Positions 1 to 64,000 of a DNA stretch of 64,000 nt are shown here, one piece after another. Both the position numbers and the translations under genes were made by a program. Origin of the DNA: an uncultured delta proteobacterium (GTDB lineage Bacteria > Desulfobacterota > Syntrophobacteria > Syntrophobacterales > Syntrophobacteraceae); contig CAWEHK010000010.1 in NCBI GenBank assembly GCA_963808625.1, forward strand, positions 18,664-82,663. Reading direction: 5' to 3'. Numbering within the stretch: the first letter of the stretch is position 1; each line of letters begins with the position of its first letter. The notes under the pieces are model-generated. The model was not told the DNA's origin, ran no database searches, and was given only the letters and a program-made list of their open reading frames with translations.

Positions 1-783
1 CATCCATGGGGCCGTCATTCTCGCAGCGATGTTATCGATCAGCAATTCGAGTAAGAATGCAGCCAGCGCAATCAAGATACCCACCCAGAGAGGATTCGTC
101 CAGAACAGGGCGACAATCCCCAGCACCAACACAATTTCATACCATTCAGCCAACTGGTAGAGAGCGTAGTACGGACCAGAGAATTCCGTGGTCACCCCCT
201 TTACGATTTCCTGATGCGCATGATGCGAAGTCGATATGTCAAAAGGCGATTTGCGCATCTTTATTGTTAGAACATACAGAACGGCAATGAACAAGGGCCA
301 CAGACTATAAATCAAGGGCCTTGACTGGTTGAAAATCTCGCTGATGAGAAAGGTCCCATTCTGGGCGTAGATCCCAATCGCCAGAAGCAGCAGTACGGGC
401 TCATACGCCATGATCTGGAGCAGCTCCCGGTTTGCTCCAAAATGAGAATAGGGAGATTTCGTGCTGAATCCACCCAGCACCAGCGCAACACCGGCAAATC
501 CGAGGAGAAAAACCAGGACCAGAAAATCCGACTGGAAGACCAGGCAAAGCAGACTGGCTACCATGAAAACCAGATACGCATAAATCCACACAAATTGCAG
601 CCGACTGACGGCGATACGTTCTTTCCCAATCAGCTTAAAGAAATCGTAGAACGGCTGCAAAATAGGAGGACCATAGCGACCCTGCAGGCGAGCAGTGATT
701 CTCCGGTCGATCCCGAAGAGCAAGCCTCCGATAATGGGCGCAACAACGATTGTAACAATCAAGAGAAACAATTGTTTCATCAT
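1..783 (-). CDS. echB: Ech-type hydrogenase membrane subunit B (NuoH/complex I subunit 1 family), 3' end runs off window
   Basis: Manual translation of minus strand from ATG at 783: MMKQLFLLIVTIVVAPIIGGLLFGIDRRITARLQGRYGPPILQPFYDFFKL..., the NuoH/EchB motif; ATGA overlap with echA stop. Confidence 0.85.
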   Translation of the reverse strand, partial: MMKQLFLLIVTIVVAPIIGGLLFGIDRRITARLQGRYGPPILQPFYDFFKLIGKERIAVSRLQFVWIYAYLVFMVASLLCLVFQSDFLVLVFLLGFAGVALVLGGFSTKSPYSHFGANRELLQIMAYEPVLLLLAIGIYAQNGTFLISEIFNQSRPLIYSLWPLFIAVLYVLTIKMRKSPFDISTSHHAHQEIVKGVTTEFSGPYYALYQLAEWYEIVLVLGIVALFWTNPLWVGILIALAAFLLELLIDNIAARMTAPWM

Positions 784-2735
784 TTCAGAATCACCCCGCA
801 TCCAATCATGATCACCAGAAGTAAGATAGCTATTGTATTTACAACAGGATTCAAGGTCTTTTCACCCAGACTATCCTGGAAATAATAGCCGCCAAGAATG
901 ACTTTTGTCTTTGTATCGGCTTCTGCCAAATATTCATCCGCATCCATGGCGCCGGACTGCTCACCGCACATGTATACCGGGCGCAATTCGGTAGGCTTCA
1001 GCCCGACAAAGATGAGAGGCAAGAGAACCGCGATACCAAAGACCGCGTACAAAGCCCATACCGGGAAGTACCCTAAAAGCCCCTTAACGGTTACGGATGT
1101 ACCTGATAGGGACATGTTGTCCCAGCCTGAAGCGAAAATCTGGGTGCCGGAGATGACGTTATGCGCCGCGGAGGCAACAAAGTTCTGATAAATTGGCGCA
1201 ACCCCGATGCCGACGACGAAAATCCCCACCAGAAGAGTCCACAGCGGAACCGAGTAGCTCAGCGAAAGCTTTTCGAAAGGCCATCCCAATTTTGGCAGGA
1301 CCTGCAGGAGCCGTCCCAACCATTTGGTCCAGAAGACAATCGTCATGGTGCTTGCCAGAACAAACAGGACGGCCGCCAGGGGAATTCGGTAAGCGGCTTC
1401 GAGAGCGATCCATTTGCCCAGGAGCATACCGAAAGGAGGAAGGAACATGGAGAGGATGCCCAGGGCCGTAATAAGGGTAGTGAGCGGCGCTTTGGCGGCA
1501 AGGCCTTCCATGTCTTCGATATCTCGGCTCCAGATCAGGTGCTCGATGGTGCCGGCGCAGAGGAAGAGCATACCTTTGGAGATCGCGTGGAAGATAATGA
1601 GCAGGATGGCCGCGGCAATCGAGAGTGGCGTGTTGATTCCGGCACAGGCGATGATCAAGCCCAGGTTGGCGATGGTCGAGTAAGCAAGCACGCGCTTGCC
1701 CGTTGACTGACTGATGGCCAGGGCTGAGGTGCCGAAGAAGGTAAAGGCGCCGACAATGGCAACGGCCGTGCTCACATAGGTCCCGGCAAAAGCGGGAGCA
1801 AGCCTGAGCACGAGATAAACGCCGGCTTTGACCATGGTGCTCGAATGGAGCAACGCGGAGACCGGTGTGGGTGCCACCATGGCTCCCAGAAGCCAGGACT
1901 GGAACGGCATCTGGGCGGCTTTGGTACAGCCGGTATAGCAGAGCAGCGCCACCGGCAGCAGCAGAAGCGTACTCTGAAGAGTCCCGCCAATGATATTCTG
2001 CATGGACAGGGCGGCCGCGCCTCCCTGGGTGACATACAGATAAATGATCGCAATAATAAACGCCGTGCCACCCGTGGAGTTCATCCACAGAGCCCGCGCC
2101 GCGTTCTTTATGGCGATTTCTGTCTTATCGTGGGAGATCAGCATGAAGGAGCACATGGTGGTGACTTCCCAGAAGAAGTACAACCAGACCAAATTGTTGG
2201 CGAAAACGAGACCGTTCATGGCCCCGAGGAACAAAACCAGCCAGAAAAGGAACCTGGACTGTCTGGATTTTTCCACATGAGCATGATGTTCATGATCATA
2301 CATGTAGCGCAATGCATAGATACAGATAAGCGAGCCTACAATGGAAATAACGAGGCACATGATGATCGCCAGGTTATCGACAACAAAAGCCGGAGCGACC
2401 TCAACATGGGCTTTCATCACGAATTCGAAGTATGCGAGCGGAATCAACTGAGTGATCGCGAATATGAGCACCAGCCAATTCTTTAATGAAAAGCCCAAGT
2501 AAAGGTAAAAAATCAGGATGGCGTAATCAAGCACTTCTATTACCAAACCCCAGTTAAACCCGGTCGGGGTGTAGGTAAATGGACCTTTTACTACAAAAAG
2601 GATACTGTTAGCAATCAAGGTTAGCGCTGTTACGACAACAACGACATTCCGCGCATAGTAGTCGCGAACAAGAAATATGACAAGTCCCGCTAGTAGTGGT
2701 AGCAAGATGGCAACCGCCATCATCCCATCAGTCAT
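780..2735 (-). CDS. echA: Ech-type hydrogenase subunit A (NuoL/MrpA-like proton-translocating subunit)
   Basis: 651 aa, very hydrophobic; FFWEVTT, KAAQMPFQSWLLGAMVAPTPVSALLHSSTMVKAGVY, LAYSTIANLG motifs; adjacent to echB. Confidence 0.85.
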   Translation of the reverse strand: MTDGMMAVAILLPLLAGLVIFLVRDYYARNVVVVVTALTLIANSILFVVKGPFTYTPTGFNWGLVIEVLDYAILIFYLYLGFSLKNWLVLIFAITQLIPLAYFEFVMKAHVEVAPAFVVDNLAIIMCLVISIVGSLICIYALRYMYDHEHHAHVEKSRQSRFLFWLVLFLGAMNGLVFANNLVWLYFFWEVTTMCSFMLISHDKTEIAIKNAARALWMNSTGGTAFIIAIIYLYVTQGGAAALSMQNIIGGTLQSTLLLLPVALLCYTGCTKAAQMPFQSWLLGAMVAPTPVSALLHSSTMVKAGVYLVLRLAPAFAGTYVSTAVAIVGAFTFFGTSALAISQSTGKRVLAYSTIANLGLIIACAGINTPLSIAAAILLIIFHAISKGMLFLCAGTIEHLIWSRDIEDMEGLAAKAPLTTLITALGILSMFLPPFGMLLGKWIALEAAYRIPLAAVLFVLASTMTIVFWTKWLGRLLQVLPKLGWPFEKLSLSYSVPLWTLLVGIFVVGIGVAPIYQNFVASAAHNVISGTQIFASGWDNMSLSGTSVTVKGLLGYFPVWALYAVFGIAVLLPLIFVGLKPTELRPVYMCGEQSGAMDADEYLAEADTKTKVILGGYYFQDSLGEKTLNPVVNTIAILLLVIMIGCGVILK

Positions 2736-3377
2736 CTGCCTATCTCCTTAAAATGAATTTGCCTGCCCGGAATAATTCTTCGTCAATCAAAAAAGCGTCC
2801 TATATAATCAATCACCTCCTTTATGGGACCAACACATCTCCTCAAAGCTCAGTGGGGAGAATGCCTAAAACCCTTGCAGGATGTGTCTTTCAAATTACTT
2901 CACCTGGTGGATTTGGGCGGAGAGAATTGCTGCGAAATCACCTTACCATCACCACTCTCCATGATTTTCATAACTTCAAGTGCGATGCCAAGTCAAGCAA
3001 AAAGTTTCACAGACTCAGAAATGCGGCGGGTGGTATCCCTCAACCCCTGCCGGGCCGCAGGAAGGACCGGAGGCGGCTGAGATTTATGGAAAAAGTGGCT
3101 CGGTAAAACAAACAAGGGCGCCCCGCCACGGTCCGCAGGCGGACACCCAAAAGCCAGTGAGGATAACGCGTTATGTGAACAAATTCTCACAGAACAACCC
3201 AAAACCGGCGTTTGCCTCTGGTGCAGCAAAACGCCGTCACTTCATGCAACTACCTCTTAATCCGAATCATAACCAACCGCTCACCAGGCGTATCAGCCAC
3301 CAGCATCGCCCAGAGCGCCAGGTGAAGATTTCCAATAACCCAGATCGGGATGGAAAGCGAAGATTTTTTGAGCAAGC

Positions 3378-5282
3378 CTATATTTCGATTTGAACCCCAA
3401 GCTCGACCACACGACCAGGCGGGATACCAAAGTAATCGATTGCACTGCGAGAGTTTCGAGACAGGAACGCAAATAACGCCTTTCGCCAGCGCAGGAACTT
3501 TGACTTGCCGGTGGTAATAAGGGTCTCCCGTCCCAGATAATAACTAATGGGATAGAGACTGGGGATGATGCCGGCTTCCAAAGCCTTCTGCATGATCTGC
3601 GGCACATTGGGGGTTTCCATGAACCCATAATAGGCCAGCACCCGATGGAACCCTTCTCCCAGTTCCTCAAACTTCACCCGTTCGCTATCGTCCACCGAAG
3701 GAAAATCCATCACCTGAATGGTCAAAAGCAGCACCCTCTCGTGCAAAACCTGATTGTGCTTGAAATGATGCAAGAGGGAAGGAGGAATAAATTTCGACGA
3801 TGACGCCATAAAGACCGCCGTGCCCGAAACGCGGTGCACACCATGGCCGGCCACGTCTTTCAGGAACGTCTCAATGGGGATGAGGGAGCTGATCAGGCGT
3901 TGATAAAGTGCTGCCCGTCCATCCTTCCAGGTGGTCATGATCAGGACGATGAGCGCCGCCACGGCCAGGGGAAACCAACCGCCATCAAAGAATTTGAGCA
4001 GATTTGACCCAAAATACATGGTGTCGAAAATGAGGAACAGACCTACCAGGGGGACCGTCTTACGCAACGACCATCCCCAGGTCCTTGTGGCGACAAAAAA
4101 ATAGACCACCGAGGTAATTCCCATATTGGCCGTGACCGCGACCCCGTAGGCGCCGGCAAGCCCGCTGGATGCTTTGAAGACCAGCACCAGACCGATACAA
4201 ACGATCATCATCATCCAATTCACTTCCGGGATGTAGATCTGTCCTTCCGTGGTCTCAGACGTGTGGACGATGGTGACCCGCGGGCAATATCCCAACTGCA
4301 CCACCTGCCGGGTCAGGGAGAAGGCACCCGAAATCATCGCCTGAGACGCGATTACCGTGGCGATCGTCGAAAGGCCCACCATGGGATAGAGCAGCGACTT
4401 GGGAACCAAACCGTAGAAGGGATTGACGGCAAGGTCCGGACGTTCGAGAAGCAGCGCACCCTGCCCGAAGTAATTCAGGATGAGGGCCGGAAAAACGAGA
4501 GAAAACCACGAGATGCGGATGGGATTGCGACCGAAATGGCCCATGTCCGCATAGAGCGCTTCTCCCCCCGTGATGCAAAGCACCACCGAACCAAGCACCA
4601 CCAGGCCATGCACATGATGCTCGGCAAAGAAACGGAACGCATAAACCGGATTGAAAGCAAACAGAATGTGCGGATTCTGCAGGATATGCATCACTCCCAA
4701 CGCGGAAAGGGTCGCGAACCAGATCATCATAATCGGGCCGAAGACCCTGCCGATCCCCGCCGTTCCATGACGCTGGACCAGAAAGAGCAGGAAGAGAATC
4801 GTGCAGGTAAGCGGCACGATAAAGCTTTGCGCCGCACTGGTCGCCACCTCTAACCCTTCAACGGCAGACAGCACACTGATTGCCGGGGTGATGAACCCAT
4901 CACCGTAAAGCAACGCAGCCCCCGTCAGGGCAGCAAAAACCACGATACCGCGAGCCCGCTTAGACCCCAGTTTCTCAGCGGATGGCACCAGGGCGAGCAA
5001 GGCAAAGATGCCGCCTTCACCGCGATTGTCGGCACGCATCATGAACGTGATATACTTGATGCTCACCACAATCGTGAGCGACCAGGCAACCAGCGACATA
5101 ACGCCCAGGATGTTGGCCGCATTTGGCTCTACCGCATGGGTCCCATGGAAGCATTCTTTAATGGTGTAAAGAGGGCTGGTGCCAATATCGCCGTAGACCA
5201 CGCCCAGAGCTCCCAGCGCAAGCCCCAGGAAACGCGACTTTGAAGTTGGCGTCCGTTCTTTTTGCATGAGGTAACCATTCAA
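3378..5282 (-). CDS. kup: Potassium uptake protein Kup
   Basis: LGALGVVYGDIGTSPLY, ADNRGEGGIFAL, GGEALYADMGHFG, GQIYIPEVNW, VELGVQIEI signature motifs. Confidence 0.97.
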   Translation of the reverse strand: MNGYLMQKERTPTSKSRFLGLALGALGVVYGDIGTSPLYTIKECFHGTHAVEPNAANILGVMSLVAWSLTIVVSIKYITFMMRADNRGEGGIFALLALVPSAEKLGSKRARGIVVFAALTGAALLYGDGFITPAISVLSAVEGLEVATSAAQSFIVPLTCTILFLLFLVQRHGTAGIGRVFGPIMMIWFATLSALGVMHILQNPHILFAFNPVYAFRFFAEHHVHGLVVLGSVVLCITGGEALYADMGHFGRNPIRISWFSLVFPALILNYFGQGALLLERPDLAVNPFYGLVPKSLLYPMVGLSTIATVIASQAMISGAFSLTRQVVQLGYCPRVTIVHTSETTEGQIYIPEVNWMMMIVCIGLVLVFKASSGLAGAYGVAVTANMGITSVVYFFVATRTWGWSLRKTVPLVGLFLIFDTMYFGSNLLKFFDGGWFPLAVAALIVLIMTTWKDGRAALYQRLISSLIPIETFLKDVAGHGVHRVSGTAVFMASSSKFIPPSLLHHFKHNQVLHERVLLLTIQVMDFPSVDDSERVKFEELGEGFHRVLAYYGFMETPNVPQIMQKALEAGIIPSLYPISYYLGRETLITTGKSKFLRWRKALFAFLSRNSRSAIDYFGIPPGRVVELGVQIEI

Positions 5283-5563
5283 TTCGTTCTAAAAAGTCAT
5301 TCCGACTTTCATGCCAGGCCCTTATAGCAGAAACACTGGAACTTTAAACCTTTAAATGAAAACCATCTAATAACCTTGACCATTTCCACCCAAGCACATA
5401 ACCTTTTAAAGGCTGGCCGCAAATTAACTGAGAACAAGAAGAAGAAATAGTGCCGAGCGCGGCGCCTTAGGTGTTCCGTGAAGGCGCCCTTGGCTGAACT
5501 CCGATTCATCAGACCAACCATGTCATCACCTGGCATGATGGCATGTGGAAAAGTGAGAAATCA

Positions 5564-6897
5564 ATGGCAATCGTAGCGATCGTTGGCAGACCAAACGTTG
5601 GCAAGTCCACTCTCTTCAACCGTATGAGCCGGAGAAACCAGGCTCTGGTCGGAGACCTTCCGGGCATTACCCGCGACCGCAACTACGCGCAGATCAACTG
5701 GGAGGAAAAAACCTTCACCATCGTCGATACGGGCGGGTACGTCTCGCTGGAGAGCTCAGGCATGGAGGACCTGACACGGGAACAAATTTTGATCGCCCTT
5801 GAGGAAGCCGACATCATTGTCTTCGTTGCGGATGGCAAAACCGGATTGCACCCGGAGGATTCCTTTCTGGTCGATCTCCTGCGCCGCACCTCCAAACCGA
5901 TTTTCTTTGCCGTAAACAAGATCGACGGTCCGGAACAGAGGCGAAACATCCCTGAATTCTATGAGCTGGGGCTTGATAACATTTATCCGATCAGTGCCGC
6001 CCATGGTCTTGGGGTGGGGGAAATCCTGACGGACGTGGCGGATGCGATTCCGGAGACGGTCCAAGATGCGGGGGACGATACCGGTGCGGAGGAAATACGG
6101 GTGGCGATAGTGGGTCGTCCCAACGTAGGAAAATCAACCCTTGTCAACCATCTGCTGGGAGCGCAACGGGTCATCGTCAGCCCCAGTCCCGGCACCACTC
6201 GCGATTCCGTGGACTCCTGCTCGAACACAGGGGACACCGCTACATGCTGATCGATACCGCGGGCATACGCCGGAAAGGCAGGACCCGTGAGAGGCTGGAA
6301 AAAATCAGCGTCCTCAGGGCCCTGCAAAGTGTCGACCGGAGCCATGTGAGCATCATTCTGCTCGATGCGACGGAGGGGGTTGCCGACCAGGACCTTCATA
6401 TTGCGGGATATATCCAGGAGCGCTACCGCGCGTGCATCATCGGCATCAATAAATGGGATGCCGTGGAGAAGGACGGCAAACAGACGGCGCGCTTTCTGGA
6501 GGAAGTCCGGGATCGCTTCCGGGCTTTTCCATTCGCGCCCATCCTTACCTTCTCCGCCCTGAGTGGCAAGCGTGCAGCCAGAATCATTCCGACCGTCCGC
6601 GAAGTTTTTCAGCAATACAGCCAACGGATCACCACCGGCATCCTTAATCGCGGCCTGGAGCAGGCCTTACAGCATCACGAACCGCCGGTGGTAAGAGGAC
6701 GCAGGCTCAAATTCTATTATGCCACCCAGGCCTCGACCAGACCCCCAACCTTCGTCCTGTTCTGCAACTATCCGGACTCGATTCACTTTTCCTACGAGCG
6801 TTACCTGACAAATCAGTTCCGCGAAGCCTTCGGCCTCGGTAAAACCCCGATTCGTCTTGTCTTCCGCGGACGCGAGGGGAGAGAAAAAGGCGATTAA
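5564..6897 (+). CDS. der: Ribosome biogenesis GTPase Der (EngA); frameshift near 6220
   Basis: Two GRPNVGKS P-loops, DTGG/DTAG, NKID/NKWD, C-terminal KH-like domain (YERYLTNQFREAF); split across ORFs 5543-6250 and 6244-6897. Confidence 0.95.
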
Positions 6898-7076
6898 GAA
6901 ACTGTCCAGAAACAACTCGCACACATTTCAGCCTCATTTCTAAACACGAAGAAATCACTTCGTGTCGCTTTGTGCTCTTCGTGTTCTTCGTGTTCTTCGT
7001 GGTAAAAGAAGGCCTCTTATTTTTGGAAGTCCCCCAAGTACAGTGCGTCAGAATGAACCGTCCATTATCCCATGAC

Positions 7077-7152
7077 GTCATTCCCGCATTTGGGCGGGAA
7101 TCCAGATGCCTTTGACTCTCTGGACCCCCGCCAGGAGCATGCGAGGGTGACA
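7077..7152. repeat. REP-like palindromic doublet (GTCATTCCCGC...GCGGGAATCCAG family)
   Basis: GTCATTCCCGCATTTGGGCGGGAATCCAG plus a partner palindrome; related copies near 8152, 11551, 27336, 30841 and 52849-53024; lies between convergent genes. Confidence 0.75.
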
Positions 7153-7187
7153 TCCGGAGGACCCATTCAGAAACGTTCTGAGGGAGC

Positions 7188-8018
7188 TCAGGTATCCACC
7201 TTCCCTGCCAGCCCGGCAAGAAGCCGGATGAAGGATTCCGCCTCTTCTTCGCGCCCCCGTTTCCTGCACCCACCGCTGTAAATACGGCACTTCTTTCTCA
7301 GGGCTTGCAGCGCAGCCTCCCGCTGGCTGGGAGAGAGAGTTTCCCGCTCCAACAGTTTTGCCAGGGCCTGGATGCGGTAACGGTCCAAGGCCGGGATGGT
7401 GTTGGAAAGCTGATCAGCATGGCCGCCGCGTTTGATGGTCAAGGCTTCATCGACAAGCCCGACAGGATAGCGACAGCCGATCCGCAGCCACAGGTCATAG
7501 TCTTCACAGGCGGGAAGGGATTCATCGAAGAGCCCCACGGCCTCGAACACTTCACGGTGGATGACTACCGCCGAGGGGCTGATCAGACAGCGCTCAAGGA
7601 GTCGCGAAAAAACATAGCCGCGCGGTTTCTTATGATATTTTTTGGGATTCAGTTTACGCCCGTTTCTCATCCAGATTTCTTCGGTCTGGCAGATTCTGAA
7701 CTGGGGATGCCTGCTCAGGAAGTCAAGCTGCATCCGGAGCTTTTGGGGCAGCCAGAGATCATCGGAATCCAGGAATGCCAGCCATTCGCCCACAGCGGCT
7801 CGAATTCCGGTGTTTCGTGCCGAGCTTACCCCGGTGTGGGGCTGCTGAATGGCGCGGATGGCCAGTCCAAAACCGGCAAGGGCCGCCGCCGTATCGTCCA
7901 CCGAGCCGTCATCCACAACAATCACCTCGAAGGCGGCGTCTTGCTGGGCGAGGACGGAGGCGATCGCCTCCCTTACCAAGTGGCTGCGATTGTAGGTGGG
8001 AATGATGACGCTTACCAT
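7188..8018 (-). CDS. Glycosyltransferase family 2
   Basis: VSVIIPTYNR, VVDDGS, ARNTGI, FLDSDD, EDYDLWLR motifs. Confidence 0.95.
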   Translation of the reverse strand: MVSVIIPTYNRSHLVREAIASVLAQQDAAFEVIVVDDGSVDDTAAALAGFGLAIRAIQQPHTGVSSARNTGIRAAVGEWLAFLDSDDLWLPQKLRMQLDFLSRHPQFRICQTEEIWMRNGRKLNPKKYHKKPRGYVFSRLLERCLISPSAVVIHREVFEAVGLFDESLPACEDYDLWLRIGCRYPVGLVDEALTIKRGGHADQLSNTIPALDRYRIQALAKLLERETLSPSQREAALQALRKKCRIYSGGCRKRGREEEAESFIRLLAGLAGKVDT

Positions 8019-8045
8019 GACCGGCTCAAAAGTAGTCCCGAGTTA

Positions 8046-8094
8046 TGAGTCCTGAGTGCTGAGTCCTGAGTGCTGAGTGCTGAGTGCTGAGTCC
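8046..8094. repeat. Heptamer tandem repeat (TGAGTSC)x7
   Basis: TGAGTCC/TGAGTGC, seven consecutive units read directly. Confidence 0.95.
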
Positions 8095-8257
8095 CGAAAA
8101 GCGCTGCTAGCTGTGTATCGCACCACACAATTAAGTGTCCCTTTGTAACATCGTCATTCTCGCGAAGGCAGGAACTCGGACACTCATTTCGGTACAGCTG
8201 TACCGGGTCTCATTAGTTAGTTTCCATTCGGAAGCTCCGCAGATTTGGAATTAGACC

Positions 8258-8336
8258 GTAGGGGAGGGGTTCATCCCCTCCCGACATGCGCTGAATTCAT
8301 TGCCAATTTCGGGAGGACATAAAATCCGCCCCTACG
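8258..8336. repeat. GTAG-type REP doublet
   Basis: GTAGGGGAGGGGTTCATCCCCTCCCG ... CGGGAGGACATAAAATCCGCCCCTAC in inverted arrangement. Confidence 0.65.
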
Positions 8337-8409
8337 TTCGTCTGATTCGAGCAATGGGTTTCCGGATGAATACCAGTTATGGTTGGAGAGTGCCCCTCGG
8401 ACATGACGG

Positions 8410-10152
8410 TTACCCGCTGAATCCGAGCCACAGCATGGCCGCGGCGCCATAGCCGATCAAGACCGACTCGATCAGCGTCTCATAAAGAGGATCTTCTTTC
8501 AAACGCCTCTTGCGATACATCCGAAGCTGCCACCCATAGGCCGCCGCCACCGGAAACAATGCGTAGGCAAAGCTTGAACTGAGCCCCCCCAGGGGCCCGA
8601 CGACCGCGGAAAACAACAGCAATGCCAGCATCCAGGTAAGGAAATGCGTCGTTCGCCTTTCTCCGAGCAGGACCACCAGGGTTTCTCTCCCCACGAGGCG
8701 GTCGCCACGCACCGCCATGAGATCCAGCAGCGCCGTGCGCACCAGGACGACCAGGAACACAACCCAAAAAGCGTACGCCATCTGAACGTAGGAATAGTGC
8801 AAAGCCGGTATCAGGGGTGCTATGGCCGTAACACATGCCCAGGCAACGGGGATGGAAAACGTCTTCGAGGTTGGAATATCCTTGATCTTCAGAGCCGACA
8901 GCTTCCGCCACCTGGCAGGCAGGATCCCCGGCACAGCATAAATAAGGCCAAGGAGGATCAAAACGACGAGGAGACAAAATGTCATGAAACCAATAGAGAC
9001 AGCAATCCCGAGAGAGATCGCCAACGCCGCCACACTGGTTCTGGTAAAGGCTGATCGCCAGCGATGGTAGAAGGCAGCCCGTCCGGGATCATTCAATTGG
9101 ATCGCATTGCGATCCAGGTAGATATTCAACGAGTGCATGGCAAACGCATACGAAGCAGCCATGGCGCTTTCCGCCAGGGAGCCGGGAAGCTTCATCAGGG
9201 CGTGCACGGCAACAGAAAGCAGCGCCGCTCCCAGGGCAACGTAGGCATTTGCATAAGCGAGCATTTCCAGGATTCGCTTGAGTTTGACCCGCAAACCGGA
9301 GGATTCGGGTTGGATAGACTCCAAAAACTGGACCACATTCCGGATGATCCAGTTGGGGGTTGACGCTCCCGCCGATACTCCCACCGAGGAATAACGGGCC
9401 ATCTCCTGCTGGTTCAAGTCCGCTTCCGTTTCCACATAATAGGTGGGGACTCCGCACTCGCGGCCAATTTCCGCCAGCCGCAGCGTATTGCCGCTGTGGT
9501 ACCCGCCCACCACTACCATCGCCTCAACCTGGGAACACAACTGCCGGACCTCGGCCTGCCGCTGATGGGTCGAGTCGCAGATCGTGTTCTTGACCACGCC
9601 ATGAGGGTAGCGTTTGAGAAATTGCTCCTGAATTTCGGCGAAGATCTCTTCGTTCTGAGTGGTTTGAGCAACCAGCAAAACCTTCTCCCAATCCTCGGGA
9701 AGGTCGCTTATCTGCTCCGGTCGATTGACGACTCTGCCCCGGCCTCCCGTGTATCCGAGCAAACCGATGACTTCGGCATGGTCCGCATCCCCGACAATGA
9801 CCGTGTAAAAGCCGTGGCGGGCATGTCTTTTGATCACCGCGTGAACCCTTGCTACGCGTTTACAGGTGGCATCCAGGAGGGTGGCGTTGATGCCGCGCAG
9901 CCGCTGCCGCTCATGGGGTGGAATCCCATGAGCACGAATCACCACTCTTTTCCCGCTGCAGTTTTCTAAATCGTTTTCCTCGCGGATTCCTTTCTCTTCG
10001 AGCATGGCCAGGACCTGCCGGTTGTGAATGAGGGGGCCGAAGGTACAGATCCTTTCCCCCTCCTGGCGCTTCTGAATGGCCTCAAGAGTAATCTCCAGGG
10101 CATCCTTCACCCCTTTGCAGAACCCCGCGGTTTTAGCCACGAAGACTTTCAT
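8410..10152 (-). CDS. ispH: 4-hydroxy-3-methylbut-2-enyl diphosphate reductase fused to C-terminal UbiA-like prenyltransferase domain
   Basis: AGFCKGV, LIHN, RAHG, DATC, TICDST, SGNT, SAGASTP in residues 1-280; then a multi-TM domain with GDRLVGRETL (UbiA-like). Confidence 0.9.
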   Translation of the reverse strand: MKVFVAKTAGFCKGVKDALEITLEAIQKRQEGERICTFGPLIHNRQVLAMLEEKGIREENDLENCSGKRVVIRAHGIPPHERQRLRGINATLLDATCKRVARVHAVIKRHARHGFYTVIVGDADHAEVIGLLGYTGGRGRVVNRPEQISDLPEDWEKVLLVAQTTQNEEIFAEIQEQFLKRYPHGVVKNTICDSTHQRQAEVRQLCSQVEAMVVVGGYHSGNTLRLAEIGRECGVPTYYVETEADLNQQEMARYSSVGVSAGASTPNWIIRNVVQFLESIQPESSGLRVKLKRILEMLAYANAYVALGAALLSVAVHALMKLPGSLAESAMAASYAFAMHSLNIYLDRNAIQLNDPGRAAFYHRWRSAFTRTSVAALAISLGIAVSIGFMTFCLLVVLILLGLIYAVPGILPARWRKLSALKIKDIPTSKTFSIPVAWACVTAIAPLIPALHYSYVQMAYAFWVVFLVVLVRTALLDLMAVRGDRLVGRETLVVLLGERRTTHFLTWMLALLLFSAVVGPLGGLSSSFAYALFPVAAAYGWQLRMYRKRRLKEDPLYETLIESVLIGYGAAAMLWLGFSG

Positions 10153-10184
10153 CGTGTATGCTCACCTTTTGAAAAGAACCATTA

Positions 10185-10334
10185 CTCACCGCAGAGACGC
10201 AGAGAGCAAAGCAAAATCCTACAGAATTCCTGGAAATCGCAGGTTAGGAAGAGGGACGCAACAAGAATTCTCTGCACTGCTACGTGCAATTTAATTTCTT
10301 GTTTCCTCTGCGACCTCTGCGTCTCTGCGGTGAG
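10185..10334. repeat. Perfect 20-bp inverted repeat pair in the ispH/mqnB divergent intergenic region
   Basis: CTCACCGCAGAGACGCAGAG (10185-10204) and its exact reverse complement (10315-10334). Confidence 0.9.
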
Positions 10335-10451
10335 ACATTATGTTTCCCACCTGCACGGGTATAGCAGGTTCATTGTGACTTGACAATCGGGCGTCAGACG
10401 TTCAGAAACGTTCTGAACATTGCCGCGGGCAACTGGTGAAGGAAACGCTGC

Positions 10452-11373
10452 ATGGAGTCGATGGCCGGAGTCGATGTCGCCATTCTGGGGGCCGTTCCCC
10501 AGGAGATCATGGCCTTATCCGAACTTTTGGAAACCTGCCGGGTATTCTCGTTTCGGCGCCAAACCATCTGGGTTGGAAAGCTGGCACACCTTTCCGTGCT
10601 CATGGGAACAACAGGGCTCGGGAAAGTCAACGCTGCCATCACGACCGCCTCCCTCCTGGAGCGCTTTGCGGTTGCCCAGGTCTGGAACGTCGGTTGTGCC
10701 GGGGCCTATCCCGAAGGCCCGCTCCGGGTCGGCGATGTGCTCGTGACCAAGGTGGCCCTGTGCGGGGACGAAGGGGTCATAACGCAAGAGGGCGTCCAGT
10801 CGGTTTCCGAGATTGGGATTCCGCTTGTGGTCGACAAGGGCGTGGCATTCTTCGATCGTTTTCCCCCTCACTGGGATGAGAACCTGGAGGCAATCATCAA
10901 CCGGACCCCGCCGGGGTATTACCGGCAAGCAAGAGGCCCCCGGCCGGAACGCGCTGTTTTGCATGCCGCAGAGGACGGGACCGGCTTCCGCAGACGCGAC
11001 GACACACTGGACCACCCAATCGATGAGCTAAAGGCTCCCTCAGGACCCTCGCCACGTTCCGGGGAGGCGGAAGCAGACCTTTTCCGCCTGGTGCAAGGCC
11101 CGAGCCTTACCGTCGGTATGGCAAGCGGTGACCCGGAAGTGGCGAGTGAGCGCTTTCGGCGCTCACGGCGCCTATGCCGAGAACCTGGAAGGCAGCGCGG
11201 TTGCCCAGGCCTGCCTCCGTTTCCAGGTCCCGATGGTGGAGTGTCGTGGGATGAGCAACGTGGCGGGGATCCGCGCGAAAGAAACCTGGCAACTGGAAAA
11301 GAGCGTTGCTCATTGTCACGGTATCGTTATAAACTGGCTCGAAACCTTACAGTCGCTTATTGTTAATGGTTAG
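10452..11373 (+). CDS. mqnB: Futalosine hydrolase (purine nucleoside phosphorylase fold); frameshift near 11160
   Basis: TGLGKVNAA, NVGCAGAY, GDEG, then in second frame AENLEGSAVAQAC...ECRGMSNVAG; immediately followed by the mqnD start. Confidence 0.8.
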
Positions 11374-11444
11374 TCGTTAATCGATCCCTGCCCCCCAACC
11401 CCGCCGCCGCGGGGATGAGGAGTTCCGGCGACAGACGGGAGAAT

Positions 11445-11552
11445 ATGGACGGAATTTTGCGCATTGGCTACTCACCGTGTCCCAATGACACGTTCATCTT
11501 TTTTGCCCTGACGGAAGGGCGCATCGATACGGCACCCTATCATTTCGAGGTG
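11445..11552 (+). pseudogene. mqnD: N-terminal fragment of 1,4-dihydroxy-6-naphthoate synthase
   Basis: MDGILRIGYSPCPNDTFIFFAL is the MqnD N-terminal signature; homology stops after about 36 codons at a REP half-element. Confidence 0.85.
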
Positions 11553-11644
11553 GACTCCCGCTGGAAGCATGCGCGGGTGACGGTTGGAGGGATTTTTTGG
11601 ACACCCTCTTAGGCATAGTAATCAACAAATAGGAGAGGTTTTCG

Positions 11645-12783
11645 ATGACTTCACATCCCCTTCCATACATGCTGTTTCCGTACTCGGTTCTGTCTGAACA
11701 AGAATCCCGCCACCTGTCGGTCCTGCTTCCATGCCTGGCGGTGCTGCAGGTGATTCGCCCGCCTCTGACCCCCGGTTGGCTGCAAAACCAGATCACCGGA
11801 TGGCCCGTGATCACGGAACAGGAACAGCTCAAGACGCTCAAACTCTGCTTGCAGGGTTATCAGCAATTTGCCGCCGTCCACGGGGAAAATAGCGTGCTTG
11901 CTTCGTTGCGTCTGGATCAGATTTCCAGGGACTTTGCCGAGAGTCGTTTTCGCATCCAGACGAACTGAAGAAAAGTGATTCCGATGAATTGGATGATTCG
12001 GAAAAAGCACTTCTGGAAGCGGCGATTTTCCTGGAGATGGCCAGGGATTTGGAAGAAAAAGAGATAGAACTGGAGGCCGGTTTTAATCAGATCAGTAGCC
12101 TTGAGGGCGCCTTCCGCGAGGTCCTTGGGATTTCGGACGAAGAAGAGCTGGCCGACGCCATCGAAACCTTGAGCCCACCGCTGAGGTCTGAGAAAGCTTA
12201 CCTTTCTTTTATGCTTCCCAAACGGATTGAATCGTGGCTTCGGCTGTTTTCCAATAACCTGCCCGAGGCCTGCCCGACCCTGGTGACGACTTCGGAACAG
12301 GTCCTGGAGGAACTTTTCGAGCCGGTGCGCGTAGCCTGCGAACGAACCGGGAAAACCTTGGGACCCAGCGCCTGATTTTAGGCTCCATCCCCGCGCTCGA
12401 TGACCTTCCGCCGGCGGAATTCCTCAGCCTGCTCAGCAACCCGGAAGCATCCCCCTTGCTCGCATCCGTCCTGGCAGTGCTTGCAAAATACGCTCCTCTC
12501 GCCTCATGACACCGCCAGTCGCGAACAATTGTCGGAGGCCTTCGAAACCCTGCAAGACTATCTCCGGCTTTACCGCCGGGAAGTCGGCCTGCCCGACGGC
12601 GCCGAGATCCAGATGGACCTGGTCTATGACAACGCGATAAGATGGAGCACCCTTCATCAATATTTTGAGCAGGTGGGTAATTTTGAGCAGTTCACGGGGG
12701 ACTCTTGCCCGGATGATTCGATCAAGATCCTGGTATGCCGAGTTATGATTTATTTCTCTGCTCTCGATCTCCGGGAACGTTGA
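11645..12783 (+). CDS. Hypothetical protein, probably one gene split by frameshifts
   Basis: Three consecutive same-strand ORFs (11645-11968, 11989-12375, 12400-12783) whose frames join with single-base shifts. Confidence 0.6.
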
Positions 12784-12854
12784 ATCCCACAATTTCTTCG
12801 TATTTCTATTCGGTCATTCGTATTGGAATTGGATATTCGGTTGCGTTCTCAGTT

Positions 12855-14573
12855 CTATAGCTTGCCCGACCGGAGAATCGACACAATCAGCCAGACCCCG
12901 AGGATGGTTGCAACGACGTAGCCGGTCAGGCCAAAGAGGGCGGTCAGAGAGACCTTATTCAATCCCAGGAACGGGACCGTAAGTTCCAGCACTTTTTCCG
13001 AAGAATTCAGGACCAGCGCGGCAGCGATGATGGATGCCGCAATGATCACTCCAATGGTCAACCGGTTCACGCCCTTCTCAAGGTGCGTATCGAGAAGCTC
13101 GAAGCCGCTGTGCACCAGTTCCAGCCGCTGCCTTCCCTGGGCCGTCGCGCGCAGCACATCGTTCACATACTTGGGAATGGTCTTGCCATAGGTCGCCAGG
13201 GCGCGAGCATCCCGGCCCAGGTTCTTGAGCATGCTCCGGGCGTCGTACCCGCGCTGCAGCAGCTCCTTCGCGTAGGGTTTGGTCACTTCGAGAAGGCTGG
13301 CATCGCTGCCGAGGATCTTTCCCAGGGCTTCCGTCTGGATGAAGGTCTTGAGCAGCAGCAGGAGATTTCGCGGCAGGCGGATACGATATTTCAGGATCAA
13401 CTGCATCAGTTGATCGTAGACGTCGCGCACCGAAATGTTTTGCAGGGATCGCCCATAGAAGGACTCGCTCATGTCCTTGAGGTCGGTGCGAAAGGCCTTG
13501 AGGTCCATGGCCTCGTCACTGACCAGCCCGGCGTCCAGCAGGGCATCCATCACCATATCGTAATCATGCTCGGCATAACCCAGGAAAAGATTCGCAATCT
13601 CGCGCATCATCTCATCATCCAGGTAGCCGGTGATGCCGAAGTCAACCAGGCCGACGCGCCCGTCGCGCATGACAATCGTATTCGCCGGATGCGGGTCGGC
13701 ATGGAAGAAGCCGAATTTCATCAGTTGCCGGGAAAATGAGCGGAGGCCGATCAGGGCGATTTCCTTGGGGTCAATCCCCATGGCGCGCATGGCTTCGACC
13801 TGGTCCATCTTGACCCCGTCAATGTGTTCCATGACCAGGACCGATTTCGACGTGTAGTCCCAGTAGACCCTCGGGATGTAGATTTCTTCGTCGTTCTTGA
13901 AGTTGAAGGCGAACTTCTCGATGCTGCCGGCTTCGATCAGCATGTCCAGTTCCCGAAAGATCACCCGCTCGAACTCCTTGACCAACATTGACGACCCCGA
14001 GGATGCGGCCCATCTCGAAGGCCTTTTCAATCCGGTTCGCCAGAAAATACATGAGGCGGATGTCTTCCCGGATTTTCTTGTCGATCCCGGGGCGAATGAC
14101 CTTGACGGCAACCTTTTCTCCGCTGAAGAGTTTCGCCACGTGGACCTGGCCGACGGACGCCGCCGCCACGGGCTGGGACTCAAAGTCCTGGAAGATCTTG
14201 TCCAGCGGCCGCTTGAGCTCACTTTCGATCACGCGCTGGATCTCGGGAAAAGGAGTCGGGGGGACCTGGTCCTGAAGCTTCTTGAACTCCTCGATGTACT
14301 CGGGAGGGAAAATATCCGCCCGCGTGCTCATCAACTGCCCCAACTTGACGAAGCTCGGACCCAGCTCTTCGAGAGCAAGACGCACCCGGACCGGAGAGGG
14401 AAAACCGGGTTTGCCAGGAAGCGCATCAGACTCAGAGACCTCCCCGGATTTCTTCTCCCGCGCCCCGGACGCTGATCAATCAGGTTCCCAAACCCGTGTT
14501 TCGCGAGGACCCGGGTGATGGTCCCGAATCTTCTCATCCCCCTGAAACCGGACATGCTTCCAAGCAGCTTCAT
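12855..14573 (-). CDS. ubiB: AarF/UbiB/ABC1 family atypical kinase; frameshifted
   Basis: LEELGPSFVKLGQLMSTRADI, AAASVGQVH, VAVKVIRPG, FFHADPHPAN, VDFG motifs across three frames; C-terminal TM helices. Confidence 0.9.
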
Positions 14574-14606
14574 GCAGATCTTTCCTCAACCCTCCGCACG
14601 AGCATC

Positions 14607-14810
14607 TCAATCTCCCCTCTGCCTCGCAAGCCAAGTCGGATAGAAGCTGGCCCACTCCCCGAAGTCCAAGACCCAGTCATCATCCTCTGGTTCTTCACCG
14701 CTCGGATAGGCAGCAAAAAAGGTTTCAGAACGAATACCAAACCTACGCTCAAACTCAAGCAGTGCTTCTTCGAGTGCATGAATGTCCAATAATATGTTGC
14801 GCAGGCCCAC
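14607..14810 (-). CDS. Small acidic hypothetical protein (antitoxin-like)
   Basis: 67 aa, LLEFERRFGIRSETF...DFGEW pattern typical of small TA-associated proteins; RBS GAGG. Confidence 0.6.
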   Translation of the reverse strand: MGLRNILLDIHALEEALLEFERRFGIRSETFFAAYPSGEEPEDDDWVLDFGEWASFYPTWLARQRGD

Positions 14811-14823
14811 TGTTAACCTCTAT

Positions 14824-15063
14824 TCAAAAGGAGTAAACGGGCATACAAACCTCACGGTATGCCTTTCTCCGGCCTCGCAGGTTTTCCTGAATCGTCTTCA
14901 GTACATTGGCCGCATAGTAACGCGTACCACACTCCCTGCATACACCTGCAGGCACATTCTCAAATTGTACGTAGCCGCCTCTGACCTTACGATGAAGAGT
15001 GACACGCCTTTCGGTGATTGGCCCGCCACAATACTCACACGTTTCATTTTCCCAAAAGCCCAT
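14824..15063 (-). CDS. YgiT/MqsA-type zinc-finger protein (antitoxin-like)
   Basis: CEYCGG ... NVPAGVCRECG, the YgiT-type zinc finger pattern. Confidence 0.9.
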   Translation of the reverse strand: MGFWENETCEYCGGPITERRVTLHRKVRGGYVQFENVPAGVCRECGTRYYAANVLKTIQENLRGRRKAYREVCMPVYSF

Positions 15064-15080
15064 CTTATTCTCTTCCCGCT

Positions 15081-15356
15081 CTACCTTCCAGGTTTGTCCT
15101 CATAGACTGTTATGACACGAACTTTTCCCGACAGGGTGACGCGGCATACAACCCCAATGGCGCGGCCATCCAGAGCCGAACCGATCAATTCGTACTTCCC
15201 CTCTCTCGGCCAGCTTCTTCGGATCTTACCAGTCAAAATACCCTGTTCAACATCATAGATATCGAAGTCATCCGCATCCGCTTCATCATAAGCATGTTCG
15301 ATAAGGTAGTACAGGCCGTTACGGACGAGAGCTTGAATTTGTTTGATCTTACTCAA
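15081..15356 (-). CDS. DUF4258-like putative RelE-fold toxin
   Basis: EHA, KYELIG, C-terminal VITVYED; paired with downstream YgiT-type zinc finger. Confidence 0.8.
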   Translation of the reverse strand: MSKIKQIQALVRNGLYYLIEHAYDEADADDFDIYDVEQGILTGKIRRSWPREGKYELIGSALDGRAIGVVCRVTLSGKVRVITVYEDKPGR

Positions 15357-15359
15357 AGT

Positions 15360-15451
15360 TGGCCACCTCGACCAGGGTTGTCACCAGATCCACACGCCTC
15401 GTGTTGCTACACCGAAGGGACTGCGAGAGGAGCGATATCAATAGAAATCAT
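15360..15451 (-). pseudogene. Decayed PIN-toxin remnant
   Basis: ATGA overlap with the RHH gene; reads MISIDIAPLAVPSV*QHEAC, resembling PIN N-termini (MILxDTGPLVA...HxxC). Confidence 0.4.
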
Positions 15452-15699
15452 CTTTTCCCGCCGAATCGCTCCCTGAGAACTCCTCTTGTCATCATTGACA
15501 ATTCTCCTCTGCCGCTTTCTGCCTCGCCGACCAAATCGCGGGTCAGCTCGTAAGGTTTCTTTCCTTCTTCCTCAAGCACCCTGCCGCAAAAATCCCTGAC
15601 GGATCGCTTGAGGATCTCCGTCTTGGTGGTTCGGAGGACTTTCGCTGTCCTATCGAGCATCGCCCTTGTTTCTGCGTCGAGTCTCACGCTGACAGGCAT
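15448..15699 (-). CDS. Ribbon-helix-helix (CopG-like) antitoxin
   Basis: MPVSVRLDAETRAMLDRTAKVLRTTKTEILKRSV fits the RHH pattern. Confidence 0.75.
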   Translation of the reverse strand: MPVSVRLDAETRAMLDRTAKVLRTTKTEILKRSVRDFCGRVLEEEGKKPYELTRDLVGEAESGRGELSMMTRGVLRERFGGKR

Positions 15700-15805
15700 T
15701 GGGTGCCCCTCGACCTCCCAGATTCTATCGCATCCAGTGATTATCAAGTTCTATTATGGGTGGTTACCCTGTCAAGAAACGAGTTTGCCGAAAACCGTTG
15801 AGGAC

Positions 15806-16538
15806 CTACTCCTTCGCCTTGTTCACACAAAGGAACGCCACGACAAACATCACCGTCCCGAGTCCTGCCAGAATAAGATATGAGAACGCCTCCGGCGCCT
15901 CGCCAAACGCCGTGCTGCGGATTATCTGGGCGGCATGAGTGAGCGGCAGCAGATGCAGGATTTTTTGCGCCCACACGGGCATGCGGTCAACCGGGAAAAA
16001 GGTGCCGCCAAGGAAGGCCATCGGGGTGATGACGAAGTTGGTGAGCAGGGCCTGATCGGCGTGGGACCTGACCACCATGGCCAGGCACACGGCGAGGGAG
16101 GCGAACAGAAAACTGTTGAGCAGCACCGCCAGCCAAAAAAATAGATTGTACGAAAGCACGACCCCGGAGAGCAGCCCAATCACGATGATCACCGCTACCG
16201 ACAGCAGCGCCCTGGTGATCCCGGCCAGGACTTCGCCGGTTACGTAGGCAATATTTCGATCGGCGCCGCCTGGAATTCCTCGAAGATGCGCCAGTAGAAT
16301 CTGGCAATGTTGATTTCGCTGGCAATGGCAAAAGCCTGCGTCATGCTGCTCATGGCCACCAGCCCGGGCACCAGGAACTCGAGGTAGGACCGCCCCTGCA
16401 CCTGGACCCCCTGCCCCATCCCGAGACCGAAAGCGACGAGATAGAGCAACGGGCCGACGGACATGGAGGCAAGCTGCGGAAGAACTTCTTCCTCAAAATC
16501 AGCAGCTCGCGCCGATAAATGGCCAGGCACCCTCTCAT
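15806..16538 (-). CDS. ABC-2 type exporter permease (NodJ-like); frameshifted
   Basis: YLEFLVPGLVAMS, FLGGTFFPVDRMP, LLPLTHA motifs across frames. Confidence 0.85.
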
Positions 16539-17373
16539 GGTAAAACCTTCTTGCCGGTCACCGCCAGGAAGACATCCTCGAGGTTCACCCGGCGCAGGTG
16601 AAGCCTCCGTGCCGCTTTTCCAGGTGCCGGTTGGCCTCCTCCCGCGATTGAAAAAAGATGGTTTCCATCTCGCCATCGACGATCTCATCGAGGGCCCACG
16701 CTCCCAGCCTCGCCATCAGGTCCTGGGGGGTATCGACGGCCACGATTCTCCCTTCGTCCAAAAAGGCGACGCGCTCGGCCAGAAACTCGGCTTCCTCGAT
16801 GTAATGCGTGGTGAGAAAGATCGTGGCGCCACCCTGCTGAATGCTCTTGACGAGGGACCAGATGCGCCTTCTGATGGTCGGGTCGAGACCCACGGTTGGT
16901 TCATCCAAGAACAGGATTTTGGGAGCATGCATCATGGCGCGGGCAACCATCACCCGTCTTTTCAGGCCGCCGGAGAGGTGCTTAATGGGGCTGCTCCGCC
17001 GTTCTTTGATCCCGATATAATCGAGCAACTCGTCGATCCTCGCCGCTCTTTCCCGCGCGGCCATGTGAAACAGTCTGCCGTGAATGTCCAGGTTCTCCTG
17101 GACGGTAAGCTCATGATCAAGATTGATGGTCTGCGGCACAAGACCGCATTGTCTCTTGGCCTCGAGCGACTCCCTCACCACGTGATAGCCATGGACATAG
17201 GCATCACCGGATGTCGGGTTCGCAAGACCGGTCAGGATTTTGATAGTGGTCGTCTTGCCCGACCCGTTCGGCCCCAGGTAGGCGAAGAGCTCCCCCTCAC
17301 CGACCTCGAGGCTGACCCCCTTCAGGGCCTGAATGGCGCCGTAGTTCTTGGTCAGATTTTCAATTCTGATCAC
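16535..17373 (-). CDS. ABC exporter ATP-binding subunit (NodI/DrrA-like); C-terminal frameshift
   Basis: GPNGSGKTT, LSGG, LFLDEPT, TTHY motifs. Confidence 0.92.
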
Positions 17374-17521
17374 GGAATGTCTCGTCGAAAGTGCATGATC
17401 CCCTTGAGGTCCCCGGCAGAGAGATAAAAAGCGCAGAGTGGGTTATCATTGAAGGCATTGAAGATCTGCACAGGATGGAACACGATAGTCGGTATCAAGT
17501 CCTATAATCCGTCAGAACGGT

Positions 17522-17905
17522 TCACCAATATCTTGTCACTTGATAAGCATCGAAAGCCCCGTCCGTGCTTATGATAGGCAGTTTTTCCTTCAACCCCTGT
17601 GCGATCAACAGGCGATCAAAAGGATCACGGTGATGATAGGGAAGTTCGGTGACAAGAGAGAGATGATCGATTTGAATTGGCAGAATTTCAATCTGGTTTG
17701 TGTCCAGTTGCTGCCTGATGAATTCGTTATATGGCAGCGGAATTGTCAATCTTCCCAAGCTGATCTTGATGGCCATTTCCCACAAGCTTGAGACGCTGAG
17801 AAACAGTTCGTTTCTCTCAGTCATCAACTGTTGAGCCAAGCCACTCAAACGAGGATCGTCACTAATAAACCAAAGGAAAGCGTGAGTATCCACGAGCAGC
17901 CTCAT
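17522..17905 (-). CDS. vapC: PIN-domain toxin VapC
   Basis: MRLLVDTHAFLW, SLWEMAIK, HRDPFDRLLIAQ. Confidence 0.93.
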   Translation of the reverse strand: MRLLVDTHAFLWFISDDPRLSGLAQQLMTERNELFLSVSSLWEMAIKISLGRLTIPLPYNEFIRQQLDTNQIEILPIQIDHLSLVTELPYHHRDPFDRLLIAQGLKEKLPIISTDGAFDAYQVTRYW

Positions 17906-18132
17906 GACATGTATTCCTGAAAGTCAGCCAGTGGTTCATCGAAATCCTCTCTCATTCGTATGAGGCCCTTCGCACTCCCAGGTCGGCGACAGGGTTGCTC
18001 CTCCTCAGGGATGCGAATAACCCTCAGCACTGGCCGCTCTTTTCGAGTGATCAAGACTTCCTCGCCCTGAAGCGCATTTTCGAGGATCTCACCCCAATTC
18101 TTCTTTGCCTCATCCAATTCAACATGACGCAT
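17902..18132 (-). CDS. Phd/YefM-like antitoxin (DUF2281-like C-terminus)
   Basis: EAK...GEEVLITR...RRPGSAKG...DFDEPL; ATGA-coupled to vapC. Confidence 0.85.
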   Translation of the reverse strand: MRHVELDEAKKNWGEILENALQGEEVLITRKERPVLRVIRIPEEEQPCRRPGSAKGLIRMREDFDEPLADFQEYMS

Positions 18133-18164
18133 TGCATAAGTTCCTTTCTCCTGCATCTTGCCTC

Positions 18165-18392
18165 TCATATCTTCATATAAACCCTGCAACCGCGCAACTC
18201 AAGCATTGAACAAAGAGGAAAGTCCTGGTCGGCCGTGATAACTATTCGGCCTTCACGGCGGGCCATTTCCAGCAATTCCGTATCCGTAGCCCGGTCTTTT
18301 CCGATCTGGTGAGCATGTACGCCCTCGTGCCCATGGGCCTCCAGGACTTCCAACAGGAGTGCGGAGACTGGCATATCCAGAAGCACTTTCAT
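18165..18392 (-). pseudogene. DUF5615/Mut7-C-like PIN toxin, C-terminally truncated
   Basis: MKVLLDMPVS...ATDTELLEMARREGRIVITADQDF then loss of similarity. Confidence 0.75.
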
Positions 18393-18622
18393 GAGGCAAA
18401 CTCAACGACCTGCTCATCCGCCAAAAAGGCTGCGTACGAGAGCGCCTCCTGAATGTCCTCGACTTCAAGATAGGGGTATGATTTGAGAATGGATTCCTGA
18501 GTTTCACCGGCAGCCAGGAGTCCAAGCAGGCGAGACACAGGGAATCGCAGCCCCCGAACGGTAGGCTTCCCACCACAGACTTCAGGGTTTACAGTGATCC
18601 GTTGAAAGGTCATGGGAAACAT
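18389..18622 (-). CDS. DUF433 family antitoxin
   Basis: RITVNPEVCGGKPTVRGLRFPV...YPYLEVEDIQEAL. Confidence 0.93.
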   Translation of the reverse strand: MFPMTFQRITVNPEVCGGKPTVRGLRFPVSRLLGLLAAGETQESILKSYPYLEVEDIQEALSYAAFLADEQVVEFAS

Positions 18623-18859
18623 CTCCTTTCCGTAACATCAAACACGGCATCTCTCAAACATTATCGTCCACCTCGCGTTCTTTATCAAGGCTGACGGTAC
18701 TTACGCCGCTGAAACCAATGAGCTGAACTACAATCATAGGGGGTTCGCTTTCGGGTAGCGCCTCAAGGTCATCAAAGAGGGCGAGTCGCATGGCCCCGAG
18801 GATTTCTGCTTCTATCCGAAGTAACCTGCCTTTTCGCCTGAACCTTAACGGAAGGCTTG

Positions 18860-18950
18860 GCAGGAGGCGTGAAGCCAAAGACCGGATGCGAACCCATGGA
18901 AGAATCAAGAAAGTGCCGTCATAGGCAATCAAGCAGAGGTTATTTCCGCG
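18860..18950 (-). pseudogene. Short remnant of DUF4338-type mobile-element protein
   Basis: LIAYDGTFLILPWVRIRSLASRLL resembles the conserved NNxRFLILPWVxxxNLASxxL segment. Confidence 0.55.
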
Positions 18951-19048
18951 CACCGTGTTTTCGGTGGAAATGGAACAGATGCAGTTGACTTTCCTACAAT
19001 CGCATGTTTTCCTGAGCAGGAAAACTACTGTTTCCAGGAAAATGAGTC

Positions 19049-20140
19049 ATGTTTAGCGAGAAAGAGATAATCCGGAAATTTGAAGAGGGCGGGGTATCAT
19101 TGCCACCGCTGCAGCTTCGACTTTCCTCTCGAAAAGAGGGAGCTGGCGACAGTGGGGCGGATGCAACCATCGAGGTCTGCTTGGGTGAGCAGCGGGAAGA
19201 GTTTGCAGTCGAATTCAAGGCCCAATCCACACCGAGAGTCCTGCGTGAGGCAATGTACAGGGTAAGAGCCGCAGTTCGTGATACGGGACTAAATCCTATG
19301 ATCATTGTCCCCTATCTCAGTGAGGATGCGCTCAGGGAACTCGATGTTGAGGGTGTGAGCGGATTAGATCTATGTGGAAATGGCATCGTGGTTGTGCCGG
19401 GCAGGATGTTTGTTTATCGCACCGGCAATCCTAACCGCTTTCCCAGTTCAGCCCCCATCAAAAACATCTATCGCAAGAACACTTCGATGATAGCCAGGGT
19501 ATTCCTGGTTCGACCGAGATTCAATCGGGTCACGGAGATAATGGAAGAAGTCAATCGACGCAATCTCCTGTCCAGATGGGCGGGACAGCCAATAGCGCTC
19601 TCCACGGTATCGAAAGCGATCAAGGGGCTGGAAGACGACATGATAGTGGGCCGAAAAGGTTTCGCTCCCAGTCTGCTTCAGGCCGAGAAGCTCCTTGACA
19701 GGTTGTCGGAGAACTATGCCGAGCCCAAAGTGGGGCAATTCATGAATTGGAAGCTGCCGCTGCCTTCAGGAGCGGGGAAATCTGAGGATATGTTGAAGGA
19801 AGCTTTCCGGAGCGGCATTCCAGCGGTTGTTACCGGCACCAGTTCGGTTTCCAGGTATGCGGTTATGCAGTCGGGAGATACGCTCCGCATTTACTGTCCC
19901 GACCCTAAAGACTGGCTTGCAAAACTTCCAGGTGATCAGTCCGATCGTTTTCCGACCTTCTCGATTATTCAAACGGAAGACGCATCGGTTTACTTCGATG
20001 CCAGATCCCATGAAGGAATAATTTGGGCTTCACCGGTTCAAACTTATCTAGAGTTGATGAAAGGCGACAAGCGGGACCAGGAAACGGCTGCGCAGGTGAG
20101 AGATACAATTCTTCGGCAGCTCAAGGAGGATCAGCCCTGA
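19049..20140 (+). CDS. AbiEi-like (type IV TA) antitoxin/regulator with N-terminal PD-(D/E)XK-like segment and winged helix
   Basis: ADATIEV...FAVEFKA, IIVPYLS, LDLCGNG, HTH-like LSTVSKAIKGLE, C-terminal ASPVQTYLEL. Confidence 0.65.
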   Translation: MFSEKEIIRKFEEGGVSLPPLQLRLSSRKEGAGDSGADATIEVCLGEQREEFAVEFKAQSTPRVLREAMYRVRAAVRDTGLNPMIIVPYLSEDALRELDVEGVSGLDLCGNGIVVVPGRMFVYRTGNPNRFPSSAPIKNIYRKNTSMIARVFLVRPRFNRVTEIMEEVNRRNLLSRWAGQPIALSTVSKAIKGLEDDMIVGRKGFAPSLLQAEKLLDRLSENYAEPKVGQFMNWKLPLPSGAGKSEDMLKEAFRSGIPAVVTGTSSVSRYAVMQSGDTLRIYCPDPKDWLAKLPGDQSDRFPTFSIIQTEDASVYFDARSHEGIIWASPVQTYLELMKGDKRDQETAAQVRDTILRQLKEDQP

Positions 20141-21033
20141 ACGGAATCATTACGTTGACCACCGCCTTGCTCGATCTGTCCAACGAACTAAGGGGTACGG
20201 ATTTGAGCCTGATCGTGGGGGGTGGCTTCGGTATCTATCTCAAATACCGTGACTTACTGGAGACAGGCTCACGAACTCTTTTGAGTCGTTGGCCGGAGCC
20301 GCGTTCCACAAACGACCTTGACCTTTTCCTTCGTACAGAGCTTCTGGCCGATTCCCGGCGCTTGGTGCCACTTGTCAAGGCACTGGATAAATTAGGTTAC
20401 AGGCCGGTTGAAACAGCCAAGTACTATCAGTTCTACAGGCCCGGTTCAGAAGGCGGAGAGGCCGGCAGTTCGAAGATCGATATCTTGACCGGTCCCGAAC
20501 AAACCTTGAGAGATGCCGGTGTCATGGCCAAGGACCGTCGTGCTCGCCCGAGGCCCAAAATACCTCTCCATGCCCGTACCTTGGATGAAGCACTGACATT
20601 GGAGGAACATCTCAAGGAGGTCATTATCGATGGCCGCCGGAGCGGTGGTGAAAACGAAACTGCCGCGGTCTTTTTGCCTCATCCTTTCACGTTCATTATG
20701 ATGAAGCTCTTTGCTCTGAGAGACCGAATCGATGATTCGGAGAAAGACTGCGGGCGTCATCATGCTCTGGATCTCTATACGACCCTTGCCATAATGACGG
20801 AAGAGGAATGGGAGGTTTCCATCCAACTTCACAAGAGACATATCTCAGATGCCAAAATGATCGAGGCAGGTGAGTTGGTACGCCAGCTTTTTGGGGATGA
20901 ATTCAGTCGTGGAGTACTGAGGCTGAAAGAAAACATCTACTATCGCCCCGACTTTCAGGTGAAAGAATTTCTCCAAGCTCTTAGAGACCTATTTACTCAG
21001 GCCAAAGGTAAGCGAAAGGACTGGCGCCGATGA
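20137..21033 (+). CDS. AbiEii-like nucleotidyltransferase toxin
   Basis: LIVGGGFG, PRSTNDLDL (GG...RxTxDxD), IDIL, MMKLFAL, RHHALDL; start probably CTG overlapping upstream stop, AGGAGG 7 nt upstream. Confidence 0.7.
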   Translation: MNGIITLTTALLDLSNELRGTDLSLIVGGGFGIYLKYRDLLETGSRTLLSRWPEPRSTNDLDLFLRTELLADSRRLVPLVKALDKLGYRPVETAKYYQFYRPGSEGGEAGSSKIDILTGPEQTLRDAGVMAKDRRARPRPKIPLHARTLDEALTLEEHLKEVIIDGRRSGGENETAAVFLPHPFTFIMMKLFALRDRIDDSEKDCGRHHALDLYTTLAIMTEEEWEVSIQLHKRHISDAKMIEAGELVRQLFGDEFSRGVLRLKENIYYRPDFQVKEFLQALRDLFTQAKGKRKDWRR

Positions 21034-21340
21034 GCCGGCAGTTGGCAATAAGGCTGATGAAAAGGTCCCTTCCCGCGCCCCCCTAAGGCTCTTGAAGAAC
21101 AGAGAGATTTCTCCGAATGGAGGTCGGGTCGTGAGGAGAGACGGGTAATTCCAAGGGCAAACAGCTCAAAGACAGATCAAATCCGCAACGGCCAGATCCC
21201 GCATCTGATTGCACCCTCCGGCAACTGAAATATTGAACAATCCTTCTAAACGCTTTATAGTAGCCCCACTTTGAACCTGGAGAGTCCACAGCAGTCCTCG
21301 ATGCGGGACCAGAGGCTGAAAGGCTGAAGGAAAAATACCC

Positions 21341-24300
21341 ATGGCTTACGATGTTGGAATTGACGTTGGTTCGGTGAGCATCAACTGCATGGTCATTGAT
21401 GAGCGCCAGCAGGTGGTGCTCGAAACCCCATATATTCGCCACTTTGGGCTCTTTTTCGAAGAGACCCTCAGGCTGCTTCAGGAGCTCATGGCTTCCTGGC
21501 CGCAGGGGCCTGACGGCATCCGCTCCCTTACCTTTACCGGAGTCAACGGGCAGCTCCTGGCGGAAATTCTGGCGGCGCCCTATGAAGTGGAGACGATTGC
21601 GCAGATCCTCGGCGCCACGCACCTGGCGCCGGGCGTGCGTTCCATTATAAGCATCGGCGGGCAGGATGCATCGCTCTTCCAGCTCGCCTACGAAGGCGAT
21701 CAGTGGCGCCTGGAAGCCTTCAACATGAACGGCCCCTGTGCCTCGGGAACGGGCTCGTTCATGGATCAGCAGGCCGAGCGGCTGGCCTTGTCCATGTACG
21801 GCGCCGAGTTTCACATGGACCAGGAAAAGCTGCAGCAGACCCTCGAAGATTTTATCGCCCTGGGGCTGCAAGCGACCTATCCCGCTCCGGTGGCATGCCG
21901 CTGCACCGTGTTCACCAAATCCGACATGATCCATTTGCAGAATAAGGGCGAATCGCTGCCCAACATCATCGCCGGGCTGCACTACGGGAATGCCGCCAAC
22001 TATATCAGCACCATCGTCGGCCAACCGGCAGCTTGCGGAGCCCATCGTCTTCATCGGCGGCATGGCTTCCAACCGGCTGCAGGTCAAGGCCTTTCAGCAC
22101 TATTTTCCCGACCTTCAGGTGCCTGCTCATCATACTTCCCTCGGCGCCCTCGGCGTCGCCCTGCAGGCGCAAAAGCAAGGCTGGCGGAACCAGGTGGACG
22201 TTTCGCGCCTGGGCCTGAATAACACTCCGACTCGAACATACCATTTTCCTGCTGCCGACCGTCTGGAACTCGAGCTGACCCACTTCGATCCGGACAACAC
22301 CCTGTCGCCCTGGCAGACCCGGCGGAAAGCGGCAACCCAGGTTTTCCTGGGGGTGGACATCGGCTCGACTTCGACCAAGTATGCCCTCATCGACGACAAG
22401 GGGCAGATCCTGCACAAGTGCTACGTTCCAACCCAGGGAAAACCCATCGAAGTCACGCAGCGGCTGCTCCGGACGCTCGAAAAAGAGGTTGGCAGCCGGG
22501 TGCGGCTGATGGCCATCGCGACCACCGGCTCCGGGCGCAACGTGGTGGGTGATTTCCTCGATGCCGACCTCATTATTGATGAAATCACCGCCCACGCCCG
22601 AGGGGCCGTCGCGGTAGACCCGGAAATCGACACGATTTTTGAAATCGGCGGCCAGGATTCCAAGTACATCAGGATCGAGAATACCCATCCCCTGGATTTC
22701 GACATGAACAAGGTCTGCGCCGCCGGGACCGGCAGCTTCCTGCACGAGCTGGCCAACAAGATGAAGATCAATATCGTCGGCGAGTTCCAGGAAGTCGCCC
22801 TGGCGGCCGAAACCCCGATCCATCTTGCCGAGCGCTGCACGGTCTTCATGGAGTCCGACCTGGTGAGTTACGCCCAAAAGGGCGCCAGGCGTGAGGATCT
22901 CATTGCCGGCCTCTGTTACGCCATCGTCTACAACTATCTCAATCGGGTCGTCGAGAAACGCTTCATCGGCCAGCGGATCATGTTCCTGGGCGGGCCTTCG
23001 CTGAATAAGGGGATCGTCGCAGCCTTCGAGAAAGTCTTGGGAAAGCCGATCCTGGTGCCCAAACATCGGGAGGTCATGGGGGCTTTCGGGGCGGCCCTCG
23101 CGGTGCGGGAGCTCTACCACAAGGGAGAAATTACCTGCAAGAGCCGCAACCTGGAGAGACTTGCAGGCTCCGAGGTGCAGTGTTTCAGAAACCATCTGTA
23201 CGGCGGACAAGAAATGCCATAACGAGTGCAAGCTGAAGGTCTACGATTTTGGCGGGCACAAGAGCATCTGGGGAGGGGATTGCGGGCGTTACGAGGCGGG
23301 CCGCTATGAGGGTCTGCACCAGGTGAATTATTTTTTGGAACGTCAGCAATATTTCCAGGAGGCCATGGAAGAAAAAGGCACCTCCCTGTTTGAAGTCGCG
23401 CGCGGGGACCTGCATGCCCGAGCCGACGGTGGGTGTTCCTCTGGCCCTGCACAGCCTGGAGTGGGGAATTTTCTGGTCCCATCTCTTTGCCGAACTGGGT
23501 TTCACGGTCCTGCTGAGCCCTCGCACCAACAATAAGATCGTCCTGACCGGCGTCGAAAGCATGACCGCCGAGACCTGCTTTCCGGTAAAGGTGTTCCACG
23601 GTCATGTGCAGCTATCTCTCTGGATCGGGCCGAATACCTTTTTCTGCCGAATGTGATCGATATGCCTACGCCTCAGGCGCAGGAAACAGGCTTTTTCTGT
23701 CCCCTGGTGGAAAGCTCCCAGTACATGGTGCGGGCGGCTCTGAACATCCCCGACCAACGCCTGATCCGGCCGACTCTGTATTTGAAAGAGGGTCCGGAGC
23801 ATCTGGTGGAAGCCTTCCACAAGGGTCTGCCCCAGCGACCTGCAGCCCGGGCGGGCGGGCCTCGAGAGGGCGGTGCAGAAGGCATGGGACAGGCAAAGCG
23901 CCTTTCGCCGGAAGCTCTTCGAGCGCGGTCGGGAGGTCCTGCGGGAGGTGGCTCCCGGCGAAGCCCTGTGGGTCGTCACCGGGCGTCCGTACAATCTTCA
24001 CGACGAAAGGTCGAACTTCCAACTGGGAAGACACCTGGCCAAACTGGGAATCAGGGCCTTGCCGATGGATTATCTGGACGTCGATGCCGAGGATTTGAGC
24101 GATTTTCCGACGGATGTACTGGGGCCAGGGGGCGAAGATCCTCCGCACGGCGAAGCTCATCGCGCGCACGCCGAATTGGTACGGCGTCCACCTCACCAAC
24201 TTCAGCTGCGGCGCCGATTCCTTCATCGAACATTTCTATCGGCATATCCTGCGGGAAAAACCGTCGCTCATTCTGGAACTGGACGAGCACAGTGCCGTGG

Positions 24301-24413
24301 CGGGACTCCTGACCCGCATCGAAGCCTATCAGAATGTCGTGAAAAATCTACAAGACAAATCCCTGAAAATTCACTATGAAGCAGAAGCACCATTCGAGGC
24401 CTTGTGCCGGTAG
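21341..24413 (+). CDS. CoA-substrate-specific enzyme activase (tandem BadF/BcrAD ASKHA ATPase domains + DUF2229); multiple frameshifts
   Basis: GIDVGSVS, IGGQDAS, MNGPCASGTGSF; second GVDIGSTSTK, EIGGQDSK, MNKVCAAGTGSFL; ETCFPVK, GRPYN, NFSCGADS, LELDEH. Confidence 0.88.
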
Positions 24414-24446
24414 CTCACTGACGGAGGGATAACACAGCATATTAAT

Positions 24447-25811
24447 ATGTCACAACCGCCTGATCTGCATGCCTTTCATCGTTTACAGACCAGCGTAAAG
24501 CAGTTCAACGTTTCGGGAAGAACGCTTCTCATGCCGGACATGGCTCCTTTCGGCGTGCGGCTCCTTGCGGCGTCCTTTCGCGCCGTCGGGGTCGATGCCC
24601 TGGTCATCGACACCTATAAGGGCTTGTCTCTGGGAAGGGAGTTCACCTCCGGCAAGGAATGCTTTCCCTGCCAGGTGACCCTGGGCGATATCCTCCACCA
24701 CCTGGAAGAGGAAAAGAAGCGCCTGGGCGCAGCGTTTTCTCCGGAGCGATACGTCTATTTTCTTCCGGAAGCCGACGGCCCCTGCCGCTTCGGCATGTAT
24801 AACAAGCTCCAGCGACTCATTTTGGACCGTTTCGAGGAATTCAAAGATATCCCCATCGTCTACGTTTCCACCGAGAATGCTTATGCCACCAACGGCATCA
24901 TGCCTGCCGATCGCGCTCCGATTTTTCGCAAGCTGGCCTTTGTTGCCGTCATCATCGCCGATGTTCTGGACCGCACGGTGTGGCGGGTACGCCCCTACGA
25001 ACGGCGGCCGGGAATGACCGATGCCTTCATGGAAAAGGCTCTGCAGGACATGGTTTCGCGGATTGAAGAAATCGGCGCCCGGCCTCGATTTCCATAAACT
25101 GTATCGACTGCTCGAAGACATTGTCGCAACGGCCCGCACCTTTATCGATCCTCGGCAGCCTCCGCGCCCCCGCATCGGTATTGTCGGCGAAATCTATCTG
25201 CGCACCCATCCGGATTCCAACCAGAATATTGTGCGGCAACTGGAGGAGTTCGGGGGAGAAGTCGTGGATGCATCCCTGGGCGAATGGGTCAATTTCGTTG
25301 CGTTTGAACGGGCGCGAAAGCTGCGGCGACAATGGAAAATCGCGTGGAAGGAAAAAAACCATCAGACGCTGCGGCAGGTCAGCCGGAAATGGCTCGGATA
25401 TCGAAATCGAAAAGCTTTACCAGGCATGGCGCCAGCACCAGGTTTACGCGGAGCGCCAGGAAGCATCTGGATATCCAACCGGATCACAGCATCGGCCGGA
25501 TTGAACGCCGACTGGATGCCAACCGCCTCTTTAGCTTTGACATTGGCACGGAAGCTGCGCTCAGTATTGGCGGAGCATTGGAATACGCCCATCACGGCTT
25601 TAACGGCATCGTCAACGTCTTTCCTTTCACCTGCATGCCGAGCACGATCTGTTCGGCGATTCTGAAACCCCTGCTCCATCAGATGCGAATCCCCTACCTT
25701 GACGCTCCTTATGACGGCGCCATCCAGCCTAATCGAGAAGTCGCCCTGCGCACTTTTCTTTACCAGGCGAAACAGCATCTTGCGTCCAGGCTTACGGGGA
25801 AAGAACAATAA
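24447..25811 (+). CDS. Activase-associated 2-hydroxyacyl-CoA dehydratase-like protein; frameshifted
   Basis: GKECFPC, GPCRFGMY, IGIVGEIYLR, GTEAALSIG, PFTCMPS motifs. Confidence 0.8.
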
Positions 25812-25820
25812 GGTTTAGCG

Positions 25821-27298
25821 ATGGCAAATCAAACCATGATCATCAATGCGGTACATCCGGAAGAATTCCGGATCGCTATCGTTGAAGGGCAATCGCTGGA
25901 AGGTTTCTTCATCGAAACCGCAGCCCGCACCAAGATTTCCGGTAATCTCTACAAAGGCATTGTGACCCACGTCCAGCCCAGCCTGCAGGCCGCCTTCGTC
26001 AACTATGGCATGGACCGCAACGGCTTCCTTCCGCTGTCGGATATCCACCCGGAATACTTTCTCAATGAGGTGGAAGAACCGGTGAGGATTCAGGATGTGG
26101 TGCAGCCCGGCCAGCAAGTGCTCGTCCAGGTGGTCAAGGAGGAGATCGGCAGCAAAGGGGCCCTGCTCACAACCTATATTTCCCTGGCCGGTCGCGATGT
26201 GGTGTTGATGCCGGGACAGTCGCAACGGGGCGTATCCCGAAAAATCGAAGACGAAACCCAGCGCGAGCGGCTTGCGAACCCTGGTCAACGATCTCAGGAT
26301 GCCGGAGGAATTTGGGGTGATTCTGCGCACGGCGGCAGAAACCGCACCAAGCGGGAAATCGTACAGGACTTCAACCATCTCATGAAGATCTGGGAGGAAA
26401 TCAAGAAGCAGGTTGAAGACGCCCCGGCGCCGGCCCTTATTCACAAAGATCAGGACTTGGCCCTGAAAATCCTTCGCGACTATTTCAATCCCAACATCAA
26501 GACCATCCTGGTGGACGACCGGGAGGTTTTCAAGACGGTCAAAGAGTTCTTGCGCATCATCAGCCCGGCGCACCAGCGGGTCGTAAGATTTTACAAAGAT
26601 GAGGGCCCGATCACCAACAAGTTCAATCTGGAAGACCAGATCGAACAGATCTTCCGCAAAAGGGTGCCGCTCAAATCGGGCGGCTCCCTGTTCATCGACA
26701 GCACCGAAGCCCTGGTGGCCATCGATGTCAACTCAGGGCGGACCAACGGCAACGGGGTGCTCGAAGAAATGGTCTACAAGGTCAATTTGGAAGCGGCCGC
26801 TGAAATCCCTCGCCAACTGCGCCTGCGAGACCTGGGAGGCCTGATCGTAATCGATTTTATCGATATGCGCGACAGTCGCCATTCGCGGGAAGTGGAACGC
26901 CGCTTCAAGGAAGAAATCAAGAAGGACAAGGCCAAGATCACCGTGGGCCGGATTTCCCGCTTCGGATTGCTGGAGCTTTCGCGCCAGCATCTGGGGCTGA
27001 ACATCATGCGCGGGTCTTTCGGCGAATGCCCGGTATGCCATGGGGTCGGCCTGGTCCGCTCCATCGAAGCCCTCGCTTTGAGTCATCTGCGCAAGATCTG
27101 GCTCACCCTCACCCACAAGAAAGCCGCCACGGTCAAGGCCACTCTCAACGTCGAGGTGGCCAACTACCTCCTCAATCAAAAGCGAAGCGATCTCATCCAA
27201 CTCGAAGAACGTTACAAGACCAGCATCGCCATTGAAGGCTCCGCCGCCATTTTGCCCACGAGGGCCATGTGGAATACATCGCCGGGGAGACGATGTAA
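25821..27298 (+). CDS. Ribonuclease E/G family; short local frameshifts
   Basis: GNLYKG, LQAAFVNYG, TEALVAIDVNSG, RQLRLRDLGGLIVIDFIDM, ISRFGLLELSRQ, CPVCHG; true stop probably TAA 27296-27298. Confidence 0.93.
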
Positions 27299-27300
27299 AA

Positions 27301-27443
27301 TACAGCTGCGCATGAATGAGTGTCCAATATCCAATCGTCATGCCCGCGAAGGCGGGCATCCAGGCTTTCTTTCTGGATTCCCGCCAGAAGCATGCGGGAA
27401 TGACGGCTGGGAACAGATGGTCACTTTATTCTGTGGAGCGGTA
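27301..27443. repeat. REPIN/MITE-like element with GTCATGCCCGC...GCGGGAATGAC core
   Basis: Core palindromes 27336-27406; flank ATGGTCACTTTATTCTGTGGAGC matches the reverse complement of the 30806-30830 flank. Confidence 0.75.
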
Positions 27444-27463
27444 CAGAGCGGCACTGAGCGCAA

Positions 27464-28145
27464 TTACACGATCACATAGCGCTTGATGGTGTGGACCACT
27501 TCATCCGGGTCATCGAGAACGCTGAAGAGGTCCAGATCCTCTTCGGAAATGTAGTGGCGGGTCAAAAGCGTATTTCGAATCCAATCGGCGAGCCCGCTCC
27601 AGTAATCCTTGCCCGACCAGAATAACCGGGAAAGGGCTTGATGCGGTGGGTCTGAATGAGCGTCAGGGCTTCAAAGATCTCATCGAAGCGTGCCAAATCC
27701 CCCCGGCATCCCGATATAAGCCTGACCGTACTTGACGAACATGACCTTGCGCACGAAGAAATACTGAAAGTCGAGTTTGACATTGGCATAGGGATTGGGT
27801 TCCTGCTCCATGGGCAGCACGATATTCAGGCCGGCGGACTTTGCTCCCCCTTCCCTGGCCCCTTTGTTTCCCGCCTCCATGATTCCGGGGCCACCTCCGG
27901 TGAGGACGTTGAAGCCGTTTTCTGCCAACTTCCTGGCGATGGTCACCGTTCTTTCGTAGATTTCGTCGCCGGGCTTGACCCGGGCCGACCCGAAAATGGT
28001 AACGGCAGGGTAGATCTCCGCCAGTGTTTCAAAACCATCCACCAACTCGGCAAGGATCTTGAAAAGCCGCCAGGAATCATTGACGGTTATGGCATCGACG
28101 AGATATTGTTTTTCCGGCGATTTCCGGTGTCCTTCTCCCTCGCAT
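27464..28145 (-). CDS. LOG family (TIGR00730) nucleotide phosphoribohydrolase; frameshifted
   Basis: VTIFGSAR, TGGGPGIMEAGN, FFVRKVMF, PGGFGT motifs. Confidence 0.92.
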
Positions 28146-28463
28146 GATCAGCCCCTAGGCACGTTGAAGAGCAAGGATAACTCTTTCGTAGAGTGCACTC
28201 AAAAGAGGCGGTATTATACAGGAGAATAGGGCTGAGGGAATGAGGAACATCGAAAGGCCGCAGGCAGTGCGGACAGCGGTGCGCCCGCGCGGAATGCTCT
28301 TGCAGCGGCAAGGTTCCGGAAAAAGTGATTGAATCCCTTAAGAAAATAAGCTATTAGCCCGTGGAAAACGAGACTGTGCTCCTACAATACGAACATAAGA
28401 CTTCTACGGCTTTCCTCGAGAGAAGGAAGTCAGGTTTCTTTGGATAAGCGGAGGCCATTTGCC

Positions 28464-28735
28464 ATGGAGATGAAGGTTTTTGTGAAGGCGGCCCTGAAAA
28501 AGGTCAGCCAAAAAGTCGCTGACGGAAGTCTTGGACAAACACGAAGAAGGATATGACGACGCCGGAAGAGATGCTGCTGGACTGGATCTGGATCGAGCTC
28601 AAAGAAGAATCTCCGGATAAGGATGCCGTCATCTCTATGGAACTGGACGATCTCTATGAGATCATCGAAAGTTCGGCCGACATTTACGAGGACTACCAGA
28701 TCCTTTTGGAGACGATTCGCTCGGGGAACGGTTGA
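28464..28735 (+). CDS. Small acidic hypothetical protein; frameshifted
   Basis: RBS GGAGG, MEMKVFVKAALKKVSQKV... joins EEMLLDWIWIELKEESPDKD... after a frameshift. Confidence 0.6.
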
Positions 28736-28807
28736 TGAAAATATTATCGGCAATACTTCTCAGCGCCTGTTATCGGGCGCTTTTTTTGTTTGAGAAATTT
28801 GAGAAAA

Positions 28808-29990
28808 ATGATGAAAAGTAATCTCAAGCGCATCGATCTTGTCCCCGGCCGAGAAAGGCGTCTGCTGCAAGGACACCGCTGGGTCTTCAGCAATGAAATC
28901 TCGACGACCGTCACAATTCGAACCGGGAAGCTGGGTGACCGTCTATTCCAGCAAGGGGGTTTGCCTCGGAGCGGGATATGTCAATCCCCATTCCCTCATC
29001 GCCGTCCGACTGGTCTGCCCCCCGCACCAGGAGCCATCCGAAGACTTCTTTCGGCATCTCGTGAAGAAAGCGGCAGCGCGCCGCCAGACCATGGTTCTAC
29101 CCGGATTCCTCCTGTGCCCGGGTGGTCTATGGTGAAGCAGACGGTCTGCCGGGCTTGATCGTAGATCGCTACGGTGAAGTGCTGGTTTACCAGATCACCA
29201 CCTTGGGAATGGCGTTGATGGAGGACCTGGTTAAAGGAAATACTACTCGATCTGTTCCACCCAAAGCCCTGGTTTATCGCCACGACACTCCCGTGCGCAC
29301 GCTCGAAGGACTGCCGCTGGACAAGGGGATTGCCTACGGTGAGGTTCCTGATCCGTGCTGGATCGAAATTGACGGAATTGAATTCTGTGATCGATCCCCT
29401 GAACGGCCAAAAAACCGGGTTTTACCTTGACCAGCGCGATAACCGCCAGGTCCTCCGCCGCTGGGCAAAAGGCAAGAGGGTGCTCGATCTGTTTTGTTAC
29501 AATGGAGCATGGGGCCTGTCAGCGGCACCGCAGGAGCAAAGGAAGTACTCGGGGTGGATCAATCGTCCGAGGGCGTCATGCTGGCCCGGAGAGCGCCGCC
29601 AGCAACAACCTCGAGAACATCTGCCGGTTTCAGGAAGAGGAGGTCTTTTATTTTCTTAAGACCCTCAAGAAGGGAACCTTCGACATCATCGTCCTGGACC
29701 CGCCCGCCTTCGCCAAAACCAAGAGCGCCATTCCGCAGGCCATAAAGGGTTACACCGACCTCAATCGCCGAGCCATGCTGGCTTTGGAGCCCGGGGGGAT
29801 GCTGGTCACCTGCTCCTGTTCTTATCATTTGACGAGGAAATGTTTCGAGAAGTGCTGCATAAAGGCCGCGCAGGCAAGCGGGAGGCAATTGCGGGTGCTC
29901 GAAGCCCGCGGCCAGGCAATGGATCATCCCGTGCTCCTGGCCATGCCTGAAACCCGCTATCTCAAGTGCACCTTCCTGGAAGTACTCTAA
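28808..29990 (+). CDS. rlmI: RlmI-like class I SAM-dependent rRNA methyltransferase; several frameshifts
   Basis: GHRWVFSNEI (PUA), EADGLPGLIVDRY, GQKTGFYLDQRDNR, VLDLFCY, LDPPAF, TCSCS, ETRYLK. Confidence 0.88.
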
Positions 29991-29994
29991 CCGG

Positions 29995-30715
29995 CTAATT
30001 CTTCAAATAGCCTTCGAGCGCCTTTTGGTTGAACCCGGACATTTTTATGCCGTTCCCCAGTATGATCAGTGGGGTCCCTGAGACACCAAGCTGGGTCGCC
30101 AGGGCTTTGTGCTTTTGGAGCATCTTCTCGCCCGATTCACATTTGTCGACCGTCAAGGGTTTATCGGCATGAGCGAGATCGAGGGCTGCTTCCGGATTGC
30201 TGTCACAGAGAATCTTTATGCTTTTTTCGGTAGCGTTCGGGTGCATATCAAGAGGGAACAGGAAGACATAAAGCGTATAGTCGGTCTGGGTTTTGAGCCA
30301 GTCGTAGGCTTTCTTGCAGTAGGGGCAGTCGACATCGGTGATCAGGTAGAGCGGCTTTGCTCCGCTTCCCTTCTTGATGACGATGGCATCCTTGAGGGGC
30401 AACTTGGAGACGTCCACCTTGTTGACCTCGTCATAGCGATCCTTGGTCAGATTTACCTTGTCCTTGTTGATCAGACTCCCCCCCGTAAGCATATAGGAAC
30501 CGTCTTTGGTGATGTAGACGATCTGCTTATCTCTCCCGGGCATTGAGGCAACGACCTCATAGAGATTTCCCAAGTCCTTGACCGTCTCCACGGAGACCTG
30601 GTCGGTAAAGATGGATTTCACGATCGGCATGTGCTTTAACCTTGGCCGCAAGATCTGCCGCGTGGAGTGGTGAAGCAAGCGCCAGCAGCAGGAGTACGAG
30701 TAATGCTCTTTTCAT
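29995..30715 (-). CDS. dsbC: DsbC-family thiol:disulfide isomerase; N-terminal frameshift
   Basis: Signal peptide MKRALLVLLLLALASPLHA; TDVDCPYCKK; GVSGTP. Confidence 0.85.
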
Positions 30716-30802
30716 TCTAGGCTCCTTGAATTGACTCTGAAAAAAACCGTTGACCGTTCTGCCATAACATCCGGCGCGCACTGACCCGCAAAGCTCCGCT
30801 TG

Positions 30803-30973
30803 GTACAGCACCACAGCATAAAGTGACCATAAGCCAAGAACGTCATTCCCGCATGCTCCCCGCCGAAAGCCTGCGGGGACAAGCTTTGGCGGGAATCCAG
30901 AAGAAAAGCCTGGATGCCCGCCTTCGCGGGCATGACGGGCCGGTATGGGACACCATTTATGTGGAGCTGCTAC
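30803..30973. repeat. REPIN/MITE-like element, same family as 27301-27443
   Basis: CGTCATTCCCGC...GCGGGAATCCAG...CTGGATGCCCGCCTTCGCGGGCATGACG with imperfect inverted flanks. Confidence 0.75.
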
Positions 30974-31263
30974 TTTGGTTCATCCGCCTCCCTGCAGGCG
31001 CATGCGGTGTCGGTGCAAATCGGCGTCCCGGCCGGACAAGATCTGCGCTTTCCCCCGTCATGCGGTGCGTGCAGCTGCATCTCATAACATAAAGGTCAAT
31101 GCGAAGCTACCGTAACCATGCCAATCGGCCCCAGAATTATGGCCATCCCATCCGGCACCAGGCCCGGCCTCATGTCGCCAGGCCGGAGGCCGCCCCGGCA
31201 GCGTCACCGGAATTGCTGACGAACCGTGGGAATCTCCCGTTCTCGCCCGCTTCATGGCTGGGT

Positions 31264-32427
31264 TCAGGCCTCGCCTCGGGCGGGGTATTGCAGCAGGAGA
31301 CTGATGAGGAAACCGGCGACGGGCAGGGCCCCGATGCACTGCAGGGCAAAGGGAACTCCGAAATGGTCCGCAATGACCCCCAGGAGCGTCACCCCTATCC
31401 CTCCGGCCCCGATGGCAAAACCAACGAGGAGGCCCGAAGCGACGCCGAGGTTTCCCGGCAGGAGATTCTGCCCCATCACCACCGTCACCGAAAAGGTGGA
31501 GATGAGGATCATGCCGAGCAAGGTCACCGTGGCCAGGAGCATGAAGCCCTGAAAGTAGAAGATAAAGGGGAACAGAACCGCGCTCCCGAGCATGGATAAC
31601 CGCAGCCAGAACCGGTGGCCCCATCGGTCGGCGAGGGGAGAGCCCGCCAGCGTCCCGAAGACGCCGCCCAGAAGAAGCATGCTGACAAGTTTTCCCGCAA
31701 CGACCGGGTCCCCCTTGAGGAAATCGATGTAGTAAAAAGGGATATAGGTCATAAGGCCCATCTGTGTCCAGGTTCTCATGACAATCACGCAGATGAGAAT
31801 GAAGATTGCGCGGTAGGCGCCCTCGGGTTGCTGGAGCGTGGCTTTGGACCTGGCCGACGCCTCGGCCTTGGGAATGGCAACCGTTTTGCGGAAGATGATG
31901 ATCGCAATGGTGAAGACCAGGGACGGGAGAACCATCCAGGGCAGCGAGGAAAACCCGAGGTAGTTGACGATCGAGAGCGCGAGAATCGGACCCAGTGCCA
32001 TCCCCGCATTTCCGCCTACCGAAAAGACGGACATGCCGGTTGCCATTCTCTCGCCGGTAAAGAAACGCGCGGTTTTGAATCCTTCGGGATGATACGAGGC
32101 GATTCCCAGGCCGCTCACGGCAACCAGAAGCAGGATCACGAAGTAATTCTGAGTCGTTGCCAGCAGGGAGAAACCCACTCCGGCAAGAAACACGCCCAGG
32201 GGCAGCAGAAAAGCCTTTTCCTTTTTGTCCGAAAGAAACCCGAAGAGCGGCTGGACCACGGAGGAAGTGATATTGCCAACGATGAGAATCATGCCCGTTA
32301 CGGTGTAAGAAAGCCCCAGGTTTTCCTTAAGGAAAGGCAGAATGGCCGGGAGCGCACCCTGGTAGGTGTCGACGACCATATGGCCACAGGAAAGGAGGAG
32401 AAGGACCTTGAGGTTAAACTTAGTCAC
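31264..32427 (-). CDS. MFS transporter (Fsr/fosmidomycin-resistance-like)
   Basis: SSVVQPLFGFLSDK, GIASYHPEG, FSVGGNAGMALGP, ADRWG; 12-TM pattern. Confidence 0.9.
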   Translation of the reverse strand: MTKFNLKVLLLLSCGHMVVDTYQGALPAILPFLKENLGLSYTVTGMILIVGNITSSVVQPLFGFLSDKKEKAFLLPLGVFLAGVGFSLLATTQNYFVILLLVAVSGLGIASYHPEGFKTARFFTGERMATGMSVFSVGGNAGMALGPILALSIVNYLGFSSLPWMVLPSLVFTIAIIIFRKTVAIPKAEASARSKATLQQPEGAYRAIFILICVIVMRTWTQMGLMTYIPFYYIDFLKGDPVVAGKLVSMLLLGGVFGTLAGSPLADRWGHRFWLRLSMLGSAVLFPFIFYFQGFMLLATVTLLGMILISTFSVTVVMGQNLLPGNLGVASGLLVGFAIGAGGIGVTLLGVIADHFGVPFALQCIGALPVAGFLISLLLQYPARGEA

Positions 32428-32434
32428 TATTGCG

Positions 32435-32472
32435 GTTGATAGTTGAGAGTTGATGGTTGATGGCTGATGGTT
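32435..32472. repeat. Heptamer tandem repeat (GTTGATR-like)x5
   Basis: GTTGATA GTTGAGA GTTGATG GTTGATG GCTGATG. Confidence 0.85.
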
Positions 32473-32690
32473 AGGAGGAGAAGGACCTTGAGGTTGACCT
32501 CGGTCGCTCTCCCCATGGCAGCCCTAAAGGATGGCGATTTCTCCAATCCGCCGTCACGGCTTCCAAGGGTCATGAATGGCACTTGCTCACTCCGGCCTCT
32601 GAAAATTCTCTTTCGCCTCGCCGGTTCCCGAGCTCCAGTTCGTTGGTTCGCTGGTTCCCAAGCTCCAGCTTGGGAACCAGCGAACCCCGG

Positions 32691-34253
32691 TCACAGCAGC
32701 GGCATCCAGCTCTCCTCGTCGGTGAATTCCGAGATGGCGGGCTCCCCTCGCAGGTGCTCCAACTTATTCAGACCATCAATGAGCGCCTTGGCGCTGGCCA
32801 GGACGATGTCGGAAGCCACGGCCCGTCCGTTCACCACCAGGCCGCCCTCTTCCAGGCGCAGGGTAACCGCGCCTTGAGCATCGCTGCCGGGGGTCGCGGC
32901 AGTGACTTCATACTGGGTTAGCTTAGGATTGCGGCCGGTCATTTTAAAGATGGTCCGGAAAGCAGCATCCACCGGTCCGTTGCCAAATCCGGAATCGTTC
33001 AGCACCTGCCCTTCCACTTCCAGTTGCACCGAGGCATTGGGGACCGAGATCGAGCCGGCGGCAACGCTGAGATGCTGGAGCCGGAAGCGCGGGGCGCCGG
33101 AAGGAAGTCTTGAGCTGATAAGGAGCTCGAGGTCGGCATCGAAGACATTTTCCTTCTTTTCCGTGAACTCCTTGAAGTCGGCATAAAGTTCCTGGAGTTG
33201 GGCGCCTTCGAACGCGTACCCCAATTCTCCAAGGCGGTTTTGAAACTGTTCCAGGCTGGTGCCGGCGGTGAGGGTGTCACCCGTCAGTTGAATCCCCAGC
33301 TTCTCCGGCTGCAAGGTCCCATAAGGAGGTTTCTCCTCGGTGTCGGACAGTTGCGGCACCATCACTTCGTGGACGAAAGCATTCTCTCCCACCACCGCCT
33401 TGTGTGGCCCCAGGTTGATCCCGGTGAGAAGCCTTACCAGGCGGCTTGCCGGATAGACCTGGTTGAGCCGGATGCCCAATTGCGCGTCAAATTGGTCGGC
33501 ATGGACGCTCAACACCGCTGCCAATTCTTCCAGGCGTGCGTTGCCGGCTCTTTCCCCGATGCCATTGACGGTGCAATGCACCTGGCCGGCCCCGGCGGTT
33601 ATGGCGGCAAGGGAATTGGCCATAGCCAGGCCCAAATCATTGTGGCAGTGCACGCTGAACACAACCTGGTCAAACTGCGCCACCTGATCACGCAAATGCG
33701 CGAAGAGCCTGCTAACATCAGCGGGGGTAGCGTAGCCCACGGTGTCCGCCAGGTTGATGGTCGTGGCCCCTGCTGCCGCCAGTGCAGCCACCAGCTCGAC
33801 CACTCTCTGCGGGTCGGCGCGGAAGGCATCCATCAGGGAGAATTCCACGTCCGCGGTGTACTGTTTCGCTTGCTGGACGGCGAAAACTGCGAGCGCCACG
33901 GTCTCGGCTGCGGTCTTTTTCAGGAAATGATCCCGGTACTCGCGCGACGCCGGTACCACCGTGTGAATTCGCGGAAGAGGTCGCTCCTTTATCGCTTTCC
34001 ATGCGATCTCGAAATCTCGGGGATTGGTGGCGCGGGCAAAAACGGCAAGGATCGGACCTTCGACCTCCCCGGCGATGCGTTCGGCCGCTTCAAACTGTTC
34101 CTGAGAAGCCGCCGGAAAACCAATTTCCAGCACATCGACCTGGAGCCGCGCAAGCTGTTTGGCGAGGCGAACCTTCTCGTCAATGCTCAGGATCGCCCCG
34201 GGCGATTTCAGGCCGTCACGGAGGGTCGTGTCAAAGATTAGAATCTTCCGCAT
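32691..34253 (-). CDS. 2-isopropylmalate synthase (LeuA)-like DRE-TIM protein with degenerate catalytic motifs
   Basis: DTTLRDG, DTVG, HCHNDLG, GERAGNA and regulatory GNGPVDA present, but RDGEQ reads RDGLK and HxSGIHQDG/GKHSG are absent. Confidence 0.85.
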
Positions 34254-34456
34254 TGGCTGCTCCTTGCATGGAAACAACGATTCCATGTCATGATTGTCTA
34301 AATTTATTTATCTGATTTTGGAAACTTCCATGGCGTTTTACGAAGATAGTTACAGCAGGCCGGAACCTTGTCAACTTTTTTTTGCCTGGGGTTCACCGGT
34401 TCATTTTTTCTTGGCCATGAATTCCTTCGGTGACGATTCGCGTCACCCTCCGTGGA

Positions 34457-34520
34457 GCAGGCTTTCCAGCCTGTCGGCCGGCTCAGGGAGACTCAGGCAG
34501 GCTGGAAAGCCTGCCCTACA
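34457..34520. repeat. REP doublet (CAGGCTTTCCAGCCTG / CAGGCTGGAAAGCCTG...CTAC)
   Basis: Inverted palindrome pair read directly. Confidence 0.7.
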
Positions 34521-34675
34521 TAATCAATTTTGTGAAGTTCCTTGGCGAAAAATTTGTATAATGCTTTTTCTGAGGCCTTTCCAAATGGTCTCAGATGGTT
34601 ACGGCCGGCTTGCCGATGATGATCAGCAAGCCGAAGGAAAAGGTTCCCCTTACAAGGCATCGATCACACGTGAAA

Positions 34676-35305
34676 ATGAATTCGGAAAAAAACCTTGGAG
34701 ACCGCAGCGAGAAAGAGAAAACTTCGACCCATCAAGGCCTCGTCAATTTTTTCTTCGAGCTGGGCATGCTCAAGCGGACGCCCCGTTCCGGCTTTCAGTT
34801 CCTGAGATCAGGGCAGGAATCGGTGGCTGAGCATTCTTATCGGGTGACGCTCATCGGCTTCACTCTGGCGCGCCTTACACCGGACGCCGACCCCTTCAGA
34901 GTGGTCAGTCTTTGCCTCTTTCACGACGTCCCGGAGGCCCGGACGGGCGACCTCAATTATGTCAACAAACAATATGTTACGGTTCATGAACAGGAAGCCA
35001 TCAACGATCTTGCCAAAACGCTCCCCTTCGGTGAGGACTTCCGCGCGGCGCTGGCCGAGTACCGGGCGCAGGAAACCATCGAGGCCAGGCTTGCCCACGA
35101 TGCCGACCAACTGGACCTCATCCTCGAACTGAAAGAGCAGAATGACCTCGGGAACGTGTATGCGGATCAGTGGATCCATTTCGCCCAGAAACGGCTCGTG
35201 ACCGGCATTGGCAAGGAACTGGCCGCGCAGATCCTGGCCACCGATTCCACTGCCTGGTGGTTTGAAGGCCACGATCACTGGTGGCACAAGAATCAGGAAG
35301 GCTGA
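34676..35305 (+). CDS. HD-domain hydrolase (YfbR/HDDC2-like 5'-deoxynucleotidase)
   Basis: LKRTPRSG, ESVAEHS, FHDVPEARTGD, HDADQLD. Confidence 0.9.
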   Translation: MNSEKNLGDRSEKEKTSTHQGLVNFFFELGMLKRTPRSGFQFLRSGQESVAEHSYRVTLIGFTLARLTPDADPFRVVSLCLFHDVPEARTGDLNYVNKQYVTVHEQEAINDLAKTLPFGEDFRAALAEYRAQETIEARLAHDADQLDLILELKEQNDLGNVYADQWIHFAQKRLVTGIGKELAAQILATDSTAWWFEGHDHWWHKNQEG

Positions 35306-35682
35306 TCCCGTTTGCGCCGGTCCGCAAGGGAAACGACCTTGCCTCTCCCCTTTGATTTGGCCGCCTCGCCCGTGGGCTCCAGCGGGGCCGCGGGTCCCTG
35401 GATCGCAGTGGGTTCCCCAGACTTGGATTCAACCGTTTCTTCGATCTCTTCGGGGGAGACCACCTTGACCATTCTCACCGGGCGTCCTCCCATGGTGAAC
35501 TCGTCGCCCTCGATATAGGCCCGCCTCAAGATCCAGGTGGCCACCACCAGCGGCATCTGCAGGATGAGCAGCTTCACCTGGTACCAATGCGGTTTCAAGT
35601 CCGGCCGGATCATTTCGACACGGGCAAAAAAGGCCGGATTGCCTTCAATATACACGAGCACCAGATCACCTGGCTGAACCAT
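35293..35682 (-). CDS. Hypothetical protein
   Basis: 129-aa ORF, RBS GAGG, globular N-terminus with low-complexity tail ending GKVVSLADRRK. Confidence 0.75.
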   Translation of the reverse strand: MVQPGDLVLVYIEGNPAFFARVEMIRPDLKPHWYQVKLLILQMPLVVATWILRRAYIEGDEFTMGGRPVRMVKVVSPEEIEETVESKSGEPTAIQGPAAPLEPTGEAAKSKGRGKVVSLADRRKRDQPS

Positions 35683-36091
35683 GGGCTTTTCCTCTCATAC
35701 GTCCACAGAATAAAGCCGCCGAAAACATGTCGGATCTGCCCCACCTTGGCGAGGGGCAACCCATCGCATTAAGCATTCGGGTGGTGCGTTAACGCGCTAC
35801 GGTTCGCATGATAGCACTTACTGAGCCGCTGCACAATGCGGGGTTGAACCATACCGCTGGATACCACGATTTGAAGATAGGATTGCGAGGGCTTCGAGTG
35901 AGCGCTTATCGCGAGGAGACCTGCATGTGATCGTGGATAACCAATCCGCCCGCCAGCACAAGAAGCCGTTATCTCATCTATCGGCAGCCTCGCGGATGAT
36001 CACCGGTTGCATCCGGTACCGGCATGAACGTGTCATCCTGATCCGTGGTTCCACCTGCCGACATGTGGTTGGTCGTACTACTGCAATGATT

Positions 36092-36591
36092 TCATTCCAA
36101 TGTTTTGCGCAAAAGGATTTCGTCCGAGCCGGAGCTTATCAGGTCGGGCAAGGAGACCAACTCGGAGAAGCCGAGGGACCGATAGAATGAACGGGCGCCC
36201 GCGTTGAACGACGAAGTGAGATCCAGATATTCGGTGCGGCTTTGGGACATTGCGCCTGGAGCCATGAGATGATCTCACGGCCAAGGCCACGCCTTTGGTG
36301 CTCATCGAGCACGGCCAGCAACTCCAGGCAGGGGCCTCGAAGCCATGGGTAGCGCACGCAAACCAATCCCTTTACCGTTGGCCCGACAAAGACGACAAAA
36401 CGATACAGAGCGGGATCAGGCCGGAGCAGGTACTGCAGCAGCCCTTCAGCGCTGTATCCAAGGGTCAGCCAGGGATCCATCGCGGCAAGTTGGTTGCTGA
36501 GGGGCCCAGCTTCGTTCTCTGTCAAAGAGGCCAGAGGGCATGATGGTAACTGGTATAACGTCTCAGAGAACGGTGCCGTAATAAATGTCAT
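36092..36591 (-). CDS. GNAT family N-acetyltransferase; frameshift near 36215
   Basis: LELLAVLDEHQRRGLGR acetyl-CoA motif; second frame FNARARSFYRSLGF. Confidence 0.85.
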
Positions 36592-37796
36592 TTCTTTCCC
36601 ACGCCGGATATTCGATCATATCGAAGATTATCTCCGGGCTTCATTTCATAGCATTCACCCACCGCAGACGCTGAGCCGGAAGCCAGGAGTTCGCTGATGG
36701 TAACGAACGTATAGCCCGCCTGCAGCAATTTCGGGATAAATAAAGGCAACGCTTCCGCGGTAGCATGCCCCCGCCCATTGGCATGGCAAACGATGATCGA
36801 GCCGGGCCGCGTTTTTTCCAGAATCTCTCTGCTTATTGCACCGGCAGGCTGTCTCGGTGCGGCATCGCCGGTAACCACACTCCATTGTATCGCCGGCAAT
36901 CCGGAACGAGCGAGGAAATCCAGAGCTTCCTTATTGCATGTTCCATAAGGAAAACGAAAGGTTAGCGGCACATTGGGGATTCTTGCGATCTCGTCGGGCG
37001 CAACACTTTGCGCGCAGGGCTTTGCCGCCAGCTCTTCCCACAGGAGCTCATATTGCGCTTGCGTCCAGAGCACCTCTTCGCCAATTCCTTGCGTGTCCAG
37101 AGCACGGAAGTTCCGGTGGGCCCAACCGTGATTCCCGATTTCAAAGAGCGGGTCAGCCATGAGCTGCATGGTCTTTTCCGGATGTGAGAGCATCCATTTC
37201 CCCGAAGCAAAAAAGGTGGCTTTCACCTGGTTGCGCCGCAGGGTGTTGACGATATCGGCATCGTACCCGGTTATTTCACCCGGCCCTTCGCAAAGATCAA
37301 AGGTGAGGGCTATGGGCTTCAGGTTGTCTCTCGGTTTTACACTTCGAATCGAATTCTGAAACTCGGCTGAGAGAGCCTTCAGCGTATTTTTCGGCAGCAT
37401 CTTTCCGGGCAAAGGACGGGACCTTGCACCTACGGATTTTGTGATCCGCTTTTCCTGCGCTGAACCCTCCAGCTCTTTGGGAGACCAGCAACGATCCAGG
37501 ATCGCCTGTGAGCCGAAAGTCCGTTGCACCACTTCAGGATCAGCGGTTGGCGGCGGCATGCCGGCAGTTTCACCCGGCGGCACAGTCACTGTTCCTGCTA
37601 TATCCTTCGAGTTGGGAGCGGCAGCGGTCGTTTGGTCGGCCAGACCCAAGGCAACACCACCCGCCGGGAAGCCCACGGCGATAAGGATCATGAATGCAAT
37701 CAGTGGTCGCTTCGTGGCTGCAATCCCATGTTGAAGATGGTTTCGTCTCGTCCTCTGTCTATCAAGATGCCAGCTTGGGGCCGCCATAACAGTCAT
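36588..37796 (-). CDS. Polysaccharide deacetylase (NodB/CE4) with N-terminal membrane anchor
   Basis: IALTFDLC, ATFF, EIGNHGWAH, FRFPYG, GSIIVCH motifs; start codon uncertain. Confidence 0.88.
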   Translation of the reverse strand: MTVMAAPSWHLDRQRTRRNHLQHGIAATKRPLIAFMILIAVGFPAGGVALGLADQTTAAAPNSKDIAGTVTVPPGETAGMPPPTADPEVVQRTFGSQAILDRCWSPKELEGSAQEKRITKSVGARSRPLPGKMLPKNTLKALSAEFQNSIRSVKPRDNLKPIALTFDLCEGPGEITGYDADIVNTLRRNQVKATFFASGKWMLSHPEKTMQLMADPLFEIGNHGWAHRNFRALDTQGIGEEVLWTQAQYELLWEELAAKPCAQSVAPDEIARIPNVPLTFRFPYGTCNKEALDFLARSGLPAIQWSVVTGDAAPRQPAGAISREILEKTRPGSIIVCHANGRGHATAEALPLFIPKLLQAGYTFVTISELLASGSASAVGECYEMKPGDNLRYDRISGVGKK

Positions 37797-37800
37797 TCAA

Positions 37801-37867
37801 GTAGAATGGTGCCTGGGACGAGACTCGAACTCGTACAGAGATGAACTCCGAGGGATTTTAAGTCCCT
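37801..37867 (-). repeat. att site: 67-bp duplicate of the tRNA-Leu 3' half
   Basis: Identical to 51183-51249 (GTAGAATGGTGCCTGGGACG...TTTTAAGTCCCT). Confidence 0.97.
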
Positions 37868-37909
37868 CAAAATAATTTTCACTCATTTTCACATATTTTA
37901 ATAAAACGC

Positions 37910-37960
37910 TTGACATAACAAGGTTTATCGCTATTCTATCTTCACTGAGTTTAACTCAGT
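37910..37960 (+). promoter_or_regulatory. Putative sigma70 promoter and operator for integrase
   Basis: TTGACA (37910) -16 nt- TATTCT (37932), followed by palindrome ACTGAGTT-T-AACTCAGT (37944-37960). Confidence 0.5.
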
Positions 37961-37977
37961 TTGGCCTAAGTTCACCC

Positions 37978-38000
37978 CAAAGTGTGGGATAAATGTGGGA
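37978..38000 (+). repeat. Putative integrase arm-type site, copy 1
   Basis: CAAAGTGTGGGATAAATGTGGGA, identical at 51119-51141; contains tandem TGTGGGA. Confidence 0.75.
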
Positions 38001-38028
38001 TAGATTTTCAAGGACCAGGAGGCCGACC

Positions 38029-39249
38029 ATGCCAAAATGGATCAAAACGAATGTTGAAGGTGTCCGCTATCGGGAACATCCCACCAGGAAACATGGAGTC
38101 AGGCGCGACCGCTATTATAGCATCCGCTACAGGCTTAATGGTAGGGTCCTGGAACAGGGCGTGGGTTGGGCGTCTAAGGGCGTAACCCTCGAAGATGCTG
38201 TCACCAGACGAAAAGAGCTCACAGACAACAAAAAGAAGGGAAGCGGACCCCTCACGATCAAAGAACAACGAGCTGAGAACGAAGCGAAACGCGAAGCTGA
38301 AACCGTCAAGCGCAAACGGGATGTGGAGGCCAACAAGACCCTCTCCGAATACTGGAAGGAATCATATTTTCCTGCGGCTCAGCGATCCAAGAAAGCGAGC
38401 TCATGGTGTAAGGAAGAAACCCATTTCCGACTGTGGATAGGACCCCTCTTCGGAAAACTTCCCCTGCGATCCATCGGGCTCAAGCAATGGGATGAACTCG
38501 TCAAGACCCTATCGGCTAAAGGGCTATCCCCGCGCTCAAAGGAGTACATCTGCGGCACTCTGCGGCGGATTCTGAAGCATGCCTATGACCGGCGCATGGT
38601 GGATGATTCCCCACCATCAGGCAAGCGGATCGGTGTCACCGGGCCTGGGAAATAACCGGCGCCTTCGCGTGATCTCCCATGAGGAAGAGGCCGCGATTAT
38701 GGAGAATCTCTCCGTCACCGATATGAACGCATGGCGGATAACTCGTTTCTGTTTTCTTACTGGGTGCCGAGCCGGGGAAGCCTTCGCGTTGACCTGGCAG
38801 AACGTTGACCGTCAAGCGGTGTGATTGTCTTTGCTGAAACAAAGAACCGCGATCCCCGGACCATCCCGCTATCAAAACCATTGATGGACCTGTTTGATTC
38901 CATGGAGTCAGGAACCCCGGGCCAGCACGTTTTCACCAAAGCGGACGGATCACCATATCTCGAAGCTCCAAGCGCATTCAGGTCGGCTGTCAAGAATCTC
39001 GGGTTCAATCAGGACTACTCGAAACGGGACAAGCTGGTTTTTCACTCCATCCGGCACACGGTTGCCACCCGGTTAGCTCAGCGTCTTGGACCCCGTGACC
39101 TTATGGACGTTATGGGCTGGCGTACCGTTCAGATGGCAATGCGCTATGTTCACGGCAATGAAGATGCCAAAATGAAGGCACTTGGGATGCTCGGGGCCAT
39201 ACCTGAAACGGGCAAAGTCCTGCCTTTCAAGAATGTGAGCAACAAATAA
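38029..39249 (+). CDS. int: Tyrosine recombinase/integrase; two frameshifts
   Basis: TGCRAGE (R), ETKN (K), FHSIRHT (HxxR), MGW, MRYVH (Y); N-terminal arm-binding-like region; RBS AGGAGG. Confidence 0.93.
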
Positions 39250-39337
39250 TCACTTTCCAGGGATAGCCGGCGGGCGACAAGCGGGAATCCTCACCCGCTT
39301 CCCTGGAACCCATGAGGACCGATTAGAGGAGTCGGAC

Positions 39338-40027
39338 ATGGAAAAGTGCAAGCATGATATTGTTGTGTGTTTAGCTGAAACAGAAAAAGAGGCAACCAAA
39401 ATCATTGAATCACTGACTGCTTTGCATCCAGATTTGACCGTATCGAGCGTGCAAAATAATCTGGATAGGCTCCTGAGCATACTCCCTTCATCCACCAGGA
39501 AGAAAACCTCCGAGGTCGTTCAAGATATTATGGCGCACCAGTATTTTCTTGCTGCATACGAAATAAAACGGCTGATTGCGATACTTGATGGGCATGATTC
39601 TGTTGAATCGATCAACCCATGGCTGCTAGCGGATGCAATGTATCACATCGGACTCAGGCAGGGCATGTTAAACGAATCCAAATGGCTTTTTCGTGATGAC
39701 TTTTCCGGGATAGTTCGCTCTCTGCTTGCAAGGGATGATCGAAAGAGTGGGCATGAACAAGAAGACATCATCCGTCAACGGTTGTTTGATGATTTTGAAG
39801 AGTATGCGCGCGGAAGAATTGCGAAAGGCTACACAGGGAGCGCCACAACCCTCGTTCGGACTGCATTAAATCTCCCGAAGTTTAGCAAGTTGAAAGCGGC
39901 AACAACCCCGGAAATGGATAATAGTGGCGGGCCTATGGATGGAAAGATCACGAAACGGGCTTTGATTAAGGTAAGGCGGCTTGAGGAGTCTGCCAGGAAA
40001 CTACTCAAAAACGCGTCTCAAAAATAA
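39338..40027 (+). CDS. Hypothetical protein of the integrated element
   Basis: 229-aa ORF with RBS GAGGAG; no recognised motif. Confidence 0.75.
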   Translation: MEKCKHDIVVCLAETEKEATKIIESLTALHPDLTVSSVQNNLDRLLSILPSSTRKKTSEVVQDIMAHQYFLAAYEIKRLIAILDGHDSVESINPWLLADAMYHIGLRQGMLNESKWLFRDDFSGIVRSLLARDDRKSGHEQEDIIRQRLFDDFEEYARGRIAKGYTGSATTLVRTALNLPKFSKLKAATTPEMDNSGGPMDGKITKRALIKVRRLEESARKLLKNASQK

Positions 40028-40176
40028 CCCCAACTATTCCCGTCATACGACCAACCTTCATTTTTTGTGCCCGATAGTCTATTGGGCTGCCTTCTAGTCT
40101 ATCAAGCAATTTGACATGTAATTCCAATAGCTTATGCTTGCATCACACTGAATCATTAACAGAAGGAGATTCAACG

Positions 40177-40449
40177 ATGCAATGCGATCTAACAGCGCTC
40201 AAGAGCAAGTGGCCCAGCGCCTATGTCGCGCGGCGCGAGGTGGGTATTTTCACTGGCGGGATGATCAGCCCCGGAACCGTGGCCAACGCGGATTGCAAGG
40301 AGGAGGGGCCGCAGGGAGCAATCAGAGTGGGCCGGAATGTCGCCTATCCCGTGGAAAGTTTCATCGCTTGGCTTGAGACCAGGGTTTCGGTGAAGAGGGG
40401 CGATATGAGCAAGGTTCGAGCCGGCAAGAAACGGACCAGGCTGCAATGA
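40177..40449 (+). CDS. Excisionase/AlpA-like small DNA-binding protein
   Basis: ISPGTVANADCKEEGP...IRVGRNVAYPVESFIAWLE winged-HTH pattern; RBS AAGGAG; upstream TTGACA(40111)/TATGCT(40133). Confidence 0.7.
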   Translation: MQCDLTALKSKWPSAYVARREVGIFTGGMISPGTVANADCKEEGPQGAIRVGRNVAYPVESFIAWLETRVSVKRGDMSKVRAGKKRTRLQ

Positions 40450-40519
40450 CCAGGGGCAAAAATAGCAACGCCCGGCGGCGACCGGGCGGCAGGGTGAAAC
40501 ACTCAAAGGCTGGTTCAAA

Positions 40520-42484
40520 ATGACACATTTGGTTGAAAATGTCAAGCCTGACCTAATTCCCGAAATCAAATCAAGGCTCTCCTGCCGGACCTTATATCAG
40601 CGATTGTGGCCGGACAAGTTTCGGGAAAAGGACAACTGCCTCTCCTTCTGTCACGATGACCGAACGCCCTCCTGCCAGGTGAGCAAAGAGGCGGCTTACT
40701 GCCATACCTGCAAGCGAAAATTCGATGCATTAGACCTGTATTGCGAAGGGACCGGCCTTTCAAAAGGCGATGCGATCCGCGAATTGGCAAAGGAACTCGG
40801 GCTCAACAATGGGAGCGAACCATCAAAATCAAACACCGATTTCACGGCACAGTGGACTCGTCTCGAGCGGAACTCTCTGGCGCCGGGGGCAATTGCCTAC
40901 CTCGAACAGGAAAGATCTTTGAAGGGTATTGTTGAGCCATTAAAGAAGACTCACCTTATCGGGTTTTCACCAAGGACAACGCAATGGCCTGCTGCGGTAG
41001 CCTTTCCTTTGACGGATTGGCAGAGAACGACACTGCAAGGGATTCAGTATATCCCAATCGGTGGAGGCGATAAGAAATTCGCCAAAGGCACTCCGGCAAA
41101 GGATGTTTTTTTTCGCATGGACGGCAGCGGCGGCAATTACCTCGTGCTCACCGAGGGCATTGTTGATTGCCTGTCCGTTCTCGTGGCCTGCAAGACGATT
41201 GACGTTGACGTGGCCGCGATCCTCTCCGCCGGATTCGTTGATAAGCTGGCCCATGTTCCGGGAAACCCCGTTCTGTTCTTCGATAATGACGACAAGGGCC
41301 GCGAAGCCACCGCCAAAGCGATCAAGATCACGAAAGGGAATTGCCGGGTTGTCGATTGGACTATGGCCCCGGCAGGGATGAAAGATTGCAACGATCTCCT
41401 GCGGGACGGCCATGCCGATATCATTGAACGCATGATCCAGGCTTCCAGGATGCCGGAAGACACGACCGACGACGAGCCACCCATTACAATCATATCAGGC
41501 TTGGACCTGATATCCGCCGATCTCGGGCACGACAACCCTGTCATTGTTAAATTGCTTGGCGAAAAGGAATCACTGCTTCTTACCGGGGCCTCCGGCATCG
41601 GAAAAAGCCTTTTCGTCAACAATGTTGCCTTGGTTCTGGGAGATCCGCCCTTGACTGGATTGTGGGGAATGTTCCCAATTCCCAAAGCCGTCAGCAGCAT
41701 TTTCGTGCAGTCGGAGAACTCCGCCAAAGCCACCCAGAGGCGTTTAAAAATGATCATGGAGGGAGCACCCTATCTCCGGGGCGGCATCGAAAGAATATTC
41801 TATCCCATGATCAAAGACGATATCCGGCTCATTGGTGATCTTCAGGAACACGATTTCCAAGAACGGTTGAAGGAAATCATCGCTGCAACCAGGGCCGGCT
41901 TACTGATACTTGATCCGCTCATTTCCTACCACTGGAAAGATGAAAACAGCAATTCAGATATGCGGAAGACTCTGGACTGTCTGACCCTCATTTCTGAGGA
42001 TAGCGGAGCTGCCTGTCTTGTTGTTCACCATGTTGGCAAGAACGGAATGAGTGCTCGCGGTGCGTCCGCTATTGAAGATTGGGCTGCAAACATTCTGGCG
42101 TTGGAAGAAGTGACACGACATGACAAGACTTTCATCCAGGCTACCCACAAAAAATCGCGGAACTTTGACAGAGTTCAGCCGTTCTTTTTGGAGCGGACCC
42201 GATATCTGGAACTACTGAAGGCGGACCCGCAAGAGGTTGCCGGAGTCATTGACGTGCTGGAAGCACTCAAGGATGCAGGTGGAGAGGTGAATAAGAAGTC
42301 TGAGTTCATCGAGTTGGTAGTTGGTCGGATGAATTGCAGTGAGGTTACTGCCAGACGAGCCATCGCTAAGGCTCAAACAAGCGGTCTTGTCGTTGAGATC
42401 AAAACCGGAAGGAAGAAGGCGTTCAAATTGGCGAACAGTGATCATGACCCTGAGAATAGTGATCACCACGATAGTGATCAGTGA
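40520..42484 (+). CDS. Primase-helicase (zinc finger + TOPRIM + AAA_25/RepA-like helicase + wHTH)
   Basis: CLSFCHDDRTPSC...CHTC; TEGIVD, FFDNDDKG, KDCND; Walker A GASGIGKS, LLILDP, VVHH, ARGASA. Confidence 0.9.
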   Translation: MTHLVENVKPDLIPEIKSRLSCRTLYQRLWPDKFREKDNCLSFCHDDRTPSCQVSKEAAYCHTCKRKFDALDLYCEGTGLSKGDAIRELAKELGLNNGSEPSKSNTDFTAQWTRLERNSLAPGAIAYLEQERSLKGIVEPLKKTHLIGFSPRTTQWPAAVAFPLTDWQRTTLQGIQYIPIGGGDKKFAKGTPAKDVFFRMDGSGGNYLVLTEGIVDCLSVLVACKTIDVDVAAILSAGFVDKLAHVPGNPVLFFDNDDKGREATAKAIKITKGNCRVVDWTMAPAGMKDCNDLLRDGHADIIERMIQASRMPEDTTDDEPPITIISGLDLISADLGHDNPVIVKLLGEKESLLLTGASGIGKSLFVNNVALVLGDPPLTGLWGMFPIPKAVSSIFVQSENSAKATQRRLKMIMEGAPYLRGGIERIFYPMIKDDIRLIGDLQEHDFQERLKEIIAATRAGLLILDPLISYHWKDENSNSDMRKTLDCLTLISEDSGAACLVVHHVGKNGMSARGASAIEDWAANILALEEVTRHDKTFIQATHKKSRNFDRVQPFFLERTRYLELLKADPQEVAGVIDVLEALKDAGGEVNKKSEFIELVVGRMNCSEVTARRAIAKAQTSGLVVEIKTGRKKAFKLANSDHDPENSDHHDSDQ

Positions 42485-42689
42485 GGGGTGAACACCTTGC
42501 AAACCTATACAGCGCAACAGTTTAGCAATTGTGATCATTGTGATAGTGATCATTCCTGGGTGATCACCTTTGCAAGTAATTGAATTTATTACATATGTGA
42601 ATAGTGATCATAGTTGTCTCTATAGAGAGAGAAAGGGTGATCACAATCCCTTTCTCTCTACTGAGACTATAGCCACAAGAAGGTGATCA
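42438..42689. repeat. Iteron-like cluster, putative replication origin
   Basis: Nine GTGATCA copies in 252 bp, AT-rich tract at about 42577-42598, hairpin AGAGAGAAAGGG...CCCTTTCTCTCT. Confidence 0.75.
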
Positions 42690-42691
42690 GA

Positions 42692-42952
42692 ATGAAAATC
42701 ATTTTATCGGATCGAGTTAAGGCGGTTGTCGAAGATAGGCCTTTTCCGGATCTCTCTATTGAGGAACATCCCCTTTTGCTGGGGTATCCAAATCAGGACG
42801 GCCAGGTCAAATGCGTTTACTGTCTCTCCTACCGGAATCACCGATGCACTCATGGTCACCAGTTGGACGGGATATCCCTGCTTCGGGAGTGCGGCGACTT
42901 CGGGTTCAACCGAGATGCGTATCAGGACTTCTATTCCAACATGAAGGGATGA
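42692..42952 (+). CDS. Small Cys-rich hypothetical protein
   Basis: CVYC...C...C pattern; in operon with downstream genes. Confidence 0.6.
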   Translation: MKIILSDRVKAVVEDRPFPDLSIEEHPLLLGYPNQDGQVKCVYCLSYRNHRCTHGHQLDGISLLRECGDFGFNRDAYQDFYSNMKG

Positions 42953-43164
42953 TGACAATGGATGAGGACGAACGCCAAGACGTGGCCGGTGCACTCGGCG
43001 ACATAGCTAGCCAACTGAAGTATCTGGGCAACGGCAATGCCGCAACCCAGATGGGCGCTATCGAAGGTCTCGCCATGCAAGTGAAGGCGGGGCTGGATGG
43101 TATTGCGGAAGGGCTTCATGCGATTGCGAAGGCCATTGAGGATCACGTCATGGAGCTGATGTGA
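42949..43164 (+). CDS. Small helical hypothetical protein
   Basis: ALGDIASQLKYLGNGNAATQMGAIEGLAMQVK...IAKAIE; 4-nt overlaps with both neighbours. Confidence 0.7.
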   Translation: MMTMDEDERQDVAGALGDIASQLKYLGNGNAATQMGAIEGLAMQVKAGLDGIAEGLHAIAKAIEDHVMELM

Positions 43165-44048
43165 TGATGACAGCAATTAATGAGTCTAGACCGATAAAAC
43201 AGCGCCGGACGAAATCGGATATGTCAGAGCTGCGGTCAATCATTTACTCCGTGGTGGAAGAAGACGAACCGATGACCGTCCGCCAGGTCTTCTATCGCCT
43301 CGTCACTATGGGAGCTATAAACAAGACAGAGGCCGAGTATAAAACAACAGTGGTGCGCCTCCTTGGTGATATGCGGCGGGAAGGCCAGTTGCCTTTCCGA
43401 TGGATTGCAGACAATACGCGATGGGTGAGACAGGCAAGAACTCACAATTCTGTGCATGACGCTTTAGAGTGGGGCGCCATGAACTATCGCCGGTCGCTAT
43501 GGTCTGAGGTGCCGGCCTATGTGGAGATATGGCTTGAAAAAGAAGCGCTGGCAGGAGTGCTCTTTGACGTAACGCATGAATGGGATGTCCCTCTATATGT
43601 GACCCGGGGATACCCGAGCTTGTCTTTCTTGCATAGTTCCGGTCAAGAGATCCGAGGCCGGCAAGATCCCACATATCTCTACTACTTTGGCGACTTGGAC
43701 CCGAGCGGTGTGGATATTTCGAGAGTGGTCGAGCGGGGTATCCGAGAGTTTGCTAATAGAGCAGAGATTTATTTTGAGCGTGTGGCTGTCAACTCAGAAC
43801 AGGTTGACGAGTGGGACCTACCGACCAGACCGACTAAGCAAACAGACAGTAGGGCTCATAATTTCCATGGCGAGAGCGTGGAGGTTGACGCGATTCTCCC
43901 CGATCGTTTGCGCGATCTGTGCCGTTGGGTGATCGAGAAGCATTTACCACAGGAAGAACGTGAAAGAGTGCTTGCGATTGAAACAGCCGAGCGAGAGTCA
44001 TTTCAAGAGATTGCTGGTAGGTATTGGCAACAGCAGCCGAACGCTTGA
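43161..44048 (+). CDS. Topoisomerase VI-A/Spo11-like winged-helix + TOPRIM protein
   Basis: MTVRQVFYRL (Tyr), IWLEKEAL (Glu), RGYPS, YFGDLDPSG (DxD), EVDA. Confidence 0.75.
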   Translation: MMMTAINESRPIKQRRTKSDMSELRSIIYSVVEEDEPMTVRQVFYRLVTMGAINKTEAEYKTTVVRLLGDMRREGQLPFRWIADNTRWVRQARTHNSVHDALEWGAMNYRRSLWSEVPAYVEIWLEKEALAGVLFDVTHEWDVPLYVTRGYPSLSFLHSSGQEIRGRQDPTYLYYFGDLDPSGVDISRVVERGIREFANRAEIYFERVAVNSEQVDEWDLPTRPTKQTDSRAHNFHGESVEVDAILPDRLRDLCRWVIEKHLPQEERERVLAIETAERESFQEIAGRYWQQQPNA

Positions 44049-44151
44049 AAGGCGGCTGAATGACACACCAAGTCACAAGGTGTGCGGGAAGGCCCACGCA
44101 GTAAGGAGTTAGGAGTATGGCAACTGACAGTAAATCAGGTGGTTGGATAAA

Positions 44152-44604
44152 ATGAAGATACTGATCGACACGCGCGAGCAGCTCCCCTACCAGTTCGAGA
44201 CCGACGCCGAGCCCGGCAAGCTGGACGTGGGCGACTATTCGATTATGGGTGGTGAAAGCCTGGTGGCGGTCGAGCGCAAGACGGTTGACGACTTGGTTCA
44301 GTGCCTGACGACCGAACGGGACCGCTTCGAGCGCGAGCTATACCGGGGGAGGTCCCTGGATTACTTCGCCTTGGTGATCGAGGCGAGCCTGAGTGACCTG
44401 GCAAATGGCCGTTACAAGTCCCAGGCGCACCCGAAGGCGATGATTCAGAGCTTGTTGACGTTCAGCGTCCGATATGGGCTTCCCATCTTCTTTGCGGAGA
44501 ATAGAGGCTATGGCGCGCGGGTGACTGAAAGCCTGCTGCTGAAGTATGGCCGGGAGTTGGAGCGGCGTTGCCAGCAGATGCAGAAGCTTAATGAAAAGGA
44601 CTGA
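44152..44604 (+). CDS. ERCC4/XPF-family nuclease
   Basis: IDTREQ, LDVGDYS, VERKT, LVIE motifs. Confidence 0.92.
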   Translation: MKILIDTREQLPYQFETDAEPGKLDVGDYSIMGGESLVAVERKTVDDLVQCLTTERDRFERELYRGRSLDYFALVIEASLSDLANGRYKSQAHPKAMIQSLLTFSVRYGLPIFFAENRGYGARVTESLLLKYGRELERRCQQMQKLNEKD

Positions 44605-44610
44605 AAAGTT

Positions 44611-45000
44611 ATGAATACTCCCAGGGAAAGGCTGACTCCCAAGCAGCAACGGGCATTGACGGCTCTTTTGACAAGCCCCACCCATGTGGAAGCGGCACGG
44701 AAGGCGAATATGAGCGTAACCTCGTTATGGCGCATCCTTCGGAATGAACGGTTCCAGGAAGTCTACAGGGGTATGCGAAAACAGATCATGGAGTCCGTCA
44801 TCTGGAAGGCACAGCAATCCTGCGGGGAGGCTCTTGATACTCTGATGACGATCAACCGAAATGAGGAAGCCAACGATTCACCGAGGCTTCAAGCAGCAAA
44901 AGCACTGCTGGAGGTGGGTTTCAAAGGCTATGAGATCGAACACATGGAAGAGCGCCTCGCAGTGTTGGAAGCCAGGCAGAATGAACTGGGGGCATTATGA
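44611..45000 (+). CDS. HTH protein, small-terminase-like
   Basis: LTPKQQRALTALL...EAARKANMSVTSLWR HTH, RLQAAKALLE, C-terminal EERLAVLE. Confidence 0.65.
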   Translation: MNTPRERLTPKQQRALTALLTSPTHVEAARKANMSVTSLWRILRNERFQEVYRGMRKQIMESVIWKAQQSCGEALDTLMTINRNEEANDSPRLQAAKALLEVGFKGYEIEHMEERLAVLEARQNELGAL

Positions 45001-45395
45001 AGCTGGATGGTATGAAGTCGGTAACAAGGCCGGCAGTCCACAAGAAGCCGGCAAGCAAGAGTATCGAGCAAGCACCGCTCACATGGCTTTCTCTGGTTGC
45101 TCAGGATGAACCGGCGCCGGGGGCTGTGCCGGCATTGGTTGAGGTGTGGAAGCAGCAGAACGTGGAAGAGGTCGAGGAGCAGCCACCGGAGGAGAAACCG
45201 GCGTCATTCCCACCGGCGCCACGATACCGGCTTAATGCGGATGGAAGCTTTTCGGTTTTCGACCCGCCGCCTGCGATTTACATTCCTGAGCCGCCAAGAT
45301 GGGTGAGCGGCCATGAGGCCAATGCGATTCGGGAAAGCGATGCAATATGGCAACGAGAGCGGCGCAGCGATGCGTTATTTTGGCACAGGCAGTAG
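44997..45395 (+). CDS. Proline-rich hypothetical protein
   Basis: ATGA-coupled to the previous gene. Confidence 0.6.
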   Translation: MKLDGMKSVTRPAVHKKPASKSIEQAPLTWLSLVAQDEPAPGAVPALVEVWKQQNVEEVEEQPPEEKPASFPPAPRYRLNADGSFSVFDPPPAIYIPEPPRWVSGHEANAIRESDAIWQRERRSDALFWHRQ

Positions 45396-45438
45396 TAACA
45401 CTATTCATCACCGCCAGGGGCGGAGAAGGAGCAAAAAA

Positions 45439-45639
45439 ATGAGCTCTCAAATCAACCAGGAATTGCAAGATGTCATCACCAAGTATGCAGGCGGCAACAG
45501 TGATCGTTTCGCGAAGTCGCTCGGCATCAACCATGCCCAGCTAAACGGCGTCCTGACAGGCAGCTTGCGCTTAACCGCTGACATGCGGCAGGCCATTGAG
45601 GCGCGTTATCCAGGCGCATTTTCAGGGGAAGGAGAATAG
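45439..45639 (+). CDS. Small Cro/C1-like HTH protein
   Basis: DRFAKSLGINHAQLNGVLTGSLRLT; RBS AAGGAG. Confidence 0.7.
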   Translation: MSSQINQELQDVITKYAGGNSDRFAKSLGINHAQLNGVLTGSLRLTADMRQAIEARYPGAFSGEGE

Positions 45640-45641
45640 TC

Positions 45642-45926
45642 ATGGCAACAAACGAAGAATACCCAGAACTCGATCCCGAGAGTCCAACACCGAGGACTTC
45701 GTGGTTCGACCCCGAACCGGAGCCGAAGCGAGAGACTTTTTACGAGAAGCAATTCGGAGGCGGAAGGCAGGGCATGATTGCGGACTACGCTAGTTCTATG
45801 GGTGATGTGATGGTCAGAAATGCTGAAGCTGATTTCAAAGAGGCACTCACAAGGCACAAATGGTCCGAGTTCCACAGGTTTCGCAAAGAGCTCGGATGGC
45901 GCCGGCAGAAGGGGCTGAAGACATGA
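45642..45926 (+). CDS. Hypothetical protein
   Basis: 94 aa, RBS AAGGAG. Confidence 0.7.
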   Translation: MATNEEYPELDPESPTPRTSWFDPEPEPKRETFYEKQFGGGRQGMIADYASSMGDVMVRNAEADFKEALTRHKWSEFHRFRKELGWRRQKGLKT

Positions 45927-46600
45927 GTCAGAACGAACAGGAACTCTTCGAAAGCCTGGATGGTGTTCTTGCCAAGCTCTCAACCATTGACGAACAGCGA
46001 GACTCTGCGGTTACCGAAGCTCGCCAGCTATGGGAGGCGGTACGGGGCGCCCGTCAGGCTGCGTGGGAATCGGCCAAGCATGAATTGAGAACCTTCGAGA
46101 TGGGATTCATGACGCGGATCAATGATCTTGAAAAGGAAAAGGCCGTCTTCTTAAAGGAACTGGAAACCTTGCAGGCGGAGTGGAATGACCATGTCTATGC
46201 CAACAACCAGGATGCTGTAGCGAAACTGGATAAGGCGATCATGGACACAAGGGTCAAACTCGGGCGCATGGAACAGCAGATCCGAATTGTGGGGGAATGG
46301 CCGAAACGTGAGTCTGAGAAGCTGCAGGAGCTCCGTGCCGCCGTGGGTCAGGCGAAAGACAAATTGCTTGACTGGCATGGCGATGAGTGCGGGGAAAAAG
46401 TCTCGGCTCGGGAGCAGGCACGATCCGCCTATTGCCGTGCTGTGGAAAACCAGTTTGCGGCTCAAAGAAATGGTTTCGACTTCTACCGCTCCGCCAAATT
46501 CAACGCGGGGTATCCTGCCGCCTTCGATGCGGGGCGATGGGAGGACTACGATATATCGTCTGATGGCCTGGCGAAGAACATGAAAATACCCAGGTTGTAA
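45923..46600 (+). CDS. Coiled-coil hypothetical protein
   Basis: MSQNEQELFESL..., heptad-rich; ATGA-coupled. Confidence 0.7.
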   Translation: MSQNEQELFESLDGVLAKLSTIDEQRDSAVTEARQLWEAVRGARQAAWESAKHELRTFEMGFMTRINDLEKEKAVFLKELETLQAEWNDHVYANNQDAVAKLDKAIMDTRVKLGRMEQQIRIVGEWPKRESEKLQELRAAVGQAKDKLLDWHGDECGEKVSAREQARSAYCRAVENQFAAQRNGFDFYRSAKFNAGYPAAFDAGRWEDYDISSDGLAKNMKIPRL

Positions 46601-46617
46601 CCTCAAAGGAGAAATAA

Positions 46618-46836
46618 GTGAGCAATGCAACAGATAGGACAACGAGTTTAGCGGGGCTGGCGACTGCCAGGACTAATTTTTTGATAGCCTTTGACGCATT
46701 GATGGACCAGCAAATTGTTAAAGATGCAGGCGGTGGGGCCGTCCCACAGCTAGTGGCCCGTGACCTGGAAATTTCAGCGGACTTTCTGGTTGAGCGAGCC
46801 AGGCATTTGAAAAGGGTTCATCTGAAACGCGGCTAA
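46618..46836 (+). CDS. Hypothetical protein
   Basis: 72 aa, GTG start, RBS AAGGAG. Confidence 0.65.
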   Translation: MSNATDRTTSLAGLATARTNFLIAFDALMDQQIVKDAGGGAVPQLVARDLEISADFLVERARHLKRVHLKRG

Positions 46837-46886
46837 ACCGATTCGGGGCCTTCAGATTGGGGGCCCCGGGTCCATCAGGAGGGGGC

Positions 46887-47087
46887 ATGGCAACCCTTTT
46901 GCAACGCATTTGTAAGCTTGAACAAAGGTCGGGCGGCTACTCACCGGATTGCAGCTCCTATGTCGATGACCTCATCAAACTCAGCGGTGAGGTTCTGTCG
47001 GCAGCCGAGCGAGAGGCATTCATCCGGGAAGTTCAGGGCGAAGGCGGACCTTGCACACATGAAATGATGATACGCGAGCGAGAGTAA
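46887..47087 (+). CDS. Small protein with N-terminal RxxKLE motif
   Basis: MATLLQRICKLEQRSG; RBS AGGAGG. Confidence 0.7.
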   Translation: MATLLQRICKLEQRSGGYSPDCSSYVDDLIKLSGEVLSAAEREAFIREVQGEGGPCTHEMMIRERE

Positions 47088-47099
47088 GGAGCACCAAGC

Positions 47100-47258
47100 A
47101 TGGCAAGCTTGAGTGACCGGCTTAAACGCTTGGAAAAGGTACTCCGGCCTGTGTCTCGGGATGCGCAGAATGTTGATGCCCTCATTCAAGAAATACTGGC
47201 CTATGAACCGAAACCTCCGGGGGTGAAGTCATGGCAAGAACCATCGAAGAACGCTTGA
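47100..47258 (+). CDS. 52-aa protein with N-terminal RLKRLE motif (not in ORF track)
   Basis: MASLSDRLKRLEKVLRPVSRDAQNVDALIQEILAYEPKPPGVKSWQEPSKNA; RBS TAAGGAG. Confidence 0.7.
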   Translation: MASLSDRLKRLEKVLRPVSRDAQNVDALIQEILAYEPKPPGVKSWQEPSKNA

Positions 47259-47419
47259 GACGACTCGAAGAAGCACTCGGCAAAGGGAAGCCGCAATTAG
47301 TGTGGCTTTCTGAGGGTCAGGACCCACCACCGGATGAACCGGGCGACACGGTTTTCGTTCAATGGTCAAGCGTCAGCACAGACCTGCCACCCACAAACCA
47401 ACACACAGCAACGGTTTAG
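47231..47419 (+). CDS. Small protein with N-terminal RLRRLE motif
   Basis: MARTIEERLRRLEEALGKG; RBS GGGGTG. Confidence 0.7.
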   Translation: MARTIEERLRRLEEALGKGKPQLVWLSEGQDPPPDEPGDTVFVQWSSVSTDLPPTNQHTATV

Positions 47420-47483
47420 AGTGCTACCGTTACAATGGTGATTAGGGGCCTTGACCGCAGTTTCTTCCAGGTTGGTTTGAAGC

Positions 47484-47774
47484 TCACTCCGCGTGATACC
47501 ACTGGTCCTCCGTCAAATTGGTCATGAACTCATAGATTTCACCCAAGATCCCATGCTTGTCGGCCCATTCAAGATGCTCTCGGAATCTGAGTTTCTTTGC
47601 CAATATGGGAGTATCCCACCAAGCAGTCAGGATAAGAGGAAGAGGAGGTTCCCAGCCCAAGCCTTTCCTCGTCCTATTTGGAAGTTTTTCCCACAATTCA
47701 TTCCATTGCATTGGTTGCGGACAGACCCTCCCGTTCTTATTTGCCTCTGCTATGGCATCTGCCAGGTTGAGCAT
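47484..47774 (-). CDS. Trp-rich hypothetical protein, cassette-like
   Basis: RVCPQPMQWNELW...PPLPLILTAWW...REHLEWA; starts just downstream of an attC-like GTTCAGC core. Confidence 0.8.
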   Translation of the reverse strand: MLNLADAIAEANKNGRVCPQPMQWNELWEKLPNRTRKGLGWEPPLPLILTAWWDTPILAKKLRFREHLEWADKHGILGEIYEFMTNLTEDQWYHAE

Positions 47775-47801
47775 TTGGTGATCCTTGTCGCTATTGCATT
47801 A

Positions 47802-47863
47802 GCTGAACGTCCTGCATGAGGGGCGAGCCACTCGCGGCAAACCCCTTAGATGCCGGGGTAGGC
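47802..47863 (-). other. Integron attC-like recombination site (slightly degenerate)
   Basis: Minus strand GCCTA[A]C-CCCGG-CATCTAAGGGG-TTTGCCGCGAGTGGCTCG-CCCCTCATG-CAGGAC-GTTCAGC: R''/L''/L'/R' layout with central stem. Confidence 0.65.
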
Positions 47864-48267
47864 CAAACGTAGTACACCGAAAACACCAGCGGCCACGACT
47901 CCGCAAAGGAACAAGAGCGCAAGCAGATAAAGAGATCGTTGTCGCAACCTTTTCGCTGCTTCACGTGCCTCCCATGAGGCCCCACGTTCTTTCGGAGGAC
48001 GTCTGCCCAACGCTTATAAAAGAGAGCATCTGCTCCCCATGCTGCGAGGCCCGCAACCACCGCCGCGACCATGAAGCAAATCGCCGCCAGAAGAGCGTTC
48101 GCCTGATCGGGCGTTAAGGGAGGCTCAATCTTTCGAGTAAGCGCGAAGAAGAAGGCACCGACACTTGCTGTGCCAAGAGCCACAATCATTTTGAGAAGAT
48201 CGAAGCCGGAGGCACGACTACGATCACGAATCTTGTCTGCATCCATTACTGGTGTCTCTTTTGCCAC
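47859..48267 (-). CDS. Membrane protein in putative gene cassette; frameshifted, probably ends ...GVFGVLRLA in the attC R'' box
   Basis: TM helices; alternative frame gives a final TM helix running into GCCTA[A]; preceded by GTTAGGC (48297-48291) and RBS GGAG. Confidence 0.65.
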
Positions 48268-48495
48268 GAATACTCCGTATCAATAAGGAGGCCTAACATG
48301 TAAGATTGTATGGGGTGTCTCCCCTGGTCTTCTCTTGCTCTTGCTTCTGTCTTTCAGTGTTCTGTTTCTGACCCTTTTACTTATCCTTCTTGCCCTTGTC
48401 TCCCATGTATACTCCTCCTTCCCGTTGTCCTTCATGTTCTCGCCATGAGGGCGCGAGCGCCGTCGTCATGGCGCTCATACCCTTTCCCTGGACCC

Positions 48496-48822
48496 TCACT
48501 TGCTGGATTCTTTCACGAAAAAGAGCGACACAATGAGGATTCCGGCGGAAATGACATCAAGAACCTGCCACATTTGCCTCTGAAAATAAAAGGGCAGGAT
48601 TGGATTGAACAGGACAGCATTGAGAAAAAGAATGCCCGCCCAAATCTTCATCTTACGCTCCATGGCGATCACTCCCGACCAGGCGGCAACCCCACAGACC
48701 AGCCAGCGCAGGATCTGGAAGAAAGCGTACTGGTGTTTTCCGAGCACAGCCCATACAAGAAAGGCGCAAGCGAGGACTCGCGCTAATGCAGAGGCGGTCA
48801 ACCAGCTGAAGTTCCTATTCAT
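48496..48822 (-). CDS. Small membrane protein (DUF6804-like)
   Basis: YAFFQILRWLVC, AVLFNPILP, WQVLD pattern. Confidence 0.75.
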   Translation of the reverse strand: MNRNFSWLTASALARVLACAFLVWAVLGKHQYAFFQILRWLVCGVAAWSGVIAMERKMKIWAGILFLNAVLFNPILPFYFQRQMWQVLDVISAGILIVSLFFVKESSK

Positions 48823-49078
48823 AGCGGCGTTTCCAATTCCACCAGCGTTCCGTTACGAACTTTAGAAACTCGTTCTTGTTGAAAGTTGGTTGGCCTAAGG
48901 CCGAGGGTCTGGAATTCCTGAACGATGGATCGTAGAGGCTTTTAGATTCCTCGTGAAACTTACCAAATACGTAGTTGGCGAAGTCAACCAGCACCTGTTC
49001 ACCTTTGAAGTCCGCCGGGTTTATTACCATGCCGTCCCCCTGCTTTGCCGCGCTAATGTATCGGTCAATCAGCAGCAA
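48815..49078 (-). CDS. Hypothetical protein, possibly 5'-truncated
   Basis: Open frame overlapping the next gene; start unclear. Confidence 0.45.
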   Translation of the reverse strand: MLLIDRYISAAKQGDGMVINPADFKGEQVLVDFANYVFGKFHEESKSLYDPSFRNSRPSALGQPTFNKNEFLKFVTERWWNWKRRYE

Positions 49079-49148
49079 CCTTAAATCGTAGACCCTTTCA
49101 CGATGGTTTTCTCATAACTCTCCGGGGATATGCGACCGGATGACTTTG

Positions 49149-49616
49149 TCAAGGTTTGTCAGGTGGAGATAGAGGGTGCTTAATCTGATGTCGTTTAAGG
49201 CCTTCCTTTCCTCCCGTCAAACGTTCCGAGATGGGGGCGGAGAGCCGTTCAATTACGCCTCTCATTTTGAGAACAAAGCCGAACGCTAAATCCTGCCGCT
49301 CCTGGTAATACCGTGCCGGTATCGCATCAAAATGGCGGATTTGAATTGCTGTCTTCAGCCGCGAAATCTTCCGCTGCTGAGAACGGAACAAGTGAAAGAG
49401 ATAACTGACTGAACAAACAGTGAGGAAGGGAGTTAGATTTTGGCTAATGTTCCAGAACTCACCGTCCTCGTCGTATGTTCCCCACGAATCCGGCAAGAAG
49501 GACAGCACGTGGTAAATCCCAGAACCGACGATTACAATGGAGACGATCCAGCCAATAATCCAAGGCCATTCCTCCATAGCCTCCCGAAGTAGCCCCAGTG
49601 GCTTTGATCTGTCCAT
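49149..49616 (-). CDS. Hypothetical membrane protein
   Basis: Two hydrophobic segments (WPWIIGWIVSIVIVGSGIY; FLTVCSVSYLF). Confidence 0.55.
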   Translation of the reverse strand: MDRSKPLGLLREAMEEWPWIIGWIVSIVIVGSGIYHVLSFLPDSWGTYDEDGEFWNISQNLTPFLTVCSVSYLFHLFRSQQRKISRLKTAIQIRHFDAIPARYYQERQDLAFGFVLKMRGVIERLSAPISERLTGGKEGLKRHQIKHPLSPPDKP

Positions 49617-50046
49617 ACATGCCCTTCTGTTTGGAGTTTTTCATTCGTAGCTTTTCCATACCTTTTCCGAGTCCGAGCCATTCGGGAACTGATGTGGTAG
49701 AAAGAAGCCCCAATGACAAACGATTCTTTGAGGGTCTAGGTCGGTTTCTTCCAGAATCCTTTGATTATGATACAGCGTACAAGCGGTTGGCTTTGTCAGA
49801 AAAGTGAAATGTGAACCGAGTTCCGATGAAAACCAATGGTAGGAGCAGGATATTTTGAGCCAATGGCTTTGTCAATCAGAAGTCGCACCACTAGAAGTCG
49901 GCAACCAATCAAAAGACTGAACGCGCAATTTTCCCTTGCACCCTATGACCATGATGCTATTTTTCTCCGCAGTTAGCTGAAAAGCATCTCCCGTTTAATA
50001 GGCTGTACATGATTTCGTATCCCATTTCAGTTGATGAGAGGAGCGA

Positions 50047-50760
50047 TTGCTCATGCGGACAGTAACAAAACTGATGATTCTCGAGTTCTTCTCCGGGCTC
50101 TGCGGTTGGCTGTGGATCATTGGGGGTTTCGCCAGCCTTTTCTTTCTGGCTGTTGCGATCTCTTTCGATGGACGTTGGAGTAATTTTATTTGGGCGGTAG
50201 TGATTTCGGTCATTGCTAAGTGGTTAGCGAAAGGTTTCCTCGAAAACAAACAGCGCGTTGCATTTGAAGCGAAATTGGTGGATGAGGGCTACACCCCTGA
50301 GGAGGCTGGACGACAATGGCTGTGCCGATACACTGGAAAAGAGCCAATCCCCCAGAACGATGGAATATCTTTACAGGAAGCTGAGAAGATTATCCAATCC
50401 TATGGAGCATTGCTTGCCGAGTCGTCCCCATCCTCAGGAACTATCGCGGATTCTTCTAAACTTCCTTACCCAAAGCAGAAGATTAGACAAGCTATCTTGT
50501 TGGCCATCGGGGCTGTGCAGGACACCCAGCAGAAAGAAATGCTTAAGATAGGCTTTCTTCAACTTGCGGACTTTCAAGAGGGGGTCGGTGAGCACCTCGT
50601 TGGCATAGACATATCAAAGATGGATGTTGGCAACACCGACGTGGAAGAACTTGCTCGACAGGTGTTAAGCCAATCTGACGGTTATGAGAAGTGGCGTCAT
50701 GTCGTACACGAAGAACGAGAAGCTCTCAAGACTGAACTTCAGAACGCAGGTCATTGGTGA
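50047..50760 (+). CDS. Hypothetical membrane-anchored protein
   Basis: N-terminal TM helices then soluble domain (SKLPYPKQKIRQA...LQLADFQ); RBS GAGGAG. Confidence 0.75.
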   Translation: MLMRTVTKLMILEFFSGLCGWLWIIGGFASLFFLAVAISFDGRWSNFIWAVVISVIAKWLAKGFLENKQRVAFEAKLVDEGYTPEEAGRQWLCRYTGKEPIPQNDGISLQEAEKIIQSYGALLAESSPSSGTIADSSKLPYPKQKIRQAILLAIGAVQDTQQKEMLKIGFLQLADFQEGVGEHLVGIDISKMDVGNTDVEELARQVLSQSDGYEKWRHVVHEEREALKTELQNAGHW

Positions 50761-51118
50761 CCCCGATCGAGATCAGGCAAATTGGCGCGTGGCAAGCGGG
50801 CCGGAAAGCAACCTCGTTTGATCGAAGGGGGCATCTCTGAGAGCCAGACACGCGGGCAGGGTGAGCCAACTCTGCCTTTTGTGTTTTTGCCGGCAAGAGC
50901 AGGGTAAGGCGGGGGGGATGGTTTTTGGAGCGTTTTTTATGATGTTAGTTTCGCACCATTTGCTTTGTTTCCTGTCTTTATGACAATGAGTGGCGGTTGC
51001 ACCTCAACATGAATCCATTCTCTATCAAGTTCCCGATCAGGCTCAAGCTCAGGATACTGCATGGCAACCACTCTCTATGAAGGCTCGGAGGGATCCGGGC
51101 CTTTTGTCGTTTCGGGGG

Positions 51119-51141
51119 CAAAGTGTGGGATAAATGTGGGA
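51119..51141 (+). repeat. Putative integrase arm-type site, copy 2
   Basis: Identical to 37978-38000. Confidence 0.75.
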
Positions 51142-51188
51142 CAAAATGACCATCATCCAGCATCAAGAAATCCCTTGTGTCCGTAGAA

Positions 51189-51276
51189 TGGTGCCTGGGA
51201 CGAGACTCGAACTCGTACAGAGATGAACTCCGAGGGATTTTAAGTCCCTTGCGTCTACCTATTCCGCCACCCAGGC
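51189..51276 (-). tRNA. tRNA-Leu (anticodon TAA), CCA encoded
   Basis: GCCTGGGTGGCGGAATAGGTAGACGCA-AGGGA-CTTAAAA-TCCCT-long variable arm-GTTCGAGT-CCCAGGCACCA cloverleaf. Confidence 0.97.
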
Positions 51277-51359
51277 ATTAGAGAATAATGTGAATTACTA
51301 CCATATCCCGAAAAACGCTGACAAGAAAAATCAGGGAGCCACGCGGGCGCCATTTCTTG

Positions 51360-51389
51360 TTGACAAGCAAACTGGCGATTGTTTATACG
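51360..51389 (+). promoter_or_regulatory. Putative sigma70 promoter for leader + ABC-paaK-ior operon
   Basis: TTGACA at 51360 with TTATAC/TATACG 17-18 nt downstream. Confidence 0.5.
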
Positions 51390-51443
51390 GGTTAGGCGTG
51401 AGGAAGAGTATTGTAGCATTTGCATAAATGTGAGAGTAATGCC

Positions 51444-51524
51444 ATGAACTGCGCGTTGTCGGAAGAGATTTTGTATTATTACGGCTATTTTGGGCGGTCT
51501 GTCCCCGCAGCGTTACGCCTTTGA
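51444..51524 (+). CDS. Tyr/Phe-rich attenuator leader peptide MNCALSEEILYYYGYFGRSVPAALRL
   Basis: ATG at 51444 after GAGAG; codons TAT TAT TAC GGC TAT TTT at 51474-51491; TGA at 51522-51524; followed by alternative hairpins and terminator. Confidence 0.8.
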   Translation: MNCALSEEILYYYGYFGRSVPAALRL

Positions 51525-51575
51525 GTTGAAGGCCGTGGGCAGACCGCATAAGGTTGCCCACGGTGGTTTTGTTTG

Positions 51576-51607
51576 AAGCCGTGGTTTTCCCGACCACGGC
51601 TTTTTTT
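51576..51607 (+). terminator. Intrinsic terminator (attenuator) 38 nt before the SBP start
   Basis: AAGCCGTGGT-tttcccg-ACCACGGCTT followed by T7 tract (51601-51607). Confidence 0.88.
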
Positions 51608-51645
51608 GTGGACGTTATCGAAATAAGAGCACGGAGGGAGCAGGT

Positions 51646-52821
51646 ATGAAAGGATTTGGAAGGTCTCTGGCATCGGTGGTCTTGGTTGGGGTCCTGCTGG
51701 GAGGGCTCTGGAATGTGGTAGTCCCGTCCACGGTGGGCGCCGCGGAACCATACAAGATTGGTGCGGTCTTTTCCATCACCGGCGTCGGCTCATTTCTTGG
51801 CGAACCCGAAAAGAAAACCGCCGAGATGATTGCCGAGGAAGTGAACAAGAAGGGCGGCATCAATGGCCATCCCATCGAACTGATCGTCTACGACGATGAG
51901 AGCGATACGACCAAGTGCAATCTCGCGGTCAAGAAATTGATCAAGAAGGACGAGGTCCCGGTCATCATTGGCCCCACCCGGAGCGGCGAGACCCTCGCCG
52001 TGGTGAGTGTGGTGGAAGAGGCTCAGGTGCCGCTCATCTCCTGCGCCACGAGCTACAAGATCGTCACCCCCATCGAGAGCCGCCAGTGGGTCTTCAAAGT
52101 GGCTGCTTCCGATGCTCATGTCGTCGCCAAGCTCTTTGATTACATGAAAGCCAAGGGCTGGACCAAAATCGCGATCATGACGGATTCCACGGGATATGGA
52201 GCAAGCGCCCGGGAGGAATTCTTGAGACTGGCCCCCGAATCCGGGATCACCATCCTCGCTGATGAACGCTTTGGTCCTCAGGATACCGATCTCACGCCCC
52301 AGTTGACGAAGATTCGCAGCACCCAGCCGCAGGCTATCGTGAGCTGGTCAGTAGGACCAACCCAGATCATCTCGGTAAAGAACTGGCGGGATCTCGGTAT
52401 GGATTCCATCCCGCTCTTTCAGAGCCACGGGTTCGGCAACAAGAAGAACCTCGAGCTGGCGGGAAAATCTGCGGAGGGAGTCCTGCTCGCCCTGGCCCGG
52501 GTGAATGTGGGCCCCATCCTTCCCGACGGCCAGCCGCAGAAGAAAGTGATCATGGAATACACGAAGGCTTATGAAGATCGCTTCAAAGAGCCCATTTCCT
52601 CTTTCGGCGGCCATGCCTGGGACGCCATGAACCTGGCTATCGCCGCGCTGCAGGCGGTTGGACCCGACCCGGCAAAGATTCGAGATTATCTCGAAAAGAC
52701 CACCAAGTTCGTCGGCATGCACGGTATATTCAACTTTTCGCCCCAGGACCACAACGGACTCAGCAAGGACGACCTGGAAATGGTGGTGGTGAAAAACGGG
52801 GATTGGGCCCTCGCGCCTTAG
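51646..52821 (+). CDS. HAAT/LivJ-family ABC substrate-binding protein (aromatic-acid-like)
   Basis: Signal peptide; KIGAVFSITG, GGINGHPIELIVYDDES, FNFSPQDHNG. Confidence 0.92.
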   Translation: MKGFGRSLASVVLVGVLLGGLWNVVVPSTVGAAEPYKIGAVFSITGVGSFLGEPEKKTAEMIAEEVNKKGGINGHPIELIVYDDESDTTKCNLAVKKLIKKDEVPVIIGPTRSGETLAVVSVVEEAQVPLISCATSYKIVTPIESRQWVFKVAASDAHVVAKLFDYMKAKGWTKIAIMTDSTGYGASAREEFLRLAPESGITILADERFGPQDTDLTPQLTKIRSTQPQAIVSWSVGPTQIISVKNWRDLGMDSIPLFQSHGFGNKKNLELAGKSAEGVLLALARVNVGPILPDGQPQKKVIMEYTKAYEDRFKEPISSFGGHAWDAMNLAIAALQAVGPDPAKIRDYLEKTTKFVGMHGIFNFSPQDHNGLSKDDLEMVVVKNGDWALAP

Positions 52822-52848
52822 AAACTATCTCAAAAGTGGCCCATATGG

Positions 52849-53024
52849 AAGCCGGGGTCCAGAACCCCACGGAAAACCTGGATTCCCGCCAAACGCGGGA
52901 ATGACGGTTCGAGTTCGGACCCTCATTTATGTGAGCTTTACTGTGTTTGAAATTACTCCCGTCATCCCGGCGAAAGCCGGTATCCAGGCTATTCTTCTGG
53001 ATTCCGGCGTACGCCGGAATGACG
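52849..53024. repeat. REP cluster (GTCATCCCGGCG...CCGGAATGAC family)
   Basis: CTGGATTCCCGCCAAACGCGGGAATGACG and CGTCATCCCGGCGAAAGCCGGTATCCAG...CTGGATTCCGGCGTACGCCGGAATGACG. Confidence 0.8.
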
Positions 53025-53116
53025 CAGAGGACTTTCATGCTTCGTTGTGACCCACCGAGTCACGGGGGGTTAGTAAGAACGGCCCCCGCTAAAGATCTGA
53101 CACAGGTGAATGGAAC

Positions 53117-54004
53117 TTGGGCAGCGATTTATTTCAATACACGATCAGCGGGCTCACCATCGGCGTCATTTATGCCCTGGTGGCGATCGGCTACAACGTA
53201 ATCTACAACGTCACCGAGATCATCAACTTCGCTCAGGGCGAATTCGTCATGCTGGGAGGCTTGTTCGCGGTCTTCTTTGTGGGGACGCTGCGTCTGCCGC
53301 TCGGGGTGGCCTTTTTCGGCGCGATCATCGCCACCGGGTGCGTCGGATTTGCCATGGAACGCTTCGTCATTCGGCGCGCCCGTGACGCCAGTGTGCTTTC
53401 ACTCATCATCATCACCATCGCGGTCTCCATCCTCCTCAAAGGGACGGCGATGTTCTGCTGGGGTAAAGATCCTTACGCCCTGCCCGCTTTCAGCCCCGGC
53501 GGTCCGATCCTCTTTGGCGGTGCAGCCATCCAGCCCCAGGCGCTCTGGGTCCTTGGCGTGAGCGCGCTGATCGTGATCTGCCTTACACTCTTTTTCCGCC
53601 GCTCCGTTTACGGCAAGGCGATGCTGGCCTGCGCCGACAACCCCAACGCGGCGCGCATGACGGGAATTCCCGTGCGCCAGATGGTGCTCCTCTCGTTTGT
53701 TCTGAGCGCCGCCATCGGCGCTGCTGCGGGCGTGGTCATCACACCGATTTCTCTCATGGAATATGACCGCGGGGCGCTGCTCGGGCTCAAGGGCTTCGGG
53801 GCTGCCGTCCTCGGGGGGCTCGGACAGTTCCATGGCGCCCTCATTGCCGGCGCCGTCCTCGGTCTTGCGGAATCGTTTTGCGCAGGCTACCTGTCATCCG
53901 GTTACAAGGATGCCGTGGCGCTCGTGCTGTTGCTTTTGGCGCTCTTTTTTAAACCCGAGGGGCTTTTTGGCAGCAGTGAGGCGGCGAAGTTGAAGAAGTT
54001 TTGA
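53117..54004 (+). CDS. LivH-like ABC permease
   Basis: YALVAIG, INFAQGEFVMLG, GKAMLACADN, AAVLGGLG, KPEGLFG. Confidence 0.93.
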   Translation: MGSDLFQYTISGLTIGVIYALVAIGYNVIYNVTEIINFAQGEFVMLGGLFAVFFVGTLRLPLGVAFFGAIIATGCVGFAMERFVIRRARDASVLSLIIITIAVSILLKGTAMFCWGKDPYALPAFSPGGPILFGGAAIQPQALWVLGVSALIVICLTLFFRRSVYGKAMLACADNPNAARMTGIPVRQMVLLSFVLSAAIGAAAGVVITPISLMEYDRGALLGLKGFGAAVLGGLGQFHGALIAGAVLGLAESFCAGYLSSGYKDAVALVLLLLALFFKPEGLFGSSEAAKLKKF

Positions 54005-54148
54005 GTGGCGAGTGACTAGTGGCTAGTGGCTAGTACACCTGGGCGAAAATTCGTGGGTTGTGGGTGGGCACGATAAAGCTGTGCCCACCCTACGATGTGT
54101 GAAGGTCTGAGCAGAGTGTAGGGTGGGCACGTCTTTTTGTGCCCACCG
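54003..54148. repeat. Heptamer array (KAGTGRC) plus GTAG-type REP doublet
   Basis: GAGTGGC GAGTGAC TAGTGGC TAGTGGC; GGTGGGCAC...GTGCCCACCCTAC / GTAGGGTGGGCAC...GTGCCCACC. Confidence 0.8.
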
Positions 54149-54252
54149 GAACCGCGCAGAGACTTGCGCCGACGGGTATTAGTGATGAGCGGTGACGGGT
54201 GAGTGATGGGGGATGGGATGGGGCGTTTGGGATGGGTTGAGAGGCTTTTGAA

Positions 54253-55233
54253 ATGAACAGGAAGGATTGGGGGATTTTCCTGGGGACCATGCTTCTGATT
54301 GCGGTTTTCCCCTGGATGGTCAAGCCCTTCAAAGCGGTTTCCCACTACATCGATGTCATGATCTTTGCCGGTATTTTTAGCCTCATCAGTATCGGCCTCA
54401 GCATGCTGATGGGTTATGCGGGACAGATTTCGATGGCCCAGGCCGCGTTTTTTGGGATCGGCGCGTACACCTCAGGCATCCTCACCGCGCGGTTCGGTTT
54501 AAACCCCTGGCTGGTCATGCCCGCCGGGATGCTGCTTGCCGCCGTCGTGGCATGGCTTCTTGGCATTCCGGCCCTGCGTTTGAAAGGGCATTACCTCGCC
54601 ATGGCGACCCTGGGTTTCGGCGTCATTGTCCACATCGTCCTCAGCGAAGAAGTGAACTTGACGGGAGGACCCTCCGGGATGGCCGACATCCCCAACCTGA
54701 CCATCGCGGGCACCAAACTAACCAGCGAAATCGCCTATTATTACGTCGTTTGGGCGGCGGTCTTTCTCGTGCTTCTGTTTTGTTTTCTGGTGCTTCATTC
54801 CCGGGTTGGGAGGGCGCTGCGCGCCATTCACGAAGAGCAAACGGCAGCCGAAGCCATGGGCGTCCCGACGGCGCGGCTCAAGGTTCAGGTATTCGTGCTG
54901 AGCGCCGTGCTTGCCGCGCTCGCCGGAAGCTTTTACACGCATTACGTCACCTTTCTCAATCCCGGGTCCTTCAACCTGATGTGGTCCATCCGCTTCATGC
55001 TCATGGTTATGGTCGGGGGCATGCAAAGCCTCTGGGGAGCCTTACTGGGAACCGTTCTCATGACCTTCGTCGGCAATGAGTGGCTGCAAGTTTTTGCGGA
55101 CTTTGAAATTTTGGCATACGGTGCTATCCTGCTCGTCGTTGCGCTGTTTTTGCCCAGGGGGCTGGTATCCCTTATATCGCAGGGTTTTGGCTCCCGTAAG
55201 GTCCGACCATCTCTGGCTGATGGAAGCTCATGA
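54253..55233 (+). CDS. LivM-like ABC permease
   Basis: GYAGQISMAQAAFFGIGAY, LRLKGHYLAMATLGF, GRALRAI, PRGL. Confidence 0.93.
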   Translation: MNRKDWGIFLGTMLLIAVFPWMVKPFKAVSHYIDVMIFAGIFSLISIGLSMLMGYAGQISMAQAAFFGIGAYTSGILTARFGLNPWLVMPAGMLLAAVVAWLLGIPALRLKGHYLAMATLGFGVIVHIVLSEEVNLTGGPSGMADIPNLTIAGTKLTSEIAYYYVVWAAVFLVLLFCFLVLHSRVGRALRAIHEEQTAAEAMGVPTARLKVQVFVLSAVLAALAGSFYTHYVTFLNPGSFNLMWSIRFMLMVMVGGMQSLWGALLGTVLMTFVGNEWLQVFADFEILAYGAILLVVALFLPRGLVSLISQGFGSRKVRPSLADGSS

Positions 55234-56018
55234 CCGGAACGACAACTGATTCCTCCGCCCCAATCCTCGAACTTCACGATATTCACATGCAGTTTGGGGG
55301 CATTACCGCCCTGAAAGGATTGAGCTACAACGTTCCTTCGGGGATCATTCAGGCGGTGATCGGCCCGAACGGGGCGGGCAAGACAACGTTGTTCCATTGC
55401 ATCAGCGGACTCCACCAGCCCACTTCCGGCCAGGTTCTCTTCGCGGGGCGGCAAATCAGCGGCGAGCCTCCCCATCGCATTGCCGGCGCCGGCATCTCCC
55501 GGACCTTTCAGCACGTGGCCCTCTTCAAGTCCATGACCGTGCTCGAAAACATCATGGTCGGCCGGCATTGTCGGACTCACTGCGGATTCTGGGCGACCGG
55601 GCTGCGTTTTCCCGGCATGCGCGCCGAGGAAAAACGAATCCAGGAAAAAGCGGCGGCTCATCTCGAGTTTGTCGGCTTGAGCGATGCCGCTTACCTGCAG
55701 GCAGGGACCCTTCCCCTCGGCAAGCAAAAAATCCTTGAGATCGCCAGGGCCCTCGCCACAGACCCCCGCCTGGTCCTGCTTGACGAGCCCGCCGGGGGCC
55801 TCAACATGCGCGAGACGGAAGAGCTCGGCGAGTTGATTCAGCGCATCTGCGCGAGCGGCATCACGGTCATGCTGGTGGAACATGACATGAACCTCGTCAT
55901 GGAGATTTCCGATCTGGTCCTCGTGCTTCATTACGGGGAATTCCTGGCGGCAGGCACCCCGACGGTAATCAAGGACCGTCCCGAAGTGATCGAGGCGTAT
56001 TTGGGGGAGCAGGGGTAG
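55230..56018 (+). CDS. LivG-like ABC ATPase
   Basis: GPNGAGKTT, RTFQ, LLDEPAGG, VEHDM, VIEAYLG. Confidence 0.95.
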   Translation: MTGTTTDSSAPILELHDIHMQFGGITALKGLSYNVPSGIIQAVIGPNGAGKTTLFHCISGLHQPTSGQVLFAGRQISGEPPHRIAGAGISRTFQHVALFKSMTVLENIMVGRHCRTHCGFWATGLRFPGMRAEEKRIQEKAAAHLEFVGLSDAAYLQAGTLPLGKQKILEIARALATDPRLVLLDEPAGGLNMRETEELGELIQRICASGITVMLVEHDMNLVMEISDLVLVLHYGEFLAAGTPTVIKDRPEVIEAYLGEQG

Positions 56019-56095
56019 TAGTGGCTAGTGAATAGTGGCTAGTGGCTAGTGAATAGTGGCTGGTTGCTAGCGGCTATTGGTCAGCGATCAGCGGA
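56019..56095. repeat. Heptamer tandem array (TAGTGRM, about 11 degenerating units)
   Basis: TAGTGGC TAGTGAA TAGTGGC TAGTGGC TAGTGAA TAGTGGC ... starting right after the livG stop. Confidence 0.9.
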
Positions 56096-56265
56096 GAAAG
56101 TTCCCATGATAATGGTTGCGGTCAGCAACCGATTGTTTCCGGCATAAGTCAGGGATAATGTCATTCCGAGAAAGTCGCTCTTTGTTTGGAAGAGTTGTCA
56201 TGTCGGAGCACCACGTGCAAGAAATGAAATTGGGTATCCGCCGTCTGCTCGGCGCCTCCTCTGAC

Positions 56266-56298
56266 CACTGATCACTGATCACTGATCACTGATCACTG
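56266..56298. repeat. Heptamer tandem array (CACTGAT)x4.7
   Basis: CACTGAT repeated, just before the livF start. Confidence 0.95.
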
Positions 56299-56310
56299 TT
56301 TTGGGCTGAT

Positions 56311-57042
56311 ATGTTAAATCTCAAGAGCGTACACACCTACTATGGCAGCATCCATGCCCTGAAGGGCGTTTCCCTGCACGTTCGGGCGGGCGAAATGGTG
56401 GCTCTTATTGGCGCCAACGGCGCGGGGAAGAGTACCCTGGTCAACACCATCTGTGGCCTCATCCGGCCCGAGAAGGGGAGCATTGAATTTCACAGCAAAG
56501 CCGTTCAGGGACTTTCTCCTGAATCCATTGTGCGCATGGGGATTGCGCTCGTTCCCGAGGGGCGACAGGTCTTTTCCACCCTGACGGTGGAAGCAAACCT
56601 GGAAATGGGGGCCTTCATCCATCGGCACCACGGCCAGCAGGTCCGGGAAGATATGGCCCGCATGTTTGATCGCTTTCCGATCCTGAAAGAGCGGCGGCAG
56701 CAGCTTGCCGGGACGCTCAGCGGCGGGGAGCAGCAGATGCTTGCCATCAGCCGCGCGCTCATGGCCAGGCCGCAGTTGCTGGTCCTGGATGAGCCTTCCA
56801 TGGGGCTGGCTCCGCTCGTGGTAAAAGAGATTTTCAAGATCATTCAGGAATTGAAGCGGGAAGGGAAGACCATCCTCCTCATCGAACAGAATGCCAGGGC
56901 CGCCCTCCAGATCGCCGATCGCGGCTATGTCATGGAGACGGGCAAGGTGGTGCTGCAAGGGGAAGGACCCATGCTTCTCGAACATCGCGAGGTTCAAAGA
57001 GCATACCTTGGCAGGGGCGCCAAACAGATCTGGGATGCTTGA
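56311..57042 (+). CDS. LivF-like ABC ATPase
   Basis: GANGAGKST, VPEGRQVF, LSGGEQQM, LDEPSMGLAP, EQNA. Confidence 0.95.
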   Translation: MLNLKSVHTYYGSIHALKGVSLHVRAGEMVALIGANGAGKSTLVNTICGLIRPEKGSIEFHSKAVQGLSPESIVRMGIALVPEGRQVFSTLTVEANLEMGAFIHRHHGQQVREDMARMFDRFPILKERRQQLAGTLSGGEQQMLAISRALMARPQLLVLDEPSMGLAPLVVKEIFKIIQELKREGKTILLIEQNARAALQIADRGYVMETGKVVLQGEGPMLLEHREVQRAYLGRGAKQIWDA

Positions 57043-57117
57043 CCACCATACGCATCAGACCAAGGTTTAAGCGATATCGAGTTAGGCCTGCGCGAGGTCG
57101 CCAGTCGGGTGTCGAAT

Positions 57118-57332
57118 GCCCTGAAAGCGCTTCATAAAATAGCCTAGGGTAAGCGGCAGCGCCACCCTGGGATTGACGGTAATCCCCTTTTCCCTTACCC
57201 TGAAGGGGTTAGATAAATCGTTGTGCCGGTATATCTTATGCAACCCCTTCAGGGTAGGATTTGTGTTGTGCCTGGCTTCCCAGGGTGGCGCTGCCGCTGA
57301 CCCTGGGCTGATTTATAGAGCCCCTTCAGGGC
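57118..57332. repeat. About 215-bp nested palindromic element
   Basis: GCCCTGAAAG...GCGGCAGCGCCACCCTGGG...ACCCTGAAGGGGTT / AACCCCTTCAGGGT...CCCAGGGTGGCGCTGCCGC...CTTCAGGGC. Confidence 0.85.
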
Positions 57333-57396
57333 AAGACAGTTAGCTCGATCGGCACGGGTTAGAGCCCCCCAAGAATCAACCAGAAAGGAAGCCGTC

Positions 57397-58710
57397 ATGC
57401 CAATTTGGGAGCCCGAGGCGGAATGCATTTCGCGGGATGAGTTGGAACAGCTCCAGCTCGAGCGCCTCCAGGCCACCTTGAACCGGGTCTACCGAAACGT
57501 CTCCTTTTTTCGGCGCCGTTTCAAGGAGCTGGATTTCCGCCCCGAGGATGATTTTACGGAATTGAAGGACCTGGAACGTCTGCCTTTCACAACCAGCCTG
57601 GATGTCAGCAATAGCTACCCTTACGAGATGTTCGCCGTCCCCCTGCGAGAAGTGGTGCGGGTGCACACCTCTTCGGGGACCAGCACCAATCCGCGCGTGG
57701 TGGGCTACACCCGGCAGGACCTCCGCATCTGGAGCAACCTTGTGGCACGCGTCCTCAGCGCCGGCGGCGTGACCCAGGATGACGTCATTCAGGTGACGTT
57801 CGGCTATGGCCTCCTCACCGGCGGCCTCGGCATCCATTACGGGGCCGAGCGCATCGGCGCATCGGTGCTGCCGACCTCGATCGGACGCACCGAGAGGCAG
57901 ATCAAAATCATGCAGGATTTCCGAACCACGGTCCTCGTCTCCACCCCTTCCTACACCCTGGTCATTGCCGAGCGGATGGACCGGATGAAGGTGGACCCCA
58001 AGAGGCTTTCGCTAAAGTACAGCATCTGTGCCGGCGAACCTTGGACCGAGGAGATGCGCCGCGAGATCGAGGAGCGGCTTTACGTCAAGGTTACCGATAA
58101 CTACGGGGTCAGTGAAGTCATCGGGCCGGGGGTAGCCGGTGAGTGCCTGGAACAAAACGGCATGCACCTGCAGGAAGACCATTTCTATGCGGAAGTGATC
58201 GATCCGGTAAGCGGTAAAGTCCTGGGACCGGGCGCCGAGGGCGAGCTCGTCATCACGACGCTCACGAAAGAGGCCTTCCCCATGATTCGCTACCGGACCG
58301 GGGATTTGTCCCGCATCATGACGGAGCGCTGTCCGTGCGGCCGGACGTTCAGGCGGATCAGCCGCATCCGCGGACGCTGTGACGAGGTCGTGGTGATCAA
58401 GGGGATCAACATCATTCCCGAACGGATTGGCGATATCCTCGAGCAAATCAAGGGGGAGCGCCCGATCTACCAGCTCGTTGCCACGCGCCGGCACCACCAG
58501 GACCAGCTCGAAATCTGGGTGGAAGTCACGGAACAGTTTTTCTTTGATAAGATGCGCGAACAGCGCGCTCTGGTGGAGTCAATGCAGCAGAAGGTCACCA
58601 ATTTCATCGGGATCACGCCGCGCATCAAGCTGGTGGAAAAAGGGTCGCTCGCACGGGAGGACGGAGTGGTCAAGCTTTTTGTCAATCGACGGGAGGTTTC
58701 ACATGCATGA
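57397..58710 (+). CDS. paaK: Phenylacetate/arylacetate-CoA ligase
   Basis: EQLQLERLQ, VRVHTSSGT, FGYGLLTGGLG, NYGVSEVIGPGVAGEC, RYRTGD. Confidence 0.9.
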   Translation: MPIWEPEAECISRDELEQLQLERLQATLNRVYRNVSFFRRRFKELDFRPEDDFTELKDLERLPFTTSLDVSNSYPYEMFAVPLREVVRVHTSSGTSTNPRVVGYTRQDLRIWSNLVARVLSAGGVTQDDVIQVTFGYGLLTGGLGIHYGAERIGASVLPTSIGRTERQIKIMQDFRTTVLVSTPSYTLVIAERMDRMKVDPKRLSLKYSICAGEPWTEEMRREIEERLYVKVTDNYGVSEVIGPGVAGECLEQNGMHLQEDHFYAEVIDPVSGKVLGPGAEGELVITTLTKEAFPMIRYRTGDLSRIMTERCPCGRTFRRISRIRGRCDEVVVIKGINIIPERIGDILEQIKGERPIYQLVATRRHHQDQLEIWVEVTEQFFFDKMREQRALVESMQQKVTNFIGITPRIKLVEKGSLAREDGVVKLFVNRREVSHA

Positions 58711-60628
58711 ATTGTTGCAGCCCGGGAGCGAGCGCAAGCAGCTCCTGTTGGGCAATGAAGCGATTGTCCGCGGCGCCCTCGAAGGCGGCGTCCGCTTTGT
58801 GGCGGCTTATCCCGGAACGCCGTCTTCGGAGATCATCGACCGCTTCTATCAACTGGCGCCGGAAGCCCAAATCTACGTGGAATATTCGGTCAACGAGAAG
58901 GTTTCCATGGAAACGGCCGGCGCTGCGGCGCTCTCCGGTGTGAAGAGCCTCTGCGCCATGAAGCACGTGGGCTTGAACGTGGCGGCGGATGCTTTTATGA
59001 CGCTTGCCTACGTGGGCGTCAAAGCCGGAATGGTGATCGTGGTGGCTGACGACCCCTTTCTCCATTCCAGCCAGAATGAGCAGGACAACCGGTTTTATGC
59101 GAAAATGGCGGGAGTGCCGATGCTCGAGCCCTCCACCCGGAAGAAGCCAAAGCGATGACCATCGAAGCCCTGGCGCTTTCCGAGAAATACCAGATTCCGT
59201 GCATGCTCCGCACCACGACGCGGGTCAATCATTGCCGGGGTCCGGTGGCCCTGGGGGACCTTCCCGGTAATGGCTCCGGATCTTCCCCCCTTTCACAAAG
59301 GGGGGCCAGGGGGGATTTCAGCCCAAGGAACGTTCACCAAAGACCCCTTCAACCTGGTGGTAATTCCCGCCGTCGGCCGCAAGCTGCGCCTGGCCCTGCT
59401 CGAGAAACTGTCCCGGCTCCAGGAGGAAGCCGAGCAGAGCCCGCTCAATTTCACCGTTGGCGAAGGGAAATGGGGGGTCATCACCAGCGGCGTTTCCTAT
59501 CTCTATGTCCGGGACGCCGTGCGCGACCTCGGGCTCGAGCAGCGCGTGAAGGTCCTCAAACTGGGATTTACCTTTCCCCAGCCCCGAGCGCTGATCCGAG
59601 ATTTCCTGCGCGGGCTTACCAGGGTCCTGGTGGTGGAAGAGCTGGAGCCGTTCCTCGAGGAGACGGTGAGAATTGTCGCCCAGGAATCCGCTCTTCGGGT
59701 GCTGGTGGGCGGCAAAGGGGACGAGCTGATTCCCCGGGCGTTCGAACTGGATGCGGCCAAGGTGAAGCGCGCCATGAGCAACTTCTTCGGCGTTCCCTAC
59801 CAGGCTCCGGCGGTCTTCTCCATCCCGCAACTGCCGCAAAGGCCGCCCAACCTCTGCCCGGGCTGTCCGCATCGGGCAACCTACTATTCCGTCAGGAAAG
59901 TCTTTGGCGACGACGCCATCTATCCGACGGACATCGGCTGCTATACGCTCGGCATCCTGCCGCCGCTCCGGATGGCGGATTTCCTCATCTGCATGGGGTC
60001 GAGCGTCGCCACGGCCGGAGGCTTCAGCAAAGTTCTCGACCGCCCGGTGGTCGCTTTCATCGGCGATTCGACCTTCTTTCATGCGGGCCTTACCGGACTG
60101 GTGAACGCCGTGTCCCATGACCATCGCTTCCTGCTGGTCGTGCTCGACAACGGCACCACCGCCATGACCGGTCATCAGCCTCATCCCGGGGTCGAATTGA
60201 CCCCTCAGGGCAAGGTGGAGCCCAAGGTCAGCCTGGAGAGCGTCATCCGGGGCTGCGGCGTTACCCGCCTCGCCACGGTCAACCCGCTGCAGGTCAAGAA
60301 AACCCAGGAGGTGCTGCAGGACCTGCGCGAGCACATGCACGAGCCCGGCGTTTCCGTGCTCATTTCCAAAAGCCCCTGCCCGCTCTTCGAGAACCGTATG
60401 CTTGGCAAGAAGCAGAAGGTGGTCTTCGAAGTCGACGCCTCGTGCGACCTGTGCAAGAAATGCCTGGAGGAAGTGGGTTGCCCGGCTTTCATTTGGGAGC
60501 AGCCGGCGGCGGGCGCGTCCCGCATTCGGATCAATGCCGCGCTTTGCAGCGGGTGCAGCGTCTGCGCGCAGATGTGCAAATCCATCAAACCCAAGCGGCT
60601 CGATGACAGCAAGGGAGGGAACGAATGA
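58703..60628 (+). CDS. iorA: Indolepyruvate:ferredoxin oxidoreductase alpha subunit; two frameshifts near 59135-59270
   Basis: LLGNEAIVRG, YPGTPSSE, MKHVGLNVAAD, SSQNEQD, LCPGCPHR, DIGCY, IGDSTF, TAMTGHQ, C-terminal ferredoxin Cys motifs. Confidence 0.95.
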
Positions 60629-61248
60629 TGACCGCAGAAACCCAGGCTTTTGATGCCGTACGCATATTTTTTACCGGAGTCGGCGGCCAGGGGACGCTCC
60701 TGGCGACCCGCATGGTGGGGGAGGCGGCGCTGGCCGAAGGCCTTTCCGTAACCATGAGTGAAATCCACGGCATGGCCCAGCGCGGAGGCGTGGTGGAATC
60801 CTCGGTGGTCATCGGCAACGCGTTCAGCCCCACCATTCCCGATGGCGAAGCGGATATCCTGATGGCTTTCGAACCCCTCGAAGCCCTGCGCGCCCTTCCC
60901 AAATGCCATGCGCAAAGCCTGATCATCGCCAGCACCTTTCCCATTGTGCCATTCACCGTGGCCGTCGGCCAGAGCACTTATCCCGAAGTGGCGGCCCTGC
61001 ACGATCAGATCAAAGAGAAGGTCGCGGACGTGATCTGGCTGGATGCCGTGGAACTGGCCCGGAACGCTGGTTCCGAAAGGGCTTCCAACACGGTCTTGGT
61101 GGGGGTGCTGGCCGGCAGCGGCCGCCTGCCGTTATCAAAAAGCAGTTGGGAAGAGGCCCTGAAGCGAACGCTCGCGCCGCGCCTGCTGGAAATCAATCGG
61201 CAGGCATTCGAAGCCGGTTATGCGCTCGGCAAGACGAGAACGGTTTAG
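60625..61248 (+). CDS. iorB: Indolepyruvate:ferredoxin oxidoreductase beta subunit
   Basis: GVGGQG, SEIHGMAQRGGVV, FEPLEALR, NRQAFEAG. Confidence 0.95.
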   Translation: MMTAETQAFDAVRIFFTGVGGQGTLLATRMVGEAALAEGLSVTMSEIHGMAQRGGVVESSVVIGNAFSPTIPDGEADILMAFEPLEALRALPKCHAQSLIIASTFPIVPFTVAVGQSTYPEVAALHDQIKEKVADVIWLDAVELARNAGSERASNTVLVGVLAGSGRLPLSKSSWEEALKRTLAPRLLEINRQAFEAGYALGKTRTV

Positions 61249-61792
61249 ACGCTGCGCAAGAATAAGAGGTACCCTTGCTATAAACCGATTACGGCTAAAG
61301 CCCGAAGCGTCAATGTGAACTAAATCGATGAGCCCCCTGGTATCAGCATGGGGCCGTGGGTTCGTTGCGGGTGATGGCCAACGCCTCGGTAACCTTGTAT
61401 AGTGTGAAGGCCAGTCGATCCTAAGCAGCTTTAGAAGAACTCGACGGGCCATCTTTGGGTCTTTCTCATTCCACTTATCCTGTTCTGGTTGAGGGCCTTG
61501 GCTGCTTTTTCTAAAATAGCGCTCCCGACGTTTCATGGATTTCAGGCACCCTCTGAACATTTACCTTTAGCTGGTACTTTCGCCTGAAGGGCATGCGGAG
61601 AAGTATCGATGGGACGAATGAAACTCAGAATGTTTCGGTATGCAAAAAGGCGCGCTCGGTGGGAATGTCAAAACGAATGGAGAAAGAGCCGGTCATATTC
61701 ATCTCAAGACATTGACCCAACTAGCAAAAAAGAGTTGATTAATTCTCTAAAGTTTCGCACACCCTTCCAGTTGGAAGTCATTAAACGAATTC

Positions 61793-61990
61793 TCAATCTT
61801 TGAAATAGACCTCTATTACCCAGCGTCGAGAGTAATAGTCGAGAATCTCCGCGATCTCCATGCCGGCTTCGGTACACAGGAAAGCGTGCCAGTTCTTCTT
61901 GTTCCACTGTACGAAGACAACGCTTACCTTCCCACTAAGGGGTAGCTCCACCTCAACGATAGCAGCCTTAATCTGCCAGGAACTGATCTG
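61793..61990 (-). pseudogene. Internal fragment of IS4-superfamily DDE transposase
   Basis: Manual translation ...WHAFLCTEAGMEIAEILDYYSRRWVIEVYFKD*, the YxxRWxIExxFK motif. Confidence 0.75.
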
Positions 61991-62089
61991 GGGCGTCTAA
62001 ATCGCCCCTCAGCCGTTGACCGGTTTTTGGCTTCAGGCTGTCATGGCAGGGAGACGTACCTCCCACAATATTTGGTTTTCATGGGCATT

Positions 62090-63694
62090 TCATGAGTAGA
62101 CTTCCCTATTTCGGCAGTTCGGTTGGGGGCCGCCACTGTTTTGGTAAGATACTGGAAACTCAATTATTTTTGCATCTTTTGACCGGTTTTTGGAACCCGG
62201 AATCAGCTCGACATGAAGATGCGCTTGGTCTGTGTTCAACTGCTCGAATCGATCCGGATGAGCCAACACCTCGCGCCTCTGTTTTGTCAAAGAGATGAAC
62301 TGAGCGGTGAGCTCGTGCTGCTCAGCCACAGTGATCTTGAGCACCTGCTCGGCTTCGACCCTGGTCGGAATGCCACAGAAGGCGGGCAGGCGAATCGCGA
62401 TCCGATCCGCATCCTTTACCTGGCCGGCACCGTGTTGCTTTGCCAGTCCGAACAGCGATTCGATAGGACCTGAACTGATCGTCAGACCGACATCGTCGAG
62501 ATCAAGCTCCTTGGCGATCTCGAGCTGGCGATGAAGATAGGTGATGAAACCGCGACGTACAGGGGCCGTGTGGATGCTTTGGATAATCAACTCGCACTGT
62601 GCCAGAGTGGCGTGGCTCAGGCCCTGGGTTTTGAGAATCTTCTGGCATTTCAGCAAGGCCACGGCATCATCTCTAAATTGCTTGATAAAAGATCTGCACA
62701 AGGGGAGTTTGTCAAAACATGCTCGTAGTTTTGACAGCATGGAGCCCTTGGCGGCGCCTCCTGCCGGCGATAGCTTGAGGAGCCGATCCGCCCAGATGAT
62801 CAGGCGGTGTACATTCATAAACCTCGCTTTGGTGTGTACTTTGGGAGGGGACAGGCATGCCAGAATTGTTTGCTTGAGCTTGCCGGATACGGAGCTGCAA
62901 GCCGAGATGAAGGTCTCGAACAACGGATGGTCGTGGTACCAGTGCTTGAGCAGGTTGGCAACCACGTGGGAGATGTCGTCGATGCAGGGGCTTGCAAGCC
63001 CACGCTCATCCAATAACCGTACGGCCTTCTGCAGGTCGCTGCCGCCGTCTTTGAGGTATGCTGCCGGACGGCCCGTGACGGCAATGACGTTCAAGAACGC
63101 TGGCGATGGTGTCGCCCGTCCAGGAATCTGCCACTGACACCATCATGCATTGCACATTCTGAAAGCCGGGGGCGGCTGGTGAGAGTTGATGGTGATGAGC
63201 GTCGAGGGCCAGGACAGCCAGAATTTTTCCCGTGCCCAGAGCAATGCTGATATCGATCATCCAGATCAACCCGTTGCAAAACGGCGCCCTGGGCAGTGGC
63301 AGACCCTTCAACATCGAGGCCGCCTGGATGCGCACCAGAGAGAGTCTGGTCACCCAGTTGATGACCGTTTGGGGGCATGGCACTTTATGGATGCCAAGGG
63401 CTGGGGCCAGTACGTGCAATACCCGGCAGACAGCCCTAAACCCGATGTGAGCCACCAAAAAGAGTTGCAGTGTCAGGAAGACCAGGTCCACTTTGTGTTG
63501 AAAGGCGGGCGCCTGGCTCTGCGCCTCCAACCGGTGCAGGTCAGCCCGGGTCTATTTGAGCTCCTTCTTGAAGCCATCCCGCTCCTTTTTGGTCCGGATC
63601 AATTCCTTGCGCAGATACCGATTTGTCTCACCTCGCTGCCCGGCCTTGGATTTCCATTGATTTCGGCTTTGCCTGAGCTTGGACCGTTGGCTCA
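62090..63694 (-). pseudogene. Putative DDE transposase of an unclassified IS; in-frame stop and frameshift
   Basis: WMIDIS, LKDGGSDL, DDISH, SSGPIESLFG motifs; N-terminal coiled coil SKLRQSRNQWK... broken by TAG at 63552-63554; frameshift near 63090. Confidence 0.7.
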
Positions 63695-64000
63695 GAGCTC
63701 TCTCTTCTGTCAAAGCATACTATTGCCAATGATGCCTTCATGAAGAGCTGGTTTCCGTTAAGTCGTCCAAGCGACAGGACCAATCTTGCCATTCATGGGC
63801 ATCCCCCTGTGTGAGATAGGTGCCCACGATATTGATACCAAGATTGCACAAATGTCCCGTACTTGTTTTCTCAGAAGATGGATGTTCAAAACAAGACACT
63901 CGGAAACACCGGAAGGGCCAGGATCAATGAGGTTTAACGGACAAAACGATAGGCACCATGGTCCAGATCAGAATGTCATGCATCGTGAACGGGGATGAAA

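Follow-up and report, generated by a model that had tools for sequence, protein, structure and literature searches.

The window (the whole 64,000-nt stretch of DNA that was analyzed) contains a short Tyr-rich leader ORF and five overlapping complementary segments in front of genes for a binding protein, an ABC transporter, a PaaK-like protein, and IorAB. The features, all on the forward (+) strand, are as follows.

51360..51389, +, predicted sigma-70 promoter (TTGACA, 18 nt, TATACG), read from the sequence
51432..51436, +, weak SD of the leader ORF (GAGAG), read from the sequence
51444..51524, +, leader ORF of 26 amino acids, ATG at 51444 to TGA at 51524, translation MNCALSEEILYYYGYFGRSVPAALRL
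51474..51488, +, Tyr control codons Y11 to Y13 and Y15 (TAT TAT TAC GGC TAT)
51494..51504, +, segment A, ribosome-gated, partner of the 3' half of B; A:B 99.0% paired in orthologs
51531..51547, +, segment B, partner of A or C; B:C 96.8% paired in orthologs
51552..51564, +, segment C, partner of B or D; C:D 96.8% paired in orthologs
51565..51572, +, U-rich run 3' of B:C, weak at this locus (GGTTTTGT), probably the first of two terminators
51576..51585, +, segment D, 5' arm of the terminator or partner of C
51593..51607, +, segment E plus T7 (T7 at 51601-51607), intrinsic terminator D:E; D:E 98.9% paired in orthologs
51646..52821, +, periplasmic binding protein (SBP); closest solved relatives 3sg0, 4dqd, 3ukj, and 4jb0
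53117..57042, +, livH, livM, livG, and livF-type ABC transporter genes; best matches LivH/M/G/F, none of which reaches its curated cut-off
57397..58710, +, PaaK-like AMP-binding protein; TIGR02155 497.8 bits, cut-off 646.3; altered P-loop, no conserved C-terminal Lys
58703..60628, +, iorA, in pieces in this assembly; profile matches
60625..61248, +, iorB; profile match

A preliminary description of this DNA had placed a 26-amino-acid upstream ORF at 51444-51524 together with segments A to E and T7, and all of these read exactly as given there. Among the 30 closest loci, from 61 related genomes, 28 carry the leader 5' of the orthologous binding-protein gene. In 26 of these 28 orthologs, an open in-frame ATG stands 12 to 18 codons ahead of the last Tyr; in the two other frames, 0 and 2 orthologs have one. 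Eight-codon windows of the 28 leaders contain 125 Tyr versus 4 Phe codons, and TAT and TAC alternate as synonymous variation. The alignment was anchored on the Tyr codon 5 nt before A, a column that is fixed by construction; two codons before it, at a position independent of the anchor, Tyr was found in 28/28. The codon following the last Tyr is L in 13, F in 6, P in 4, S in 3, and R in 2, and the middle codon of the YGY motif is G in 21, A in 3, T in 2, D in 1, and I in 1. An explanation of the YGY motif in which the TAC-GGC codons pair with B or D was considered and is unneeded, since the middle codon varies. The peptide is otherwise free, and its stop falls at -2 to +28 relative to A. The codons at 51474-51491 had been described as sensing Tyr and Phe. 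The Tyr codons (51474-51488) stand, but Phe sensing at this locus is ruled out by the 125-to-4 count and by F16, where a ribosome covers A and favors termination. The leader is predicted to sense Tyr only, not Phe.

The exceptions were L014, in which the leader is lost; L023, which has D:E and its U tract without a Tyr run; L034, which keeps the helices with one Tyr; and L021 and L022, with two Tyr in the window of codons. Twenty further loci comprised 12 Tyr leaders (one with two Tyr only and one mixed with Phe), 3 Phe leaders, 1 decayed leader, and 4 without one. A TTGAC-type hexamer was present 111 to 165 nt 5' of segment A in 26/28 orthologs, mostly with a TATA-like box 18 nt further; L015 has only TTGAT, and L018 has none within the range searched. 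A consensus promoter scanner made no call at the 51360-51389 candidate. Across the whole genome, seven ATG ORFs of about 14 to 46 codons have four Tyr in six codons, and four of the seven precede a terminator, compared with 0/5 in the reversed control and 0/5 in the complemented control. Three of these four belong to this locus, an aroF-tyrA operon, and a pheA operon, and the fourth (C33:50624) lies directly 5' of a prephenate dehydrogenase match.

The segments had been proposed to pair as A:B, B:C, C:D, and D:E, with neighboring helices excluding each other. Duplex energies at the locus (-21.1, -24.7, -12.5, and -16.8 kcal/mol, respectively) and double changes in all four helices support this arrangement. 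Pairs of non-neighboring segments are weak, except B:E (-15.9 kcal/mol), because B resembles D and C resembles E. The double changes were found in 3/11 pairs of A:B, 5/11 of B:C, 1/9 of C:D, and 4/10 of D:E. The A:B plus C:D fold is 98.0% paired with 4 doubly changed pairs, and the B:C plus D:E fold is 97.8% paired with 9; their covariation was reached in 1/500 and 0/500 shuffles, counts that overstate the case because the covariation represents few events among related sequences. A, B, and C changed together in L020/L022 and in L027. The fold of 51490-51610 has a z of -3.6.

D:E with T7 is the sole terminator-like site in 51100-51800, where 0.8 is expected by chance, so the single site is not significant alone. 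The preliminary description had named D:E-T7 as the terminator; B:C, too, usually has a U-rich run of its own (at least 5 T in 8 bases in 25/28 orthologs). With this run, B:C itself is probably a first terminator, and the design is probably one of two terminators in relay, each pre-empted by an earlier helix. Among assembled metatranscriptome contigs of relatives (four runs, 5 to 6% word share), one of 151 nt ends at 51606 and another, of 222 nt, crosses the terminator to 51688; as contigs only, they show no RNA end or expression.

In the proposed mechanism, when Tyr is plentiful, the ribosome would cross A to the stop, B:C would form with its U-run as a first stop signal, and D would be left free, so that D:E-U7 terminates. 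When Tyr is scarce, the ribosome would wait at Y11-Y13, A would capture B before C is made, and C would capture D before E is made; both terminators would thus be pre-empted and the operon read. Folding with A masked or free, a check that the preliminary description had suggested, gave these states. At this locus, with 10 nt covered beyond the A-site, a stall at Y11-Y13 yielded A:B plus C:D once D was made, and a ribosome at the stop yielded B:C. The 28 orthologs behaved alike: with a stall two to three codons before the last Tyr and D made, A:B formed in 23 to 26 and C:D in 22 to 26, and with the ribosome at the stop, B:C formed in 19 to 27. With 9 to 12 nt covered and the ribosome at the stop, C:D was still allowed in 10 to 12 of 28. 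A stall on the last Tyr gave the read-through fold only with a short ribosome footprint. The untranslated leader folded in a mixed manner (A:B in 15 and B:C in 13 of 28 orthologs), with this locus favoring B:C. At equilibrium with a stalled ribosome, B:C formed in 20 to 23 of 28 when C was complete and D:E in 28/28 when E was complete. The read-through state is less stable than the terminating state, by 9 kcal/mol here and by a median of 6 across the 28 orthologs, and full-length equilibrium folding always gave the terminators. Because equilibrium favors termination even under stalling, read-through needs kinetic control; in classical attenuators, too, the switch is kinetic.

The locus had been likened to ribosome-mediated attenuators, and the likeness extends to the following sequence-level features. 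The ORF is translatable by its conservation and lies between the promoter and the first gene; it holds a run of pathway amino acid codons, conserved as codons; an antiterminator and an intrinsic terminator exclude each other; and, once D has been completed, the geometry fits for stalls at the earlier Tyr codons, the outcome at the last Tyr depending on the footprint. On these grounds, we consider it highly probable that this is a Tyr-codon ribosome-coupled transcription attenuator, with transcription of the operon predicted to proceed only under a shortage of charged tRNA-Tyr. Predicted leaders can fail: for that of S. coelicolor ilvB, control-codon changes were without effect, according to PMC1262725.

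A covariance model of the leader matched 82/151 sampled genomes of the phylum at an E value of ≤0.01; the 30 top loci were inspected, and weaker matches may be plain terminators. In this genome, the scaffold carries pathway-matched codons, with Trp 5' of trpB2, Tyr 5' of aroF-tyrA, Tyr/Phe 5' of pheA, and Leu 5' of leuA, the hits being weak for pheA (E 0.009), leuA (E 0.1), and aroF (E 0.04). Mixed aromatic codons were found 5' of ADH synthase and aroF in other genomes among the top 30 loci. Of the family, 83 of 87 members were parsed, after 12 of 99 matches (antisense or second hits) were excluded. The cognate A:B duplex was at or below -14 kcal/mol in 74/83 members versus 11.7% of shuffles, the cognate pair was better than the median non-cognate pair in 68 of 83, and the last aromatic codon lay 3 to 6 nt before A in 51/83. 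A pattern scan gave 117 stretches, 80 of them listed and 40 with the D:E terminator. Among the matches listed, 8/8 loci before this binding-protein clade have Tyr leaders (seven are repeats of known loci), and 19/19 loci before another binding-protein clade have Phe leaders. By these comparisons, the element is a predicted member of a phylum-wide scaffold whose codons are matched to the downstream pathway. The biosynthetic copies with pathway-matched codons serve as a positive control for a leader that is on under starvation.

The further leaders in this genome (G000) lie at C33:186205 (-), C33:50624 (+), C37:21732 (-), C42:17775 (-), C5:13935 (-), and C2:52819 (+). These six comprise Tyr leaders before three apparent aroF-tyrA copies, a Tyr/Phe leader before pheA, a Trp leader before trpB2, and a Leu leader before leuA; the three aroF-tyrA copies may be paralogs or bin contamination. 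The second binding-protein clade (L060, L061, and the 19 loci) is 26% identical to the window's protein and lies under pure Phe leaders, and in the two operons read, the binding protein is followed by livG and an unidentified ORF of 546 to 641 amino acids. A protein of about 525 amino acids with a weak N-terminal GNAT match stands directly behind aromatic-codon leaders in several families (L066, L069, L076, L125, L131, L139, and L157).

The preliminary description had the leader in front of an ABC-paaK-iorAB operon, and SBP-livHMGF, PaaK-like, IorA, and IorB genes were found downstream. The IorA pieces together score 678 against the TIGR03336 cut-off of 650.9, and IorB scores 191.4 against the TIGR03334 cut-off of 205.8. 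The arrangement SBP-livHMGF-PaaK-like-iorAB was complete in 10 of the 20 regions fetched, all 10 being Tyr-leader loci, from three families, with iorA whole. Of the other 10, three were truncated at the end of a contig, one contained just part of iorA, one was mis-fetched (L107, uninformative), three were Phe-leader loci without iorAB, and two belonged to the second binding-protein clade. In the window, iorA is frameshifted, with a one-base gap relative to a same-genus ortholog; this break is probably an assembly error, because iorA is whole in the 10 relatives' loci. The gene is split by indels at about 59138 and 59270, and many genes of this assembly are likewise broken, which suggests sequencing error.

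Naming the ligase gene paaK held in part: the protein matches the PaaK family, and an ESM Atlas search returned PaaK-family clusters only, but its score is below the TIGR02155 cut-off and the C-terminal Lys is lacking in 11/15 orthologs. A canonical PaaK copy, given only 416 amino acids, is also under that cut-off, at 614.8. The PaaK-like orthologs keep the YGxSE, RTxD, and RxD motifs, with fixed changes near the aryl pocket. The C-terminal Lys is present in 4/15 liv-linked PaaK-like proteins versus 20/21 canonical PaaK proteins, and the Gly of the P-loop (TTGK) is present in 1/15 versus 21/21; we take both sites to have catalytic roles in PaaK. A Lys two places on, found in 8/15 liv-linked proteins, might substitute for the C-terminal one. 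Judged from these residues, the linked ligase looks impaired. The liv-linked proteins (window 57397-58710; G000:C52:36037-37345) form a conserved subfamily with an eroded P-loop and C-terminal Lys, and it is possible that they are pseudo-enzymes.

A canonical paaK paralog was found at ≥70% identity in 57/61 genomes, and in this genome it heads a paaK-ACT-SBP-livHMGF-PaaK-like operon. A Phe-rich leader lies 5' of canonical paaK in 17/20 relatives (16 by script and 1 by eye). The Phe-rich leader of the same scaffold at G000:C52:44239-44387 (-) (L052) precedes such an operon, whose terminal PaaK-like copy (C52) is more decayed than the window's copy. L043, L046, and L049, operon orthologs from one family, have Phe rather than Tyr leaders and no adjacent iorAB. 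In the SBP tree, in which most deep forks are open, these three join a Tyr-leader locus of their own family (90/94 support, unstarred), which suggests a Tyr-to-Phe leader switch in one family.

A leader that is on under starvation implies a salvage direction for genes usually annotated as degradative (paaK, iorAB, and "branched-chain" ABC), and on balance we favor the reading that induction by starvation means Tyr salvage from aryl acids; these anaerobes would then scavenge aromatic acids to rebuild Tyr, not to burn it. Whether syntrophs and sulfate reducers receive aryl acids by cross-feeding becomes testable. In this reading, 4-hydroxyphenylacetate or 4-hydroxyphenylpyruvate would enter through the ABC transporter, and aryl-acetyl-CoA would be carboxylated by IorAB to arylpyruvate, which would be transaminated to Tyr; the canonical PaaK from the Phe-leader operon might carry out the CoA step. 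The pair of Tyr and Phe operons fits salvage of 4-hydroxyphenylacetate and phenylacetate, and the genome's own tyrA-like genes make salvage optional. In Methanococcus maripaludis, Ior channels aryl acids into the synthesis of aromatic amino acids, and aryl acid plus Ior (the IorAB2 route of Porat et al. 2004) is a second biosynthetic route, as cited in PMC4162585. Unlike that route, the present one would operate in bacteria and would include an ABC importer and an attenuator in the leader, and its direction is deduced from the regulator and not from genetics. The window's SBP is a sequence relative of the aromatic-acid ABC binding protein CouP (RPA1789), with an E value of 2.6e-34 against 4jb0. 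According to PMC3610893, 4JB0 is ferulate-bound CouP, CouP was crystallized with 4-hydroxyphenylpyruvate too, and it binds phenylpropenoids and 4-hydroxyphenylpyruvate. The relationship is distant, and CouP serves catabolism under CouR; the ligand given here for the window's SBP is a predicted one.

The attenuator may instead be real while the operon only takes up Tyr or its keto acid, the ligase-like and IOR genes being passengers or serving another reaction; we regard this as a credible but rather doubtful alternative. The 4-hydroxyphenylpyruvate bound by CouP (PMC3610893) would need transamination alone, the linked PaaK-like protein is without conserved catalytic-motif residues, and in the three Phe-leader orthologs the 14 kb fetched contain no iorAB beyond the ligase-like gene. 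Against this, iorAB directly follows in the 10 Tyr-leader loci across three families.

The salvage reading can be extended, tentatively, to two paired operons in Syntrophobacteria that share one portable attenuator with five segments and two terminators. A Tyr-gated SBP-liv-PaaK-like-iorAB operon would serve 4-hydroxyphenylacetate and a Phe-gated paaK-ACT-SBP-liv-PaaK-like operon phenylacetate, with a shared reductive IorAB and with the liv-linked PaaK-like proteins as conserved pseudo-enzymes, partners of the transporter or ligase. If this is true, leader codon identity labels the ligands of uncharacterized transporters and genes across the phylum. Because the scaffold's codons swap by single-base changes (TAY/TTY), it could be a tool for transporter specificity across the phylum. 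Three things set this locus apart: a leader predicted to sense Tyr only, a partner operon with a Phe leader, and a degenerate ligase.

Other readings concern the leader itself. A riboswitch or protein-binding leader could drive the hairpins, with the ORF incidental: sequence conservation is high in the GCGGTCTG and CCGTGG motifs, and a few loci keep the helices with few Tyr codons. However, conservation falls on bases that need a partner in each of two helices, codon identity tracks the downstream pathway on an unchanged scaffold, the in-frame ATG is kept in 26/28 orthologs, and Rfam gave no match, which together make this quite improbable. We give slightly less credence still to a ligand-sensing arrest peptide of the TnaC kind that turns on a Tyr-degrading operon at abundant Tyr. 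IorAB is known to be able to oxidize arylpyruvates, and in the closest loci the stretch following the Tyr run seems conserved (GY-x-RRS), but segment A dictates the RRS, the N terminus is free to vary, and the stop comes directly after Y-L or Y-S in L007, L009, and L038; neither a conserved peptide nor a fixed stop distance was found in the orthologs (-2 to +28 relative to A), and the same scaffold lies 5' of purely biosynthetic genes. Constitutive leader terminators with chance AT-rich codons agree with full-length equilibrium folding, which always gives terminators, but are extremely improbable given the genome control (4/7 versus 0/5 and 0/5) and an A:B helix conserved with compensation.

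Returning to the predicted attenuator, we compared it with known systems. No Rfam leader, T-box, or riboswitch family matched at its gathering score (sub-threshold hairpin matches only for this leader; 0 in 20 loci). The pheL-pheA, pheM-pheST, and trpL leaders of E. coli resemble it in a short leader ORF with a cognate codon run, exclusive helices, and an intrinsic terminator before the first gene, and they are on under starvation. Unlike them, the present leader has Tyr codons, a five-segment relay instead of four segments, and probably two terminators, and when free of ribosomes it does not fold consistently into the terminating form (A:B in 15 and B:C in 13 of 28); it has no Rfam match, and its target is a transporter/ligase-like/IOR operon. 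The his attenuator of Salmonella and E. coli, with segments A to F, likewise has a two-helix antitermination relay, and A to E here map on his B to F. Unlike in his, no conserved upstream protector segment was found here, and the first helix of the terminating pair has its own U-run in 25/28. The leader is predicted from its sequence to work like pheL- and his-type attenuators while matching no Rfam family. We know of no well-characterized Tyr-only leader-peptide attenuator. Lopatovskaya, Seliverstov, and Lyubetsky in 2010 reportedly predicted attenuators computationally for pheA, trp, his, leu, and ilv genes across several groups, delta-proteobacteria among them; the gene list of their abstract is said to be without liv, paaK, and ior, which the full text may mention. 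The pheA, trpB2, and leuA copies of the scaffold may be among those predictions. In the literature searched, whose coverage leaves out one 2010 comparative paper on delta-proteobacteria, no description of such Tyr leaders was found. Syntrophobacter appears only in genome lists in the parts of the PMC4833913 supplements examined, which contain neither "indolepyruvate" nor "phenylacetate."

The surroundings of the operon carry repeats and mobile elements. The intergenic spaces at 52822-53116, 54005-54252, 56019-56310, and 57043-57396 contain palindromic or short tandem repeats with 49 to 129 BLAST hits each in the genome, and the spacers are shorter in relatives. Fragmented transposase-like ORFs (identity by eye) lie 3' of iorB at window 62090-63743, and in L105 a similar ORF splits the operon 3' of the binding-protein gene. 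A 67-bp exact direct repeat at window 37801-37867 and 51183-51249 is the 3' end of a tRNA gene at 51192-51276 (-), and its two copies delimit an integrated element of 13 kb that lies immediately upstream of the leader.
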